A stretch of DNA of 64,000 nt from an uncultured Acidobacteriota bacterium (GTDB lineage: Bacteria > Acidobacteriota > Vicinamibacteria > Fen-336), in NCBI GenBank assembly GCA_963720545.1, contig OY970399.1:3488001-3552000 (forward strand), in the 5' to 3' direction. The first letter of the stretch is position 1. Each line of letters starts with the position of its first letter. Made by a program: the position numbers and the translations under genes. Below the pieces are notes generated by a model. It did no database searches. It saw nothing but the letters and a program-made list of their open reading frames with translations, and was not told the DNA's origin. This document shows, one piece after another, positions 1 to 64,000 of the stretch.

Positions 1-294
1 CAGGCACTTCCATCCGTAGAGAAACGCGACCTGCGGGCCGAACGCGGCGCGCAGGTACACGTAGCCGCCGCCCGCGTGCGGCAGGCGGCTCGCGAGCTCA
101 CCGAGGCACAGCGCGCCGGCGAGCGCCATGAGCCCGAGCGCCAACCAGACCGCGAACAGCACGCCCGGCGCACCAGCGGCCCTGGCCATGGACGCCGGCG
201 TCAGGAAGATGCCGACGCCGATGGTTGCGCTCGCGACGAGCGCGGTGGCGCCAATCACACCGAATTGCGGCTGCAGGGAGGGGGGCTGTTCCAT
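1..294 (-). CDS. APC-family amino acid permease, N-terminal part (runs off window start)
   Basis: Manual translation MEQPPSLQPQFGVIGATALVASATIGVGIFLTP...LCLGELASRLPHAGGGYVYLRAAFG: IGxGIF and EL...P.AGG.Y.Y motifs. Confidence 0.88.
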   Translation of the reverse strand, partial: MEQPPSLQPQFGVIGATALVASATIGVGIFLTPASMARAAGAPGVLFAVWLALGLMALAGALCLGELASRLPHAGGGYVYLRAAFGPQVAFLYGWKCL

Positions 295-381
295 CGGAAT
301 GAATGAGTGTGACGATGATGACATCGTTTCACAGCGGTAGAAACAGGCGCCGACGGCCGTTTGATAACATCCTCGCCGCTG

Positions 382-1311
382 ATGCTGAAGAAGGCGGCGC
401 GTATCATCCTCGTCCTCCTTCTCGCTGTGTACGTCCTCGGCGCGTTCGCGTTCCTGCCCTGGTGGATGGGCGGCCAGTTCACCTCGGGCCGCTTCCGCTA
501 CAACGACAAGGAGAACGCCGGGCTGACGCCCGCGTCGTTCCAGCTGCCGTTTGAAGAGGTCGCCTTCCACAGCGGCGACGGCACCGCGCTCTCGGCATGG
601 TGGGTGCCGGCGGCGTCGGCGAAGGGCACCGTCATCCTGGTGCACGGCCTCAACCGTTCGCGCATCGAGATGGTGAAGAAGGCGCCGTTCGTCAACCGCA
701 GCGGCTGGAATGCGCTGCTCGTCGACCTGCGCCATCACGGCGAGAGCGGCGGCACCGTCTCCACGTTCGGCGCGCGCGAGAAGGACGACGTGCTCGCCGC
801 GGTCGCGTTCGCCCGCGCGAAGGACTCGCATCCCGTGGTCGTGTGGGGGGTGTCGCTCGGCGCCGCGGCCTCGGTGCTGGCGCTCGATGCCGACCCGACG
901 ATCGCGGGCCTCATCTGCGACAGCACCTACCGCAGCCTGCGCGACACCGTGCACCACCATCTCGGCCTCTTCCGGCGCTTCGCGTGGTTCCTGCGCATCG
1001 TGCCCACCTGGCCGGTCGCCGACGAGACGACCTATTGGCTCGGGCGGCGCGGCGGCTTCGATCCCGACAGCGTCGACATCGAGGCGGCCGTCGGCCGCGG
1101 CTTGCGCGGGCGGCCGGCGCTGTTCGTCGCGAACTCGCACGACCGCCGCATGCCGAAGGAGATCGCCGAAGACCTGGCGCGTGCCGCGGGGCCGAGCGCT
1201 TCGCTGTTGATCGTCGAGGGCGAGAGCCACGGCGGCGCGTGGCGCGACGGCACCGCCGCTTACGAAGCGGCGGCCGCCAAGGTGCTGCAGGCGGCGGCGC
1301 CGAACCCTTGA
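382..1311 (+). CDS. Alpha/beta hydrolase with N-terminal membrane anchor
   Basis: VHG oxyanion motif, DLRHHGES, GVSLG nucleophile elbow, C-terminal His (ESHG). Confidence 0.88.
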   Translation: MLKKAARIILVLLLAVYVLGAFAFLPWWMGGQFTSGRFRYNDKENAGLTPASFQLPFEEVAFHSGDGTALSAWWVPAASAKGTVILVHGLNRSRIEMVKKAPFVNRSGWNALLVDLRHHGESGGTVSTFGAREKDDVLAAVAFARAKDSHPVVVWGVSLGAAASVLALDADPTIAGLICDSTYRSLRDTVHHHLGLFRRFAWFLRIVPTWPVADETTYWLGRRGGFDPDSVDIEAAVGRGLRGRPALFVANSHDRRMPKEIAEDLARAAGPSASLLIVEGESHGGAWRDGTAAYEAAAAKVLQAAAPNP

Positions 1312-1324
1312 ACCGGAGGCAAGC

Positions 1325-1693
1325 TTGAGCGAAGCGAAAAAGCCCCACCACATCCCGTTCCCCGAGGACGATGGCTCTGCGGTACCGGCCGAACAGTCGA
1401 ATTCGTACACCATGGTCGACCCGCGCTTCCGCTCCATCTACTACCAGTTCTACAAGGAGACCTACAAGCCCTCGGTCATCGACCGCAAGACCAAGGAGCT
1501 GATCGCGATCTCCGCGAGCCTCGCCGCCAAGTGCCAGGGCTGCCTCGAGGGCCACATCAAGAAGGCGCTGAAGTTCGGCGCGAGCCGCGAGGAGATCTCG
1601 GAGACGATCGCGATCGCGATCGGCGTCAACGCCGCGGCCATCGTCGACCTCACCGACATCGCCGCCGACAACATGGACCTGAAGCTCTACTGA
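1325..1693 (+). CDS. Carboxymuconolactone decarboxylase / AhpD-like protein
   Basis: IDRKTKELIAI...CQGCLEGH..KA...GASREEI; GGAGG RBS before TTG. Confidence 0.85.
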   Translation: MSEAKKPHHIPFPEDDGSAVPAEQSNSYTMVDPRFRSIYYQFYKETYKPSVIDRKTKELIAISASLAAKCQGCLEGHIKKALKFGASREEISETIAIAIGVNAAAIVDLTDIAADNMDLKLY

Positions 1694-1744
1694 CGCGGCG
1701 CGCTGCGGCGCCGCGCCGGGAGCCCTCGGCTAGACTCGCGGCAG

Positions 1745-2320
1745 ATGGACCGCGACTACTTCGTCCACGAGTCGAGCTTCGTCGACGCACCCGCGGAGGT
1801 CGGCGCCGGCACCAGCATCTGGCATTTCTCGCACGTCATGGGCGGCGCCGTCATCGGCAGCGACTGCGTCATCGGCCAGAACGTGTTCATCGATGCCGGC
1901 GTGCGCATCGGCAACCACTGCAAGATCCAGAACAACGTCAGCCTGTACAACGGCGTCGAGCTGGAGGACAACGTCTTCTGCGGGCCGTCGATGGTGTTCA
2001 CCAACGTCATGAACCCGCGCAGCGAGATCGCGAGCAAGGACGCCTTGCTGAAAACCGTGATCCGCACCGGCGCCTCGATCGGTGCCAACGCCACCATCCT
2101 GTGCGGCAACACCGTCGGCGCCTATGCGTTCGTCGGCGCGGGCGCGGTGGTGACGCGCGACATTCCCGACTTCGCGCTGGTGTTCGGCAGCCCGGCGCGG
2201 ATCGCCGGCTGGATCTGCCGCTGCGGCGTCCGGCTGCGTGCGGTGGAGACGTCAGCCACCTGCACCGAGTGCCACGCGCGCTACGCGCTGCACCTCGGCG
2301 TGCTGAACGCCGAGAGCTAG
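1745..2320 (+). CDS. WbpD-like sugar N-acetyltransferase (hexapeptide repeat)
   Basis: IWHFSHVM, CKIQNNVSLY, FCGPSMVFTNVMNPRS, C-terminal CRCG...CTEC. Confidence 0.9.
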   Translation: MDRDYFVHESSFVDAPAEVGAGTSIWHFSHVMGGAVIGSDCVIGQNVFIDAGVRIGNHCKIQNNVSLYNGVELEDNVFCGPSMVFTNVMNPRSEIASKDALLKTVIRTGASIGANATILCGNTVGAYAFVGAGAVVTRDIPDFALVFGSPARIAGWICRCGVRLRAVETSATCTECHARYALHLGVLNAES

Positions 2321-3441
2321 GGGGCGATGAAGCCGCGCACTTCGGCGCAGACGTGGCGCACCGCGGCCTCGCCCATCTCGGCGTAGAGGGGCAGCGACAG
2401 CACCCGCCGCGACAGCTCCTCGGACACCGGCAGGTCGCCAGGCTTGCCGCCAGCGGCCGCCATCGCCGGCTGCAGGTGGATGGGGCGCGGGTAGTGCACG
2501 GCGCTTGCGATGCCTTGGGCCGCGAGATGCTGCTGCAGCGCGTCGCGCTTCTCGGCCTGGACGGTATAGAGGTGCCAGGCAGAGCGCGCGCCCGCGGCTT
2601 CCCGCGGCAGGACCAGGCCCGGAAGCCCGGCGAGCAGCTCGTCGTAGAGCGCCACCAGACGGCGGCGCTCGGCGTTCCAGGAGTCGAGCCGTCGCAGCTT
2701 CACGCGCAGCACCGCGGCCTGCAGGCTGTCGAGGCGGCTGTTGGTGCCGAGCACCAGGTTGTCGTAACGATTGGCGCCCCCGCCATGGTTCGCGATCTGG
2801 CGCGCGCTTTCGATGAACACGCGGTCGCTCGAGACGATGGCGCCGGCATCGCCGAAGGCGCCAAGGTTCTTGCCCGGATAGAAGCTGAAGCAGGCCGCGT
2901 GGCCCCACGCACCCGCGCGCTTGCCGTCCTGTGAGGCGCCGTGGGCCTGGGCCGCGTCCTCGAGCACTGGCAGGCCCTTGCGCGCGGCGATCTCGAGGAT
3001 GGGCGCCATCGGCGCCGGGTGGCCGTAGAGGTGCACCGGCACGATCACCTTCGCCTTCGGCCCGATCGCGCGCTCCAGCAGCGCAGGGTCCATGGTGCAG
3101 GTCAAGGCGTCGACGTCCACGAACACCGGCCGCGCCCCGTTGAGGAGGATGGCCTCGCCGGTGGCGATGAAGGTGTTCGCCACCGTCACCACTTCGTCGC
3201 CCGCGCCGACGCCATAGGCGCGCAGCGCGACGATCAGCGCATCCGTGCCGTTGGCGACGCCGGCGCAGTAGGAAGCGCCGCAGTAGGCGGCGAACTCGGC
3301 CTCGAAAGCGGCGCAGTCCTCGCCCTTTATGTAGTGCGCCGACTCGAGCACCCGCGAAACGGCCGCGTCCACCTCGCTGCGGATGGAGGCGTATTGCGCC
3401 CGCAGGTCGGCCATAGGGATGTGAGGCGTCACTGCGCTCAT
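2317..3441 (-). CDS. DegT/DnrJ/EryC1/StrS aminotransferase
   Basis: ANGTDAL, VHLYGH, EDAAQAHGA, SFYPGKNLGAFGDAG (PLP Lys), NSRLD. Confidence 0.95.
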   Translation of the reverse strand: MSAVTPHIPMADLRAQYASIRSEVDAAVSRVLESAHYIKGEDCAAFEAEFAAYCGASYCAGVANGTDALIVALRAYGVGAGDEVVTVANTFIATGEAILLNGARPVFVDVDALTCTMDPALLERAIGPKAKVIVPVHLYGHPAPMAPILEIAARKGLPVLEDAAQAHGASQDGKRAGAWGHAACFSFYPGKNLGAFGDAGAIVSSDRVFIESARQIANHGGGANRYDNLVLGTNSRLDSLQAAVLRVKLRRLDSWNAERRRLVALYDELLAGLPGLVLPREAAGARSAWHLYTVQAEKRDALQQHLAAQGIASAVHYPRPIHLQPAMAAAGGKPGDLPVSEELSRRVLSLPLYAEMGEAAVRHVCAEVRGFIAP

Positions 3442-3866
3442 GGCGCCGCTGGCGCGGGCGCCTTGGTTTCGAGCGCCGCCGCGAAGCGCGCGCGCAGCCA
3501 GTCGGGGATCGCCATCGCCTTGAAGGTCTTCATGTCCACGGTGACCGCGATGTTGCGCGCCTTGAACACCGGCCGGCCGCGCACCGAGCCCTCGTAGCGG
3601 ATCTGCACCGACGAGCGTCCGAGCTTCTCCACCACCACCGCCACGTCCACCGCGTCGCCGTATTTGACCGGCGCTATGAAGTCCATCTCCACCTTGACGG
3701 TGGGGAAGCCGATGCCCTCGCGATAAACCTCCGGGTACGGACGGCCGATGTGGCCGGTGAAGAAGTCCTCGAAAGACTCGTGCAGGAAGTTGACCAGGTT
3801 CGGGTAGTACGCGATGCCGGCGGCGTCGAGGTCGCCGAAGCGGACCAGGATCGAGGTCTGGAACAC
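3438..3866 (-). CDS. Hotdog-fold acyl-CoA thioesterase (4-hydroxybenzoyl-CoA thioesterase family)
   Basis: VRFGDLDAAGIAYYP motif; PVKYGD; LGRSS. Confidence 0.9.
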   Translation of the reverse strand: MFQTSILVRFGDLDAAGIAYYPNLVNFLHESFEDFFTGHIGRPYPEVYREGIGFPTVKVEMDFIAPVKYGDAVDVAVVVEKLGRSSVQIRYEGSVRGRPVFKARNIAVTVDMKTFKAMAIPDWLRARFAAALETKAPAPAAP

Positions 3867-3868
3867 CC

Positions 3869-4621
3869 CTACTTACTACCCCCTAAATGCTCCATGACGG
3901 TAACCGTGAGGGTCTCGGCCAGGGCGCGGAAGGCGGCCTCGCCGTCCTCGCGGCTCGCGGCGGTCGGGTCGCCGAAGTAGGCATCCTCGCCGCCCGCCTC
4001 GAGGAAGCTGGTGGCGCCGCGCTGCAGCGCCGGCATCAGGCCTTCCATCGGCGGCAGGCTGATGCGCTCGCGTTCGCGCACCGTGTCGGGCGCCACTGCA
4101 AGCATCAGCGACGACTCCCACGCGCCGGCGTGGTCGCCGAGCTGGAACACCGGCCCGAGCTTCTCGGCCCAGCGCTTCTTCTGCAGGTCGCAGTAGCCGA
4201 CCGAGGCACCCGCGGCCTTCGCCTCCTCGACCGCCTTCTTCAGGCACTCGACGTGCTTCGGGTCGAAATGGATGTTGACGAAGATCACCGCACGGTACTG
4301 CTTGCCCGCGGCCACCGCGAGGTCGCGCAGCAGCGCGGTCGCGGTTTCGGCAGGCAGGCTGAGCGTGCCGGCGAAATCGCGCGCAAAGTCGGCGACGGTG
4401 AACGAGACGCTCGGCAGGATCAGGCAGTTGACGCCGTTGGTCTTGAGCCGCAGCGCGCCGCGGCGCGCCATCTCCTGCGCGATCACGGTGTCGGTCGCGA
4501 TCGGCAGGTGCGGGCCATGCGCCTCGGTTGCGCCCACCGGTATCAGCGCCACAGGGCGCTCGGCGAGCGCGTCCTTCACCTCGGTCCACGTCATGTCGGC
4601 AACGACGATCTTTTCGGCCAT
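3869..4621 (-). CDS. Creatininase-family amidohydrolase
   Basis: PVGATEAHGPHLPIATD, NxH, DHAGxxESS metal-binding motifs. Confidence 0.9.
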   Translation of the reverse strand: MAEKIVVADMTWTEVKDALAERPVALIPVGATEAHGPHLPIATDTVIAQEMARRGALRLKTNGVNCLILPSVSFTVADFARDFAGTLSLPAETATALLRDLAVAAGKQYRAVIFVNIHFDPKHVECLKKAVEEAKAAGASVGYCDLQKKRWAEKLGPVFQLGDHAGAWESSLMLAVAPDTVRERERISLPPMEGLMPALQRGATSFLEAGGEDAYFGDPTAASREDGEAAFRALAETLTVTVMEHLGGSK

Positions 4622-4692
4622 GCCTCGGTTCTTCGTTCCTCTGGAAACGCTGATTCGTTCTTCTGATTTATCGGGATCGGCGGTGGGGCGCC

Positions 4693-6246
4693 CTAGCGCA
4701 GTTGCTTGCGGTCGATCTTTCCCCGGTCGTTCCTGGGCAGTGATGCCAGGAACTCCACGCGTCGCGGGAACTTGAAATGGGCGAGTCGGCTCTTCACGAA
4801 GTTCTGGAGCTCGGCGGCCTTGGCGTCCGTGCCTTCTCCACCACGGAGAACCACGAGCGCCTTCGGCTTGATGAGCTGATCAGCGTCTTTATACCCGATC
4901 ACGGCGCATTCCGCCACTTCGGGATGGGCCAGGAGGCAGTTCTCCACCTCGGCCGGGCTGACGAAGATGCCGCCCACCTTGAGCATCTCGTCGCTGCGCC
5001 CCTCGTACCAGTAATAACCGCCCGGGTCGCGGCGCATGTGGTCGCCCGTGACCGTCCACTTCCCCCTGAAAACCTCGTCCGACTTGTCCTTGGCCTGGAA
5101 GTAGCCGAGCGCCGCCGAGTCGCCGCTCACCCACAAGGTGCCGGCCTCGCCGTCCTTCAGGGGGCTGCCGTCGGGGGCCGCGATGCGCGCCTCGTACCCG
5201 GGCACCAGGCGGCCGAGGCTGCCCGGGACCACGTCGCCTGGATAGTTCGAGATGTAGATGTGGAACATTTCTGCCGAACCGATGCCGTCGAGGATCTCTA
5301 CGCCGAAGGTCTCCTTGAAGCGGCGGTACAGCTCTTCGGGCAGCGCTTCGCCGGCCGACAGGCAGAAGCGCAGCGAGCCCAGGTCGCGCTGCGGGCCGTC
5401 GGGGTGGTTGAGCATGCCGCCGATCATCGTCGGCACCGAGGTCAGGATGGTGGGGCGAAAGCGTTCGATCATGGCGAACAGCTTCCCGGGATCGCTCTTC
5501 TCCTTGAAGAGCGCGGTGGCGCCGCCCACCGCGAACGGGAACAGCAGGTTGGTGCCGGTCGCGTAGCCGAAGAAAAGCTTCGCCACCGACACCGTCAGGT
5601 CGTTCTCGCGGATCCCGAGCACCTGTTTCGCGTAGCGCTCGGTGTTCCACGGCAGGTCCTGCTGGCGGTGCACCGCTGCCTTGGGCTTGCCGGTGGAGCC
5701 GCTCGTGAACAGCCAGATCGCCGGGTCGTCGCGATGCGTCGGCGCGTTCTCGAAGCTCCCGGACTCGGCGCGCAGCAGCGCGTCGAAGCCGAGGTGGCGC
5801 CCCGGGTCGCCGCCGACGACCACCAGGTGCTCGAGGTGGGTGAAGCTGTCGCGCAGGGGCTCGAGTCGGTCGAGCACCGAGGCGTCGATCACCGCGACCC
5901 GCGCCCGGCTGTAGGCGAAGTAGTGCTCGTAGTCGGCGGCCGGCAGCAGCGGGTTGACCATGGCGATGACCCCGCCGGCCTTGGCGATCCCGAACCACGC
6001 GAAGGCGAACTCGGGCCGGTCGGGAAGCACCATCAGCACCCGGTCCTCGTGGCGCAGGCCGAGGCGCTTCAAGGCCGCGGCAAAACGGTTGGCGCGCTCC
6101 TGCACGTCGCGGTACGTGTAGCTCTGGTCCTCAAAGTAGAGGCAAGCCTTGTCGCCGCGCCCTTCCTCGACATTACGATCGAGGAAGTACCACGCCATGT
6201 TGAACCCCTCGGGAAACTCCATGGCCGCTGGCCGGAGCGTGTTCAC
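4693..6246 (-). CDS. Benzoate-CoA ligase family AMP-forming ligase
   Basis: FTSGSTGKPK, SVAKLFFGY, SAGEALP, ILDGIGSAEMFHIY, GRSDEMLKVGG. Confidence 0.9.
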   Translation of the reverse strand: MNTLRPAAMEFPEGFNMAWYFLDRNVEEGRGDKACLYFEDQSYTYRDVQERANRFAAALKRLGLRHEDRVLMVLPDRPEFAFAWFGIAKAGGVIAMVNPLLPAADYEHYFAYSRARVAVIDASVLDRLEPLRDSFTHLEHLVVVGGDPGRHLGFDALLRAESGSFENAPTHRDDPAIWLFTSGSTGKPKAAVHRQQDLPWNTERYAKQVLGIRENDLTVSVAKLFFGYATGTNLLFPFAVGGATALFKEKSDPGKLFAMIERFRPTILTSVPTMIGGMLNHPDGPQRDLGSLRFCLSAGEALPEELYRRFKETFGVEILDGIGSAEMFHIYISNYPGDVVPGSLGRLVPGYEARIAAPDGSPLKDGEAGTLWVSGDSAALGYFQAKDKSDEVFRGKWTVTGDHMRRDPGGYYWYEGRSDEMLKVGGIFVSPAEVENCLLAHPEVAECAVIGYKDADQLIKPKALVVLRGGEGTDAKAAELQNFVKSRLAHFKFPRRVEFLASLPRNDRGKIDRKQLR

Positions 6247-6257
6247 TTACGCCGCCA

Positions 6258-6303
6258 GTTTTCCCGAGCGAGTCCATCGCTTGCGCCGCTCGCGAGGGAC
6301 CTC
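6258..6303 (+). repeat. Intergenic hairpin repeat family A, copy 1
   Basis: GTTTTCCCGAG-N24-CGAGGGACCTC; same ends as 34606-34648 and reverse complement of 56174-56218. Confidence 0.7.
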
Positions 6304-6808
6304 ATTGCTTGCGTGCCTCATCCACATCCTCATCGTCATCCAGCCGCCGATAGAGCCCGTGATGGTGCAGCAGCGGGCGGCCGCCGTCTACGGTGACGTG
6401 CGCGACTTCGCCGACGAACACCGAATGGTCGCCGCTTGGATACTGGCCGACCACGCGGCACTCGATGTGGGCCACCGCTCCCGGCACCAGCGGACAGCCG
6501 AGCTGCCCGCGCGGCAGCCCGCGGGTCGCGATGCGCCCGGCGTCGCCGGCCTCGGCGAAGCGCCGCGACCATTCCTCCTGGCCTTCGGCAAGGATGCTGG
6601 CCGCGAACACTCCGGAATGTCCGAGCACGGCGGCCGCATCAGCTGCGTTGCCGACGCAGACGAGCACCAGCGGCGGCTCTAGGCTGACCGCCGCGAAGGC
6701 GCTGACCGTGAGGCCGGCGCCATCGCCCTCGGCATCTGCAGTGGTGACGACGGCGACTCCCGAGGCGAACTGGCCGAGGGCGTGGCGAAACGCCGCGGCG
6801 CCGACCAC
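6302..6808 (-). CDS. Flavin reductase (HpaC/RutF-like); start GTG 6808 or CTG 6838
   Basis: FRHALGQFASGVAVVTT, SAFAAVSLEPPLVLVCV, GDHSVFVGEV. Confidence 0.9.
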   Translation of the reverse strand: MVGAAAFRHALGQFASGVAVVTTADAEGDGAGLTVSAFAAVSLEPPLVLVCVGNAADAAAVLGHSGVFAASILAEGQEEWSRRFAEAGDAGRIATRGLPRGQLGCPLVPGAVAHIECRVVGQYPSGDHSVFVGEVAHVTVDGGRPLLHHHGLYRRLDDDEDVDEARKQ

Positions 6809-6834
6809 CGGCTTGCTGTCCGCGCCGCCTGGCT

Positions 6835-7857
6835 TCAGGCCTCGCCCCGGCCGCGGTAGAGCGCGAGCTGGCCCGACGCCATCCCCACGCGCAGCGCGAT
6901 CCTTGCGAACACCAGCAATTGCGCCAGGGCCAGTGCGACGAGCTGCGTCTTGTACCCGGTGACTTCCCATCGGTTGTCGATGACGCTCCAGAGCGCGAGC
7001 AACAGGCCGCCGCAGAGCAGGATCGCCCCGTAGTGTGACACGACCCGCACCAGCCGCGACACGCAGAAAGACCACGCGGAGGCCCACGCGAGCACCGCGC
7101 TCGAGCGCTCCTCGAGCACCGTGATGGCGCGTGCATAACCCGCCACCATGTGCACCAGCAGCACGAGGGCCAGCAGGACCGCATAGCGGCCGAACGACCA
7201 GGCGAGCGCGGTGCGTTCCGACACCGCTTCCCGCGCCATCGAGTCGGCGAAGCGGCCGAACGGCACGTTGAGCGCGAACAGCACCCAGTCGAGGGCGAGT
7301 GCTATGAGCGCGATGCGCGCGAAGCGGCCGAAGTAGAAGCCGGAGCCGTGGAAGAGAGACCGCATGGTCCAGTGCGAGCGCGGCCGGCGCAGCGACGCGT
7401 AGATGCCGCCGGCGAGGAACACCTGGAGCACCATGTAGGCGAGGCCGAGCGCGAGGATGCTGCCGTCGAGCGCGTCGTCGTCCTCGTCGTCGGCGCCGTC
7501 CTGCCCGCCGCGGAAATGCAGGAACCCCGCCGGCAGGTCGCCGCGCAGCAGGTGGTTGAGGTTCTTGAAGGCGAAGCCGCGCCCGAAGATCGCGGGCGTG
7601 AACGACTTCTCGGCGCCCCGCGCCTCTTGGTCCTTGAAATGGTCCCACCACGGGAAGTCGAACCCGTACATCATCGTCTCTCCCGAACCGCGGTTGCGGA
7701 ACGAGCTTTCGAGAGCGGTGGTGAGCGGCGCCGCCAGCATTGCCGCCATCGCGATATTGATGACGAGCAGCAGCGCCACCAGGCCCGGGTTGCGGCGCAC
7801 GGCGGCAATGCCTTCGGCGAGGGCATCCTTCGCGGTCAGTCCGTTTGGCATCTTCAT
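6835..7857 (-). CDS. Multi-pass membrane protein of unknown function
   Basis: ATG overlaps upstream M1 stop (ATGA); several hydrophobic helices. Confidence 0.75.
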   Translation of the reverse strand: MKMPNGLTAKDALAEGIAAVRRNPGLVALLLVINIAMAAMLAAPLTTALESSFRNRGSGETMMYGFDFPWWDHFKDQEARGAEKSFTPAIFGRGFAFKNLNHLLRGDLPAGFLHFRGGQDGADDEDDDALDGSILALGLAYMVLQVFLAGGIYASLRRPRSHWTMRSLFHGSGFYFGRFARIALIALALDWVLFALNVPFGRFADSMAREAVSERTALAWSFGRYAVLLALVLLVHMVAGYARAITVLEERSSAVLAWASAWSFCVSRLVRVVSHYGAILLCGGLLLALWSVIDNRWEVTGYKTQLVALALAQLLVFARIALRVGMASGQLALYRGRGEA

Positions 7858-9971
7858 CCCAGCACCACGTGCAATTCGAGCAGGTTCTGGAGCCACAGCA
7901 GGTACTTGGCGCCCCACTTGGTCGCCGCGCGGCGCGCCGTGCCCTTCTCTTCGATCCAGGTGTTGTTGGCGGGATCGACGTCGATCATGAGCTTGCGTTC
8001 GGGATCGATCACCGCACGCACCACCTTTGGTCCGCCGGGATAGCGGAACCGCGTCCAGCGGTCCTTGCCGTCCCAGTGCTCGAGCTTGCGCGAGCCATCG
8101 GCGAACTCGATGAGGACCCCGGCCGGCATGCGCACGTCGCCAAGCCGCTGCACGGTGACCTCGGCATCCCACGTCTTCGCCTTGTCGTCGCGCTTCGGCG
8201 GGATCGTCACCGTTGGTTCCGGCGCGCCGATGTCGGCAAATCCCTCGAGCTGGCGGCTGGCCGTGTTCTTCGCGCTCACCTTGTAGTCGAGCAGCGAGCT
8301 GCTGTACCAGGTCTCGGCGAAGTACCAGCTGTAGTCGGAGCCGGTGACCTCGTTGACCGTGGCGATGAAGTCGGCGGTGGTCGGGTGCTTGAAGCGCCAG
8401 CGCCGCGCGTAGGTGCGCAGGATGCGCGTCATGGTTTCGTCGCCCACCAGGTTTTCGAGCGTCTGCAGCGTGATCGCCGGCTTGCCGTAGGAGTTGAGCG
8501 TGTAGGCGCCGACCGTGCGGTAGTCCCACGAACGGCGCGCCATCACATCCACCTCGCCGTTGCGGCGCAGGTTGCCGATGTCGTTCTCGCCGCGGGCAAT
8601 GCGCACCCCCGGCGCCACCACGGCAATGCCGCTGCGCTGGCCGCGGCCCGGCACGTTGACACCGAAATAGCGGGTGCCCCAGCCTTCCGGACCGAGCGCG
8701 ATGCGCTGCGACTTCTCGTCGTGGTAGCTGTTGAAGCCCTCGTCGAGCCACGCTTCCTCGAACTCGTTGTTGCCAACGAGCCCGTACCAGAATTGATGGC
8801 CGGCTTCGTGCACGGTGACGCTCTCCGGACTCATGAGGGCCGGCGGTGCGAACAGGTAGGCGCCGCCGGTCAGCAGCGTCGGATACTCCATGCCGCCCGA
8901 CGCCGAGCGCCACGCCGGATCGATCACGGTGATGTTGGGGTAGGGGTACGGCGCGCCCCACGTGCCGTAACTGCGCAGCGCGATGCGCACCGACTCGAAG
9001 TAGCGCGCTTCGAGAAACGCGTGCTCGGGCTGCAGCAGCAGGCGCATGTCGACAGGCGGGTAGCCCGGATCGTCGAACTTCGCGTGCCGGTCGAGGTAGC
9101 GGCGGCTCGCGGTCCAGGCGAAGTCGTGGACGTCGGCCTGCTTGAAGCGCAGCGTCTGTGTGCCGTCCGCCGCATCCTTCTGTTCCTGCAGCGCGCCGGT
9201 GGCGCCGACCACGAAGCCCTGCGGCACCGTCAGGGTCACGTCGTAGACGCCGTAGTCGGCGAAGAACTCGCTGAATGGATGGAATTCGTGCGCGTTCCAG
9301 TCGCCCTTCCAGAAGACGCCGATCTTGGGGAACCACTGCACGATGAAGTTGTAGTCGTGCACCCAGCCGGCGCGGCCGACGTCGCCGTAGGGGACGCGCG
9401 AGTTCCATTCGATACGGAAGCGCGCCGCGGCACCCGGGGCGACAGGCGTAGGCGTGCGCAGCTCCATGACGGTGCGGTCCTCGGCCGGGCCGCCGTCTGG
9501 ATGGATATAGCGCAGCGTCGGCGTGAGGTCGGTTTCGCCCACGCCGTCCAGCAGCGCAGCCCTGGTAACGCGAGTGAACCCGTAGGCGCGGGTGCGTAGC
9601 TCGCCCGTGCCGTCGTTGCGCGGCGAGCGCCGGCCTTCGCCGCGCGCCGACGTCGAGAGGTTGTTGGCGAACGCGTTCCAATAGAGATGGAAAGGGAAGC
9701 GGTCGAGCGCGACGCCCGAAGTGTTGCGCCACTCGAGCACCAGGCTGCCGTCGATCGTGTGCTTGTCGGGATCGAGGCGCGCCGCGATGGTGTAGTTCGC
9801 GTTTCGTTCCGACTGTGTGGGCAGAGGCGGCAGCGCTGGATCGTTCGGGTCCGGCATCGGCGGCAGACCTTTGGCGGTCAGGTTCGCGCTGGAGGTTGGC
9901 GACGGCGCCAGCGCCGAGAACAAGGCAGCGGCGAGAAGCAGCATGCAGGCGGCGGCAGCGCGGCGATTCAC
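7854..9971 (-). CDS. Secreted M1-family zinc aminopeptidase
   Basis: GGMEYP, HEAGHQFW...WLDEG (HExxH-x18-E); signal-like N-terminus; GTG overlaps upstream stop. Confidence 0.92.
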   Translation of the reverse strand: MNRRAAAACMLLLAAALFSALAPSPTSSANLTAKGLPPMPDPNDPALPPLPTQSERNANYTIAARLDPDKHTIDGSLVLEWRNTSGVALDRFPFHLYWNAFANNLSTSARGEGRRSPRNDGTGELRTRAYGFTRVTRAALLDGVGETDLTPTLRYIHPDGGPAEDRTVMELRTPTPVAPGAAARFRIEWNSRVPYGDVGRAGWVHDYNFIVQWFPKIGVFWKGDWNAHEFHPFSEFFADYGVYDVTLTVPQGFVVGATGALQEQKDAADGTQTLRFKQADVHDFAWTASRRYLDRHAKFDDPGYPPVDMRLLLQPEHAFLEARYFESVRIALRSYGTWGAPYPYPNITVIDPAWRSASGGMEYPTLLTGGAYLFAPPALMSPESVTVHEAGHQFWYGLVGNNEFEEAWLDEGFNSYHDEKSQRIALGPEGWGTRYFGVNVPGRGQRSGIAVVAPGVRIARGENDIGNLRRNGEVDVMARRSWDYRTVGAYTLNSYGKPAITLQTLENLVGDETMTRILRTYARRWRFKHPTTADFIATVNEVTGSDYSWYFAETWYSSSLLDYKVSAKNTASRQLEGFADIGAPEPTVTIPPKRDDKAKTWDAEVTVQRLGDVRMPAGVLIEFADGSRKLEHWDGKDRWTRFRYPGGPKVVRAVIDPERKLMIDVDPANNTWIEEKGTARRAATKWGAKYLLWLQNLLELHVVLG

Positions 9972-12142
9972 AGCGCGCCTGCGGCGATCGCCTTCAGCTT
10001 CTCGGTCGCGCGCGAGAGCGCTGCGACCACCCGGCTGCGTTCGCTGTCGAACAGCGCCTTGTCCTTGTTTGACACAGCCTCCTGCAGGCCGGGGAACGGC
10101 CACGCGGCATAGCCGGTGGTGGTGCCCGGCGCAAACAGCACGTGCTTGAACCAGCCGCGCTTCGGCAGGCCGTCGGGATCGAGGAAGGCGCGCTCCACCG
10201 AAGCGAGCGCCTCGTTGAGGGCCACCGACACGCGCCCGGCCGCAACCGCGGCATCGACCGACTTGTCGGCAGCGGCGCCGGCCGCCTCGAACGCCGCGAG
10301 CGCCGCAACGACCGGCGCGAAGTCGAGGTCGAGCACGTCCTTCGCCTCGGCGGTGCGGTTCTTGCGGATCACCTGGCGGCGCAGCGCGTCGAGGTCGACC
10401 CGCAGCGACGAGCCGTAGTTCGAAAAGCGCAGCGGCACCGCATCGGCGCTCGACAGGCGCAGCGCCAGGATGCCGTAAAGGCGCGCCGCGGCTGTGTGGT
10501 AGAAGAACCCGGGATCGCCAAACTTGTCCATCCAGCGGAAGTTGTCGTAGACCGCGTGATAGACGCCGTAGGGGCCGTTGAAACTCATGTCCATCGACGG
10601 CACGCCTAGGTGGTCGAGGAATGCGGTGTAGTCGGAGCCGGAGCCGAGCGGATCGAGCCGCAGGTCGAACGGCTTGTCGGCGGCGTCGAGGCTGATGGGC
10701 GCCGCCTGCGACCACGACTCCTTCTCGTGCTTCTCCCAGGCGTCGAGCAGCGACCCGCCGCCCTTGGGTTCGCCCACGGCCGCGGCTGCCTCGCGCACCA
10801 CGTCGCGCAATGACGGCACGCCGCCGACATCGAGGTTGCGGCCGGTGGTTGCGGCGTCGAGGTTGACGTACGCGACGGCCTTGCCGAGCCTGGCCTGCTG
10901 GTCTTCCGCCCATTCGGTCGAGCCGACGAGGCCGTACTCTTCCGCGTCCCAGACCGCGAGCAGGATGGTGCGCCTCGGCTTCCAGCCGGCCTTGAGCGCC
11001 GCCGCCAGCCCGCGCGCTGTCTCGAGCATCGCCGCGGTGCCGGAGTTTGGGTCGACCGCGCCATGCGTCCACGCGTCGCGGTGGTTGCCGAGAATCACCA
11101 GCGCATCGGGTTCGGTGGTGCCGGGGATGCGCGCGATCACGTTGTAGATGGGCTTCAGACCCTCGTCCATCTCGACTTCCATCGCCACCGAAGATCCGCC
11201 CGGACCGACGTGGTAAGCGAAAGGCAGCCCGCCCTGCCACTCGTCCGGAACGCGCGGGCCGCCCATGTGGCGCAGGATCTTCTCGGCCTCGGCGTAGCTG
11301 ATGGGCAGCGACGGGATCTTCGGGACGTTCGTCATCTTGTCGCGTGTCAGGCGCTTGGCGCCGGCAGTGGAGGCAATGCCGCCGGGCGTCGACGGATCGC
11401 CGGGTCCGAGTGACAGGAATTGCACCGAGCCGCGCTGGATGCCGGACGGCGGGCGCATCGGGCCGTCGGGATAGACGTCGCCGCGCATGTAGCCGTCGTC
11501 GGCTGGATCGCTGAAGATGAGGACGCCGAGCGCGCCGTGATCCTGCGCTTCCTTCACCTTGAGGCCGCGGAAGATGTCGCCGTAGCGCACCAGCGCGATC
11601 TTGCCGGCGACGCTGATGCCCATCGAATCGAGCTGCTCGAAATCGGCGCGGCGCCCGTAGTTGACGTAGACCACCTGGCCTTCGGCCTTGCCGGAAGCGC
11701 CGTAACCGTGGAACGCGGGGAACACACCTTCCTTGCCCGAGTCCTTGTCGACGTCGTACGACTCTTCCATCAGCGACAGCTCGGCCTGGACCGGCGCCGT
11801 CAGCCGCAGGCTCTGGCTCTTCGGATGGTTGAGGAACACGTCGTACTTCACCATCTCGACCTCGAGGCCGAACTCCTTGAACCGGTCGCGCACGTACTCC
11901 GCGACTTTCTTCTCGGCGGGCGTGCCGGCGACGTGGCCGTCCTCAGTGAGGGCGAACAGCCACTTGCGCGCGTTGTCGGGCGTCGGCGTGTCGTAAAAGA
12001 CCTTCTCGATGCGCGCCGCCTCTGCCTTCGAGGCCGCCGAAAAACCGGTGAAGTCACCGGCGGGAAGCGACGCCGAGCCGGCCGCGAGAAGCAGTGCCGA
12101 GGAGAAGAGACCGCGCGCCACCATCATCCTGCGAAAAGCCAT
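9968..12142 (-). CDS. M28 glutamate carboxypeptidase II-like peptidase (PA + TfR dimerisation domains)
   Basis: YVNYG, GNHRDAW..GAVDPNSG, WDAEEYGLVGSTEW, GSGSDYTAF, YHAVYD; AAGGAG RBS before ATG 12142. Confidence 0.93.
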   Translation of the reverse strand: MAFRRMMVARGLFSSALLLAAGSASLPAGDFTGFSAASKAEAARIEKVFYDTPTPDNARKWLFALTEDGHVAGTPAEKKVAEYVRDRFKEFGLEVEMVKYDVFLNHPKSQSLRLTAPVQAELSLMEESYDVDKDSGKEGVFPAFHGYGASGKAEGQVVYVNYGRRADFEQLDSMGISVAGKIALVRYGDIFRGLKVKEAQDHGALGVLIFSDPADDGYMRGDVYPDGPMRPPSGIQRGSVQFLSLGPGDPSTPGGIASTAGAKRLTRDKMTNVPKIPSLPISYAEAEKILRHMGGPRVPDEWQGGLPFAYHVGPGGSSVAMEVEMDEGLKPIYNVIARIPGTTEPDALVILGNHRDAWTHGAVDPNSGTAAMLETARGLAAALKAGWKPRRTILLAVWDAEEYGLVGSTEWAEDQQARLGKAVAYVNLDAATTGRNLDVGGVPSLRDVVREAAAAVGEPKGGGSLLDAWEKHEKESWSQAAPISLDAADKPFDLRLDPLGSGSDYTAFLDHLGVPSMDMSFNGPYGVYHAVYDNFRWMDKFGDPGFFYHTAAARLYGILALRLSSADAVPLRFSNYGSSLRVDLDALRRQVIRKNRTAEAKDVLDLDFAPVVAALAAFEAAGAAADKSVDAAVAAGRVSVALNEALASVERAFLDPDGLPKRGWFKHVLFAPGTTTGYAAWPFPGLQEAVSNKDKALFDSERSRVVAALSRATEKLKAIAAGAL

Positions 12143-12291
12143 GGATCTCCTTTTTCGAAGTAGCAGAGTGTACATCCGTCTCCTCGCGCGCACCCTCGCG
12201 TGCGGGGCGCTCCCAACGACAAGTTCGTTCGCTTGAAGTGCTTCGCGTTCCCTGAAGCTGCCCGCCCAAACTCTCACCTCAGGGGCATTCA

Positions 12292-12315
12292 TCTACTGTG
12301 TCCGGACACAGTAGA
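12292..12315. repeat. Perfect 24-bp palindrome (REP-like), family B copy 1
   Basis: TCTACTGTGTCCGGACACAGTAGA; 20-bp core repeated at 41985-42004. Confidence 0.8.
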
Positions 12316-12349
12316 GACTCTTCGGGCGGAAGCTGACGTACTGCCGCCC

Positions 12350-13705
12350 TCAGAGATGCGGCTCTCGCCACTCCGGCGGGGTGATGCGCAAGCGCGGGTT
12401 CGCCGGGTCCTTTGGCCACAGCGTGCACGTCACCGTGCGATGCGCTTCGTCCTCGCGCTCGCAGTAAGGACAGAACACGCACTCGCGCATTGCCGCGTCC
12501 TCGCCCGCGAGCCACTTCCGCGGCAGGTCCGGATCCGCCAGGATCGCGCGCGCCATGCCCACCAGGTCCGCGCGCGACTCGGCCAGCACGGACTCCGCCT
12601 GCGCGAACGTCCAGATGCGGCCCGACGCGACCACCGGCACCTCATAGCCCGCCGCGCGCACGGCGGCGCGCACCCGCGTCGCCAGCGGCACGTTCACGCC
12701 CCAGGGTTCGCCCTTGCGCCGGGGGATACAGCAATGGCCGCTGTTGCCGGTGTACGGGTACATCGCGGTGCCAACCTCCGGCTGGCGCGCGTCCTCGAAC
12801 TTGCCGCCGCGCGAGATCGAGAGGAAGTCGAGCCCCGCCGCGCAGAGCGCGACGCCGATCTGCGCCGCATCTTCCATTGTGTTGCCGACAATGGTGCCGT
12901 CCTCCGCCAGGATGTCTTCGGAGCCGAGGTAGCGGCAGCCCACCACGAACCCGGGGCCGACGGCGGCGCGCACCGCCGCGATCACCTCGCGCGGCAGCCG
13001 CATGCGGTTCTCGAAGCTGCCGCCGTACGCGTCGCGCCGGCCGTTCAGCACCGAGAGGAACTGCGCCATCGTGTACGCGTGCGCAAAATGCAGCTCGACG
13101 CCGTCGAAGCCGCACTGCTGTGCGCGCCGCGCCGCGGCGGCGAACAAGTCGGGGAGCCTGCGAATCTCCGCAATGTCGAGATCCTCGATCGTCTGCCGAT
13201 AGCCGTAGCGGAAATCGTGCAGCGCGCGCGGCGCCAGGAATTCCGCGGCCCGCGCCTCGAACTCGGCATCGCTGAGCGCGAGCACCGCGGCAGCCAGCGA
13301 CCCGCGCGCGACGCTCGCCTCGAGATAGTCGCGGGTCGCCTTGCGCGTCGCGATCTTGAGGAAGTCGATGAGCTGCGGCACGATCAGCGAGCGACCGTTC
13401 AGCGCACGCATCTCGCCGACCAGGGAGCGCAACCCCGGGATGAAGCGGTCGTCGCCGAGGCGCAGCAGCGGGCCGCTCTTCACGTCGCGGACGCCGATCG
13501 CCTCGAGCACCATCATGCCCGCGCCGCCGGCCGCATAGCGCGCATAGATCTCGCGCACCGAATCGGTCACGTAGCCGTCTTCGCTGCCGCGCCAGGTGAC
13601 CATGGCGGGCAGCCAGATGCGGTTGGGCAATGTCAGCCCGCCGCGACCGAGCGGCATGGGGGTGAAAAGCCGCGACCCGGCGCGCGGCAAAGGCGCAGCC
13701 GTCAA
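12350..13705 (-). CDS. NADH:flavin oxidoreductase (Old Yellow Enzyme family) with C-terminal Cys cluster
   Basis: LPNRIWLPAM, GFDGVELHFAHAY, YGGSFENRMR, ADLVGMARAILADP, CVFCPYC-x11-C. Confidence 0.9.
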   Translation of the reverse strand: MTAAPLPRAGSRLFTPMPLGRGGLTLPNRIWLPAMVTWRGSEDGYVTDSVREIYARYAAGGAGMMVLEAIGVRDVKSGPLLRLGDDRFIPGLRSLVGEMRALNGRSLIVPQLIDFLKIATRKATRDYLEASVARGSLAAAVLALSDAEFEARAAEFLAPRALHDFRYGYRQTIEDLDIAEIRRLPDLFAAAARRAQQCGFDGVELHFAHAYTMAQFLSVLNGRRDAYGGSFENRMRLPREVIAAVRAAVGPGFVVGCRYLGSEDILAEDGTIVGNTMEDAAQIGVALCAAGLDFLSISRGGKFEDARQPEVGTAMYPYTGNSGHCCIPRRKGEPWGVNVPLATRVRAAVRAAGYEVPVVASGRIWTFAQAESVLAESRADLVGMARAILADPDLPRKWLAGEDAAMRECVFCPYCEREDEAHRTVTCTLWPKDPANPRLRITPPEWREPHL

Positions 13706-14244
13706 GACTCGTCGAAGGTGCGCTTCCGCTTCATGCTCGGCCGCCCGGTGGCCTCGTCGCCGCCGTCTTCATCGTCGGCGTCTCCGCCAACTTCATCGCG
13801 GTTGCCGTGCCCGTCGTCATAGCCGCCGCCAACCTCGGCATCGCGGTCCAGCAGGCGCCGCGCCAGCGAGTCGAGCCGCGAACGATCGAGCGGCGAACCC
13901 TCGCGATACCCGGTGAGGATGTCCTCGAGCCGGCTCGTGCGCCGCACCAGCCCGGCGATCTCGCCGAGCGTCAGCACCGCGCCGTCCGTGGCCGCCTCGG
14001 CAAATCCCTTCTCGCTGCCGTAGACGCCGAGCACGTCCACCAGGTAAGCGCTCAGGCTGTCGGCGGCGTTCACCAGCTCTTCCTGGATCAGGTTCTCCTG
14101 GACGATCTTGAGCGCGTCCTCGATGTCTTCGTCGTTGAAGTCCTCGCGAAAACGGTCCCAGGCATCGGGCGAGAGAATCAGGCCTTCCTCGCCCTCGTCG
14201 GCTTCGCTCGCCACCTCGGCACACAAGTCGATGAAGCGGCCCAT
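13702..14244 (-). CDS. Hypothetical acidic protein
   Basis: Clean ORF, GGAG RBS, stop overlaps OYE start. Confidence 0.65.
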   Translation of the reverse strand: MGRFIDLCAEVASEADEGEEGLILSPDAWDRFREDFNDEDIEDALKIVQENLIQEELVNAADSLSAYLVDVLGVYGSEKGFAEAATDGAVLTLGEIAGLVRRTSRLEDILTGYREGSPLDRSRLDSLARRLLDRDAEVGGGYDDGHGNRDEVGGDADDEDGGDEATGRPSMKRKRTFDES

Positions 14245-14268
14245 TTCAGGAACTCCGGTCCATGTCGT

Positions 14269-15396
14269 CTACCCCTGTGGTGCGCGCAGCAACTCGCGCG
14301 CGATGATCAGCTTCTGGATCTCGCTCGTGCCTTCGTAGATGCGCAGCGCGCGCACTTCGCGGTACAGCCGCTCCACCGTCGATCCTCGCACGACCCCGGC
14401 CCCGCCGTGCAGCTGCACGGCGCGGTCCACGATCCGCTGCGCGGCCTCGGTTGCGAACAGCTTGGCGGTGGACCCCGCCAGCGCCGCACCCCCGCCGCCC
14501 TCCGCGGCCGCGACCGCCCGCAGCACCAGCGCCCGCGCCGCGTCGAGGTCGACGCTCATCTCGGCGAGCGCGGATTGCGTCGCCTGGAACTCGGCGAGCG
14601 CCTTGCCGAACTGGCGGCGCGTGGCGGTCCACGTGAGCGCTTCGTCGAGCGCCCGCATCGCAAGACCGCAAGCGGCGGCGCCGACCGTGGGCCGGAACGC
14701 CGCGAGAGTCTCGAGCGCCAGCTGGTAGCCGGCGCCGGCCGTGCCAACCAGCGCCGCACGCACTCCCGCGAACGAGATGCGGCCGAGCGGGTGCGGCGCC
14801 AGCATCTCGAGCGGTTCGACGCGCAGGCCGGCGGCCGCCGCCTCCACCAGGAACATCGACAAACCGCGCGAGCCGTCGTCGCTGGTGCGCGCCAGCACCG
14901 TGTAGAAGTCGGCGATGCCGGCGTTCGAGATGAACACCTTTTCGCCATCGAGGCGGAAGGCGTCGCCGTCAGCCGCAGCGCGCGTCGCGACCGCGCCGAG
15001 GTCCGAACCGGCCTCGGGCTCCGTGACGGCAAACGCAGCGATCGCACTGCCGCCCGCAACCCGGGGCAGCCACGTGTCCCTCTGCGCAGCTGAGCCGGCG
15101 AGCGCCACGGCGTGCGAGCCGAGGCCCTGCATCACGAACGCGGTGTCGGCAAGCGACGACTCGTAGGCGAACGCCTCGCGCAGCGTCGCCATGTCGCGCA
15201 GCGAATGGCGGCCGTGCGGCGCCGGCACGGTGTACGCGAGATAACCTGCACTGCCCAGCAGTGAAACGAACCGCCGCGTCGTGCCGCCGGGATCGCCCTC
15301 GCCCTCCGCGAGCGTCAGCGGGCGGATGCGCGCCGCGCCAAACTGCCGCGCCTCGGCGCGCAGCGCGGCGTTCGGCGAGAGATCGTCGGGACGCAC
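14269..15396 (-). CDS. Acyl-CoA dehydrogenase
   Basis: AFAVTEPEAGSD, GEKVFISNAG, RRQFGK, QLHGGAG, RIYEGTSEIQ. Confidence 0.95.
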   Translation of the reverse strand: MRPDDLSPNAALRAEARQFGAARIRPLTLAEGEGDPGGTTRRFVSLLGSAGYLAYTVPAPHGRHSLRDMATLREAFAYESSLADTAFVMQGLGSHAVALAGSAAQRDTWLPRVAGGSAIAAFAVTEPEAGSDLGAVATRAAADGDAFRLDGEKVFISNAGIADFYTVLARTSDDGSRGLSMFLVEAAAAGLRVEPLEMLAPHPLGRISFAGVRAALVGTAGAGYQLALETLAAFRPTVGAAACGLAMRALDEALTWTATRRQFGKALAEFQATQSALAEMSVDLDAARALVLRAVAAAEGGGGAALAGSTAKLFATEAAQRIVDRAVQLHGGAGVVRGSTVERLYREVRALRIYEGTSEIQKLIIARELLRAPQG

Positions 15397-15401
15397 GCGC
15401 G

Positions 15402-16208
15402 CTACTCCGGCGCGCCCTCGAAGCGCGGCTTGCGCTTCTCGAGGAACGCGCGATGCCCTTCGGCGAAGTCGGGCCCGCTCATCAGCTCGCCCTGCACGCG
15501 CGCCTCGTACTCGAGCGCCTGCGCCAGGCTCATCGCCGCTTCATCGTCGAGCGCTCGCTTGGTCGCGGCGAGGCCGCGTGCCGGGCCTCGGCCAAGCGCC
15601 TGCGCCAGTGCCTCGGCAGCGCCGGCGAGCGCGTCCGCCGGCACCACCTTGTTATAGAGGCCGATGCGCAGCGCCTCCTGAGCTTCGATGAAGTCGCCGG
15701 TCATCAGCAGTTCGCTGGCGCGGCCGAGGCCGACGAGCCGCGGCAGCAGCAGGCACATCCCCATGTCGGCGCCCGCCAGGCCCACCTTCACGAACACGAA
15801 GCCGATGCGCGCCGCCTCGCTCGCGAGCCGGATGTCCGCCGCCACCGCGATCGCGGCACCGGCGCCGGCAACGACGCCGTTCAGCACCGCCACCACCGGC
15901 TGCGGCGCCGCGCGCATCGCCGCGATCAGCGCGCAGGTCATGCGGGTGAACTCCTGCAGCTCGTCCTGGCCGCGGCCAAGAAGCGGACCGATGATCTCGC
16001 GCACGTCGCCGCCGGTGCAGAAAGCGCGGCCGCTGCCGGTGAGGGTGACGCAGCGCAGGTCGCGGCGCGCGGGCAGTGCGGCGAAGTACGCGGTCAGTTC
16101 CGAGTACACCTCGAACGTCAGGCTGTTGAGCGAGTCGGGACGGGTGAACGTGAGGCGCGCGATGCCGCCTTTCTCGACGCAGGCGAAGCTGCGCGGCGAA
16201 GCGCTCAT
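15402..16208 (-). CDS. Enoyl-CoA hydratase/isomerase
   Basis: AFCTGGDV, GVVAGAGAAIA, FVKVGLAGADMG, AFLEKRKPRF. Confidence 0.93.
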   Translation of the reverse strand: MSASPRSFACVEKGGIARLTFTRPDSLNSLTFEVYSELTAYFAALPARRDLRCVTLTGSGRAFCTGGDVREIIGPLLGRGQDELQEFTRMTCALIAAMRAAPQPVVAVLNGVVAGAGAAIAVAADIRLASEAARIGFVFVKVGLAGADMGMCLLLPRLVGLGRASELLMTGDFIEAQEALRIGLYNKVVPADALAGAAEALAQALGRGPARGLAATKRALDDEAAMSLAQALEYEARVQGELMSGPDFAEGHRAFLEKRKPRFEGAPE

Positions 16209-16621
16209 CGCGGCGCAGGCTCCGGCGCTGGCACCACCGCGGTTGCCTCGATCTCGACCCGTGCCCGCTCCTCGAGCAGCGACTTCACCTCGACGAGCGT
16301 CATCGCCGGATAGTGGCGGCCCATCCGTTCGCGGTAGAGCGCGCCGACTTCCTGCAGCGAGCGCAGGTACTCCGCCTTGTCGACCACGAAGATCGTGAGC
16401 CGGCCGATGCAGTCGGGCGCGCCGCCGGCCGCGCGCACCACCGCCAGCACGTTGTCGAGCGCCTGCGCGAACTGCGCGGGGAACGCGTCGGAGGCAAATT
16501 GCCCGTCCGCGTCCCAACCAACCTGACCGGCGACGAACAGCAGCGCGCCGCGCCCCTGCATGCCGTGGCTGAACCCGCGCGGCGCCGCAAGCTCCCTCGG
16601 GTTGACGGCGCGCAGGCTCAC
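16205..16621 (-). CDS. RidA/YjgF family enamine deaminase
   Basis: PRGFSHG, LFVAGQVG, YPAMTLVEV..L...RVEIEATA. Confidence 0.9.
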   Translation of the reverse strand: MSLRAVNPRELAAPRGFSHGMQGRGALLFVAGQVGWDADGQFASDAFPAQFAQALDNVLAVVRAAGGAPDCIGRLTIFVVDKAEYLRSLQEVGALYRERMGRHYPAMTLVEVKSLLEERARVEIEATAVVPAPEPAPR

Positions 16622-17388
16622 TGGACCTTGCCGCCGTCGATCGTGAGGGACTGGCCGGTGATGCCGTGGGCGGCGTCGCTGCACAGGTACGCCACGAGGT
16701 CCGCGACTTCCTGCGGAGCGATCAGGCGGTTCTGCGGGCTCAGCGCTGCGAGGTGCCGGCGGATCTCGTCCGCCGACTTGCCGGTCTTGCCGGTCATGCG
16801 CTCGATGCCGGCATCGGTCATCGGCGTGTCGACATAGCCGGGGCACACCGCGTTCACCGTGATCCCTTTGGCGGCCACTTCCAGCGCGACGCACTTCGTG
16901 AGCCCGAGCAGTCCATGCTTGCTCGCGGCGTAGGCGGCGATATACGGCGATCCCGACTTGCCGGCGATCGACGCCATGGTGACGATGCGGCCCCAGGACG
17001 CCGCCAGCATGTCGGGCAGCGCGTTGCGGATGGCGTAAAAGCTCGCCGTCAGGTTGAGCTGCAGCGCGCCGTGCCATTGCTCATCGGTTGTCTTGTGGAC
17101 GAGCGCCGAGGGCGCCATGCCGGCCGACGGCACCAGCACTGCAATCGGGCCATGTGCCGCACGCGCCGCGTCGAAAGCGCGCGCCACCTCGTCGTCGCGC
17201 GCGATGTCGGCTGCGATCGCCGTCGCGGCCCCGCCGCCGGCACGAATCGCTGCAACCACTGAGTCGAGGTCGGCGCCGGTGCGGGCAATGACCGACACCG
17301 CGTGCCCGGTCCGGGCCAGCGTCACTGCCACGGCCTTGCCGATGCCGCGCCCGCCGCCCGTCACCACCGCATGCCGCACGGCGGGCAT
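16618..17388 (-). CDS. Short-chain dehydrogenase/reductase
   Basis: TGGGRGIG, YAASK catalytic motif, NAVCPGYVDT. Confidence 0.95.
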   Translation of the reverse strand: MPAVRHAVVTGGGRGIGKAVAVTLARTGHAVSVIARTGADLDSVVAAIRAGGGAATAIAADIARDDEVARAFDAARAAHGPIAVLVPSAGMAPSALVHKTTDEQWHGALQLNLTASFYAIRNALPDMLAASWGRIVTMASIAGKSGSPYIAAYAASKHGLLGLTKCVALEVAAKGITVNAVCPGYVDTPMTDAGIERMTGKTGKSADEIRRHLAALSPQNRLIAPQEVADLVAYLCSDAAHGITGQSLTIDGGKVQ

Positions 17389-17596
17389 TCTATGCGCTCG
17401 GCTGGGGCGCCCGGCTCGGCTTCTGCGGCGGCCGCCGCCATCGGTGGCGCGTCAGCCGGCTGAATCCATTCATCTTGACGTTCCCTGACATTTCCAGTAG
17501 AACCGCCCGCACAAGGCGTCTCGCTCGAGCTGTTTATCGTCAGATAGGCCAGCTTTGGGTCCCTCCCTCGGCGCCGCCAAGAAACTGGAGAATTGG

Positions 17597-20500
17597 ATGA
17601 ATCGAGCACTCGGTCTGTCAGGACTGGCCCTCGGCCTGTGCCTTGCCGGAACCATGGGTCTTGCCGCGGACAGCGGCCAGTTCCGTGCAACCCCTCTTGA
17701 GGGCGGCGCGGCCGTCTCGCTTCCCAAGTCTGCGAAAGGCGAGGTGAGCGTCATCGTGAAGTGGGCGTCGCCGTCGCTGGCGGCGTACAAGGGTGGCATT
17801 GCCGGGCTGTCGGCGACGAGCGCGCAAGGCGGAAAGCGCCTCGATCCCAGTTCGCCCGGAGCCAGGGCATACAGCAAATTCCTGGCCGACAAGGAAAAGA
17901 ATTTCGAGGGCGCCATGAAGGCGCGCATTCCCGGCGCACGCCTCGTCCACCGCTTCCGCAACATCATCGGCGGCGTGTCGGTGGTGCTGCCCAAGGACCG
18001 GGTGAAGGAACTCTCGCGCCTGCCCGGAGTCGAGGCCGTCTATCCCGACACCATACTGGCGCTCGACACCAACCGCAGCCCGGTGAACATAGACGTCCCG
18101 GCGCTCTGGAACAAGCTCGGCGGCCAGAATCGCAGCGGCCGCGGCATCATCGTCGGCATCGTCGACACCGGCATCTGGCCCGAGCATCCGTCGGTCGCTC
18201 CCGCCGGCATGCCGGCGCCGCCGGCCAAGTGGCACGGCACGCACTGCGAATTCGGCTCGGCCATCCCCGGCGACGCGGCCTTCGCCTGCAACAACAAGCT
18301 GATCGGCGCGCAGCGCTTCATGGCCACGTTCGACGCTTTCGGCGGCGGCGCGGGCACGCCCCTTCCCGGCGAGTTCCTCTCCGCGCGCGACAACAACGGC
18401 CACGGCTCGCACACCGCCACCACTGCCGCCGGCAACGCCAATGTCGTCACCCCCGGCGGCCAGGTCGTGAGCGGCATGGCCCCGAAGGCGCATCTCGCGG
18501 CCTACAAGGTCTGCTTCACGGTCCCCGACAGCCGCGGCTCGTGCTATTCGTCCGACTCCGCCGCGGCCATCGAACAGGCGATAGCCGACGGCGTCGACGT
18601 CATCAACTTCTCGATCGGCGGCGGCAACAGCCCGTACTCCGACGTGGTCTCGCTCGCGTTCCTCGATGCCTATGACGCCGGCGTCTTCGTCGCGACCTCG
18701 GCCGGCAACGACGGTCCCGGCGCCAACACGGTCGGCCACCGCGAGCCGTGGGTCACCACCGTTGCCGCGACCACCACCGACAAGGGCTTCAACGGCTCTG
18801 CCGACCTCGCGGCCACCGGCGCCTCGCTGACCGTCACCGGCAAGTCGTCCACCGGCAACGTCAATTCCGCCGCGCCCATCGTCCTGTCGGCGACCGCCGC
18901 CGGCTACAACGACGACCTCTGCCTCAACGCGGCTCCTGCTGGCAGCCTCACCGGCAAGATCGTCGCGTGCAAGCGCGGCACCAACGCGCGCGTCTCCAAG
19001 GGCGTCAACGTCCTCGCTGGCGGTGCGGTTGGCATGATCCTCTACAACCCCGCGCCGAACACCCTGAACGCCGATTCGCACGCGCTGCCCGCGCTGCACA
19101 TCGACAACGTCCAGGGCGCGGCGCTGGTCGCGTTCTTGACCGCGAATCCGGCCGCCACCAGCAACATCATTGGCGGCGCGGACGACCTCACCGGCATCCG
19201 CGACCAGGTGGCGGGCTTCAGCTCGCGCGGCGGCTCCGCGCAGCAGCTCGGCATCAGCAAGCCGGACGTCGGCGCTCCCGGCGTCGACATCCTCGCCGCC
19301 CAGACGCCGCTGCTCGCGGCGGTCACCACCGCCGGCCTCGTCAACGGCCAGCTGTTCCAGATCATCAGCGGCACGTCGATGGCGAGCCCGCACGTCGCGG
19401 GCACCGCGGCGCTGCTGAAGCAGAGCCATCCCGACTGGACGCCCGGCCAGATCAAGTCGGCGCTCATGATGACGGCGAACGTCGACAACATCATGAACGA
19501 CACCGGCACGGCCACCAACAACTTCGACGCCGGCACCGGCCGCATCACGGCCTTCTACGCCGACCGCCCGGGCGTCACAATCGCCGACTCCGGCGACAAC
19601 TACGTGCTGCTGCAGGACAACCTCTCGGTTGCCAACTACCCGAGCCTGTACGTGCCGACAATGGCCGGCAAGGTCACCGTGCAGCGCACGCTGAAGAGCG
19701 TCGAAGCTGCTTCGCGCAAGTGGAGCATCTGGGTGGAGTCGAGCGACGGCCTGTTCGTCTCGGTGCCAGGCTCCGTGACGATCGCCGGCGGAGCGTCGAA
19801 GACGATCTCGATCGGCATCGACGCCAGCGACGTGCCGCTCGGCGAGACCCGCTTCGCGACGGTGCGCATGGAGAGCGTCAAGGGCGTCAGCAAGATCGGG
19901 TTGCGCTTCCCGGTCACGGTGGTCCGCAAGCAGGCGGGCATCAACCTCACCCAGAGCTGCACGCCGACCACCGTGCTCGCCGCCGGCGCCGCGGGCGGAC
20001 CGACGAACACGGTCTGCACGGTGACGGCGGTCAACAACCTGGCCACCGCGCAGGCGGTGCAGATTGTCGACAAGGTTCCCGGCCAGCTGAAGGTCAAGTC
20101 GGTCAGCGGTGGCACGCGCACGGGCAACACGGTGCGCGGCGCAGCCACCCTCTCGGCATCGCTGCCGCCGGGTGTCAACGTCGTCAGCGGCACCAGCCCC
20201 GCTGGCTACTTGCCGCTCGCGCTGTTCGGCGTTCCCGTGACCGGCGGGATCGGTGACGAGACCATCGTCAACTTCAACGTGCCGGCATTCCAGTACGCAG
20301 GCACCACCTACACCAGGATCGGCGTCGTCAGCAACGGCTACGTGGTGGTTGGCGGCGGCGCCGGCGCCGACGTCAACTTCAACAACCAGAGCCTGCCCAA
20401 CGGCGCCGTCCCGAACAACGTCCTCGCACCGTTCTGGAGCGACCTCAACCCGGCCGCCGCCGCGGCCGGCGACGGCGTGCGCGTCAGCACGCTGACCGAC

Positions 20501-20914
20501 GGCGTGAACAACTGGATCGTCGTCGACTTTCAGAACGTGCCCAACTTCAGCAACGCCGCCCAGAAGAACTCGTTCCAGATCTGGATCGGGTACAACGGCG
20601 TTCAGGACGTCAGCTTCGTATACGACGTCATCACCAACGGCGAAGGCGGTGCCCTCACCGTCGGCGCGGAAAACGCCGGCGGCACCAGCGGCGCCAACTG
20701 GTACTACAACGGCACCGGTTCGTTGCCGACCGCGGCGACCGAACTGAACGTGACCAGCACTCCGGCCCAGGCCGGCGGCTCGCTGACGTTCAGCTACACC
20801 GCGGCCGGCGCTTACTTCGGCCCCTGGAAGACCTGCGCGGAAATGACCGCCGCCGGCATCTTCGGGACGTCGACGGCGTGCGTCAACGGGACTACGGCCA
20901 ACAGCATTCCGTAG
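17597..20914 (+). CDS. Secreted S8 subtilisin-like serine protease with I9 propeptide, PA domain and C-terminal beta domains
   Basis: IVDTG (Asp), HGSHTA (His), SAGN, GTSMASPH (Ser); signal peptide; GGAG RBS. Confidence 0.95.
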   Translation: MNRALGLSGLALGLCLAGTMGLAADSGQFRATPLEGGAAVSLPKSAKGEVSVIVKWASPSLAAYKGGIAGLSATSAQGGKRLDPSSPGARAYSKFLADKEKNFEGAMKARIPGARLVHRFRNIIGGVSVVLPKDRVKELSRLPGVEAVYPDTILALDTNRSPVNIDVPALWNKLGGQNRSGRGIIVGIVDTGIWPEHPSVAPAGMPAPPAKWHGTHCEFGSAIPGDAAFACNNKLIGAQRFMATFDAFGGGAGTPLPGEFLSARDNNGHGSHTATTAAGNANVVTPGGQVVSGMAPKAHLAAYKVCFTVPDSRGSCYSSDSAAAIEQAIADGVDVINFSIGGGNSPYSDVVSLAFLDAYDAGVFVATSAGNDGPGANTVGHREPWVTTVAATTTDKGFNGSADLAATGASLTVTGKSSTGNVNSAAPIVLSATAAGYNDDLCLNAAPAGSLTGKIVACKRGTNARVSKGVNVLAGGAVGMILYNPAPNTLNADSHALPALHIDNVQGAALVAFLTANPAATSNIIGGADDLTGIRDQVAGFSSRGGSAQQLGISKPDVGAPGVDILAAQTPLLAAVTTAGLVNGQLFQIISGTSMASPHVAGTAALLKQSHPDWTPGQIKSALMMTANVDNIMNDTGTATNNFDAGTGRITAFYADRPGVTIADSGDNYVLLQDNLSVANYPSLYVPTMAGKVTVQRTLKSVEAASRKWSIWVESSDGLFVSVPGSVTIAGGASKTISIGIDASDVPLGETRFATVRMESVKGVSKIGLRFPVTVVRKQAGINLTQSCTPTTVLAAGAAGGPTNTVCTVTAVNNLATAQAVQIVDKVPGQLKVKSVSGGTRTGNTVRGAATLSASLPPGVNVVSGTSPAGYLPLALFGVPVTGGIGDETIVNFNVPAFQYAGTTYTRIGVVSNGYVVVGGGAGADVNFNNQSLPNGAVPNNVLAPFWSDLNPAAAAAGDGVRVSTLTDGVNNWIVVDFQNVPNFSNAAQKNSFQIWIGYNGVQDVSFVYDVITNGEGGALTVGAENAGGTSGANWYYNGTGSLPTAATELNVTSTPAQAGGSLTFSYTAAGAYFGPWKTCAEMTAAGIFGTSTACVNGTTANSIP

Positions 20915-20945
20915 GCCCCTAACCGTTTCGTAGCAAGGAGTAAAG

Positions 20946-20976
20946 CGCCCCTGGGGCAAACCCCCAGGGGCGTTTC
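20946..20976 (+). terminator. Probable intrinsic terminator
   Basis: CGCCCCTGGGG-caaac-CCCCAGGGGCG followed by TTTC. Confidence 0.6.
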
Positions 20977-21057
20977 AGTTGACGGATCAAACCGAGGTTA
21001 GGTACTCTGCCCGGTCCCGTCCGTAGCCCCGACCAACCACAGGAGAAACCGGCCACG

Positions 21058-23226
<2,169 letters not shown>

Positions 23227-23250
23227 CGAGCGGTCAATTCGTCGTGCAAC

Positions 23251-23285
23251 AAGCCCCGGCCACAGCGGCCGGGGCTTTCGTCTTT
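23251..23285 (+). terminator. Probable intrinsic terminator of hppA
   Basis: AAGCCCCGGCC-acagc-GGCCGGGGCTT then TCGTCTTT. Confidence 0.7.
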
Positions 23286-23296
23286 GCGGCCAAGCA

Positions 23297-23597
23297 CTAG
23301 CGCTGGAACACGTAGACCTTGCCGTTTTTCACCGACGAGACCGTGCCCGGGACCGCGACCGCCGTGGTCGCGCCGTCGCTGTCGATCGCCTTTGCGCCCG
23401 TGCTGCGAAGATCAGCGTGCGCCTTGGGCCGAGGGCGGCAGCGAAGCGACCAGCACGGCGCTCTCGGCTGTCGCCTGCGCCCAGCCGCCGCTCGGCTTCG
23501 TGTAGACGAATATGGCACCCGGCCGGGTGATGCCCGAAATAAGCGCGCGCGGCGCGCCGACTGCGATCACGTCGCCGTCAACCGCGACGCCGGTGTC
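23297..23597 (-). pseudogene. Truncated, frameshifted FG-GAP repeat remnant
   Basis: GVAVDGDVIAVGAP...GAIFVYTKPSGGW in one frame (ends TGA), AIDSDGATTAVAVPG...GKVYVFQR* in another. Confidence 0.65.
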
Positions 23598-23727
23598 CTT
23601 CGCATGGCAACGATCCTTTTCGGCGGGACTATGCGAGCGGTCACTTGCGCGGGCATGGTGCGTGGCCTACGATCCGCAACGGTCGAACCCAACGTTCGCC
23701 AAGGGGCCGTCAGAGAAAGGGTGAAGC

Positions 23728-23934
23728 ATGGCGAAAGCGCGGCGCACGACTCACAGGAGCCGCTCCGGCAAGAAGCTTTACGCGGTGCGGGACAGCAAGG
23801 GACGCTTCAAGGACATCCAGACCTACGAGCGCGCGATGCGCGGCGACCTGGCGCGCAGCGCCGGCAGCGAGACCTCGAAGAAGTCCCGGAAGGCGACCGC
23901 AGCAAAGAAGAAGGCGGCCGCCCGCAAGAAGTAG
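23728..23934 (+). CDS. Small basic protein with Lys/Ala-rich tail
   Basis: GKKLYAVRDSKGRFKDIQTY...KKSRKATAAKKKAAARKK; AAGGGTG RBS; typical codon usage. Confidence 0.75.
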   Translation: MAKARRTTHRSRSGKKLYAVRDSKGRFKDIQTYERAMRGDLARSAGSETSKKSRKATAAKKKAAARKK

Positions 23935-23946
23935 GGGACGGTCCGC

Positions 23947-23991
23947 AAAAAAAGAAAGGCCGCCGTTTCCCCGCGGGGCGCCGGCGGCCTT
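23947..23991 (-). terminator. Terminator between convergent genes
   Basis: AAGGCCGCCG...CGGCGGCCTT stem with A7 run on + strand (U-tract on -). Confidence 0.6.
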
Positions 23992-24024
23992 CGACTTTGT
24001 CGAGGGGGATTCCCTCTGCGGCTG

Positions 24025-24582
24025 CTACTTCGCGGTGAAGTTGGTGGACAGGGAAGTGGGGCCCCAGCTCATCCGGAACGTTCCGCCGCCGGCTGCTTCC
24101 TTGAGGTCGATCGTGAACAGCTCGGCCGCCGGGCTGACCGGTGCTTCGGTGAGCGGCGCCTCAGCGACCTTCTTGCGGTCCTTGTCGTTGAAGTTCAGCG
24201 ACCACTTGTCTTCGGCCACGCGGGTGGCAGTGAGGATGTAGGTGCCGGCGGGGACCGTGACCGTGCCGAACGTCAGTTCGGCCTGGGTGTTGAGCGTGGT
24301 GGCGCCGTCCTTGCCCATGCGCCACGGCTTGCCGACCTCGGCGAGCTTCAGGGGATCGCGGCCCTGGAGAGCTGGACGGCCGTAATCGATCGACACCGTC
24401 TTGCCGGCGACCGTGACCTTCGCCTCGCCGCGCGGGGCGCCTGCCGCCGGATGCTCGGCCGGCGCGGCTGGGGCTGCCGGTGCGGCAGGAGCCGCCGGAG
24501 CCGGCTGGCTGGCCGGCGCCTGCGCCAGGGCGAATGCGGCGCCCGCGCCCGCGACTGCCAGCAGCAGAATGGTGGATTTCAT
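24025..24582 (-). CDS. DUF2911-family secreted protein
   Basis: Signal peptide, IDYGRP, WRMG...AT, VPAGTY; GAGG RBS. Confidence 0.8.
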   Translation of the reverse strand: MKSTILLLAVAGAGAAFALAQAPASQPAPAAPAAPAAPAAPAEHPAAGAPRGEAKVTVAGKTVSIDYGRPALQGRDPLKLAEVGKPWRMGKDGATTLNTQAELTFGTVTVPAGTYILTATRVAEDKWSLNFNDKDRKKVAEAPLTEAPVSPAAELFTIDLKEAAGGGTFRMSWGPTSLSTNFTAK

Positions 24583-24701
24583 CAATGACCCCTCCTCGGG
24601 ATGCTCTTGAAACGATGCGAGCATCGTAGAACGGAACCGGCCGCGCACAGCAGCGCCTGCTAGCAAAAAGGTGCAAAGCGCGCGCGCAGTCCAGCGCGGC
24701 G

Positions 24702-24992
24702 CTATTCCATGTCGAAGGGGTTGACTGGTTTCTTGTTCGGGTCGGCGGCGGCGCGCCTGCGGGCCTCTTCGAACTTCTTGTCCAGGATGTCCTTGCTATT
24801 GCGGGTCTGGTTCATGGAGCGTGCGAACTTGTCCTCGAGGGCGCCCCTTGAATTGCGCACGCGGTCCACCAGGTCGTCGAGGTCGTGCGCCGGGCCTTTT
24901 TTCTCCTCGACCCAGACGACGGCGCCGGTTTCGGCGTCGATTTTGAGCGACGCCTGGCAGCAGGGGCAGATAACATCCAAGGCTTCCGGCAT
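24702..24992 (-). CDS. Small hypothetical protein (CPCC motif + coiled coil)
   Basis: VICPCCQASLKID...KFEEA...NPFD. Confidence 0.7.
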   Translation of the reverse strand: MPEALDVICPCCQASLKIDAETGAVVWVEEKKGPAHDLDDLVDRVRNSRGALEDKFARSMNQTRNSKDILDKKFEEARRRAAADPNKKPVNPFDME

Positions 24993-25047
24993 GGCTTTCG
25001 ATGTTAGCAGTGCGGGTTCTCACCACTGCCGGGAAAAGAGTTGAAGT

Positions 25048-25062
25048 TGAAAACGGTTTTCA
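25048..25062. promoter_or_regulatory. Fur-like 7-1-7 inverted repeat
   Basis: TGAAAAC-G-GTTTTCA, AT-rich, directly upstream of bfd-bfr. Confidence 0.65.
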
Positions 25063-25076
25063 GTATCGTTTCAGCC

Positions 25077-25307
25077 ATGGCCACCACGCCGGTCGAGGCG
25101 CCCGGCTCCTCGAATCGCCGCACCAAGCAGCTGCGGGTGCGCGCGATGACGCGCTGCGAGTGCGCCGATGTCTCGTTCGCGGAGATGGCGGCGCGCATCG
25201 ACGAGGGCGAGCACCTCGACGCCGCGGCGCGCGCCACCGGCTGCGGCCAGACCTGCACCGCCTGCTGGCCCGATCTCGAGCGCTACCTGCTCGACCATCG
25301 CCGCTAA
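25077..25307 (+). CDS. bfd: Bacterioferritin-associated ferredoxin-like [2Fe-2S] protein (alt. start 25146)
   Basis: CEC...GCGQTCTAC; immediately upstream of bfr. Confidence 0.75.
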   Translation: MATTPVEAPGSSNRRTKQLRVRAMTRCECADVSFAEMAARIDEGEHLDAAARATGCGQTCTACWPDLERYLLDHRR

Positions 25308-25360
25308 AAGCCGGGAGCGGCGGCGGTAGAATCGCGCCTTTAGCGGAGGCGCAGGCATTC

Positions 25361-25831
25361 ATGAAGGGCAATCAAGAAGTCATGGCGCTGCTGAACGAAG
25401 TGCTGTGCGCGGAGTTGACCGCGATCAACCAGTACTTCATCCACGGCATGATGTGCAAGAACTGGCACTACAAGAAGCTCGCCGAGATCGGCCGCAAGGA
25501 ATCGATCGAGGAGATGGAGCACGCGCAGGTCATCATCGACCGCATCCTCTACCTCGACGGCGTGCCCAACATGCAGAAGTACATGAAGGTGAACGTCGGC
25601 AAGACCATCCCCGAACAGTTCGACTTCGACCTCGACCTGGAGCGCGGCGCCGTCGAACGCTACAACCGCGGCATTGAACTGGCGCGCGAGAAGGGCGACA
25701 ACGGCACCCGTGCCATCCTCGAGAAGCTGCTGAGCCAGGAAGAGGACCACATCGACTGGCTCGAGGGCCAGATCAAGCAGATCCAGGACATGGGTCTCGA
25801 CAACTACCTCGCACAGCAGGTCGAGGGGTGA
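25361..25831 (+). CDS. bfr: Bacterioferritin
   Basis: MKG...ELTAINQYFIH, ESIEEMEHA, RILYLDG, EEDHIDWLE, NYL. Confidence 0.97.
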   Translation: MKGNQEVMALLNEVLCAELTAINQYFIHGMMCKNWHYKKLAEIGRKESIEEMEHAQVIIDRILYLDGVPNMQKYMKVNVGKTIPEQFDFDLDLERGAVERYNRGIELAREKGDNGTRAILEKLLSQEEDHIDWLEGQIKQIQDMGLDNYLAQQVEG

Positions 25832-26856
25832 GACGGGGAGCGTACCTTGCCTGTGCCGCCGCTGTCCTGGCGCAGGCGCCGGGCGCGCCGCCGGCTGCCG
25901 GAGAGCGCCACCTGCGTAACATCCGCCAGCTCACCTTCGGCGGCCAGAACGCCGAGGCGTACTGGAGCCCGGACGGCAAGTCGCTCGTCTACCAGTCGTC
26001 CGGCGAAGGCGTGCCGTGCGATCAGGAGTTCGTGATCGACGTCGAGAGCGGCAAGTCGCGGCGTGTCTCGGACGGCCGCGGCAAGACGACATGCGGCTAC
26101 TTCTACGATGGCGGGAAGCGCATCCTGTATGCAACGACAGGACTTGTCGCGCCGGCCTGCCCGCCGCCGCCCGACTTTTCGCAAGGATACGTATGGCCCA
26201 TGTATCAGGACTTCGACGTCGTCACGGCCAAGGCGGACGGCAGCGGCATCGCCAGGCTGACGGACACGCCCGGCTACGACGCGGAAGCGACCGTCTCGCC
26301 GGACGGCAAGGCGATCGTGTTCACCTCGGTGCGCGACGGCGACCTCGAGATCTACACGATGGATATCGACGGCAGGAACGTGAAGCGCCTGACGCACGAA
26401 GCGGGCTACGACGGCGGCGCCTTCTTTTCACCGGACGGCAAGCGCATTGTCTATCGCCGCGAGGCGCTTCGCGACGAGCCGGCGGCAGCGAAGTTCAAGG
26501 AGCGCCTGGCGCGCGGCCTGTATGCGCCCGGCAACCTCGAGATCTGGACGATGGACCGGGACGGCGCCAACAAGACACAGGTGACGCACCTCGGCGCGGC
26601 CTCGTTCGCGCCCTACTTCCACCCGGACGGCAAGCGCATCGTGTTCTCGAGCAACCATCCCGATCCGCGCGGCCGCAACTTCGACCTGTACATGATCGGC
26701 GCCGACGGCTCCGGGCTCGAGCAAGTCACGACCGACCCGAGCTTCGACGGCTTCCCGATGTTCTCGCCCGACGGCAAGCGCCTGGTGTTCGCCAGCAACC
26801 GCAACGGCAAGGTGCGCGGCGAGACCAACCTGTTCGTCGCCGACTGGGTCGAATGA
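25828..26856 (+). CDS. TolB-like PD40 beta-propeller secreted protein
   Basis: Repeated WSPDGK/FSPDGK motifs; signal peptide. Confidence 0.88.
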   Translation: MRRGAYLACAAAVLAQAPGAPPAAGERHLRNIRQLTFGGQNAEAYWSPDGKSLVYQSSGEGVPCDQEFVIDVESGKSRRVSDGRGKTTCGYFYDGGKRILYATTGLVAPACPPPPDFSQGYVWPMYQDFDVVTAKADGSGIARLTDTPGYDAEATVSPDGKAIVFTSVRDGDLEIYTMDIDGRNVKRLTHEAGYDGGAFFSPDGKRIVYRREALRDEPAAAKFKERLARGLYAPGNLEIWTMDRDGANKTQVTHLGAASFAPYFHPDGKRIVFSSNHPDPRGRNFDLYMIGADGSGLEQVTTDPSFDGFPMFSPDGKRLVFASNRNGKVRGETNLFVADWVE

Positions 26857-27404
26857 CGATAGCAACGGCACAGGCGAAGGCACAGCTCTCGCTGCTGGTG
26901 AACGGCGAGCCCCGCGAGGTGGTGGCGCCCGTCCACCATTCGCTGCTCGAGGTGCTGCGCGAGGAGCTGGCGCTGCCCGGCACCAAGCACGGCTGCGAAC
27001 TGGGCGAGTGCGGCACTTGCACCGTGCTGCTCGATGGCCAGCCTGTGCTCTCGTGCCTGGTGCTGCCCGTCGAATGCGCGGGCCGCGCGATCCGCACCGT
27101 CGAAGCCATGGCCGAGGGTGCCAACCTGCACCCGCTGCAGCAGGCCTTCATCGACACCGGCGCCGCGCAGTGCGGCTATTGCACGCCGGGCTTCCTGCTT
27201 TGCGCCGAGTCGCTCCTTGCCTCCGATCCGGCTCCGGCGCGCGACACCATCGTCGCGGCGCTCGCCGGCAACCTGTGCCGCTGCACCGGCTACCTCAAGA
27301 TCTTCGAGGCGGTGGAGCTGGCCGCGGCGCGCATGCGCGGCGAATCGCCCGCGCTGCCGGTGGCGGCGGAAGTGCTCGCCGACGACTCGGGCCGGCTGCC
27401 GTGA
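26853..27404 (+). CDS. hcrC: Xanthine-oxidase-family 2x[2Fe-2S] subunit (4-hydroxybenzoyl-CoA reductase gamma-like)
   Basis: GTKHGCELGECGTCTV, QCGYCTPG, NLCRCTGY. Confidence 0.8.
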   Translation: MTIATAQAKAQLSLLVNGEPREVVAPVHHSLLEVLREELALPGTKHGCELGECGTCTVLLDGQPVLSCLVLPVECAGRAIRTVEAMAEGANLHPLQQAFIDTGAAQCGYCTPGFLLCAESLLASDPAPARDTIVAALAGNLCRCTGYLKIFEAVELAAARMRGESPALPVAAEVLADDSGRLP

Positions 27405-29779
27405 CCGGAACGCGCAACGCCGGTGTCATCGGCGAACCGCTTGCCAAGGTGGACGCGGCCGCCAAGGTCAGCGGCCAGACCGTGTTCGCGGACGACCTGG
27501 TGTTGCCGCGCATGGCCTTCGCCAAGCTGCTGCGTTCGCCGCATCCGCACGCGCGCATCCGCAGCGTCGACGCGTCGCGCGCCGCGGCGCTGCCCGGCGT
27601 CTTCGCGACACTCGTCGGCACGGAGCTACCGATACCCTTCGGCATCCTGCCGGTGAGCCAGGACGAGCATGCGCTCTGCATCGACAAGGTGCGCTTCGTC
27701 GGCGACCCGGTGGCCGCGGTGGCCGCGGTTGACGAAGAAACCGCGGAAGCCGCACTGCGCCTCATCGCGGTTGACTACGAGGTGCTGCCGGCGCTCATGT
27801 CCGTCGACGAGGCGTTGCGCGCGCCGCAGCACCGCATCCACGAATACGGGCCGCACGGCAACGTCCACAAGGAAGTGTCGTACGACTTCGGCGACGTCGC
27901 GGCCGGCTTCGCCGAGGCCGAGCACGTCCGTGAGGACACCTTCTTCTTCGAGGGCAACACCCACCTGCCGATGGAGCAGCACGCCGCCGTCGGGCACTTC
28001 GGTCCGGACGGCAAGCTGGCACTCTGGTCCGCGACGCAGACGCCGCACTACGTGCATCGCGCGCTCGCCAAGGTGCTGGAAATGCCGCCGGCGCACATCC
28101 GCGTCATCGCCTGCCCGAACGGCGGCGGCTTCGGCGGCAAGAGCGACCCGTTCAGCCACGAGATCGTGGTGGCGGCGCTGTCGCGCAAGTGCGGCCGGCC
28201 TGTGAAGGTGACGCTGACCCGCGAGGAAGTGTTCTACTGCCACCGCGGCCGCCACCCGGTGACGATGCAGGTGAAGACCGGGCTGCGCAAGGACGGCACG
28301 ATCACCGCCATGCATTTCCGCACCGCGCTCGACGGCGGAGCCTACGGCAGCTACGGCGTCGCGAGCCTCTACTACACCGGCGCACTGCAGACGGTCACCT
28401 ACAAAATACCGCGCTACAAGTTCGAGGGCGTGCGCGTCTTCACCAACAAGCCGCCGTGCGGGCCGAAGCGCGGCCATGGCACGCCGCAGCCGCGCTTCGC
28501 GCTCGAGTGCCACATCGACAAATTCTGCGAGGAGCTTGGGATAGACGCAGCGCAGTGGCGCATCGACAACACCCTGCCCGCGTACAGCGTGACCGCCAAC
28601 CACATGTACGTGCGCACCATCGGCCTGCGCAAGTGCCTGGAGCGGGTGATCGAGCGCAGCGGCTATCGCGAGAAGCGCGCTGCCAGGGTGCCGGGCCGCG
28701 GCATCGCCATCGCCGCGAGCTCATACCTTTCCGGCGCCGGCCTGCCGATTTACTGGAACCAGATGCCGCACTCGGGCGTGCAGGTCAAGGTGGACCGCGG
28801 CGGTGGCGTCACGGTCTTCTGCGGCTCCACAGACATTGGCCAGGGATCCGACTCGGTGCTCGCGTACATCGTCGCCGAGGAACTCGGCATCGCACCCAAG
28901 GACATCCGCGTCGTCACCGGCGACACCGACCTGACTCCAGTGGACCTGGGGTCGTACTCGTCGCGGGTGACGCTGATGACCGGCAACGCCGCCATCCAGG
29001 CCGCGTCGCGGGTGCGCGAGCAGATCTTCGCCGCCGCGGCGCGCAAGCTCGAGGCCGAGCCCGAAGCGCTGGCGGCAGCCGGCGGCCGCATCTTCGTCGC
29101 CGACGCTCACGGGCGTTCGCTCAGCTTCGCCGAGGCCGCGATGCTCGCCGAAGCCGCAGACGGCACCATCGGCGCGGTCGGCTCGTACACACCGCCCCGT
29201 AGCCTCGCGCGGTGGAAGGGCGGGGGCGTCGGCCCGTCACCGACCTATTCCTATTCCGCCTGTGCGCTGGAACTGCGATGCGACCCCGAGACCGGCATCA
29301 TCCGTATCGACAGGGTCTGGATCGCGCACGACATCGGCCGCTCGCTCAACCCGATGCTGGTGCTGGGCCAGGTCGAGGGCTCGGTCTACATGGGCCTCGG
29401 CGAGGCACTGATGGAAGAGCAGGTGTTCCGCAAGGGCCTGCACAAGATCCCGTCGATGCTCGACTACAAGAGCCTCACGACCTTCGAGATGCCGCCGGTG
29501 GAATCGATCATCGTCGAGACGCTCGATCCCGAAGGCCCGTACGGCGCCAAGGAAGTGGGGCAGGGGCCGCTGCTGCCGATCATGCCGGCGGTGGCGTGCG
29601 CCGTCTACGACGCGCTCGGCGTGCGCATCGACGAAGTGCCGGTGACGCCGGAAAAGATCATGGCGGCGCTCGCCGGCCGCTACAAGAAACCGGCGATGCC
29701 GGCGTTCGAGTATCCCGAGACCATGAGCGTGCCGCTGCTCGATCCCGACACGCGGCCCGTGCTGGCGGGAAAGCGCTGA
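27401..29779 (+). CDS. hcrA: Molybdopterin-binding large subunit (4-hydroxybenzoyl-CoA reductase alpha-like)
   Basis: GGGFGGK, KRGHG.PQ, DIGQGS, GSYSSRVT, GQVEG, GAKEVGQG. Confidence 0.8.
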   Translation: MTGTRNAGVIGEPLAKVDAAAKVSGQTVFADDLVLPRMAFAKLLRSPHPHARIRSVDASRAAALPGVFATLVGTELPIPFGILPVSQDEHALCIDKVRFVGDPVAAVAAVDEETAEAALRLIAVDYEVLPALMSVDEALRAPQHRIHEYGPHGNVHKEVSYDFGDVAAGFAEAEHVREDTFFFEGNTHLPMEQHAAVGHFGPDGKLALWSATQTPHYVHRALAKVLEMPPAHIRVIACPNGGGFGGKSDPFSHEIVVAALSRKCGRPVKVTLTREEVFYCHRGRHPVTMQVKTGLRKDGTITAMHFRTALDGGAYGSYGVASLYYTGALQTVTYKIPRYKFEGVRVFTNKPPCGPKRGHGTPQPRFALECHIDKFCEELGIDAAQWRIDNTLPAYSVTANHMYVRTIGLRKCLERVIERSGYREKRAARVPGRGIAIAASSYLSGAGLPIYWNQMPHSGVQVKVDRGGGVTVFCGSTDIGQGSDSVLAYIVAEELGIAPKDIRVVTGDTDLTPVDLGSYSSRVTLMTGNAAIQAASRVREQIFAAAARKLEAEPEALAAAGGRIFVADAHGRSLSFAEAAMLAEAADGTIGAVGSYTPPRSLARWKGGGVGPSPTYSYSACALELRCDPETGIIRIDRVWIAHDIGRSLNPMLVLGQVEGSVYMGLGEALMEEQVFRKGLHKIPSMLDYKSLTTFEMPPVESIIVETLDPEGPYGAKEVGQGPLLPIMPAVACAVYDALGVRIDEVPVTPEKIMAALAGRYKKPAMPAFEYPETMSVPLLDPDTRPVLAGKR

Positions 29780-30789
29780 TGCTGCGGCTGCCGCCGTTTC
29801 GCTATGTCGCGCCCGCGACCGCTCGCGAGGCCGCGGCCATCCTGGTAGCGGAAGGCGCCGACGCCATGCCCGTGGCCGGCGGCACCGACCTCTATCCCAA
29901 CATGAAGCGCCGGCAATTCACGCCGAAGGTGCTGGTCGGCCTGCGCGGCATCGCCGCGGAAGACGGCGGCCGCGCGCGCGCGATCGTTGCGAACGGCAGC
30001 CTGACACTCGGCGGGCTCGCGACGCTGAGCGAAGTCGCCGCGCATCCCGAAGTGGTCGCGCGCTGGCACTCGGTGGCGCGTGCCGCGGGCCTGGTGTCGT
30101 CGCCGCCGCTGCGCAACGCCGGCACCATCGGCGGCAACCTCTGCGTCGACACGCGCTGCAACTACTACAACCAGACCGAATTCTGGCGGCAGTCGATCGG
30201 CTACTGCATGAAGAAGGATGGCAGCATCTGCCTGGTCGCGCCAGGGTCCGACACCTGTTGGGCGCTGTCGTCGTCCGACACCGCGCCGGTGATGATCAGC
30301 CTCGATGCCGAGGTCGACCTGGTGGGCGCAGCCTCGCAGCGGCGCATCCCGGTGGCCGCCCTCTATGGCAGCGACGGCATCGCGTATCTCGCCAAGCGGC
30401 CCGAAGAGATCCTCACGGCGGTCCATGTTCCCGACCGGGCCGGCTGGCGCACCACCTATCGCAAGCTGCGCCGCCGCGGCTCGATCGACTTCCCGATCGT
30501 CGGTGTGGCCGCGGCCTTGAAGCTCGACGCCGGCGACGTCGTCGCGGACGTGCGCATCGTGCTCGGCGCCGTGCACGTGGCACCGGTGCGGGCCACTGCC
30601 GCCGAGGAGTTCCTGCGCGGGCGCGTCCTGAACGCTGAGTCGATCGAGATGGCGGCCGGCATCGCCTACAAGCCGGCGAAGCCGCTCGACAACGCCGACC
30701 TCGTCTACCACTGGCGCAAGCAGATGGTGCGGATCGAAGCGGCCCGCGCCCTGCGCGAACTCGCCGGGCTGCCGTCGCGCGACCTCTGA
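29779..30789 (+). CDS. hcrB: FAD-binding subunit with [4Fe-4S] insertion (4-hydroxybenzoyl-CoA reductase beta-like)
   Basis: AGGTDLYPN, RNAGTIGGNLC, insertion C-x15-C-x7-C-x8-C, KLRRRGSIDF. Confidence 0.82.
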   Translation: MLRLPPFRYVAPATAREAAAILVAEGADAMPVAGGTDLYPNMKRRQFTPKVLVGLRGIAAEDGGRARAIVANGSLTLGGLATLSEVAAHPEVVARWHSVARAAGLVSSPPLRNAGTIGGNLCVDTRCNYYNQTEFWRQSIGYCMKKDGSICLVAPGSDTCWALSSSDTAPVMISLDAEVDLVGAASQRRIPVAALYGSDGIAYLAKRPEEILTAVHVPDRAGWRTTYRKLRRRGSIDFPIVGVAAALKLDAGDVVADVRIVLGAVHVAPVRATAAEEFLRGRVLNAESIEMAAGIAYKPAKPLDNADLVYHWRKQMVRIEAARALRELAGLPSRDL

Positions 30790-30795
30790 TGCCGG

Positions 30796-32189
30796 CTACA
30801 ACGAACCGGCTTCGGCGCGCGCCGCGTCGATCGCTTCGCGCACCCGGTCCTCGTGGGTGCGGACGCTGAGGATGCAGAAGCGCAGGTAGTAGCGGCCGTT
30901 CACCCGCGTGCTCGAGATGAAGACGCGCTTGCGTGAGTTGATGCGGCGCAGCAGCTCGGCGTTGTCCGCGTCCGAGCGTCCCGCGAGCCGGAAAGCCACG
31001 ATCGACAGCTGCGGCGCATCGGTGAACTCGAAACGGCCGTCATTCGCGAGTTCGCGGTAGGCGAAGAGGGCGAGCGCGCGCTTTTCGACGAGCGCATCGC
31101 GGAAGGCGTCCGCGCCGTGCAGCTGCAGCGGCAGCCAGATGCGCAGGCCGCGAAAGTCGCGCGACAGCTCGGGCGACATGTCGGCAAAGCCATGGCCGAC
31201 CTCCTCGTCGGCGCCGGCCTGCGTCAGGTCCTGCAGGTAGTCGGCGCTGCCGCGATGCGCGGCCCGCAACGCCGCGACGTCACGCACCAGCAGTGCGCCG
31301 GTGCCGTAGGGCAGGAACAGGCCCTTGTGCGGGTCGATGGTGATGGAATCGGCGAACTCGACGCCGGGCAGCAGGGCCGGGTCGGCCAGGCGGAAGAAGC
31401 CGCCGTAAGCGGCGTCGGCGTGGAGCCACAGCGACTGCGCGCGGCAGACCGCGGCCAGTTCGGGAAACGGGTCTACGGCGCCGGTGTTGGTGGTGCCGGC
31501 GCTGCCGACGACCAGGAATGGCGAGAGGCCGCGGCCGCGGTCGGCGGCGACCATCGTCGGCGAGCGCATCGACGCGCATCCGCAGCCGCGAGTCCACCGG
31601 CACAGCGCGCAGGTTGTCGGCATCGATGCCGACGATGCGCGCCGCCTTGGCCACCGAATGGTGCGCCTCGGCGGAGTGGTAAACGACGCCGCGCGCGAAC
31701 TCGCGGCCCAGCTGCTTGTCACGCGCGGTCAGCACGGCGGAGAGGTTCGAGAGCGAGCCGCCCGAGGTGAGTATGCCGCCGGCCGAAGCGGGGTAGCCCA
31801 TCATCGCGCACAGCCACGCGACCGCGGTGCGCTCCACCTGCGCCAGGACCGGCGCCGCGGCATCGACACCGACATAACGGTTGCATGCGGCCGCCATGAA
31901 GTCGGCGAGCGCGGCCGAATAGATGCCGCCGCCCGGAATGTAGGCGAGGTAGCCGGGGCCGGCGGTGTTGAACGATTTGGCGAAGGCCGGCGCGAGACGC
32001 GCGAGCAGCGACTCGAGCGCAACACCGCTGCGCGGCAGCGGTTCGCGAAACGCTGGCGGTGAGCGGTGCCGCGTTTTCGACGTCGTGTGACGGTTGCGTC
32101 GCGAGCGTGCCAACGTGCTCGCGCGCGAACGCGAACACCGCCTCGCCAAGGCGCAGCATCGCGGCATCATCGGGCTCGAGCGGAGTCAT
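30796..32189 (-). pseudogene. Group II PLP-dependent (aromatic amino acid) decarboxylase with two +1 frameshifts
   Basis: Three successive frames join: MTPLEP...; ...TSGGSLSN...HHSVAKAA...; ...GTTNTGAVD...HADAAYGG...DPHK; shifts near 32054 and 31558. Confidence 0.85.
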
Positions 32190-32285
32190 CGGAGGCGAAG
32201 CTTAGGCGAGAAACGTGTTAGCCTCATCCGGTCCATTTCTCCCGTTTTTCCTCGCAAAAACCGAGCTTCTCAAGACCAGGAACCG

Positions 32286-33586
<1,301 letters not shown>

Positions 33587-33590
<4 letters not shown>

Positions 33591-34582
33591 CCGCGCCGCC
33601 AGCGCCGCAGCAGCAGCCGGCGTGGCCGATCACCCTGCGCGACGTCCTCGAGGCGCGCCAACGGATTGCGGCGCACATTCAGCGCACGCCATTGCGCAGC
33701 TACGCCGGACTCGACGCTCTCGTCGGCAGCGGCATCCGCGTTCTCGTGAAGCACGAGAACCACAACCCCACTGGCGCCTTCAAGGCGCGGAACGCGCTGT
33801 CCGCGCTGCTGATGCTGAGCGACGAACAGCGCGCGCGCGGCGTCATCGGCGCGACCCGCGGCAACCACGGCCAGGGTCTCGCGTGGGCGGGAGAGAAGCT
33901 CGGCGTCAAGGTCACGGTGTGCGTGCCGTTCGGCAACAACCCCGACAAGAACGATTCGATGCGCGGCTACGGAGCGCGCCTCATCGAGGACGGCGCCGAC
34001 TACGACGCCGCGGTGAAGGTGGCCGACCGCCTGACGCGCGCCGAGGGCCTGACGCTCGTGCATTCCACCAACAACCTCGGCGTGCTCGCCGGCGCCGCCA
34101 CCATCAGCCTCGAGATCCTCGAGGATGCGCCCGAGGTGGACGCCATCGTGGTCGGCGTCGGCGGCGGTTCGCAGGCAGTCGGCGCCATCACGGTGGCGCG
34201 CGCGCTGAAGCCGTCGCTCGAGGTGTTCGGCGTGCAGGCAGCCGGCGCCCCGGGGCTGCAGCAGTCCTGGAAGGCGGGTACGGTGCTGGAAGGCCCGCCG
34301 CCCGCGACCATCGCCGACGGCCTTGCGACGCGCGTTCCGCAGCCCATGACGTTCGACGCGCTGCGCAGCGGCCTTGCCGACTTCGTCCTGGTGAGCGAAG
34401 ACCAGATCGCGGCGGGCGTTCGCGACTTGCTGCGCACCACCCACAACCTGCCCGAGGCTTCAGCGGCGGTGCCGCTTGCCGGCATCCTCCAGTTGCGCGA
34501 GCGCCTCGCGGGCAAGACCGTCGCCTTCATCTTCTCCGGCGGCAACATCGACGCCGCCACCTTGCGCCAGGTCCTGGCATAG
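33587..34582 (+). CDS. Threonine/serine dehydratase family PLP enzyme (probable CTG start)
   Basis: RTPL, KHENHNPTGAFKAR, TRGNHGQG, VGGG, SGGNID. Confidence 0.88.
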
Positions 34583-34603
34583 GTCTTTTCCCCCGACCCA
34601 TCG

Positions 34604-34653
34604 CCGTTTTCCCGAGGGGTTCGGGTTGTTACTGCCCCGAGGGATCTCCCGTT
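34604..34653 (+). repeat. Intergenic hairpin repeat family A, copy 2
   Basis: CCGTTTTCCCGAGGG-N17-CCCGAGGGATCTCCCGTT. Confidence 0.75.
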
Positions 34654-34692
34654 GTGGCACACTTCCCGCGCCTGCGGGCAGGAGGTCATACG

Positions 34693-35271
34693 ATGGGACG
34701 AAAGATTCTGGCCGGTTTCCTGGCGGCCCTTGCGATGTTCGTCTACGGCATGATTTCGCACATGGCGCTCGGGCTCACCGACCGCCACCTGAAGACCTTC
34801 CCCAACGAGGCGGCGGTGATCGAAGGCCTCCGCACCACGGTGCCGGGCCGCGGCCTCTACCTCTATCCGTCGATCGCCATGGACGCGCCGCCCGAGCTGC
34901 AGCAGTCGGCGATGATCGAGTACAACCGGGCCTACTCGGCCGGCCCGCGCGGCATCCTGATCTACGAGCCGACCGGCGGCACGCCGAGCTTCCCGCTGAT
35001 GCTCGCCAGGCAGTTCCTCTTCAACGCAGCCGTCGCCTTCATCGCCATGTGGCTGCTTGGATTCGCGGCTGCGCAGCGGCCCGCCTACTGGAGCCGCGTG
35101 TGCTTCGTCGCCTCGCTGGGCGTCCTGGCCAGCTTCTTCGTCGACTTCCCGTACTGGAACTGGTATTCGTTCCCGACGGGTTACACCCTCGCCGTGCTCC
35201 TCGACCGCACGCTGATGGCGGCGGCAGGCGGCCTGGTGCTCGCGTACTTCGTGAAGCCGCTGCGCGCCTAG
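34693..35271 (+). CDS. Hypothetical membrane protein (about 4 TM)
   Basis: GGAGG RBS; hydrophobic helices; YWNWYSFP motif. Confidence 0.8.
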   Translation: MGRKILAGFLAALAMFVYGMISHMALGLTDRHLKTFPNEAAVIEGLRTTVPGRGLYLYPSIAMDAPPELQQSAMIEYNRAYSAGPRGILIYEPTGGTPSFPLMLARQFLFNAAVAFIAMWLLGFAAAQRPAYWSRVCFVASLGVLASFFVDFPYWNWYSFPTGYTLAVLLDRTLMAAAGGLVLAYFVKPLRA

Positions 35272-35383
35272 GTTCTCCTCGGCCTCCAGCAGGCGGGCAA
35301 GGGCGTCGAGCCGCCGTGTCCATTGGGTGCGCTGCGCCGCCAGCCAGTAGACTGCAAGCACCGAAGGGACGAGAGGTGAAGCG

Positions 35384-35695
35384 CTGGACCACATCGGCAA
35401 GACGTTCGAGTTCGACTACGGTGCGCTGCTGATCGAGGTGCGCTACCAGGCGGCCGACCGCCTGCTGTGGAAGCAAGTGAAGGGGCCGGCCGCCGGCTCG
35501 AGCGGCATCGAGGCGACCAGCATGATCGAGATCCGGCCGCGCGTCGTTTTCATCACCTGGCAGGAAAAGGATCTCTCGGTGGTGTCGCAGGTGGTCGACT
35601 TCGAACGCGGCGCGGTGTTCACCGCGTGGGTCTCCGCCGCCAGGGCGCTTGCCAATTTCCAAGGCAAGGTCAAGGAGACCTTCCCGGCGCAGTAG
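35384..35695 (+). CDS. MoaF-like small beta-barrel protein (probable CTG start)
   Basis: IGKTFEFDYG...W...FITWQEKD..VSQVVDFE; GAGGTG RBS 5 nt before CTG. Confidence 0.65.
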   Translation: MDHIGKTFEFDYGALLIEVRYQAADRLLWKQVKGPAAGSSGIEATSMIEIRPRVVFITWQEKDLSVVSQVVDFERGAVFTAWVSAARALANFQGKVKETFPAQ

Positions 35696-36712
35696 TTAGC
35701 GGGCGGGCGCTTGCGTGGCCGCCGCGGTGCCGCGGTCGGTCGGGGTGCCCTCGGCCAGTTCCCAGTTGGTGTGCGGCGCGCGGTTCAGCACGAACCATTG
35801 CCAGACGATCTGCCGATAGGTGTGCGGCTTCAGCTCCAGCTCGGCGTACAGCGGGCGCAGCCGCATGTGCAGCTTGCGCAGGTTGTAGAACGGCACGCGC
35901 GGAAAGTAGTGATGCTCGAGGTGGTAGTTCGAGTAGACGAACAGGAAGTCCCAGAACCGGCTGGCCTTCATCAGCGTCGCCCACTTGAGCGGATGCGTCG
36001 GGTCGATGTTGTAGTGCTGCCCGAGCCGGTTGAGGCAGAACGCCACCGGGAAGACGAAGAAGTACGGGATCAGCTGCACGCGCAGCAGCACACCGAGGCC
36101 GCCGAAGTAGTAGAGCGCGCCCATCACGCCGAACTGCAGCGCCATGGTGCCGAGTCGCTCGAACGCGATGCGGCGGCGCAGCGCCGCCGGATAGGTGGCC
36201 ACTTCGCTCGCAGCCGCGCGGAAATAGATGGGGATGAGCAGCGGCGTCGCGTAGAGGAGCTTGTACCAGCGGGCGTTGCGCTTGGGCGAGAGCCAATGCC
36301 GCTTCGGGTCGTCCTCGTCGGAACCCAGGTTGTCGTGGTGGTCGAGGTGCCACTTGGTGAACTGGCTCGCCGAGATGCCGCTGGTGCTGGCGTAGACGAT
36401 GCCGAGGACACGCTCCCAGCCGGGCCGTCCGTGGCGGAACACCGACTGGTGGACCACCTCGTGGAGCAGCGTGGTCATGTTGAAGAAGGTGAAGCCCTGG
36501 ACGATGGCCAGCGGCACCCAGATGAGCGGGTTGGTGAAGTGCCACAGACCCCAGCCGCACAGCCCGATGATCGCGAACTGGCGGAACGCGTACGCGAGGT
36601 GCATCGCCGGCTTGTTGACGTGCAGCTCGCGCAGTTCTTCCACAGGAATCGCCTCGCGGAGGCGGGTCTTGAACTGGGCAATCGCCGTCCAGTAGTGGTT
36701 CGACTTGCTCAC
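35696..36712 (-). CDS. Membrane fatty acid desaturase/hydroxylase family
   Basis: His boxes HEVVH, HLDHH, HLEHH. Confidence 0.9.
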   Translation of the reverse strand: MSKSNHYWTAIAQFKTRLREAIPVEELRELHVNKPAMHLAYAFRQFAIIGLCGWGLWHFTNPLIWVPLAIVQGFTFFNMTTLLHEVVHQSVFRHGRPGWERVLGIVYASTSGISASQFTKWHLDHHDNLGSDEDDPKRHWLSPKRNARWYKLLYATPLLIPIYFRAAASEVATYPAALRRRIAFERLGTMALQFGVMGALYYFGGLGVLLRVQLIPYFFVFPVAFCLNRLGQHYNIDPTHPLKWATLMKASRFWDFLFVYSNYHLEHHYFPRVPFYNLRKLHMRLRPLYAELELKPHTYRQIVWQWFVLNRAPHTNWELAEGTPTDRGTAAATQAPAR

Positions 36713-36834
36713 GAACCCATATTAACAGGGGGGTAAAGCAGGGCTGGTAATAGGTTGGTAACAGCGGTCAAGACAGGCGCGGGGCCCCGAGAAAGGATCC
36801 GGGGCCCCGGTGGGACGCGTTACCGCCCAGGCAG

Positions 36835-37287
36835 TTACCAGCGGCGGTCGGAATAGCCGGGTCGCGGCCGCGCGTAGTCGCGATCGCCCCAGCGGTCGCG
36901 GTAGCCCTGGTCGTAGCCCTGGACGTAGCCGCGGCGGAAGCCGGCCTGGTAGGCGTCGCGAGGACCGAACTCGCGCTTGTAGCCCTTGTCGGCGTTGCGA
37001 TACGTCTTCTCGTCGCGGTACTCGTAGCGGCGGTCGCGGTTGTCGTCGCGGTCGCCCTGCTTCAGGCCTTCGCTGCGGCCGCGTTCGTAACCGGCCTGGT
37101 AAGCGTAGGAGCTGTAGGAACCGTAGCCATTTCCATATCCGCCGTAGCCGCCGTAACCGTAGCGGTTGTCGTAGTGCCGATCGCCGCCGAGCACGATGCG
37201 AATGCCGACGTCGGCTGCCATCACGGGTGTGGGGGCGATCGCCGAAGCCGCGACGAAAACCCCCGCTGCCAACAGTGTCGCCTTCAT
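36835..37287 (-). CDS. Secreted Gly/Tyr/Arg-rich protein with GYxxG repeats
   Basis: Signal peptide; AYQAGYERG, AYQAGFRRGYVQGYDQGY; AAGGAG RBS. Confidence 0.75.
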   Translation of the reverse strand: MKATLLAAGVFVAASAIAPTPVMAADVGIRIVLGGDRHYDNRYGYGGYGGYGNGYGSYSSYAYQAGYERGRSEGLKQGDRDDNRDRRYEYRDEKTYRNADKGYKREFGPRDAYQAGFRRGYVQGYDQGYRDRWGDRDYARPRPGYSDRRW

Positions 37288-37428
37288 GACCTTGTCTCCT
37301 TTGATCGGCGCTTGCCGAGTCGGGGAGTGGAATTGCAACGGCCATGCCTGCGCAAAAACCCAACAAATACCGAAGAAATTACAGCGGACGGGGTGGCCGT
37401 CCGCTGTGGAGGACAGCGCGCGTGATGC

Positions 37429-38517
37429 CTACGGACGTGCTTCGAGCACCATATTGAATGGAGTCGCGGCAACGCGCTTCACGCTACTGAAGCCGGCGTC
37501 TTGCGCGACCTTGCGAAGCCGTGCCTCACCAGCCTGCGCACCAAGCGCGGCGCCGACATCCTGTGACAGCGAGTTCGGCGTGCAAAGCAGGGTCGAGAAA
37601 CCGTAGTAGACGCTGCCGACGGGGTTGAGGTTTCCGACGAGGTCGTCGGCCGCCATCGGCTCGACGATCATCCACACGCCGTCTGGTGCCAGCGACTGGC
37701 GCACGTGGCGCGCCGCGCCGACCGGGTCACCCATGTCGTGCAGGCAGTCGAAGAACGTGACGAGGTCGTAGCCGGCGCCGGGGAACTCGGCCGCCGCCGC
37801 ACGCTGGAACGAGACGCGGGTACCGAGGCCAGCAGCGGCCGCGTTGTCGCGCGCCATGTCTAGAGAGCCCTGGTGATAGTCGAAGCCCTTGAAGGTGGTG
37901 TTCGGGAACGCCTTCGCCATGAGGATGGTGGAGGCGCCTAGCCCGCAGCCGACGTCGGCGACGCGCGCGCCGCGCTCGAGCTTCCCGGTGACGCCGGAAA
38001 GCGCCGGCAGCCAGGAGGTCAGCAGGTTCGCGAGGTAGTTGGGCCGGAAGAAGCGCTCGCAGCCTTCGAAGACGTTGTGGTCGTGCTCGTGCCAGCCGAA
38101 GCCCTTGCCGGTGCGAAAGCACTCTTCGATCTGCGGCACGGCGTCGAGCGAGCCGAGCGCCAGCTGGAAGGCGCCGGGGAAGTAGGCGATGGCCTGCGGA
38201 TCGGTGAGTGCAAAAGCCTGCTCGGGCGAAATGCTGAAACGGTCGCTGTCGGCGTGATACGCGATGTAGCCGCTCGCGGACTGCGCCGACGCCCACTCGC
38301 GCACGTAGCGCTCGGTGGTTTTGGTGCGCGCCGCGAGCTCGGCGGCGCTGAGCGGTTCGGCGGCATCGGCCAGGGCCTTGTAGAGGCCAAGGCGCGCGCC
38401 CAGCACCACGAGGCCGGCGTTGACCGTGGCGCCGAGGTCGCCGACGAAACGGTTCAGGAAGGTATCGAACTTCGCGGGATCGAAAGCAGCAGCGGGCTGT
38501 GTGGCTTGAGTCGACAT
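37429..38517 (-). CDS. SAM-dependent methyltransferase with N-terminal wHTH (Rv2258c-like)
   Basis: ERYVREW, VADVGCGLG, FDCLHDMGDP, LGAQAGE; AGGAG RBS. Confidence 0.9.
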   Translation of the reverse strand: MSTQATQPAAAFDPAKFDTFLNRFVGDLGATVNAGLVVLGARLGLYKALADAAEPLSAAELAARTKTTERYVREWASAQSASGYIAYHADSDRFSISPEQAFALTDPQAIAYFPGAFQLALGSLDAVPQIEECFRTGKGFGWHEHDHNVFEGCERFFRPNYLANLLTSWLPALSGVTGKLERGARVADVGCGLGASTILMAKAFPNTTFKGFDYHQGSLDMARDNAAAAGLGTRVSFQRAAAAEFPGAGYDLVTFFDCLHDMGDPVGAARHVRQSLAPDGVWMIVEPMAADDLVGNLNPVGSVYYGFSTLLCTPNSLSQDVGAALGAQAGEARLRKVAQDAGFSSVKRVAATPFNMVLEARP

Positions 38518-38561
38518 CGTTTGGCTCCTGGCGGGGAGACTCTCCCCGGGTCTGATGTAAT

Positions 38562-38577
38562 TCGGTCGCTCGACCGA
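38562..38577. promoter_or_regulatory. Probable TetR operator 1
   Basis: TCGGTCG-CT-CGACCGA upstream of methyltransferase. Confidence 0.7.
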
Positions 38578-38691
38578 CAAGACGCAATATCAGCCCTGGC
38601 CGGCTGATTGTCAAGAACCAAAATGGTCAACATCCTCAGATAATCCTCATGGATCTCTTGACAATGGTTTTCGGACGCGAGAAAGTCGGAA

Positions 38692-38707
38692 TCGGTCGTA
38701 CGACCGA
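38692..38707. promoter_or_regulatory. Probable TetR operator 2
   Basis: Perfect palindrome TCGGTCGTACGACCGA just upstream of TetR RBS. Confidence 0.75.
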
Positions 38708-38717
38708 AAGAGGTAGT

Positions 38718-39359
38718 TTGACGATTAACGGCAAAGAAACGGACACTCCGGCGGCCATACTCGCGGCAGCGCGCACTCGCTTGCTCGCCGACGGCTACGC
38801 GCGCCTTTCGACGCGCAAGGTCGCGCAGGAGGCGGGGGTTCCGCTGTCGCAGGTTCACTACCACTTTGGCTCGAAGGGCGGCATGGTGCTGGCGCTTCTC
38901 GAGAACGAGAACCGCCGGCGGCTCGCTCGGCAGACGACGATGTACGCGCAGGACACGCCGCTGTGGAAGCGCTGGGAGCAGGCCTGCGACTATTTCGAGG
39001 ACGATCTCGAGTCGGGGTATGTGCGCGTGCTGCAGGAGATGATCGCTGCCGGCTGGTCGACGCCGGAGATCGGGGCGCAGGCGCGAACGATACTGAAGGG
39101 GTGGTTCGACCTGTTGGTGGAGGTGGCGCGCGAGGCCTCGCAGCGGTTTGGCAGCCTCGGCCCGTTCGAGCCGGAGGAGATCGCGGCGCTCGTCGCCTGC
39201 TCCTTCATCGGCGCCGAGGCGCTGCTGCTCGTCGGCCACGAACGCCAGCAGGTGCCCATCCGCGCGTCGCTGCGGCGCGTCGGCACGCTCATCCGCCAGT
39301 TCGAAGACGCGGCCCGCAAGGAAGAGCGGCCGAGGAAGGCGGCTAGTGCGGGCGCTTGA
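38718..39359 (+). CDS. TetR/AcrR family regulator
   Basis: ILAAAR..L..GY...STRKVAQEAGV...VHYHFGSK; GAGGT RBS before TTG. Confidence 0.92.
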   Translation: MTINGKETDTPAAILAAARTRLLADGYARLSTRKVAQEAGVPLSQVHYHFGSKGGMVLALLENENRRRLARQTTMYAQDTPLWKRWEQACDYFEDDLESGYVRVLQEMIAAGWSTPEIGAQARTILKGWFDLLVEVAREASQRFGSLGPFEPEEIAALVACSFIGAEALLLVGHERQQVPIRASLRRVGTLIRQFEDAARKEERPRKAASAGA

Positions 39360-41484
39360 GCCCGACCGCGCCGGCTTCGCCGAGCGCAACGGCGTGCGCA
39401 TCGCCTACGAGGTCTTCGGCGACAGGCCCGGACGCACGACCGTGCTGTTGGCGCCGACATGGTCGATCGTCCATTCGCGCATGTGGAAGGGCCAGGTCCC
39501 GTATCTCGCGCGCCACTTCCGGGTCGTCACTTTCGACGGCCGCGGCTGTGGGCAGTCCGACCGGCCGCAAGACAGCGCTGCCTACACCCACCTGGAGTTC
39601 GCCGACGACCTGATCGCGGTCCTCGATGCCACGCTCACGAAGCAGGCGGTGATCTGCGCCTTTTCGTGCGGTGCGTTGTGGAGCGTGCAGGCGGCGGCCG
39701 ACCATCCGGAGCGGGTCCTCGGCCTCGTCGCCATCGGGCCGGCCGTGCCGCTGGCACCGGGCCTGCCCGAGCGGCAGGTCCACGCTTTCGACGCGCGCCT
39801 CGACACCACCGAGGGCTGGGCCAAATACAACAAGCACTACTGGACCGAAGGCGGGTACAGCGACTTCCTCGAGTACTTCTTCCACCAGGTGATCCACGAG
39901 CCGCACTCGACCAAGCAGATCGAGGACCTGATGGGGTGGGCGCATGAGATCGATCCGCAAACCCTCGTGGCCACCGACGAGGGCATGGGCGGGGCCTGCA
40001 CCATCGAAAGCTTCCGCGCGGTGTGCGAGCGCGTGCGCGCGCCGGTGCTCGTGATCCACGGCGACGAGGACCGGATCCGTCCGCATGCGCAGGGCGCGGC
40101 GCTCGCGAAGGTCACGGGCGGCCGTCTCGTCACGGTGGCTGGCGGCGGACACGGGACCACCGCGAAGGATCCGGTGCTCATCAACCTGCTGATCAAGGAG
40201 TTCGTCGACGGTATCGACGCGCACCGCTCGGGCGCCGCCGTGAAGGCGCCGGGCACCGCCTGGACTCGCGCCGTGCGTCGTCCGAGGAAGGCGCTCTACA
40301 TTTCCTCGCCGATCGGCCTCGGCCATGCGCAGCGCGACGTAGCCATTGCGGCGGAGTTGAAGAAGCTTGCACCCGCCCTTCAGATCGACTGGCTCGCGCA
40401 GCACCCGGTAACCACGGTGCTCGAGCGGGTGGGGGAGCGAATCCACCCGGCTTCTCGCTGGCTCGTCAACGAATCGGCGCACATCGAGGACGAGTCGCAC
40501 GAGCACGACCTGCATGCGTTCCAGGCCATCCGCCGCATGGACGAGATCCTGGTCAGCAACTTCATGGTGTTTCACGACGTAGTGGCCGCCGAACCGTACG
40601 ACCTGGTGATCGGCGACGAAGCCTGGGACGTCGACTACTTCCTGCACGAGAACCCCGAGCTCAAGCGCTTCGCGTTCGCGTGGATGACCGACTTCGTGGG
40701 CTGGCTGCCGATGCCCGACGGTGGCGCGCGCGAGGCGGCGCTGGCCGCCGACTACAACGCCGAGATGATCGAGCAGCGCGCGCGCTTCAAGCGGCTGCGC
40801 GACGCGTCGGTGTTCGTTGGTGACGCCGACGACATCGTGCCCGACGCCTTCGGCGCCGGCCTGCCCGCGATCCGCGACTGGACCGAGAAGAATTTCGATT
40901 TCGCCGGCTACGTCACGGGCTTCGATCCCGCGGCCTTTGCCGACCGCGAGGCACTGCGCGCCGAACTCGGCTACCGCCCGGACGCGCGCGTCTGCATCGT
41001 CACTGTCGGCGGGTCAGGCGTCGGCGCGTCGCTGCTGAAGCGCGCAATCGATGCTGTGCCGCTGGCGCGGCGCGCCGTGCCGGGGTTGTGCTTCGTGGTC
41101 GTCTGCGGTCCGCGCATCGATCCGGCGTCGTTGCCGGCGTGCGAGGGCGTCGTCTACAAGCAGTACGTACCGCAGCTCTACAAGCACCTCGCGGCCTGCG
41201 ACCTGGCGGTGGTTCAGGGCGGCCTGACTACCTGCATGGAACTGACCGCCAACCGCCGCCCCTTCATCTACGTGCCGCTGCGCCACCACTTCGAGCAGAA
41301 CTTCCACGTCCGCCACCGCCTCAACCGCTATGGCGCCGGCCGCCACATGCCGTACGAGGAAGCGAGCGAACCCGATGCCCTGGCCGCCGCGATCACGGCC
41401 GAGATCGACCGCACCGTCGACTACCGCCCGGTGGCAACGGACGGCGCCGCCAAGGCTGCGCGGCTGCTCGCCAACCTGCTCTAG
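39346..41484 (+). CDS. Alpha/beta hydrolase fused to GT-B (GT28-like) glycosyltransferase
   Basis: FDGRGCGQSD, AFSCG, HGDED, GGGH; then SPIGLGHAQRD, VTVGGSG, QGGLTTCMEL, HFEQ. Confidence 0.88.
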   Translation: MRALEPDRAGFAERNGVRIAYEVFGDRPGRTTVLLAPTWSIVHSRMWKGQVPYLARHFRVVTFDGRGCGQSDRPQDSAAYTHLEFADDLIAVLDATLTKQAVICAFSCGALWSVQAAADHPERVLGLVAIGPAVPLAPGLPERQVHAFDARLDTTEGWAKYNKHYWTEGGYSDFLEYFFHQVIHEPHSTKQIEDLMGWAHEIDPQTLVATDEGMGGACTIESFRAVCERVRAPVLVIHGDEDRIRPHAQGAALAKVTGGRLVTVAGGGHGTTAKDPVLINLLIKEFVDGIDAHRSGAAVKAPGTAWTRAVRRPRKALYISSPIGLGHAQRDVAIAAELKKLAPALQIDWLAQHPVTTVLERVGERIHPASRWLVNESAHIEDESHEHDLHAFQAIRRMDEILVSNFMVFHDVVAAEPYDLVIGDEAWDVDYFLHENPELKRFAFAWMTDFVGWLPMPDGGAREAALAADYNAEMIEQRARFKRLRDASVFVGDADDIVPDAFGAGLPAIRDWTEKNFDFAGYVTGFDPAAFADREALRAELGYRPDARVCIVTVGGSGVGASLLKRAIDAVPLARRAVPGLCFVVVCGPRIDPASLPACEGVVYKQYVPQLYKHLAACDLAVVQGGLTTCMELTANRRPFIYVPLRHHFEQNFHVRHRLNRYGAGRHMPYEEASEPDALAAAITAEIDRTVDYRPVATDGAAKAARLLANLL

Positions 41485-41496
41485 AAAGCGGGGCGG

Positions 41497-41835
41497 TTAG
41501 CCGGCGTCCTGGACGCGCCAGCGGCTGAGGCCCGGATCCGTGAGCTCGTGCGAGCGCATCTCGGTCGCAACGCCGGTCGCGAGCGCCCGCTTCACCTCGT
41601 CGGCCACCGCCGCCTCGAGTGTCACCAGTTCCTTGCGGCGGCGCCTCGCTTCGTCGGTGTCCTGCGCCGACGGCGGCAGCGCGTCGAGGGCGGCAGTGGC
41701 CCGCTGGGACACGATCCGTCCCACGGCGACCGCGAACAGGTCGCGTTCACGCGTGCTCCACGCGTCGCTGCGATTCAGGTCGAGCCCGATTTCCCGGACG
41801 TCCTCGTGGATCCCCAAGCGGTCAACTATGAACAC
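41497..41835 (-). CDS. Hypothetical protein
   Basis: GGAGGAG RBS before GTG; helical ORF. Confidence 0.55.
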   Translation of the reverse strand: MFIVDRLGIHEDVREIGLDLNRSDAWSTRERDLFAVAVGRIVSQRATAALDALPPSAQDTDEARRRRKELVTLEAAVADEVKRALATGVATEMRSHELTDPGLSRWRVQDAG

Positions 41836-41984
41836 CGTGCTCCTCCCACTTGCGTTACGTGCCCCCGCCCACAAGTTCCCTGTCAAAAGTTGCAGCGTTC
41901 CCGAGCGCTGTCACCGCTTGCGCGAAAGCACCGGCTCCCGAACGCTGCCAACGCGGCGCTGGCGCGAAGGATCCTCGTTTCCCC

Positions 41985-42004
41985 TACTGTGTCCGGACAC
42001 AGTA
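41985..42004. repeat. Perfect 20-bp palindrome (REP-like), family B copy 2
   Basis: TACTGTGTCCGGACACAGTA. Confidence 0.8.
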
Positions 42005-42012
42005 ACGCCCGC

Positions 42013-43002
42013 CTACTTGTTCAACACCCTCTTCGGGAACTTGGCGACGACCGTGTGGTTGGGATCGACGACGTTGGCGACGCGCACCACGCCGGCCTGC
42101 GACACGACCTGGTACGCCTCCATCTTGTCGAAGCCGTAATCGGCGACCAGCCACTCGATGAGTTCGACGTACGCGATGCGTAGCGCGTCGAGCGTGGGCC
42201 GGATGCTTGCGGCGACCATCATGTAGTCGTTGTTCTCGATCCGCGGCCAGCGGATCTTCCGGCCTTTCTGCAGCTCGAACTGAAACGTGACGTCGGCGGT
42301 CGATTCGAGGCCCGAGCCGACAATTTCGCCGTCGCCTTGCAGAGCATGAAAGTCGCCAAAGTAGAAGAGGCCGCCATCGTGAAACACGGGCAGGTACACC
42401 GTAGCGCCTTCGCAAACGTCGGAGGCGTCGAGGTTGCCGCCGAAATCACCGGGCCACAGCCCGCCCCAGGCTTCCTCACCGGCCGGCGCCACCGCCACGC
42501 GTCCGAGCATCCCGTGGAGCGGCAGCTCGACGCGCTTGATGGCGGACTTCGGCGTTTCGAGGATGCCGACCATCCGCTGGCGGTCGAGTTTCCAGACGAA
42601 GCGTCGCGCCGGCAGTGGATCATTGAGCATACGAGTGCGGTTGTCGGCCGCCACGCCGCTGATGCCATTGGGCGTGACATTCGAGATAGCAGTGTCCCGA
42701 TTCGGCGCCAGCTTGAGAATGCGCACCACCAGAGTGTCTCCAGGTGCCGCGCCCTCGATGAAGAAGGGACCCACCTCGCCCGGCCACGGTCCGGCCGTGT
42801 CGGCGTCGTAGTAGTCGCCAGCCTTGGAGAAGGTCTGCGTCACCACGGTATCTCCCGGCTTCACGCGCAACACGGGCTCACGCACGGTGAACGTCTGCAC
42901 ACCGGCTGTCGCCTTGAAGGTGTGTTGCTCGCACACCGCCGCTTGCGGAAACGCCAGCCCGACGAACGCGACCACCCACACGCGGCTAGCAGCTGTCTTC
43001 AT
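42013..43002 (-). CDS. Acetamidase/formamidase family protein (signal peptide)
   Basis: GPFFIEGAAPGDTL, FGGNLD, GDFHALQGDGE. Confidence 0.9.
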   Translation of the reverse strand: MKTAASRVWVVAFVGLAFPQAAVCEQHTFKATAGVQTFTVREPVLRVKPGDTVVTQTFSKAGDYYDADTAGPWPGEVGPFFIEGAAPGDTLVVRILKLAPNRDTAISNVTPNGISGVAADNRTRMLNDPLPARRFVWKLDRQRMVGILETPKSAIKRVELPLHGMLGRVAVAPAGEEAWGGLWPGDFGGNLDASDVCEGATVYLPVFHDGGLFYFGDFHALQGDGEIVGSGLESTADVTFQFELQKGRKIRWPRIENNDYMMVAASIRPTLDALRIAYVELIEWLVADYGFDKMEAYQVVSQAGVVRVANVVDPNHTVVAKFPKRVLNK

Positions 43003-43029
43003 GAAGTCTCCCTCGCTACTTGACCCGCG

Positions 43030-43776
43030 CTATGCCTCATTGTGCATGACCTCATTCCACAGCACGCGCTTCCAGCGCGGGTATGAGGCTGGCTGGTATT
43101 CGAATCGGCCGACAGCGCAATTTCGGATCTTCTCGGACTTGTAGAGCTCGACGACGCCGTCCTCGTCAAGCCGCTGCAGGTGAAACGCGAACGTCACGAT
43201 CGTCACGGCGTGCGACACGATCAGGACGTGCGCTCCGTGGCGATTCGGCTGGAACAGCTTGCCGAGAAACATGTAGGTGCGCTGGCAAACGTCCGCCCAG
43301 CTGTCGCCATTGTCGGGGCGTGTATAGAACTTGCCGGAGTTCTTGCGATGCGCCTCGAAGCGCGCGGTCGCCGCCTCGAAGTGCGGGGCCGTTTCGTCGA
43401 GCGCGTTGACGACGTCGGCGTAGCCGAAGTCCTGCTCGCGCAGTAGGATGTCGCGCCGCCCTTCTGGCTCGCCCAGCCGCTCCCGCCAAGCCGGTGGAAA
43501 CCCCGAGATCAGGCCCTCCTTGGTTTCAACGGTTCGCTTGTAGGGACTGAAGTACGCATAGTCAAAACCGCCTGGAATCCGTTGCGCCAGGGCGGTTCCG
43601 GTCGCGCGTGCCTGACGACGTCCAAGCTCAGTCAGCGGCACCTTGTGGTTGGGTGTTCCGCGTAAAGAAGCCGGAACGGCATGCACAGATTCGGGATCAT
43701 GCAGGTTCGATTCCGACTGGCCATGGCGAACCAGCGTGATGGACGCCGGCCGGTACTGACTCGCCTGAACTTCCAT
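43030..43776 (-). CDS. Histidine phosphatase (phosphoglycerate mutase family)
   Basis: LVRHGQSESN, LTELGRRQA, SPYKRT, LREQDFG, VSH. Confidence 0.92.
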   Translation of the reverse strand: MEVQASQYRPASITLVRHGQSESNLHDPESVHAVPASLRGTPNHKVPLTELGRRQARATGTALAQRIPGGFDYAYFSPYKRTVETKEGLISGFPPAWRERLGEPEGRRDILLREQDFGYADVVNALDETAPHFEAATARFEAHRKNSGKFYTRPDNGDSWADVCQRTYMFLGKLFQPNRHGAHVLIVSHAVTIVTFAFHLQRLDEDGVVELYKSEKIRNCAVGRFEYQPASYPRWKRVLWNEVMHNEA

Positions 43777-43963
43777 TTCCGAGAGCTCTCTGCCGCCAGA
43801 CTATAGCTCCCTGCGCCGCTCGGAACGTTCGGTCCAGTTACGTCAGCGGCGGGGCATGAGGTTGAGCGCCAGCGTTCCGTTCGACTTCGTGAATTGCAAG
43901 TGTGGCCAGACCCTTGAAGCACATTTGCTGGCGTCCTCGCTAGAACTCGCTGACGTCACACTA

Positions 43964-45010
43964 TTAAGCCCGGTGGCGACGGGAAAAAAGTGGTGACGGG
44001 GGAGAGTGAGATTGGAGCCGGCGTGAGTTCTCTCCGACGACGGCGTACATCGCGCCAGGAATAATGATCAGCGACAGTGGCACCAGAAAATGACGCGTCT
44101 CCGCCGGAGTCGAGATCAGGAACTGGGTCAGGGTCCATATCGGCACCATGGTTGCTCCAAGGAGTTTCAACTCGAAGGGCCAGCGGCGCCAGCTCATGAT
44201 TGCAAGCACCGGCATCACGGTGAAGGTTGCTATGAAACGCCACCACGTGCGGGGCATCGTGAGGTTGTCGCGGAGCGCAACCCACCCCAATGCGGAGCCG
44301 GATGCGGTATGAGGGCCACCGTAGCCTAGATACCAGCGAAGGGTCAGCAGGATCGCGATGTGCAGGAGCAGAGCAACGAAACCGACAACTATCGCTCGAC
44401 GGCGATGCTCCCGCACCGAGACTAGTCCGAACACGCACAGAAACGCGGGCACCAGAATGCTGGTTTCACGGTTTAAGGCTCCAAGAATTGACAGTGGGAT
44501 TATCGCGAGATACCAACCGTCCACGAGGAGCAAACCGGCCGTTAGGTAGACGATCGCATCTCCATAAGTGTTGAAGGACAGGTCGCTGTTGTAGAACATT
44601 TGTCCCATCGACCATGCGAGGCAACTCAAGGCGAGCAAGATCCGCGAGTCGGACAATCCAAGCCGCCGGTACCAAGCGGTGGCCAACAAAAATATTGCGA
44701 TGTTTTGAACCACGCGAACTCCCCAGAAGCCCGTGACGTAGGGGTCCTTCGCACCAATCACGTCACGCGAGACCCTGACGGCTCCGGAAGCGACCCATTC
44801 CGAAAGCACCCTGTAGCGCCAAGGGTTCGGTGCCTTGCCTTTCATGACTTGGCTGTGGCGAAATACTTGAACGTCCATCGGTGTGACGAGAAACTGCGCA
44901 CGAACCAACATCGTTCCCAAGCCTGCTGCCAAGAAGAAGTACAAAACCCGACGAAGCCACCTCGTGCGCCTACTGTCGTTCTCGGCTAGGCCAGCCTTAG
45001 TTGGGAGCAT
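43964..45010 (-). CDS. Polytopic membrane protein, possibly GT-C-like
   Basis: About 9 hydrophobic segments, PWRYRVL, LNRETS, ETRHF; atypical codon usage. Confidence 0.65.
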   Translation of the reverse strand: MLPTKAGLAENDSRRTRWLRRVLYFFLAAGLGTMLVRAQFLVTPMDVQVFRHSQVMKGKAPNPWRYRVLSEWVASGAVRVSRDVIGAKDPYVTGFWGVRVVQNIAIFLLATAWYRRLGLSDSRILLALSCLAWSMGQMFYNSDLSFNTYGDAIVYLTAGLLLVDGWYLAIIPLSILGALNRETSILVPAFLCVFGLVSVREHRRRAIVVGFVALLLHIAILLTLRWYLGYGGPHTASGSALGWVALRDNLTMPRTWWRFIATFTVMPVLAIMSWRRWPFELKLLGATMVPIWTLTQFLISTPAETRHFLVPLSLIIIPGAMYAVVGENSRRLQSHSPPSPLFSRRHRA

Positions 45011-46004
45011 CGCACCTAGAACAGCTGCCGTGCCACCGAACTTGCTGGGGCGTGCATGCAGCGCGCGCGTTCCACGGATCGGTGGCCCACGCCTTCCTGG
45101 GCTGTTCGGTACCCGATCCGAAACCGCGATATGAACACTTTCCAGGTGCGACTAATATGCCGGTTTCATCGCATTCAATGCCTATTCCGTCGCCGTCGGC
45201 GTCCGAACCAGTAACGCCGAGGATTACGCGGCAGTGAGGGGCGGAGCACACTAGTCCCGACCCCTGGCCTACTTTGCAGACGGGAGCACTATTGACGCCC
45301 GTGAAATCCTTGCTTGCCGACGCAGCCGCGCCGTGTGAGTCAGTAACGGTCACCTGTGCCGAGTAAGTTCCAAGCGTGGTAACAATACACGTTGATGTTT
45401 GATCAGCCCCTGAAGCGCAGCCGAGCCAGCGGTAAGCGATGGGATCTCGATCTGGATCGCTCGCACTGGCACTGATTGCGAGGGTGCACGGGCTGGTTGG
45501 TGTTGGGTGGCAAGCGACTTCGCTGGAATTGATCTCGACTTTGGGTGCTTCATTGTGCGTAGGCGCGGCCGTGGGCTCTGGCGTGGGCTTGGGGGTCGGC
45601 GGCTTGCCGCCCGTAGTTCGGTCGACGCTGATCTTTGCTGTACCCGTCACGGTCGCGTTCTTCGTGTCACTGACGATCACGCTGATGGTGTCGGTGCCGG
45701 CCGTGCCGTTGTTCAGGTACTGCGCGCGGCCCGGCTGGCTCGAATCGGGGATTGCGAATACGCCGTGCGTCGCGTGGAACGTATAGAAGAGACGATCGTC
45801 TTCAGGATCTCGCGCGGTCACCACTACCATCGCCGATCCCCCGGGGGTTATTGCATTGGGCTCGACACTGACACCCTGAATGGCCGGTGAACGATTTCCC
45901 GCTGGCCCGGTCGGCAGTGTCGCGCCACCGCCACAGGCGAATGCGGTCGCCAATGCAAACCCGACAAGCCACACGAACGCACAGCGTCTGAGCTCCTGAG
46001 CCAT
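44997..46004 (-). CDS. Putative lipoprotein with tandem Ig/PKD-like domains
   Basis: Lipobox AFA-C-GGG; N.AP...DPE/DGD.L.Y.W...VTVTD..G repeats; Cys-rich C-terminus. Confidence 0.7.
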   Translation of the reverse strand: MAQELRRCAFVWLVGFALATAFACGGGATLPTGPAGNRSPAIQGVSVEPNAITPGGSAMVVVTARDPEDDRLFYTFHATHGVFAIPDSSQPGRAQYLNNGTAGTDTISVIVSDTKNATVTGTAKISVDRTTGGKPPTPKPTPEPTAAPTHNEAPKVEINSSEVACHPTPTSPCTLAISASASDPDRDPIAYRWLGCASGADQTSTCIVTTLGTYSAQVTVTDSHGAAASASKDFTGVNSAPVCKVGQGSGLVCSAPHCRVILGVTGSDADGDGIGIECDETGILVAPGKCSYRGFGSGTEQPRKAWATDPWNARAACTPQQVRWHGSCSRCDAPN

Positions 46005-46247
46005 TTTTCGCCTGCCTTCCATCCGGGACTCCCAGATTTCGTCTGGGTCGCCAAAACCGCGCCTATTGTAAGCACGTAACGATCGCAAGCCACGTGCCGC
46101 GCAGTCGTCTGCGAGCGCGCCTGGATAAGGGCGTGGGTAAGCGTCCTGGTTTCAGTTGATTACGGGCTATTCTCGCTCGATTCGCGCACCGCGGCGCCTC
46201 GACCGACGCCACAGAACTGCTGGGCGGCACGCGTCCACGCCCATCAT

Positions 46248-47183
46248 CTACTGCATCCAGAGCTTGTGGCTTCTCCAGATGAACGTCTGCACGTCGATGA
46301 AGTCGACGGCTCCATGGGGGCGAAGCCGGGTGAGCAGGTCGTTGCCCAGAGTCATCAGGCGTTCGTACGTCTGCCACTGCGGCCGAGTCTCGTAGAGCAG
46401 GTCATAGTTGAGGCCGGCGGCGATCGCCTGCGTTGCCATCGGCTTGAGGAACATCACCCGCGTCGGTGCGGCGATGAACGGAACGAGTGTGGTGATCGTC
46501 CACTTGTCGACTGCGCTCTTGCCCTTGGCGGTGGGGAGGCTCGCAACCGCGTCAGACAGGTCGTCGAACAAGCCTTCATCGGGATCGGAGTCGATGAACG
46601 CGAAGAGCGCCTCGGCGTAGTGGCCGGTCGAAGGACCATCGGTCAAGCCGTCGTTGAACGCCGCCAGCTCGATCCACGTCGCAAGGTTGATGCTGCCGGC
46701 GATTTCGCCAAGGTGCTCGGCCAGCACATCGGTCTTGCCGGCTTTCAGCAGCGAAGCGCCCTTGCCGTCGCCGAGCAGTTCGACATACAGCGCGTGCGCC
46801 TTGTCTTTGTAGGCGCGCTCCTCCTCGAGATACTTCTTGTCGGCGAAGAGCGCCGGGTACTCGTGCGTGAAGATGGTGAGCGCCTGGTCGAAGGGCAGCG
46901 CCGACGTCGCGTCGGCACCTTCGGCCGTTCCTGCCTTGCGGGCCCGACGTCCCGCACGTGCGGTGCGGGCTTCGAGAATGCGGTCGGCCTGGTCCTCAAG
47001 CGCCACCAGGCCGGCGGTCGCCACGGACATCCTCTTGGTCGCTTCAAGCTCCGGAAGATCGCGAAACAAGACCGTGGCATACGGCCCGTCACGCTTCAGG
47101 ATTTTCCCGGGACCCCAGGACGGCATGCGGGGATTGGTGACGAGGATCCCCGGACCAAGCTCGAGACTTTCACCGTTGGTCAT
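46248..47183 (-). CDS. DUF3553-like SH3 domain fused to helical domain
   Basis: N-term V.NP.MPSWGPGKI...TVLF; C-term EERAYK...FLKP...DFIDVQTFIW. Confidence 0.7.
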   Translation of the reverse strand: MTNGESLELGPGILVTNPRMPSWGPGKILKRDGPYATVLFRDLPELEATKRMSVATAGLVALEDQADRILEARTARAGRRARKAGTAEGADATSALPFDQALTIFTHEYPALFADKKYLEEERAYKDKAHALYVELLGDGKGASLLKAGKTDVLAEHLGEIAGSINLATWIELAAFNDGLTDGPSTGHYAEALFAFIDSDPDEGLFDDLSDAVASLPTAKGKSAVDKWTITTLVPFIAAPTRVMFLKPMATQAIAAGLNYDLLYETRPQWQTYERLMTLGNDLLTRLRPHGAVDFIDVQTFIWRSHKLWMQ

Positions 47184-47274
47184 TGATTGGGCACCCCTTG
47201 GAGCCAGTCAAGGATAGCCCGGTACGGGCAGCACGCGTGCCGATGCCCAAAAACACGCCGTATACTGCCCCTCG

Positions 47275-49482
47275 ATGACTCAGGGGCTCTACCTCGGCAA
47301 GGAATACGACCCCGCCACCAAGGCGCTTGGCGACAAGGTGGAGCTGGACCCGGCTGACCTGCTGACGCACGGGCTGATCGTCGGCATGACCGGCTCGGGC
47401 AAGACCGGCCTCGCCATCGCCCTTATAGAAGAGGTGCTGCGCCAGGGCATCAGCGTCCTTGCCATCGACCCGAAGGGCGACCTTGGCAACCTCCTGCTGC
47501 AGTTTCCCGGCCTGAGCAAGGAAGAGTTCGCGCCCTGGATCGACGAGGAGACCGCGAAGCGTGCGGGGCAGACCAAGGACCAGGCCGCGGAGGAAGCGGC
47601 CGCCACCTGGACCAAGGGCCTCGCCGACTGGGGCCTCGGCAAGGACGACATCGCCAAGCTGAAGGCTAGCCACGAAGCCACCATCTACACGCCCGGCTCG
47701 ACCGCGGGCGTGCCGCTCAACATCCTCCAATCACTCGACGCACCGGCGACGAAGTTCGAGGATGCGGCGGAAGATCTGCGCGACGAGATCGCCGGCATCG
47801 TCAGCGGCATTCTCGGCCTGTTGAAGATCGACGCCGATCCGCTGCAGAGCAGGGAGTACATCCTTCTCTCGAACATCATCGAGAACGCATGGCGCAAGGG
47901 CCAGGGCTTGAGCCTCGAGGGGCTCATCACCGCGGTCGCCGATCCGCCTTTCGACAAGGTCGGCGCACTGCCGCTCGAGTCGGTGTTCAAGCGCAAGGAC
48001 CGCCAGGCGCTGATGACCTCGCTCAACAACCTGCTTGCGGCGCCAAGCTTCGAGGTGTGGCGCACCGGCGAGCCGCTGGACATGGAGCGGATGCTGGGTG
48101 GCGACAAGACGCGCTTGTCGGTCGTGTACACCGCTCACCTCTCGGACGAGGAGCGCCTGTTCGTGACGGCGCTGCTGCTCGACAAGGTGAAGACGTGGAT
48201 GCGCCGCCAGGGCGGCACCAGCGAACTGCGCGCCCTCGTCTACATGGACGAGATCTTCGGCTACTTCCCGCCGCACCCAGCGAACCCGCCCACCAAGCGG
48301 CCGCTGTTGACGCTGCTGAAGCAGGCGCGCGCGCAGGGCGTGGGCATCGTGCTCGCAACGCAGAACCCGGTGGACATCGATTACAAGGGCCTGTCGAACA
48401 TGGGCACGTGGATGGTGGGCACGCTGCAGACGGAGCAGGACCGCGCCCGCTTGCGCGAAGGCTTGCTCGGCGCCGGCGTCACCGCCGCCTCGTTGGACAA
48501 GCAACTCGACGCGACAAAGAAGCGAGTCTTCTTCCTGCACGACGTGCATCGCAAGGCAACGTGCCTCCTCAACTCACGCTTTGCAATGTCCTACCTCCGC
48601 GGCCCGTTGACCCGCGACGAGATCCGAGTGCTGACGCAGGCGATCCCCCCGCGTGTTCCCGAGGGTCCCGGTCGTTCTGCGGCGCCGAAGGACCTCGCCT
48701 CCGGCCCCCCCATCCTCCCGTCCCCCTTCACCCACTCCTACTACTCCAAATACGGCGGCCAAGTCGCCGACCCGCACCTCTTTGTAAAGTACGCCGCCGT
48801 CTACAAAGGAGTGCCGGAGATCGTCGCGTGCCGCGCGTACCCCCTCACCGGGGCATCGCCCATGGAGATGCTCGAAGGCACGCCGCTGGATATCGACGAA
48901 GCAAAGCTGTCGGCCACCATGCCGTCTGGTTTGCGTTTCTCCGATTTGCCGCCGTACGTCTCCGAAGGCGGCGCGCGCGCAATCGAGAAGGCCCTTCGCG
49001 ACCGCCTCGACGACAAACTGAGCGTGACGGTCTTCTACGACCCGGTCACCAAGACAACCTCTGCGCCAGGCGAAACCCGCGAAATGTTCGCCGCCGCCAT
49101 TGCCAGCACAGGTGGGGGAGCCAAGACCCAGGCTCTCCGCGACAAGCTGGAAAAGAAGAAGGCCGATCTCGCCCAGAAACAGCAGGAGGTCCAGGGCCGC
49201 AAGAGCGAAAAGTGGATGGCCATCGGCGGTGCCGTCTTGTCGAACGTCGGCATCCTGTTTGGCCGCAAGCGCTCCATCACCCTGGGCGGCGCAAACACGG
49301 CCATGACCAAGAACCGGATGGAGAACACGGCCGAAGCGCAGGTCGAAGGCCTGCAGGCAGAAATCAAAGACCTGGAAGCTCAGTTGGCGACGGGATCCGC
49401 ATCCGATCCGTCGCGCTTCGAAGAAAAGACGATGGCACCGTCCGTCAAATTGCTTCGCTACGACGCGGTCTGGGTCTACTGA
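47275..49482 (+). CDS. HerA/FtsK-superfamily ATPase (DUF853/DUF87-like) with C-terminal coiled coil
   Basis: THGLIVGMTGSGKT, IDPKGD, YMDEIFG, QARAQGVGIVLATQNP. Confidence 0.9.
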   Translation: MTQGLYLGKEYDPATKALGDKVELDPADLLTHGLIVGMTGSGKTGLAIALIEEVLRQGISVLAIDPKGDLGNLLLQFPGLSKEEFAPWIDEETAKRAGQTKDQAAEEAAATWTKGLADWGLGKDDIAKLKASHEATIYTPGSTAGVPLNILQSLDAPATKFEDAAEDLRDEIAGIVSGILGLLKIDADPLQSREYILLSNIIENAWRKGQGLSLEGLITAVADPPFDKVGALPLESVFKRKDRQALMTSLNNLLAAPSFEVWRTGEPLDMERMLGGDKTRLSVVYTAHLSDEERLFVTALLLDKVKTWMRRQGGTSELRALVYMDEIFGYFPPHPANPPTKRPLLTLLKQARAQGVGIVLATQNPVDIDYKGLSNMGTWMVGTLQTEQDRARLREGLLGAGVTAASLDKQLDATKKRVFFLHDVHRKATCLLNSRFAMSYLRGPLTRDEIRVLTQAIPPRVPEGPGRSAAPKDLASGPPILPSPFTHSYYSKYGGQVADPHLFVKYAAVYKGVPEIVACRAYPLTGASPMEMLEGTPLDIDEAKLSATMPSGLRFSDLPPYVSEGGARAIEKALRDRLDDKLSVTVFYDPVTKTTSAPGETREMFAAAIASTGGGAKTQALRDKLEKKKADLAQKQQEVQGRKSEKWMAIGGAVLSNVGILFGRKRSITLGGANTAMTKNRMENTAEAQVEGLQAEIKDLEAQLATGSASDPSRFEEKTMAPSVKLLRYDAVWVY

Positions 49483-49568
49483 CCGCGTCCGATCAGCACT
49501 CAGGCCACGAATGCGAGCCTACGTCGCGGATTGCGCGCGTCGGTGGTGGCGACGAGCGCAGCAGGACG

Positions 49569-51116
49569 TCAATTTGCGAGCTGATAGAGAAACCGCACAA
49601 ACGACAGCGCGGCATCGTCCATGCCGGCGATCTTCGGATCGCTGCTCTCGATCAGGAAGAATTCGTCCGGTGCATGCGCGCCGGTGCCGTAGCCCAAGCC
49701 GAAGCCGCCCGCCGGTAGATTCAGCGGCGGTCCGGTGAAGCGCACACCCGGCCAGGATCCCGCCATCCGGGGATTGATCGACGTGACGATTCCCAGGTCC
49801 TTGTATGTGGCGATCTGTGCCTGGACCAGCTTGCTGTTCTCCTCGGTTTCCGTAGGGTCGTAACCGCCCGTCACGTTGATCTCGATGTCAGTAAAGCCGC
49901 GCTTGTCGAGATGCGCCCGCAGTTTGCGCTTCGCTTCTTCGATCGTCATGTTCGGCACCAGGCGACAGTCGATCTTCGCCACCGCGCGGCCCGGCAGGAT
50001 CGTCTTGCCGCCCGGTCCGGTATAGCCAGCGACGAGCCCTTCGATGTTGATCGTCGGCTCCGCCGCCAGCCGCTCCATTGCCTTGCCGAACGGCAGGTCG
50101 TCGATCCAATGGGAGATGCCCATCTCCTTCATCTCCGCCGCCTCATTCCGGACACCGACGGATTGCGCGATCAGCTCCTTCTGCCTCGCCGTCAGCGGCG
50201 CTACGTGCTCGTACCAGCCGTCCACCGCCGGTTTGTTGCCGTCCGGCGTCACCAGCGTCTGCAGCGCTGCGACCAGGCGCCAGACCGGGCTATCCACGGC
50301 CGCCTTCAAACTCGAGTGCAGGTCCTGGCGCGGCCCGCGGCCCCACTTGGCGCCGCTCGAGACCAGCTCCAGCTCCGCAATGCCCTTCGCGCCAAGCTCG
50401 ACGCTCACGCCACCGGTCGTGTCCTGGCTGGCGGAGGGCAGCATGATGCCCACGGTCTTCTTCAGTGCCGCGAGAATGTTCGCGCGATTGACGATCTCGC
50501 CGAAATGCGGCGAGCCGATTTCTTCCTCTCCTTCCGCCACCAGCACCAGATTGACCGGCAGCTTGCGTCCGGCATCCTGCATCGCATGCAGCGCGGCGAG
50601 CAACGTGGCCTCCGGCCCCTTCTGGTTCACCGCGCCGCGCCCCATGACGATCTTGCCCATGCCGGGCTTGTCGATCAGCCGCGCCTCCAGCGGAGGTGAC
50701 GACCACTCCTTGGGGTCGAACTGTTTCACGTCGTACATGAAGTAGACGCCCAAGGTCTTGGGCGCGCCGGCATCGAGCGTCGCGAACACGCCGGGCATGC
50801 CAGTCGTCGGCACCACTTCGACCTTCTGGAACCCCGCATCGCGCGCGAGCTGCGCCATGTGCTCGGCGCCTTCCTTCGGCGCGCGGTTCTCCGCTGCGAC
50901 CGAGGGCAGGGCAATCCAGTCCTGCAATCGCTTCACCGCCGCGGCGTGGTTCTTGGCAAGAGCCGCCTTCACATCCGCAAGATCATCCGCCGCAAAGGCG
51001 ACCCTGGGCGCCACCATGGCCGTGGCCGCGGCCGCGGCCGCGGCCGCACAGCCAAGCAAGAGTCTGCGGCGGAAAACGCCTGCGAATGCAAATGTCGGCA
51101 TCTGACACTCCCCCAT
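49569..51116 (-). CDS. M20 family metallopeptidase, Tat-like signal
   Basis: FRRRLLL signal; MYDVK, GRGAVNQKG, EGEEEIGS, AHAPDE. Confidence 0.9.
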   Translation of the reverse strand: MGECQMPTFAFAGVFRRRLLLGCAAAAAAAATAMVAPRVAFAADDLADVKAALAKNHAAAVKRLQDWIALPSVAAENRAPKEGAEHMAQLARDAGFQKVEVVPTTGMPGVFATLDAGAPKTLGVYFMYDVKQFDPKEWSSPPLEARLIDKPGMGKIVMGRGAVNQKGPEATLLAALHAMQDAGRKLPVNLVLVAEGEEEIGSPHFGEIVNRANILAALKKTVGIMLPSASQDTTGGVSVELGAKGIAELELVSSGAKWGRGPRQDLHSSLKAAVDSPVWRLVAALQTLVTPDGNKPAVDGWYEHVAPLTARQKELIAQSVGVRNEAAEMKEMGISHWIDDLPFGKAMERLAAEPTINIEGLVAGYTGPGGKTILPGRAVAKIDCRLVPNMTIEEAKRKLRAHLDKRGFTDIEINVTGGYDPTETEENSKLVQAQIATYKDLGIVTSINPRMAGSWPGVRFTGPPLNLPAGGFGLGYGTGAHAPDEFFLIESSDPKIAGMDDAALSFVRFLYQLAN

Positions 51117-51232
51117 GTTTCACGCAAATCGCCTTGTGCGTCGAAGAGTGGAGCGTAAGTGAAAAGGGTGACGTTGGCCAGTGACCGCCCAATGTATCGA
51201 GCGTGAAAGGCGTGAGGAGCTAAGCTCCGCAC

Positions 51233-52117
51233 ATGCAGAAAACACTTCGGATTCTTCCGCTCGTAGCGTTCTGTGCTACCGCCACTGCGGCGGCGGCGCC
51301 TCCTGCCAAGGACAACGCTGCGCACAAAGCGCATGAGGAGTATGTCGCCGCCATCAATTCGAACAACCTCGACACGCTGCTCGGCATGCTCACCGAGGAC
51401 GTTGTGTATATGGCAGCGCATGAGGCGCCCATGGTGGGGAAGGCCGCGGTGAAGCCGTGGGTTGACGGCTATTTCAAGGCGTTCAAGACGCACTGGGAGA
51501 AGCCGGTGCAGGAGTTTGTCGTTATGGACAGCGAATGGGCGTTTGAGCGCTACTCGTACAAGTCGACGGACACGCCCGTCGGCGGTGGTGGCGCCGTGAG
51601 CGATACCGGATGGGGACTCGCGATCTACCATCACGACAAGGACGGCAAGTGGCGGGTGGCGCGGGATTCGTGGGGGCCGGATCACCCGGCGACAGCGGTT
51701 GCGGATGCGATGGGGGGAGCGATGGACGCCGATAAGGTCAAAGACTTCGCGACTCGCTACACCAGTGCGTGGTGCAGCCAGGATCCGGCGCGGGTTGCTT
51801 CCTTCTACTCGGAGAAAGGCTCGCTCAAGATCAACGCCGGCGAGCCTGCCGTCGGGCATGACGCGATCACGGCGTCGGCGCAGGGGTTCATGCGTGCCTT
51901 TCCCGACATGGTTGTTGCGATGGATTCCGTCGGCATCGAGAACGGTCAGATGATCTTTCGCTGGACGCTGACCGGTACCAACACGGGCCCGGGTGGCACG
52001 GGTAAGGCCGTGCGAATGAGCGGCTACGAGGAGTGGACTCTCGGCGCCGACGGCCTCATCGCGCAGTCTCTCGGGCACTACGACGAAGCCGACTACGCGC
52101 GCCAGCTGGGGCGCTGA
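51233..52117 (+). CDS. Tandem NTF2/SnoaL-like domain protein with signal peptide
   Basis: DUF4440-like domain (DGKWRV) followed by SnoaL-like domain (AFPDM...WTLTGT.TG). Confidence 0.8.
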   Translation: MQKTLRILPLVAFCATATAAAAPPAKDNAAHKAHEEYVAAINSNNLDTLLGMLTEDVVYMAAHEAPMVGKAAVKPWVDGYFKAFKTHWEKPVQEFVVMDSEWAFERYSYKSTDTPVGGGGAVSDTGWGLAIYHHDKDGKWRVARDSWGPDHPATAVADAMGGAMDADKVKDFATRYTSAWCSQDPARVASFYSEKGSLKINAGEPAVGHDAITASAQGFMRAFPDMVVAMDSVGIENGQMIFRWTLTGTNTGPGGTGKAVRMSGYEEWTLGADGLIAQSLGHYDEADYARQLGR

Positions 52118-52922
52118 GTTCCGACGGCCGGGTGCCGTAGCGGCGGCGAAACGTCGTCGCGAAATGGCTGAGTGAGCCGAAGCCTACGGCGAAGCAGGTT
52201 TCGGTGACGCCGGCGCCGTCGCGGAGCCTGGTGCGGGCGTGAGCGAGCCTCACATCGCGCAGATAGCGGTGGGGCGGCTGGCCTTCGAGCTCGGCGAAGA
52301 CACGCGCGAAGTGGAAGATGCTCATTCCGGCGTCGCGAGCCAGCATGGAAAGTGACAGCCGCTCGGCGTAGCGCGCTGCAATCATCGCTTTCGCGCGCTC
52401 GACGCGGCCTGCGTACCACGACAGGCGGACGGCGCGGAACAGCGGTTGCTTCTTTCTGCTCGCTGAGAGCGACGCAAGCAGCGCGTCGGCGAGAGCTTCG
52501 AGGCGCCCTTCGTCTCCCGCAACGCACTCCAGGAGGCCGTGCTGCAGGAACGCCTGGCGATTGGTAAGCGGGCGAACAAGAGACGGGGTTGACGCGGGCG
52601 CCGTCATCGCCACGGAGCGCGCGCTCTCAATCGCCTCGTCCGAGTACCTCACGGAAAGACATGAGTCGCTCGGAAGGTCTTCGTCGTGCGCGCACGAGAA
52701 CTCGAGGCCCGGCGTCGTCACGAGCACCGAACCGGCGGTCATCGTATGCCACCTGCCGGTGGTGCGAACCCGAAACGAGCCAGCCTCGACCAGGTTGATG
52801 GCGTGTGTCCTGGCGTGCTCGCGCCTGGGGTCGCGATGCGCCAAACCGGGAACGTGATCGAAGCGCTCCAGCGCGACGGCATCCGTTTGCAGCAGGCGCG
52901 CAACACGGTTCATCGAAACCAT
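52056..52922 (-). CDS. AraC family transcriptional regulator
   Basis: MSIFHFARVF...G.PP..Y...RL..A; VGFGSLSHFATTFRRRYG.RPS. Confidence 0.92.
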   Translation of the reverse strand: MVSMNRVARLLQTDAVALERFDHVPGLAHRDPRREHARTHAINLVEAGSFRVRTTGRWHTMTAGSVLVTTPGLEFSCAHDEDLPSDSCLSVRYSDEAIESARSVAMTAPASTPSLVRPLTNRQAFLQHGLLECVAGDEGRLEALADALLASLSASRKKQPLFRAVRLSWYAGRVERAKAMIAARYAERLSLSMLARDAGMSIFHFARVFAELEGQPPHRYLRDVRLAHARTRLRDGAGVTETCFAVGFGSLSHFATTFRRRYGTRPSELSAPAGARSRLRRSARETAR

Positions 52923-53010
52923 GATGGCACGACTTTGGCGCCCTCGCGATTCGCAAGAAACCGCAAGTCGGGCGGGCGGCTCCAGCCTAGATTGTGAGCC
53001 GGAGGTGTTG

Positions 53011-53460
53011 ATGACGATTGTCCAGACTCTGGCCCTGGCGGTTGGCGTGGCCGTACTTCAGGCCGATGCGGCGGTGGACGCGAACGTGCTGATCGCGCGT
53101 GAAACGGCGTGGCGTTCGTACTTCGCCGGTGACGTGAAGACCCTGGGCGACCTGCTGCCGCCAGAGTTCATTGGCATCGGCATGAACGACGGACCGTTCG
53201 GCGATCGCGCCACGACCCTTGCCGACTCGCAGGCATTCCATGAGCGCGGCGGCCGGTTGGTGAGCCTCTCGTTTCCCGAGACGCGTCAGCAGCGCTACGG
53301 CGACACAATCTTCCTCTATGGACGCTTCGAGGCGGTGATCGAGTCGGGCGGCAAGCAGGCCACGATGCGCGGCCGCCTCACGGAAACGTTCGTGCGGCGC
53401 GACGGCAAGTGGTGGCACCCCGGCTGGCATCTCGACCTGGTCTCGACACCCGACAAGTAG
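53011..53460 (+). CDS. NTF2-like (DUF4440) protein
   Basis: GGAGG RBS; TETFVRRDGKW. Confidence 0.8.
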   Translation: MTIVQTLALAVGVAVLQADAAVDANVLIARETAWRSYFAGDVKTLGDLLPPEFIGIGMNDGPFGDRATTLADSQAFHERGGRLVSLSFPETRQQRYGDTIFLYGRFEAVIESGGKQATMRGRLTETFVRRDGKWWHPGWHLDLVSTPDK

Positions 53461-53498
53461 CTCGTGGCGGCCTCGTTTTCGGCCTAGGATGCTGTTCG

Positions 53499-53867
53499 AT
53501 GGCGACTCAAGCGGACGTGCGTCGCATTGCTCTCGCACTGCCCGGCGCTGTTGAAAACACGGAGGGCCGGTTCGCCTTCGCCGTCGCCGACAAGAAAGGG
53601 AAGCAGAAGGGCTTTGCGTGGTCCTGGCTGGAACGCATCCACCCGAAGAAGGCGCGCGTGCCGAGCTCCAAGGTCATCGCCGTACGGGTGCGCGACCAGG
53701 CCGAGAAGGCGGCGCTCCTGGCCGGCGATCCCGACGTCTTCTTCACCGAACCTCATTACAACGGTTACCCGGCAGTGCTCGTGCGCCTCGCCGCGGTCAC
53801 GAAACCGCAGCTGAAGAAGATCCTCTACGAAGCCTGGCGATGCCAGGCGCCCCAGAACCTTAAGTAG
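53499..53867 (+). CDS. MmcQ/YjbR family protein
   Basis: DVRRIALALPG, FFTEPHYNGYPAVLVRL, EAWR..AP. Confidence 0.85.
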   Translation: MATQADVRRIALALPGAVENTEGRFAFAVADKKGKQKGFAWSWLERIHPKKARVPSSKVIAVRVRDQAEKAALLAGDPDVFFTEPHYNGYPAVLVRLAAVTKPQLKKILYEAWRCQAPQNLK

Positions 53868-53881
53868 ACTCGCGCACGACG

Positions 53882-55417
53882 ATGGCTCTGTTCCAAAGCA
53901 CACTGATCCTCCTTGTCATTGCGATAGCTCTGCTCCAGGTGTCGCGGCGGTTCGCGATTCCCTATCCCACCATCCTGGCCATGGCCGGCGTGGGGGTGGC
54001 CGCGCTGCCGGGAGCGCCGACCATCGGCATCGAGCCGCACCTGGCCTTGGCGCTCTTCATTGCGCCGGCGCTGCTCGATGCGGCGTACGACTTTCCGCGC
54101 TCGGCGTTGTGGCGGCATTGGATTCCGCTGGTGCTGCTCGCCGCGGTGGCGGTGGTGGTGACGACCGCTGCGGTGGCGTGGGCCAGCGTGACGTGGGCGG
54201 GCCTGCCGCTTTACGCGGGGATAGCACTCGGGGCGATCGTGTCGCCGCCGGATGCGGCGGCCGCTACGGCAATGCTCGGGCGGCTGGCCCTGCCGCGAGC
54301 CACTGTCACCGTGCTGAAAGGCGAGAGCCTACTCAACGACGCTGTCGCGCTCCTGATCTTCGGCGCGGCGGTTGGGGCGATGACCAGCGGGACATCGATC
54401 ACGGCGCGCCTGCCCCAGCTCGCGCTGGCGGCGCCGGGCGGAGTGCTCGTCGGCTACGCGCTCGGATGGGTCCAGGCGCGCGTCACGCCGCACCTCGCCG
54501 GTACCGTGGGTCTCGTGGTGATGACCTTCGTCTCCACCTACGGCACCTGGCTCATCGCCGAACAACTGCACGTCTCGCCGATCCTCGCGATCGTTGCGTA
54601 CGGGATGACGGTTGCGCGCCACGGCCCTCACTTCGTCGCGGCGCGCGACCGGATGCACATCTACGCGGTGTGGGGCTTTGCGGTGTTCCTGCTCAACGTC
54701 GTCGCGTTCCTGCTGCTGGGGCTGCAGGCGCGCACCATCCTCAACGGCTTCGCGGATGCGGAACTGTTCGCCGCCCTGCGCTTCGCGGGCGGCATCTTTG
54801 TGCTCGTGGTCGTCATCAGAATCGTGCTGGTCATGATCTACAACCGGGCGATCCAGCCGGTCTATCGCTGGCTCGGCCGCACGCCGCCAACCGTGGCGCA
54901 GGGAATTCTGGTCTCCTGGTGCGGGATGCGCGGGCTGGTCACCCTGGCAACCGCGCTCGCGCTGCCGGCGACCTTTCCAGGCCGCGATCTCATCGTGCTG
55001 AGCGCTGTCGCAGTAGTGCTGGGCACGCTGGTGCTGCAAGGACTGACTCTCGGCCCGCTGATTCGCGTGCTGCGCTTTCCACCCGATGATTCGCTGCAGC
55101 GTGAGGTGGCAACAGCGCGCCTGGCTCTCTTCGGCGCGGCCATCGACAAGCTCGCTGGCGACGAGAATCCGGACGCGGTGTCGCTTTGCAGGAAATACAC
55201 GACACGTCACGCGCTCACTGTCGATGGTCTCGACCCGAACGATCTCCAGCACCTGCGGCTGCTGCGCAAGACGCTTGCCGCGGAGCGTGAGCGCCTCTCC
55301 GAGCTGCGGCGCGACGGGCACATCGACGACGAGGTCTTCCACGAGCTCGAAGCCGAGCTGGACCGCGCCGAAATGGCGACAGCACCGCACGAGAAGTTCG
55401 AGCTCGTCGAAGGCTAG
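53882..55417 (+). CDS. CPA1 family Na+/H+ antiporter
   Basis: SPPDAAA, GESLLNDA, WCGMRGLVTLATAL. Confidence 0.93.
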   Translation: MALFQSTLILLVIAIALLQVSRRFAIPYPTILAMAGVGVAALPGAPTIGIEPHLALALFIAPALLDAAYDFPRSALWRHWIPLVLLAAVAVVVTTAAVAWASVTWAGLPLYAGIALGAIVSPPDAAAATAMLGRLALPRATVTVLKGESLLNDAVALLIFGAAVGAMTSGTSITARLPQLALAAPGGVLVGYALGWVQARVTPHLAGTVGLVVMTFVSTYGTWLIAEQLHVSPILAIVAYGMTVARHGPHFVAARDRMHIYAVWGFAVFLLNVVAFLLLGLQARTILNGFADAELFAALRFAGGIFVLVVVIRIVLVMIYNRAIQPVYRWLGRTPPTVAQGILVSWCGMRGLVTLATALALPATFPGRDLIVLSAVAVVLGTLVLQGLTLGPLIRVLRFPPDDSLQREVATARLALFGAAIDKLAGDENPDAVSLCRKYTTRHALTVDGLDPNDLQHLRLLRKTLAAERERLSELRRDGHIDDEVFHELEAELDRAEMATAPHEKFELVEG

Positions 55418-55420
55418 GCG

Positions 55421-56170
55421 ATGCGCGTCGCGGCGCTCTTCGACATTCATGCGAACCTGCCGGCGCTCGAGGCTGTGATCGCGCGGATGCGAGGCGTTGG
55501 CATCAACCTGATCGTGGTGGGCGGCGACGTGGTTCCCGGGCCCATGGTACGGGAGACGCTCGCGTTGCTGCGCAGCGCTGGTGCGCCTTGCGTGTTCATC
55601 CACGGCAACGGCGAGACCGAGATCCTTGCGGCTCGTGCGGGCCGCGAACTGACTCGCGTTCCCGCGAACTTTCGCGATGCGATCGAATGGAACGCGGCCG
55701 GGTTGTCGGAGGCGGAGACGTCGATGGTCGAGTCGTGGCCGCTCACGGCGCGCGTCGAGGTCCCAGGCCTGGGCACGGTGCTCTTCTGCCATGCAACGCC
55801 GCGCGGCGACAACGAACTGTTCACCAAGCTGACCCCGACCGAGAGGCTGCTGCCGATCTTTTCAGCGACCGGAGCGGATGTCGTCGTGTGCGGTCATACA
55901 CACATGCAGTTCGACCGGCAGGTGGGAAGCGTGCGCGTCGTCAACGCCGGCAGCGTCGGGATGCCCTTTGGCAGGACCGGCGCCGACTGGCTGCTGATTG
56001 GGCCCGCGATCGAGTTTCAACACACGGACTACGATCTGGCGGATGCCGCCGCACGGATTCGGGCGACCGCCTACCCACAGGCGGAGTTCGCCGCGAACGC
56101 GGTGCTCAACCCAAGGTCGGAGGAGGAGATGGCGGCGTTGTTCGAACGGGCGGCGCTGGGGGGTAGGTAA
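55421..56170 (+). CDS. Calcineurin-like metallophosphoesterase
   Basis: DIHAN, GDVVPG, GN, CH, GHTH, NAGSVG. Confidence 0.9.
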   Translation: MRVAALFDIHANLPALEAVIARMRGVGINLIVVGGDVVPGPMVRETLALLRSAGAPCVFIHGNGETEILAARAGRELTRVPANFRDAIEWNAAGLSEAETSMVESWPLTARVEVPGLGTVLFCHATPRGDNELFTKLTPTERLLPIFSATGADVVVCGHTHMQFDRQVGSVRVVNAGSVGMPFGRTGADWLLIGPAIEFQHTDYDLADAAARIRATAYPQAEFAANAVLNPRSEEEMAALFERAALGGR

Positions 56171-56220
56171 CGGGAGATCCCTCGGGCCAGCGCAAGCGCA
56201 AGGAGCCCTCGGGAAAACGG
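56169..56220 (-). repeat. Intergenic hairpin repeat family A, copy 3
   Basis: Reverse complement CCGTTTTCCCGAGGG-N19-CCCGAGGGATCTCCCGTT. Confidence 0.75.
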
Positions 56221-56237
56221 GAGCGATCGGGGAACGG

Positions 56238-57155
56238 CTACCGTAAGGCGGCTAGTTGCTTCCAGTTGATGAGGATGAAGCCCTGCTCGCGGAGGTAGTT
56301 GCGGAACGCGGGGCTGCTCACGAGGTTGAGGTCCCATTCGCGCCAGGCGGCGCCCCAGTCGGGATGGTCCGCGGTCGCGCCGCGCATCTCCTCGTCGTCA
56401 TAGCCAAGGTGGACGATCAGCTGGTAAACGCCCGGCGGCAGCGGCGTGAGGATGTCCCTGTAAGCGGCGAACCACTGGTCGCGCGTGACGCCGGGACCGA
56501 TGGAGACGACGCGGTCGACGAAGGCTTCGTCGCGCGCCGCGGTGGCCGGTGCGTTGCGCGAGCCACTGCGTTCCAGCAGTCGCGGCAGGTTCACGGCCTC
56601 GCCGACGCGGCGATACGTCTCGAACAGCGGCTCGGAGCGGAACAGCATCGCCATGTGCGAGTCGATGTGCGACAGGCGAATGCCCGCCGAGCGTGCCCGT
56701 TCCACCTGTGCCTTCAGCTCCACCTCGACTTCCGCCGGCACCGCGCGCGGCACGACCAGTTCCTCGTTCAGCGGCAGGTAGCCCTGGGCGTCCATGAGGC
56801 TCGGCACCTTGTCCACCGGGCTCACCGGCCGCCAGCGAAACGGCGTCCACTCGCTGTTGAGCGCCAGGTGGATGCCAAGGTCCGCGTCCGGATGAGCCGC
56901 GGCGAAGCTCACGACCTCGGGAAACCACGGGCACGGGACCAGGATACTGGCCGACGTGACCCAGCCGTTTTCGAGCGCTTTGAACGTGGCGCGGTTGACC
57001 GAGTGGGACATGCCGAGGTCGTCGGCATGAATGATCAGCAGGCGCGATTCGGCGGGGTAGCCGAGCCGCTCCTGCACGGTGCGTGTTTCGCTTGCGGTCG
57101 CGGTGGCCACCGCGAGTGCTGCTGCGAGCCAGGGCATCACTGCCATACGCCGCAT
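56238..57155 (-). CDS. ChbG/YdjC family carbohydrate deacetylase (signal peptide)
   Basis: IIHADDLG, GIHLAL, SHIDSHM, VHLG. Confidence 0.9.
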   Translation of the reverse strand: MRRMAVMPWLAAALAVATATASETRTVQERLGYPAESRLLIIHADDLGMSHSVNRATFKALENGWVTSASILVPCPWFPEVVSFAAAHPDADLGIHLALNSEWTPFRWRPVSPVDKVPSLMDAQGYLPLNEELVVPRAVPAEVEVELKAQVERARSAGIRLSHIDSHMAMLFRSEPLFETYRRVGEAVNLPRLLERSGSRNAPATAARDEAFVDRVVSIGPGVTRDQWFAAYRDILTPLPPGVYQLIVHLGYDDEEMRGATADHPDWGAAWREWDLNLVSSPAFRNYLREQGFILINWKQLAALR

Positions 57156-57301
57156 GCTAGGACTTTTTCAGCTCGAGGCGCATGGTCGGGCGCGCTTTCG
57201 TCGGCCGGGCGACAGTCTCGAACCCGGCGCGGCGGAACGTACTGACGTCGATAGCTCCGGTATCAGCGGCCGAATCGTCAGCATTGGTCGGCGTTGCTCG
57301 A

Positions 57302-58153
57302 CTACTGCAATTGAGTTCCGTCGGCTTCGGGGCGGTCGTCCCCTTGCAGCTCGTCGTGCGTGCCCGCCGGGCCCCGCTCTAGGCCGGTTTCGAGGGCGCC
57401 GATACGGCCCTGGCGGTCGAGAGTCATCGTGGTCGGCCACACGCGGATGCCGGCGCGACGGGCGATGCGCAGGTCGCTGTCCGGCACCGTGGTGAACCGC
57501 TCGCCGAGATGTCCGGCCACCACTTCTGACTCGCGGCCGCCAGCGCCGCCGAGCACCACGACGAGGTTGACGCCGCGCTCTTCCGCGGCGTCGTAGCGCG
57601 CGGCGAGATTGCGCAGGTGCGCCATGGTCGCATCGGTCACAGCGGGCACGAAAGTCACGACCGTGCCGTAGCTGCCGCGGCTCCACGGAAACGGCGGACA
57701 GGGATCCTGCAGCGCCGAGTAGTCGATGGGCCACAACAAGTCGCCGATGGGAAACAGCTTGTCGACGCCCCAGGCCGCGCCGATCACGTCGAGGTTCGGC
57801 GACGGGCTGGTGACAAGACGGCTGTCGAGCGCGTGCGTCAGCTGGCGCGCGTCCAGCTCGCCTTCGTGCGACCACGTCACGTCGCCGGCGGGGCCCACCA
57901 GGCGGGCGCTGCCGTCTTCGAGGCGAAATGCGCGCGACCAGCGGCCGCCGACGTCCTCGGCCACGACCGTCGCGAGGCCCATCTCCGCACCCACACGCTG
58001 CAGTGCGGTGACCGGTCCGTCACGCCGGTCGAGGCGCTGGCCTTCGGGGACGAGTGCCAGCAGCGCCAGGCCGGCATCGCGGCGGTGGCTCGAGGCGAGC
58101 GCGGCGCCGATCGCGGCCGCGGCCTCATGGCTCAGGGATTCGCCGGCGTGCAC
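57302..58153 (-). CDS. Tandem thioredoxin/redoxin-like folds without CxxC; probably the frameshifted C-terminus of 58125-59951
   Basis: EDVGGRWSRAF...LVGPAG.V.W and PDSDLRIARRAGIRVWPTTMTLDRQGRI; frame stays open upstream (LAAHNTLIVH). Confidence 0.6.
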   Translation of the reverse strand: MHAGESLSHEAAAAIGAALASSHRRDAGLALLALVPEGQRLDRRDGPVTALQRVGAEMGLATVVAEDVGGRWSRAFRLEDGSARLVGPAGDVTWSHEGELDARQLTHALDSRLVTSPSPNLDVIGAAWGVDKLFPIGDLLWPIDYSALQDPCPPFPWSRGSYGTVVTFVPAVTDATMAHLRNLAARYDAAEERGVNLVVVLGGAGGRESEVVAGHLGERFTTVPDSDLRIARRAGIRVWPTTMTLDRQGRIGALETGLERGPAGTHDELQGDDRPEADGTQLQ

Positions 58154-59951
58154 GATGAGCGTGTTGTGCGCCGCTAGCAGCGCGGTTCGTCACGGCGAGG
58201 TCCACGCGCGCCAGCTGCGGGAACGGAACGTCCTGCGACAGCTCCGGAACGTCGGTGAAGTCGTGGCCGAACAGCGGGCCGGGATCGACTTGGAGCCCGG
58301 CGTAGATGTTGAACCCGAAGTGATTGCACTCGGTCTTGCTGGTGACGCGCTCGAGGTCGCCGGTGACAGCGTTCACCTGTGCCCCCTGGATCCACAAGCA
58401 CACACGACCCGAGACGTCGACTCCCGGCAGCGGCTCGGTGCCCTCGAACGCGATGTCGATGCCCCAGCGGCCCTTGCCGGCCCGCGGCCGGCGCAGCACG
58501 AAGCGGTCGGCCCAGGTTTTCGCGCCGGTGGCCTGCGAGCCATAGGTGGTCCACGACCAGGAAAACTTGTCGATGCGGCCGCCCGGGATCCACGCCTTCA
58601 CGGCGGTCAGCGCGTCGCCTTCGCCGGTCTTCTCGAACATCACCACGGGCCGCTGGCGGCGCGACACCGAGATGCGCCCGCGCAGGATCATGCCGTCGCC
58701 GAGGAACTCCGCGCCTTCAACGCGCGCGCCGGCGCCGGCGTCGAGCGTGCGCAGCTGGGTCACGAGCTCCGCCTTGCGGCCGAGGATGGCATCGACATCC
58801 GGTTGCGCGGCGGCGCAGGCGTTCTCGATCATCGGCTTCACGATGCCGTCGATGGTGCTCTTCACCGTGCCCTCGACGATGCCGCCGAACGGCCCACCCA
58901 CGTGGGCGTTGACCTTGCGCGAGCCGACGCCCAGCCACAACCGCTCCGAGCCGCTGTCGAAGTTGACTGTGATGTCCTGGTCGATGTCGAAGGTGGCGTT
59001 GGGAAGGATCGAGTCGGTGTTGGCGCCGCCGCTGACCTTGATCTTGATCACGGCGAAGCCGCCGTAGGGATGCCACTCGACGACCGGCGGGTTGGTCCAC
59101 ACGCGGTAAACGGTGTCGATGTCGGGCGCGGGCCACGGCGTGCCGACGTGCACCTTGATCGTCGGGTGGAAGTCGCGGATGGGTGCCAGCGCAGGCTCGG
59201 CCAGCGCCATGACCGTGGCGGTGCTCACCGCGATGCCGAAGTCGGCGCCTTGCAGGAACAGCCAGTTGACGCTCGCGATGTTGCCGGCCGGATCGCCATT
59301 GACCGGCACCGGCGCCACGACTGCAGTCTCGCCGTTCGCGTCGAGGCTGCGCAGCGAACCGCGCCGGAAGCGCTTCGACACCGGGTGCGGCGTCGCCTGG
59401 AACTCGGTCAGCAGCGCCACCGCGACCTGCCGGCTGATGCGCTCCTCGACCTGCGCATGGTCTTCGACGGCGCCGCCCGGTGTGTACATGCCGGTGAAAT
59501 TGATCTCGTCCTCAGCGGTTCCGGCGAAATGCACGGTCTCCGGCACCACGCGCACCCACACGTGGTCCGCGGCCTTCTTCGACCAGCCCAGGCACTTCGG
59601 ATCGATGTCGGCGATGTGGTACTGCGCGCGCACTGTGCCGTTCATGTACTGGGGCAGCGGTTTGGTGCCGGCATCCGGCAGGTAGCGGGCGCGCACCGGC
59701 ACTTCGATCCAGAAGCGGTCGGTGGAGCCGCCGATGAGCGAGACGCGCGGCGCGCCCACCTGCGCCTTGACCGTGCCGAGGACGCCGTCGACCTTGTGGA
59801 CCTGGCCGAGGCGCAGCTGCACGCTGTGCGGAAAGCTCGGCGTGTCGGGATTGGTGAACGCGTTCTGGTGGAGGCTCGCCATCAGGCGGTTGATGGTCTT
59901 GCCGCTCACCTGCAAGACAGCATCGAAGTCACCGGTCAACGGGTTCGGCAT
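58125..59951 (-). CDS. Large beta-rich hypothetical protein, possible TULIP/BPI-like fold
   Basis: DAVLQVSGKTINRLM and DFGIAVS motifs, long amphipathic strands and helices; no signal peptide; strong codon bias. Confidence 0.7.
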   Translation of the reverse strand: MPNPLTGDFDAVLQVSGKTINRLMASLHQNAFTNPDTPSFPHSVQLRLGQVHKVDGVLGTVKAQVGAPRVSLIGGSTDRFWIEVPVRARYLPDAGTKPLPQYMNGTVRAQYHIADIDPKCLGWSKKAADHVWVRVVPETVHFAGTAEDEINFTGMYTPGGAVEDHAQVEERISRQVAVALLTEFQATPHPVSKRFRRGSLRSLDANGETAVVAPVPVNGDPAGNIASVNWLFLQGADFGIAVSTATVMALAEPALAPIRDFHPTIKVHVGTPWPAPDIDTVYRVWTNPPVVEWHPYGGFAVIKIKVSGGANTDSILPNATFDIDQDITVNFDSGSERLWLGVGSRKVNAHVGGPFGGIVEGTVKSTIDGIVKPMIENACAAAQPDVDAILGRKAELVTQLRTLDAGAGARVEGAEFLGDGMILRGRISVSRRQRPVVMFEKTGEGDALTAVKAWIPGGRIDKFSWSWTTYGSQATGAKTWADRFVLRRPRAGKGRWGIDIAFEGTEPLPGVDVSGRVCLWIQGAQVNAVTGDLERVTSKTECNHFGFNIYAGLQVDPGPLFGHDFTDVPELSQDVPFPQLARVDLAVTNRAASGAQHAHRARRRIPEP

Positions 59952-59985
59952 GATTCAGGTTCGCTTTCCGACCGCGCGCTCGCGG

Positions 59986-60987
59986 TCACTTGTTGATGGC
60001 GAAGTGGTTCTCGAGTTCTTTCGCGGTCAGCGCCTTGCTGTGCAGCACCACCTCCTGGATGACGCTCAGGATCGGCTGGTGGACGGTCTCCGGCTGCGCC
60101 GGGTTGAGCTGGCCGTTCTCGATGCCGATGTAGAGCGGCAAGCCCACCGGCGGCGCGTACGCGGCGACCGCTGCCTCGGCCACCTGGCTGCCGTTGATGA
60201 ACAGGCGCACGCGGTGCTGCGTGCCCACCTTTTCCACGGTCATCGCGATGTGAATGGCAGCGAGCATCGCGACCGGCGCGCTGGTGAGCGGCACCGCGCC
60301 GGCTGGAGCAAGGCCTACGGCCCACGCGTTCTGGATGCTGGCCAGAAGCTGGAACCCGTGTCCGCTCGGTGGCGGCGCCGGCTCGGCGTAGAGGCCGGCC
60401 GCGCTCCACAGCGTGTGTTCGTAGTTCGCGACCTTGGTCCACGCGGGCGTGATCCACGCTTCGAGCGTGAAATCGGTGGGATGCAGGCCGGCTTTCCACG
60501 GGATGCGCACGAACCCGCCTCCGAAATGGCGTGCCTTCACGGAAGGGTCGGTGACGATGAGGCTCGCCTGGTTGACGACGAACGTGCCGGCGGCTCCCTC
60601 GGTGGCGTCGCCCTGGTTATCGGGCAGCAGCCCGGGCGAGACGTATTCGCCGTCCTGGAAGCCTTTCTCGTCGTGCGCCACGTTGGAGGTCGGCGCATCG
60701 ACGAGGCGCCAGTAGCCGACCACGGCATTGGGGTCCGGCACGATCTCGGGGTTGGGTACGGTCCCGGGATTGTTCGGCACGCCCATGATGTAGTCGCGGT
60801 AGCGCGGCGGCTTCGGCTTTTCCGTGGGCGGCTTGGAAGGGTCGACTTTGGAAGGCGGTGTCTCGGCGCTCGGCTCGGCCTCGGAGGGGGTCGCACCGAC
60901 GCCGAAGCTGCTGCAGCCGACGAAGCGGAACAGCACGACGATGGGCAGCGCCAGCAGGGGCAGCAGCAGGTACAACCAGTCAGCCAT
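59986..60987 (-). CDS. LamG/ConA-like domain putative lipoprotein
   Basis: Hydrophobic N-term ending FVG-C25, Pro/Ser/Thr/Lys linker, VGYWRL, FTLEAWI, HIAMT, LFINGS, IQEVVLHSKALT. Confidence 0.82.
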   Translation of the reverse strand: MADWLYLLLPLLALPIVVLFRFVGCSSFGVGATPSEAEPSAETPPSKVDPSKPPTEKPKPPRYRDYIMGVPNNPGTVPNPEIVPDPNAVVGYWRLVDAPTSNVAHDEKGFQDGEYVSPGLLPDNQGDATEGAAGTFVVNQASLIVTDPSVKARHFGGGFVRIPWKAGLHPTDFTLEAWITPAWTKVANYEHTLWSAAGLYAEPAPPPSGHGFQLLASIQNAWAVGLAPAGAVPLTSAPVAMLAAIHIAMTVEKVGTQHRVRLFINGSQVAEAAVAAYAPPVGLPLYIGIENGQLNPAQPETVHQPILSVIQEVVLHSKALTAKELENHFAINK

Positions 60988-61725
60988 CTAGTTCCTCCAC
61001 GCAGTGATGAGGACGGCAAGGGACAGGGAGACGAGCCCCAGGGATAACGCGCGCTGCAGGCGCAAGCCGAAGGCGCGGTCTTGGGTTTCGCGCGCTGCTT
61101 CGAGGAGGGCGCGAACCGCGCCGTAGCCGCACACCGTGGCGAGAAAGACGACGCCAGCGGCTGGGCTAGTGCGCTGAAGCGCAAAGACCGCGGCCAGCAG
61201 CAAGGCCGCGCTGGCAGCCTCGAGCAGCTGGTTCGGCACGCGGCGCGCCCACACGCCCAGGTGGTTCGGCAGGTACATGCCGAACCGGCTGTTCGTCGGC
61301 CTGCCCGCGCAGCAGCCGTTCAGGAAGCAGCCCGCGCGCGTGATCGCCATGCCGGCCAGCATCGTGAAGGAAGCGCTGTCCCAGAAGCGCCAGAACGGAA
61401 CTGCGAGCGCCGCGAGCAGCGGGACCGACACCGGCACGGCAAGCAGCAGGCCGCCATAGAGCGCACCGCCGCCTTCGTTGCGCGCGTACATCGCCGCGCG
61501 GTTGCTGCGGTATGCGGACCAGTGACTGAGGACGAACAGCAGCCGCGAGCCGAGAAGCGCCGGGATCAGCAGCAGCAGCGTCGCGAGCGAGACCTGGCCG
61601 ACAACGAGGTGCATACGCGCCGCCACCGACTGCTGCACGAACATGCCGGCGACGATACCGGTGGCGAGCATCGCCGGATAGCTGTGGATCCGCAGCCCAT
61701 TCCATTGCAGCAGCACGCGGCGCAT
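60988..61725 (-). CDS. lgt: Prolipoprotein diacylglyceryl transferase, divergent (GCFLNGCC type)
   Basis: IHSYP, LGSRL, GGxxxYGG, RAGCFLNGCCAG, PNQLLE, YGAVRALLE. Confidence 0.85.
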   Translation of the reverse strand: MRRVLLQWNGLRIHSYPAMLATGIVAGMFVQQSVAARMHLVVGQVSLATLLLLIPALLGSRLLFVLSHWSAYRSNRAAMYARNEGGGALYGGLLLAVPVSVPLLAALAVPFWRFWDSASFTMLAGMAITRAGCFLNGCCAGRPTNSRFGMYLPNHLGVWARRVPNQLLEAASAALLLAAVFALQRTSPAAGVVFLATVCGYGAVRALLEAARETQDRAFGLRLQRALSLGLVSLSLAVLITAWRN

Positions 61726-61729
61726 TGGG

Positions 61730-62179
61730 TCAGCCCCGCAGTCCTGAAGCAGCCGCAACCAGCGCCCCGGCGACGATCGCGGCATCGGCGAGATTCCACG
61801 CCGGCCAGAAGCGCAGGTCGATGAAGTCGACGACGCCGCCGCGCGCCAGCCGGTCGGCGAGATTGCTCGCGGCGCCGCCGAGCGCCGCGCCCAGTGCAAC
61901 GCGGGCGGTGAGCGTGGCGAAGAAGGGCGTTGCGCTCACCAGCAGCATGAGGGCCGCCGCCTCGAGGGCGAGCAGCACGACGAGGGCGCGGCCGCCTCGG
62001 GCGGCACGCCCGCCGGCGCCGCGAGGATTGAGGCCCACGCGCAGCAGCGCACGGCGTGCCGAAGCCGCACTGCTCGCCGGCAGGTGCGACAGCGCGAAAT
62101 GCTTCGTGGCCTGGTCGAGGATCAGCACCAGCGCTGCTGAAAAAAGCAGCCACGCAGGCGACGTTGAAGTGACAATCAC
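61730..62179 (-). CDS. lspA: Lipoprotein signal peptidase II
   Basis: LDQATK, NPRGA, GGAASNLADR, VVDFID, WNLAD. Confidence 0.88.
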   Translation of the reverse strand: MIVTSTSPAWLLFSAALVLILDQATKHFALSHLPASSAASARRALLRVGLNPRGAGGRAARGGRALVVLLALEAAALMLLVSATPFFATLTARVALGAALGGAASNLADRLARGGVVDFIDLRFWPAWNLADAAIVAGALVAAASGLRG

Positions 62180-62298
62180 GATGTCCCGAACGGCGCTTTG
62201 GGAAGAGGTGGGCGCAGGCTACCGGCGCCTAGACGCCGATTGCAAGCAAAAGCGACGCAGCTCCGACTATGCTCTGCGGACACTATTGGGGGCCTTCA

Positions 62299-63587
62299 AT
62301 GATCAAGACGCACACGGCACGCATCGTCCTGGGGATGGCCTTGCTCATCCCGGCATGTCGGCTGCCGGCGCCCCACAGCCAGGCGCAAAGCCACGGGCGC
62401 GCGACCTCGGCGTTCCATTTGACGGGACACCGGGGTCAGCCAATGCGATCACCGATGTGCAGGGTGTCGAGGTCGGCTACACGACGCTCGTTTCGGGCGA
62501 AGGCAAGCGCGAGACCGGCAAGGGGCCGGTGCGCACCGGCGTGACCGCGATACTGCCGCGCGGCCGCGAGTCGCTGGCACCGGTGTTCGCCGCGTTCACC
62601 ATCGGTAACGGCAACGGCGACATGACCGGCACGCACTGGATCGAGGAGAACGGCGTGCTCGAGACGCCGATCCTCATCACCAACACCCTGAGCGTCGGGG
62701 TGGTGCGCGACGCCGCGGTGTCGTGGCTCGTGAAGCGCGATGCGCCGGCGACCTTCTGGTATCCGGTGGTCGCGGAAACATCCGACGGCTGGTTGAACGA
62801 CCAGAAGGGCCAGCACGTGAAGGCCGAGCATGCGCTTGCGGCGCTCGAAGCGGCGCGCGGCGGAGCCATCGCTGAGGGCAATGTTGGTGGCGGCACCGGC
62901 ATGTTGTGCAACGGATTCAAGGGCGGCACCGGCACGGCTTCGCGGCGGCTCGCAGCCGAGGCCGGCGGCTACACCATCGGCGCCCTGGTGCAGTGCAACT
63001 ACGGCCTGCGCTCCGACCTGCGGATCGCCGGCATTCCGGTTGGCCGCGAGATCAAGGGCTACCAGCCGTGCGTCGCGCAGAAGATCGAACCGCCAGTGCG
63101 CCGCGGCAACGGCGATCCGTTTCCGGTCTGCGGGCCCGACGGCGCCTCGGTTTCGACGCTGGCCGAAGGCGAGGGTACGGAAGTGGAGCAGGGATCGATC
63201 ATCGTCGTGATCGCGACCGACGCGCCGCTTTCACCCGACCAGCTGAAGCGCGTCGTGAGGCGGGTGAGCCTTGGCCTGGGACGCCTGGGATCGACCCACG
63301 GCAACGGCTCCGGCGACATCTTCATCGCCTTCTCCACGGCGAACTCCGGCGCCGATGCCGGCAACAGCGAGACCGGCAAGGGTCCGGCGACGATCACACG
63401 ACTGCGTGCGGCCGGCATGGATCCGCTGTTTCTCGCCACCGTCGAAGCCACCGAGGAGGCGGTTGTCAACGCGATGGTTGCCGCCGAGACCATGACGGGC
63501 TCCGACTACATTCGGGTCCACGCGATACCGCACGAGCCGTTGCGCGCCGTGCTGCGGGCCCACGGGCGGTTGACCGAAGCTAAGTAA
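62299..63587 (+). CDS. DmpA/P1 (S58) aminopeptidase; signal peptide out of frame (or start at 62355)
   Basis: RARDLG, NAITDV.GV.VG, RTGVT, EGNVGGGTGM, G|SIIVVIATDAPL autocleavage site, GSGD. Confidence 0.88.
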
Positions 63588-63999
63588 GGCTGCCGATCCT
63601 CAGCAACTGCAGCACCGGCTCGCCGGCCGCACGCGACGAGTGCAGGTCGACCTCGAATTCGGCGAGCCAGTCGTTGAGGTCCTGCGTGTCGACCAGCATC
63701 TGCTGGACGCGCCAAGAACCGCTTGCCGATTCCGTGTCCACGCTGGTGTGCTTCAGGTTGCGCGCCTCGGGGTCGAGGCGCAGCGTGCCGTGTTCCTGCC
63801 GGTGCGCGTCGCGCAGCGCCTTCAGGACGTCGACACTCCACTCGACCCCGGCCGCGTCGATCTTCGCGTCGAGCACCTCCAGGGCCGCCTCGTCCTGGCC
63901 GATCGACCAGTTCTTGAGGAACGCGAAGATGCGGGCGCGGATGGCGGCGGTGAACGCCTTGGCGTTGGCAGTGACGTCGATCGGACCGGCATCGAGCGG
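63580..63999 (-). CDS. C-terminus of DUF3516-type DEAD/DEAH helicase (partial)
   Basis: DVTANAKAFTAAIR...LRLDPEARN...WRVQQMLVD...NDW...FEVDL..SR. Confidence 0.7.
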   Translation of the reverse strand, partial: PLDAGPIDVTANAKAFTAAIRARIFAFLKNWSIGQDEAALEVLDAKIDAAGVEWSVDVLKALRDAHRQEHGTLRLDPEARNLKHTSVDTESASGSWRVQQMLVDTQDLNDWLAEFEVDLHSSRAAGEPVLQLLRIGSLT

Positions 64000-64000
64000 G

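Follow-up and report, generated by a model that had tools for sequence, protein, structure and literature searches.

The main finding of this work is a four-gene cassette that would encode a private lipidation pathway acting at the membrane's cytoplasmic face, in which a protein is lipidated by its own enzymes and a TULIP protein handles the lipid anchor; we give this reading a probability of about 0.6. It would amount to a second, mirror-image lipoprotein pathway, with flipped Lgt, LspA and signal, diacylglyceryl proteins in the inner leaflet and a cytoplasmic TULIP protein as the counterpart of LolA, which we regard as equally probable. The component families are all known already, and the new part is the orientation and the system.

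Organization and recurrence of the cassette

In the window (the whole stretch of 64,000 nucleotides that was analysed), lspA, lgt, the gene of a LamG lipoprotein and the gene of a large protein of about 880 aa are four consecutive minus-strand genes, confirmed as an operon. They are as tightly packed as the initial annotation had described, with gaps of 4 nt (lspA/lgt), 0 nt (lgt/LamG gene) and 34 nt (LamG gene/large gene), and the flanking genes are indeed unrelated. No promoter-like site was found in 57000-62500, and no RNA data set was listed as containing the region, which has no bearing on its expression. The features are as follows:

56238-57155, YdjC-like gene, unrelated flank of the cassette
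57302..58173, minus strand, large protein, C-terminal part: Cys-less ResA/TlpA-like domain and, ahead of it, another domain that is probably thioredoxin-like
58174..58174, no strand, extra base and frameshift in the large gene, probable assembly error, missing in the X1 and X7 contigs
58175..59951, minus strand, large protein, N-terminal part: double TULIP and beta-rich domain, from the model of homologue P0002
59986..60987, minus strand, substrate lipoprotein of 333 aa: signal, Pro-rich linker and LamG/concanavalin A-like domain (PF13385)
60913..60987, minus strand, reverse-type lipoprotein signal, read from the sequence, ending in F-R-F-V-G-Cys25
60988..61725, minus strand, cassette-type Lgt of 245 aa (PF01790), predicted inverted topology
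61730..62179, minus strand, cassette-type LspA (signal peptidase II) of 149 aa with a GTG start (start codon uncertain; PF01252), predicted inverted topology
plus strand, peptidase S58 gene, unrelated flank of the cassette

The large gene has no single frame in the window, running from 59951 to 58125 (608 aa) and continuing in another frame to 57302. An assembly error is the most likely cause, since most homologues are one unbroken protein of 850-900 aa; moreover, two public runs, each from a different study (X1 and X7, with depths of 3.6 and 2.1), gave contigs in which the base at 58174 is missing, X1 being possibly the source sample and two other runs having no coverage there. The C-terminal part is 41% identical to residues 590-853 of P0002.

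The synteny of the cassette is conserved. All three partners of the large gene occurred within 5.5 kb at 28 of 63 homologous loci (a set that includes a few near-duplicates), although most contigs end early, and at nine of the 11 loci flanked by 3 kb or more in either direction. The cassette recurs across phyla, in several gene orders and in unrelated bacteria, and the hosts named by the sources include diderms and a Streptomyces; the large protein is recorded from Rhizomicrobium palustre and Streptomyces chartreusis. Of 401 genomes of the phylum, the same four contain the large protein, the substrate signal and the cassette Lgt, in a survey that also gave two further weak partial matches to the signal profile, and the co-occurrence holds even with the genes on two separate contigs (genome G397). 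Some large-protein loci have no cassette genes nearby, as in L057, where both flanks are present. Separate housekeeping lgt and lspA were found in the window's genome and in the five other cassette genomes examined (5/5), and in FastTree phylogenies cassette Lgt forms one clade, as does cassette LspA. Relatives were not found in viral contigs, plasmids or the 40 closest relatives, and the clustered neighbours (obtained with a rough gene caller) revealed no conserved fifth gene, no integrase or defence neighbourhood and no conserved export genes. A search with PADLOC anti-phage profiles, whose library holds the systems known in 2023, gave no match at E 0.01 for 8/8 proteins.

Reversed charges in Lgt, LspA and the substrate signal

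Both enzymes belong to their expected families. Cassette Lgt matches PF01790 (E 5.9e-34, 117.9 bits against a cut-off of 24.9), lies below the TIGR00544 equivalog cut-off (73.8 vs 118.9) and aligns with E. coli Lgt 5azb, the alignment by which its active-site columns were placed. In E. coli numbering, R143, R239, R246 and G104 are invariant in all 23 cassette Lgt, Y26 is kept in 21 and Y235 in 22, the column of the catalytic H103 is Tyr in 20/23 cassette and 25/32 housekeeping Lgt, and the loss of H196 is specific to the cassette clade. Cassette Lgt is a candidate diacylglyceryl transferase for the lipobox Cys. Cassette LspA matches PF01252 (E 1e-21, 78.1 bits, cut-off 25), aligns with the solved LspA chains 9emz and 5dir and keeps both catalytic Asp columns in 22/22 sequences, and it has lost the conserved G and F residues from the motif in the extracytoplasmic loop. 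Both cassette enzymes score under the NCBIfam cut-offs.

The canonical orientation, taken from the available part of PMC8689077, places the C-terminus and the cationic face of Lgt in the cytoplasm with the active site outward, and both termini and the cationic end of LspA in the cytoplasm. The window's cassette Lgt carries 4 K+R on the canonical inside and 13 on the canonical outside, against 15 and 7 in the housekeeping copy. Counted over aligned loops of sequences that are related and not independent, charge is reversed in 23/23 cassette Lgt (mean K+R of 3.0 canonical-in and 14.2 canonical-out) and normal in 32/32 housekeeping Lgt (11.9 and 6.2). The next closest Lgt homologues are likewise reversed (119/119), and of another 22 spare Lgt copies in the phylum 17 are normal, two even and three reversed. 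Under 15 of the 16 helix-boundary settings every cassette Lgt kept its reversal, and 17/23 did so in the remaining one; the housekeeping Lgt bias was nearly gone with the helices widened by two residues. For LspA, the window's cassette copy has 1 K+R on the canonical inside and 8 on the canonical outside (7 and 6 in the housekeeping copy), and, in related sequences again, reversal was found in 22/22 cassette members (means of 0.5 and 7.2 in aligned loops) and in 16/16 helix-boundary settings. Among 31 housekeeping LspA, 24 are normal, three even and four reversed, with means of 6.0 canonical-in and 4.3 canonical-out, a weak bias. Locus L015 carries what looks like an Lgt-LamG fusion (P0441); it was discarded as evidence on topology, its last Lgt helix being replaced by an out-of-frame-looking stretch, probably through a frameshift. 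Each of six genomes (6/6) combines a normal housekeeping pair with a reversed cassette pair; because both patterns coexist within each genome, G+C content is not the cause of the reversal. With charge as a proxy, these counts suggest that neither cassette Lgt nor cassette LspA adopts the canonical topology.

The substrate signal follows the same pattern. In the window it has an acidic N-end without Lys or Arg, a hydrophobic stretch of 17 residues and an Arg at -4, closing in F-R-F-V-G-Cys25. As in a prolipoprotein, an invariant Cys follows the hydrophobic segment with a small residue at -1 (G24-C25), and F22, G24 and C25 are invariant in 122 aligned homologues. The positive N-region of canonical signals is missing: Lys or Arg occurs there in 0/34 signals from loci and in 1/113 scored homologues, 88/113 of which have Asp or Glu in this region and 104/113 Lys or Arg at -4. 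Among the lipobox candidates of the window's genome, 36/38 have Lys or Arg in the N-region and one of the exceptions is the cassette substrate, which was also the sole match of the signal profile in that genome. The substrate is a candidate lipidated protein. Its LamG domain matches PF13385 (E 6.1e-09), and the best Foldseek matches of its AlphaFold2 model (pLDDT 91.2) were ConA-like domains, including the lectin-like one of trypanosomal sialidases. The mature domain varies between loci (LamG and other beta-rich domains) and the signal and the Cys are constant, which fits recognition of the anchor.

Since the charges of Lgt, LspA and the signal are all reversed, three separate proteins flip together, in a reading of topology that has the positive-inside rule as its single basis. 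We therefore consider the cassette enzymes to be very probably inverted in the membrane, and lipidation to take place, with good likelihood, on the cytoplasmic side. The substrate would insert with its N-terminus out, leaving the Cys and the folded domain in the cytoplasm; the upside-down Lgt, whose active residues are kept, would add a diacylglyceryl group to the Cys; and the upside-down LspA would then remove the signal, so that the diacylated protein stays behind in the inner leaflet. Own enzymes would be required because such a product lies beyond the reach of the housekeeping Lgt and LspA. The initial annotation had proposed private maturation of a surface lectin-like protein by the two enzymes. 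The privacy of the pathway gains from the cassette's own enzymes, the separate housekeeping pair and the synteny; the LamG substrate is not obligatory, the same signal being found on non-LamG domains, and the surface location is not supported, as the reversed charges of both enzymes and of the signal point to the cytoplasmic face.

The TULIP-redoxin protein and competing explanations

The large protein is both TULIP-like and redoxin-like, as first proposed, according to profile and structure comparisons. Homologue P0002, 61% identical to the N-terminal part, was modelled with a pLDDT of 84.3 and matched BPI (E 1.1e-10) and P47 (E 2.8e-09) in Foldseek and P47 6ekt in VIA-align (Z 14.0, rmsd 4.8, 354 aligned, model 1-428). 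The model has a BPI/P47-like double domain with a long helix wrapped by a twisted sheet; the double TULIP spans about residues 1-430, followed by a beta-rich domain at about 430-550, and the modelled cavity may be a lipid-binding site. The 608-aa part had no Pfam match to P47, no P47 appeared among the PDB sequence hits, and neither orfX1-3 nor toxin neighbours are conserved at the cassette. A weak Atlas feature match (0.78), with PF06597 present in 19% of members, provides no more than a lead; the beta-rich domain (425-585) had no usable Atlas match, and BFVD returned no useful fold match. At the C-terminal end, the family profile matches ResA (E 1.4e-06), and ResA 2f9s is superposed by VIA-align with Z 12.9 and rmsd 2.9 over 119 aligned residues, which shows a thioredoxin-like fold; the first of the two C-terminal domains is probably thioredoxin-like too, judged from its secondary-structure pattern.

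LolA is a soluble periplasmic lipoprotein carrier that needs LolCDE. In the proposed pathway the TULIP-redoxin protein, which has no hydrophobic N-end and no twin-Arg in 115/115 homologues, would share the compartment of the lipidated Cys and most likely bind the lipid anchor, as LolA does, or an adjacent lipid. This is the weakest step of the mechanism, the fold coming from modelling, and the role of anchor carrier is put forward tentatively. Co-folding of residues 1-712 of the L011 large protein (the last redoxin domain omitted for size) with its LamG domain, a cognate pair, gave a score of 0.00, which speaks neither way on binding.

Besides the weak housekeeping LspA bias, the sensitivity of the housekeeping Lgt bias to helix width, the changes at H103 and H196 and the large-protein loci without cassette genes, two further observations speak against the cytoplasmic reading. 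Four Cys of the large protein are conserved, each in 114/115 homologues, and they are lost in pairs (among 185 proteins, all four are present in 143, the second pair only in 32, the first only in two, none in five and other combinations in three), a pattern that resembles two disulfides and suggests an oxidising place. In addition, exported proteins are where LamG and Ig-like domains typically occur, and a rough classifier based on composition (AUC 0.87 in cross-validation), which beta-rich folds may bias, scored the LamG domain as secreted-like (median 0.89) and the large protein at 0.32. These features would be reconciled with the reversed charges if the three lipidation steps were as above and the product acted outside: in loose analogy to P47/OrfX proteins, which accompany released toxins, the TULIP protein would lift the lectin off the inner leaflet, a lectin-tipped particle would leave by lysis or non-classical export, and the disulfides would form after release. 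The closest folds, P47 and OrfX3, belong to gene clusters near toxin genes as far as the accessible part of PMC13030710 describes them, and a gene for an HExxH protein follows the large gene in two independent enzyme-less loci. However, none of the genes conserved at the cassette is for a toxin, lysis or secretion, the PADLOC result is blank for all eight proteins and the likeness to P47 is one of fold, with 9% identity, so that we hold this version to be possible but rather unlikely.

The same paired cysteines and extracellular-type domains and composition would suit enzymes of normal, outward orientation, which would mature a periplasmic or surface lectin whose odd signal is poor for the housekeeping pair, the TULIP protein being exported otherwise; lipoproteins described in the portions of reviews at hand also all face outwards. 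This would leave unexplained why Lgt, LspA and the signal have each lost inside charges and gained them on the opposite side, and it meets 115/115 partners without a signal peptide and a cassette without conserved export genes nearby, which makes it distinctly unlikely.

The redoxin domain bears on a further version, again with inverted lipidation, in which the lipoprotein would dock a lipid-repair or lipid-transfer protein whose TULIP part takes membrane lipids (hydroperoxides, for instance) and whose redoxin part reduces or senses them. TULIPs bind lipids according to the accessible text of PMC6791001 and bioRxiv 2025.09.09.675085, the second CxxC position keeps Cys in 20/185 large proteins, where the motif resembles S-x-x-C, and in distant members the match to AhpC-TSA exceeds the Pfam cut-off. 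Yet the CxxC is missing from the window's clade (Ser at the two positions in 99/115 and 109/115, Thr-x-x-Thr in the window), and unrelated mature domains are unlikely to offer one docking surface; we consider this version quite improbable. Finally, a chance cluster or decaying lgt/lspA copies, which the frameshift and the sub-threshold NCBIfam scores might evoke, is hardly credible given the linkage conserved in several gene orders, the kept catalytic columns, the matching presence in 4/401 genomes and the absence of the frameshift from independent contigs.

Significance and comparison with known systems

Lgt and LspA face outwards, and for this reason diacylglyceryl lipoproteins are assumed to do so as well; we know of no bacterial anchoring of proteins on the cell's inner side by such lipidation. 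If inverted lipidation is true, a natural, portable cassette with enzymes and substrate inverted would break this rule and offer a clean case, in three proteins, of topology inverted during evolution. It would also define a new class of proteins anchored in the inner leaflet, now annotated as ordinary lgt, lspA and hypothetical genes, provide a concrete, testable ligand for a bacterial P47-like TULIP, and supply a portable tool for inner-leaflet protein anchoring. The initial annotation had not recognised the arrangement as a described system, and in the mostly open-access literature no paper was found on this cassette or on inverted Lgt/LspA.

With the canonical Lgt/LspA/Lnt pathway (E. coli Lgt 5AZB, P. 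aeruginosa LspA 5DIR) the cassette shares the enzyme families, the active-site columns and a Gly-Cys closing a hydrophobic N-terminal segment; it differs in the reversed charges of enzymes and signal, the private copies beside a housekeeping pair, the TULIP partner and the lack of lnt among conserved neighbours. Extra copies beside housekeeping ones are described in the available part of PMC8689077, namely Myxococcus lspA3/lspA4 in the myxovirescin cluster and two lspA in a globomycin producer, whose functions are self-protection or regulation and which are able to complement E. coli; unlike for the cassette, nothing is said there of inversion, of a dedicated substrate or of a TULIP partner. 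P47/OrfX2/OrfX3 (6EKT, 8FBD) and BPI/LBP/CETP share the double-TULIP fold with residues 1-430 of the large protein, which, compared with P47/OrfX, has about 9% identity, no Pfam P47 match, fused beta-rich and redoxin-like domains, a single gene linked to lipidation enzymes and a cassette free of toxin genes. Bdellovibrio TipA-TipB (bioRxiv 2025.09.09.675085), compared by description only, is likewise an operon pair, in which a double TULIP that holds lipid is joined by a beta-sandwich protein, and the accessible description includes neither lipidation enzymes nor redoxin domains. The Skillet-1 Lipocone operons, as far as the available text of bioRxiv 2025.01.14.632903 goes, share the prediction that a neighbouring protein, with an unusual lipobox and a variable ConA/jelly-roll/Ig-like domain, has its own lipidation system, but use a Lipocone enzyme and Ser for Cys, have no LspA or TULIP partner and are assumed to be extracellular. 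Lastly, LolA, whose carrier role is given in the available part of PMC8689077, would share with the large protein the anchor-shielding role proposed here, and differs from it in its fold, its periplasmic location and its dependence on LolCDE.

Gene layout and separate housekeeping copies

The four tightly packed, co-oriented genes described by the initial annotation are present on the minus strand, and Pfam assignments confirm lspA, lgt and the LamG protein:

62179-61730, minus strand, lspA (Pfam Peptidase_A8)
61725-60988, minus strand, lgt (Pfam LGT)
60987-59986, minus strand, LamG protein of 333 aa (Pfam Laminin_G_3)
from 59951, minus strand, large gene, frameshifted near 58174

Successive intergenic gaps in the window sequence are 4, 0 and 34 nt. 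The two frames of the large gene align to residues 1-583 and 589-864 of P0002, an unbroken homologue 61% identical, and one base at 58174 is missing in the contigs of two runs, each from a different study and of low depth, one of them possibly the source sample; therefore, the intact large gene would, by arithmetic, encode about 882 aa. Elsewhere in the window, positions 43000-46000 show a G+C of about 0.595 against 0.68 over most of its length, possibly an acquired segment.

The Lgt and LspA of this cassette score below the NCBIfam equivalog cut-offs. A search for separate housekeeping genes found another lspA-lgt pair, with higher scores, at 804882-806133 of the same genome, and likewise copies in five other cassette genomes. 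In FastTree phylogenies rooted on one housekeeping row, with four partial rows excluded, the cassette Lgt (n=23, support 1.0) and LspA (n=22, support 0.992) each formed one clade apart from housekeeping and other spare copies. The private pathway proposed earlier is well supported. Active-site columns of both enzymes are preserved in the cassette copies; Lgt His103 is Tyr in cassette and housekeeping sets alike, and the cassette clade has lost Lgt His196 and the LspA G/F loop motif.

Spread and linkage of the cassette

Homologues of the large protein numbered 169 among the 8000 candidates scored and 436 among 50% clusters, from sources whose names include Alphaproteobacteria, Pyrinomonadaceae, Desulfobacterales, Gemmatimonadaceae and Streptomyces; the protein was not found in any of the 40 closest relatives examined. 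Within 5.5 kb of the large gene at 63 loci, cassette Lgt was found at 34, LspA at 29, the substrate signal at 37 and all three at 28; most loci lacking the full set lie on contigs that end too soon. Where 3 kb was available on both sides (n=11), all three partners occurred at 9 loci, the signal only at one (genome G397, with its enzymes on another contig) and none at one. Synteny around the homologues is thus conserved, and the cassette is real, although gene orders vary (all four in line, convergent pairs, or substrate behind the large gene). Among 401 phylum genomes, the large-protein profile matches 89, full length in only 4 and at the redoxin end only in the others. Those same 4 are recovered when the cassette Lgt profile is applied with a cut-off of our choice, E 1e-45. 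They also match the signal profile with E-values of 1e-7 or lower; outside them, this profile gives two matches, both weak and partial.

Some loci carry further genes. In G397 the cassette is split: one contig (C4, L189 7789-11860) holds lgt and lspA of predicted inverted type, flanking both two LamG substrates and a 159-aa coiled-coil-like protein bearing a Cys/Pro-rich tail, and another (C1, L172 8249-11512) holds the large gene with a 171-aa non-LamG substrate. An HExxH protein directly follows the large gene, with no lgt or lspA nearby, at L057 6549-8000 (no Peptidase_M91 match) and L066 12631-13269 (weak Peptidase_M91 match, E 4.3e-04). Patatin-like genes beside the cassette or large gene (L005 5807-7603, L051 1627-2658) are not conserved.

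Partner and substrate proteins

The P0002 model (pLDDT 84.3) agrees with the earlier description of the large protein as TULIP-like plus redoxin-like: it comprises a double TULIP resembling P47, OrfX3 and BPI, a beta-rich domain of no assigned kin, and a ResA-like C-terminal domain without CxxC, probably preceded by a second such domain. A Sec- or Tat-like N-end was found in 0 of 115 homologues. A distant subfamily, which sits in a cassette of like kind (G169), retains one redoxin-site Cys; in 20 of 185 large proteins an S-x-x-C-like motif with one Cys is kept. The AhpC-TSA match is stronger in the distant subfamily (P0202, P0212, P0223, P0254 and relatives; L171 8922-11537).

The substrate signal has an N-end that is acidic or neutral, followed by a long hydrophobic stretch and then by F-R-F-V-G-C. 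Lys/Arg in the N-region occurred in 0 of 34 distinct signals from the loci and in 1 of 113 homologues (scoring was not possible for 7 of the 120), which carried Asp/Glu there in 88 cases and Lys/Arg at -4 in 104; N-region Lys/Arg occurred in 36 of 38 heuristic lipobox candidates of the window's genome. By the positive-inside rule, as given in the available text of PMC13721041, such a signal favours an N-out, Cys-in orientation. Each cassette has one to three substrates. In most cases their mature domain is LamG (pLDDT of the model 91.2, generic ConA-like matches); at some loci the same signal precedes beta-rich domains of other kinds, for which Pfam gives no match. At L010 (9226-9966 and 12642-13391), two same-signal substrates with tandem Ig-like-looking, Thr/Pro-rich domains, without Pfam match, flank the large gene.

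Charge reversal and the predicted orientation

In canonical Lgt the C-terminus and cationic face are cytoplasmic, as are both termini of LspA (PMC8689077, available part). Complete, non-identical copies were aligned, leaving out partial frames and G064 loci, helices were assigned manually in the housekeeping copy, after which Lys+Arg were tallied in loops; the sequences are related, hence the counts are not independent.

Mean Lys+Arg on the canonical inside and outside, and direction of bias
Cassette Lgt: 3.0 inside, 14.2 outside; reversed 23/23
Housekeeping Lgt: 11.9 inside, 6.2 outside; normal 32/32
Cassette LspA: 0.5 inside, 7.2 outside; reversed 22/22
Housekeeping LspA (n=31): 6.0 inside, 4.3 outside; 24 normal, 3 even, 4 reversed

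The bias was also reversed in 119/119 further closest Lgt homologues; the other spare Lgt copies (n=22) were normal in 17, even in 2 and reversed in 3. In six genomes, cassette and housekeeping pairs of opposite charge sign stand side by side. The cassette reversal was robust to altered helix limits and flank size, and the housekeeping Lgt bias fell near zero once helices were widened. Since the cassette enzymes have lost the inside charge clusters and gained Arg in outside loops, a general Arg excess does not account for the reversal. Two very divergent Lgt-like domains within longer frames (L134 3857-5959, L135 5205-6398), on a separate branch, also show reversed bias (4 vs 10 and 2 vs 7), a possible second inversion.

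We consider it likely, at a probability of about 0.7 and with orientation read from charges only, that lipidation by the cassette would be inverted, facing the cytoplasm. Against this stand the substrate domains, extracellular-looking by family and composition, and four conserved Cys of the partner, whose loss in pairs suggests disulfides. Given these points and the non-independent sequences, the system may finally act at the inner leaflet or through release following lipidation inside the cell.

The arrangement, unrecognised by the initial annotation as a described system, is apparently undescribed, no description being found in the literature searched. The nearest printed idea is the predicted Skillet-1/Ser-lipobox system, which, in the available part of bioRxiv 2025.01.14.632903, involves a different enzyme from the Lgt and LspA of the cassette.
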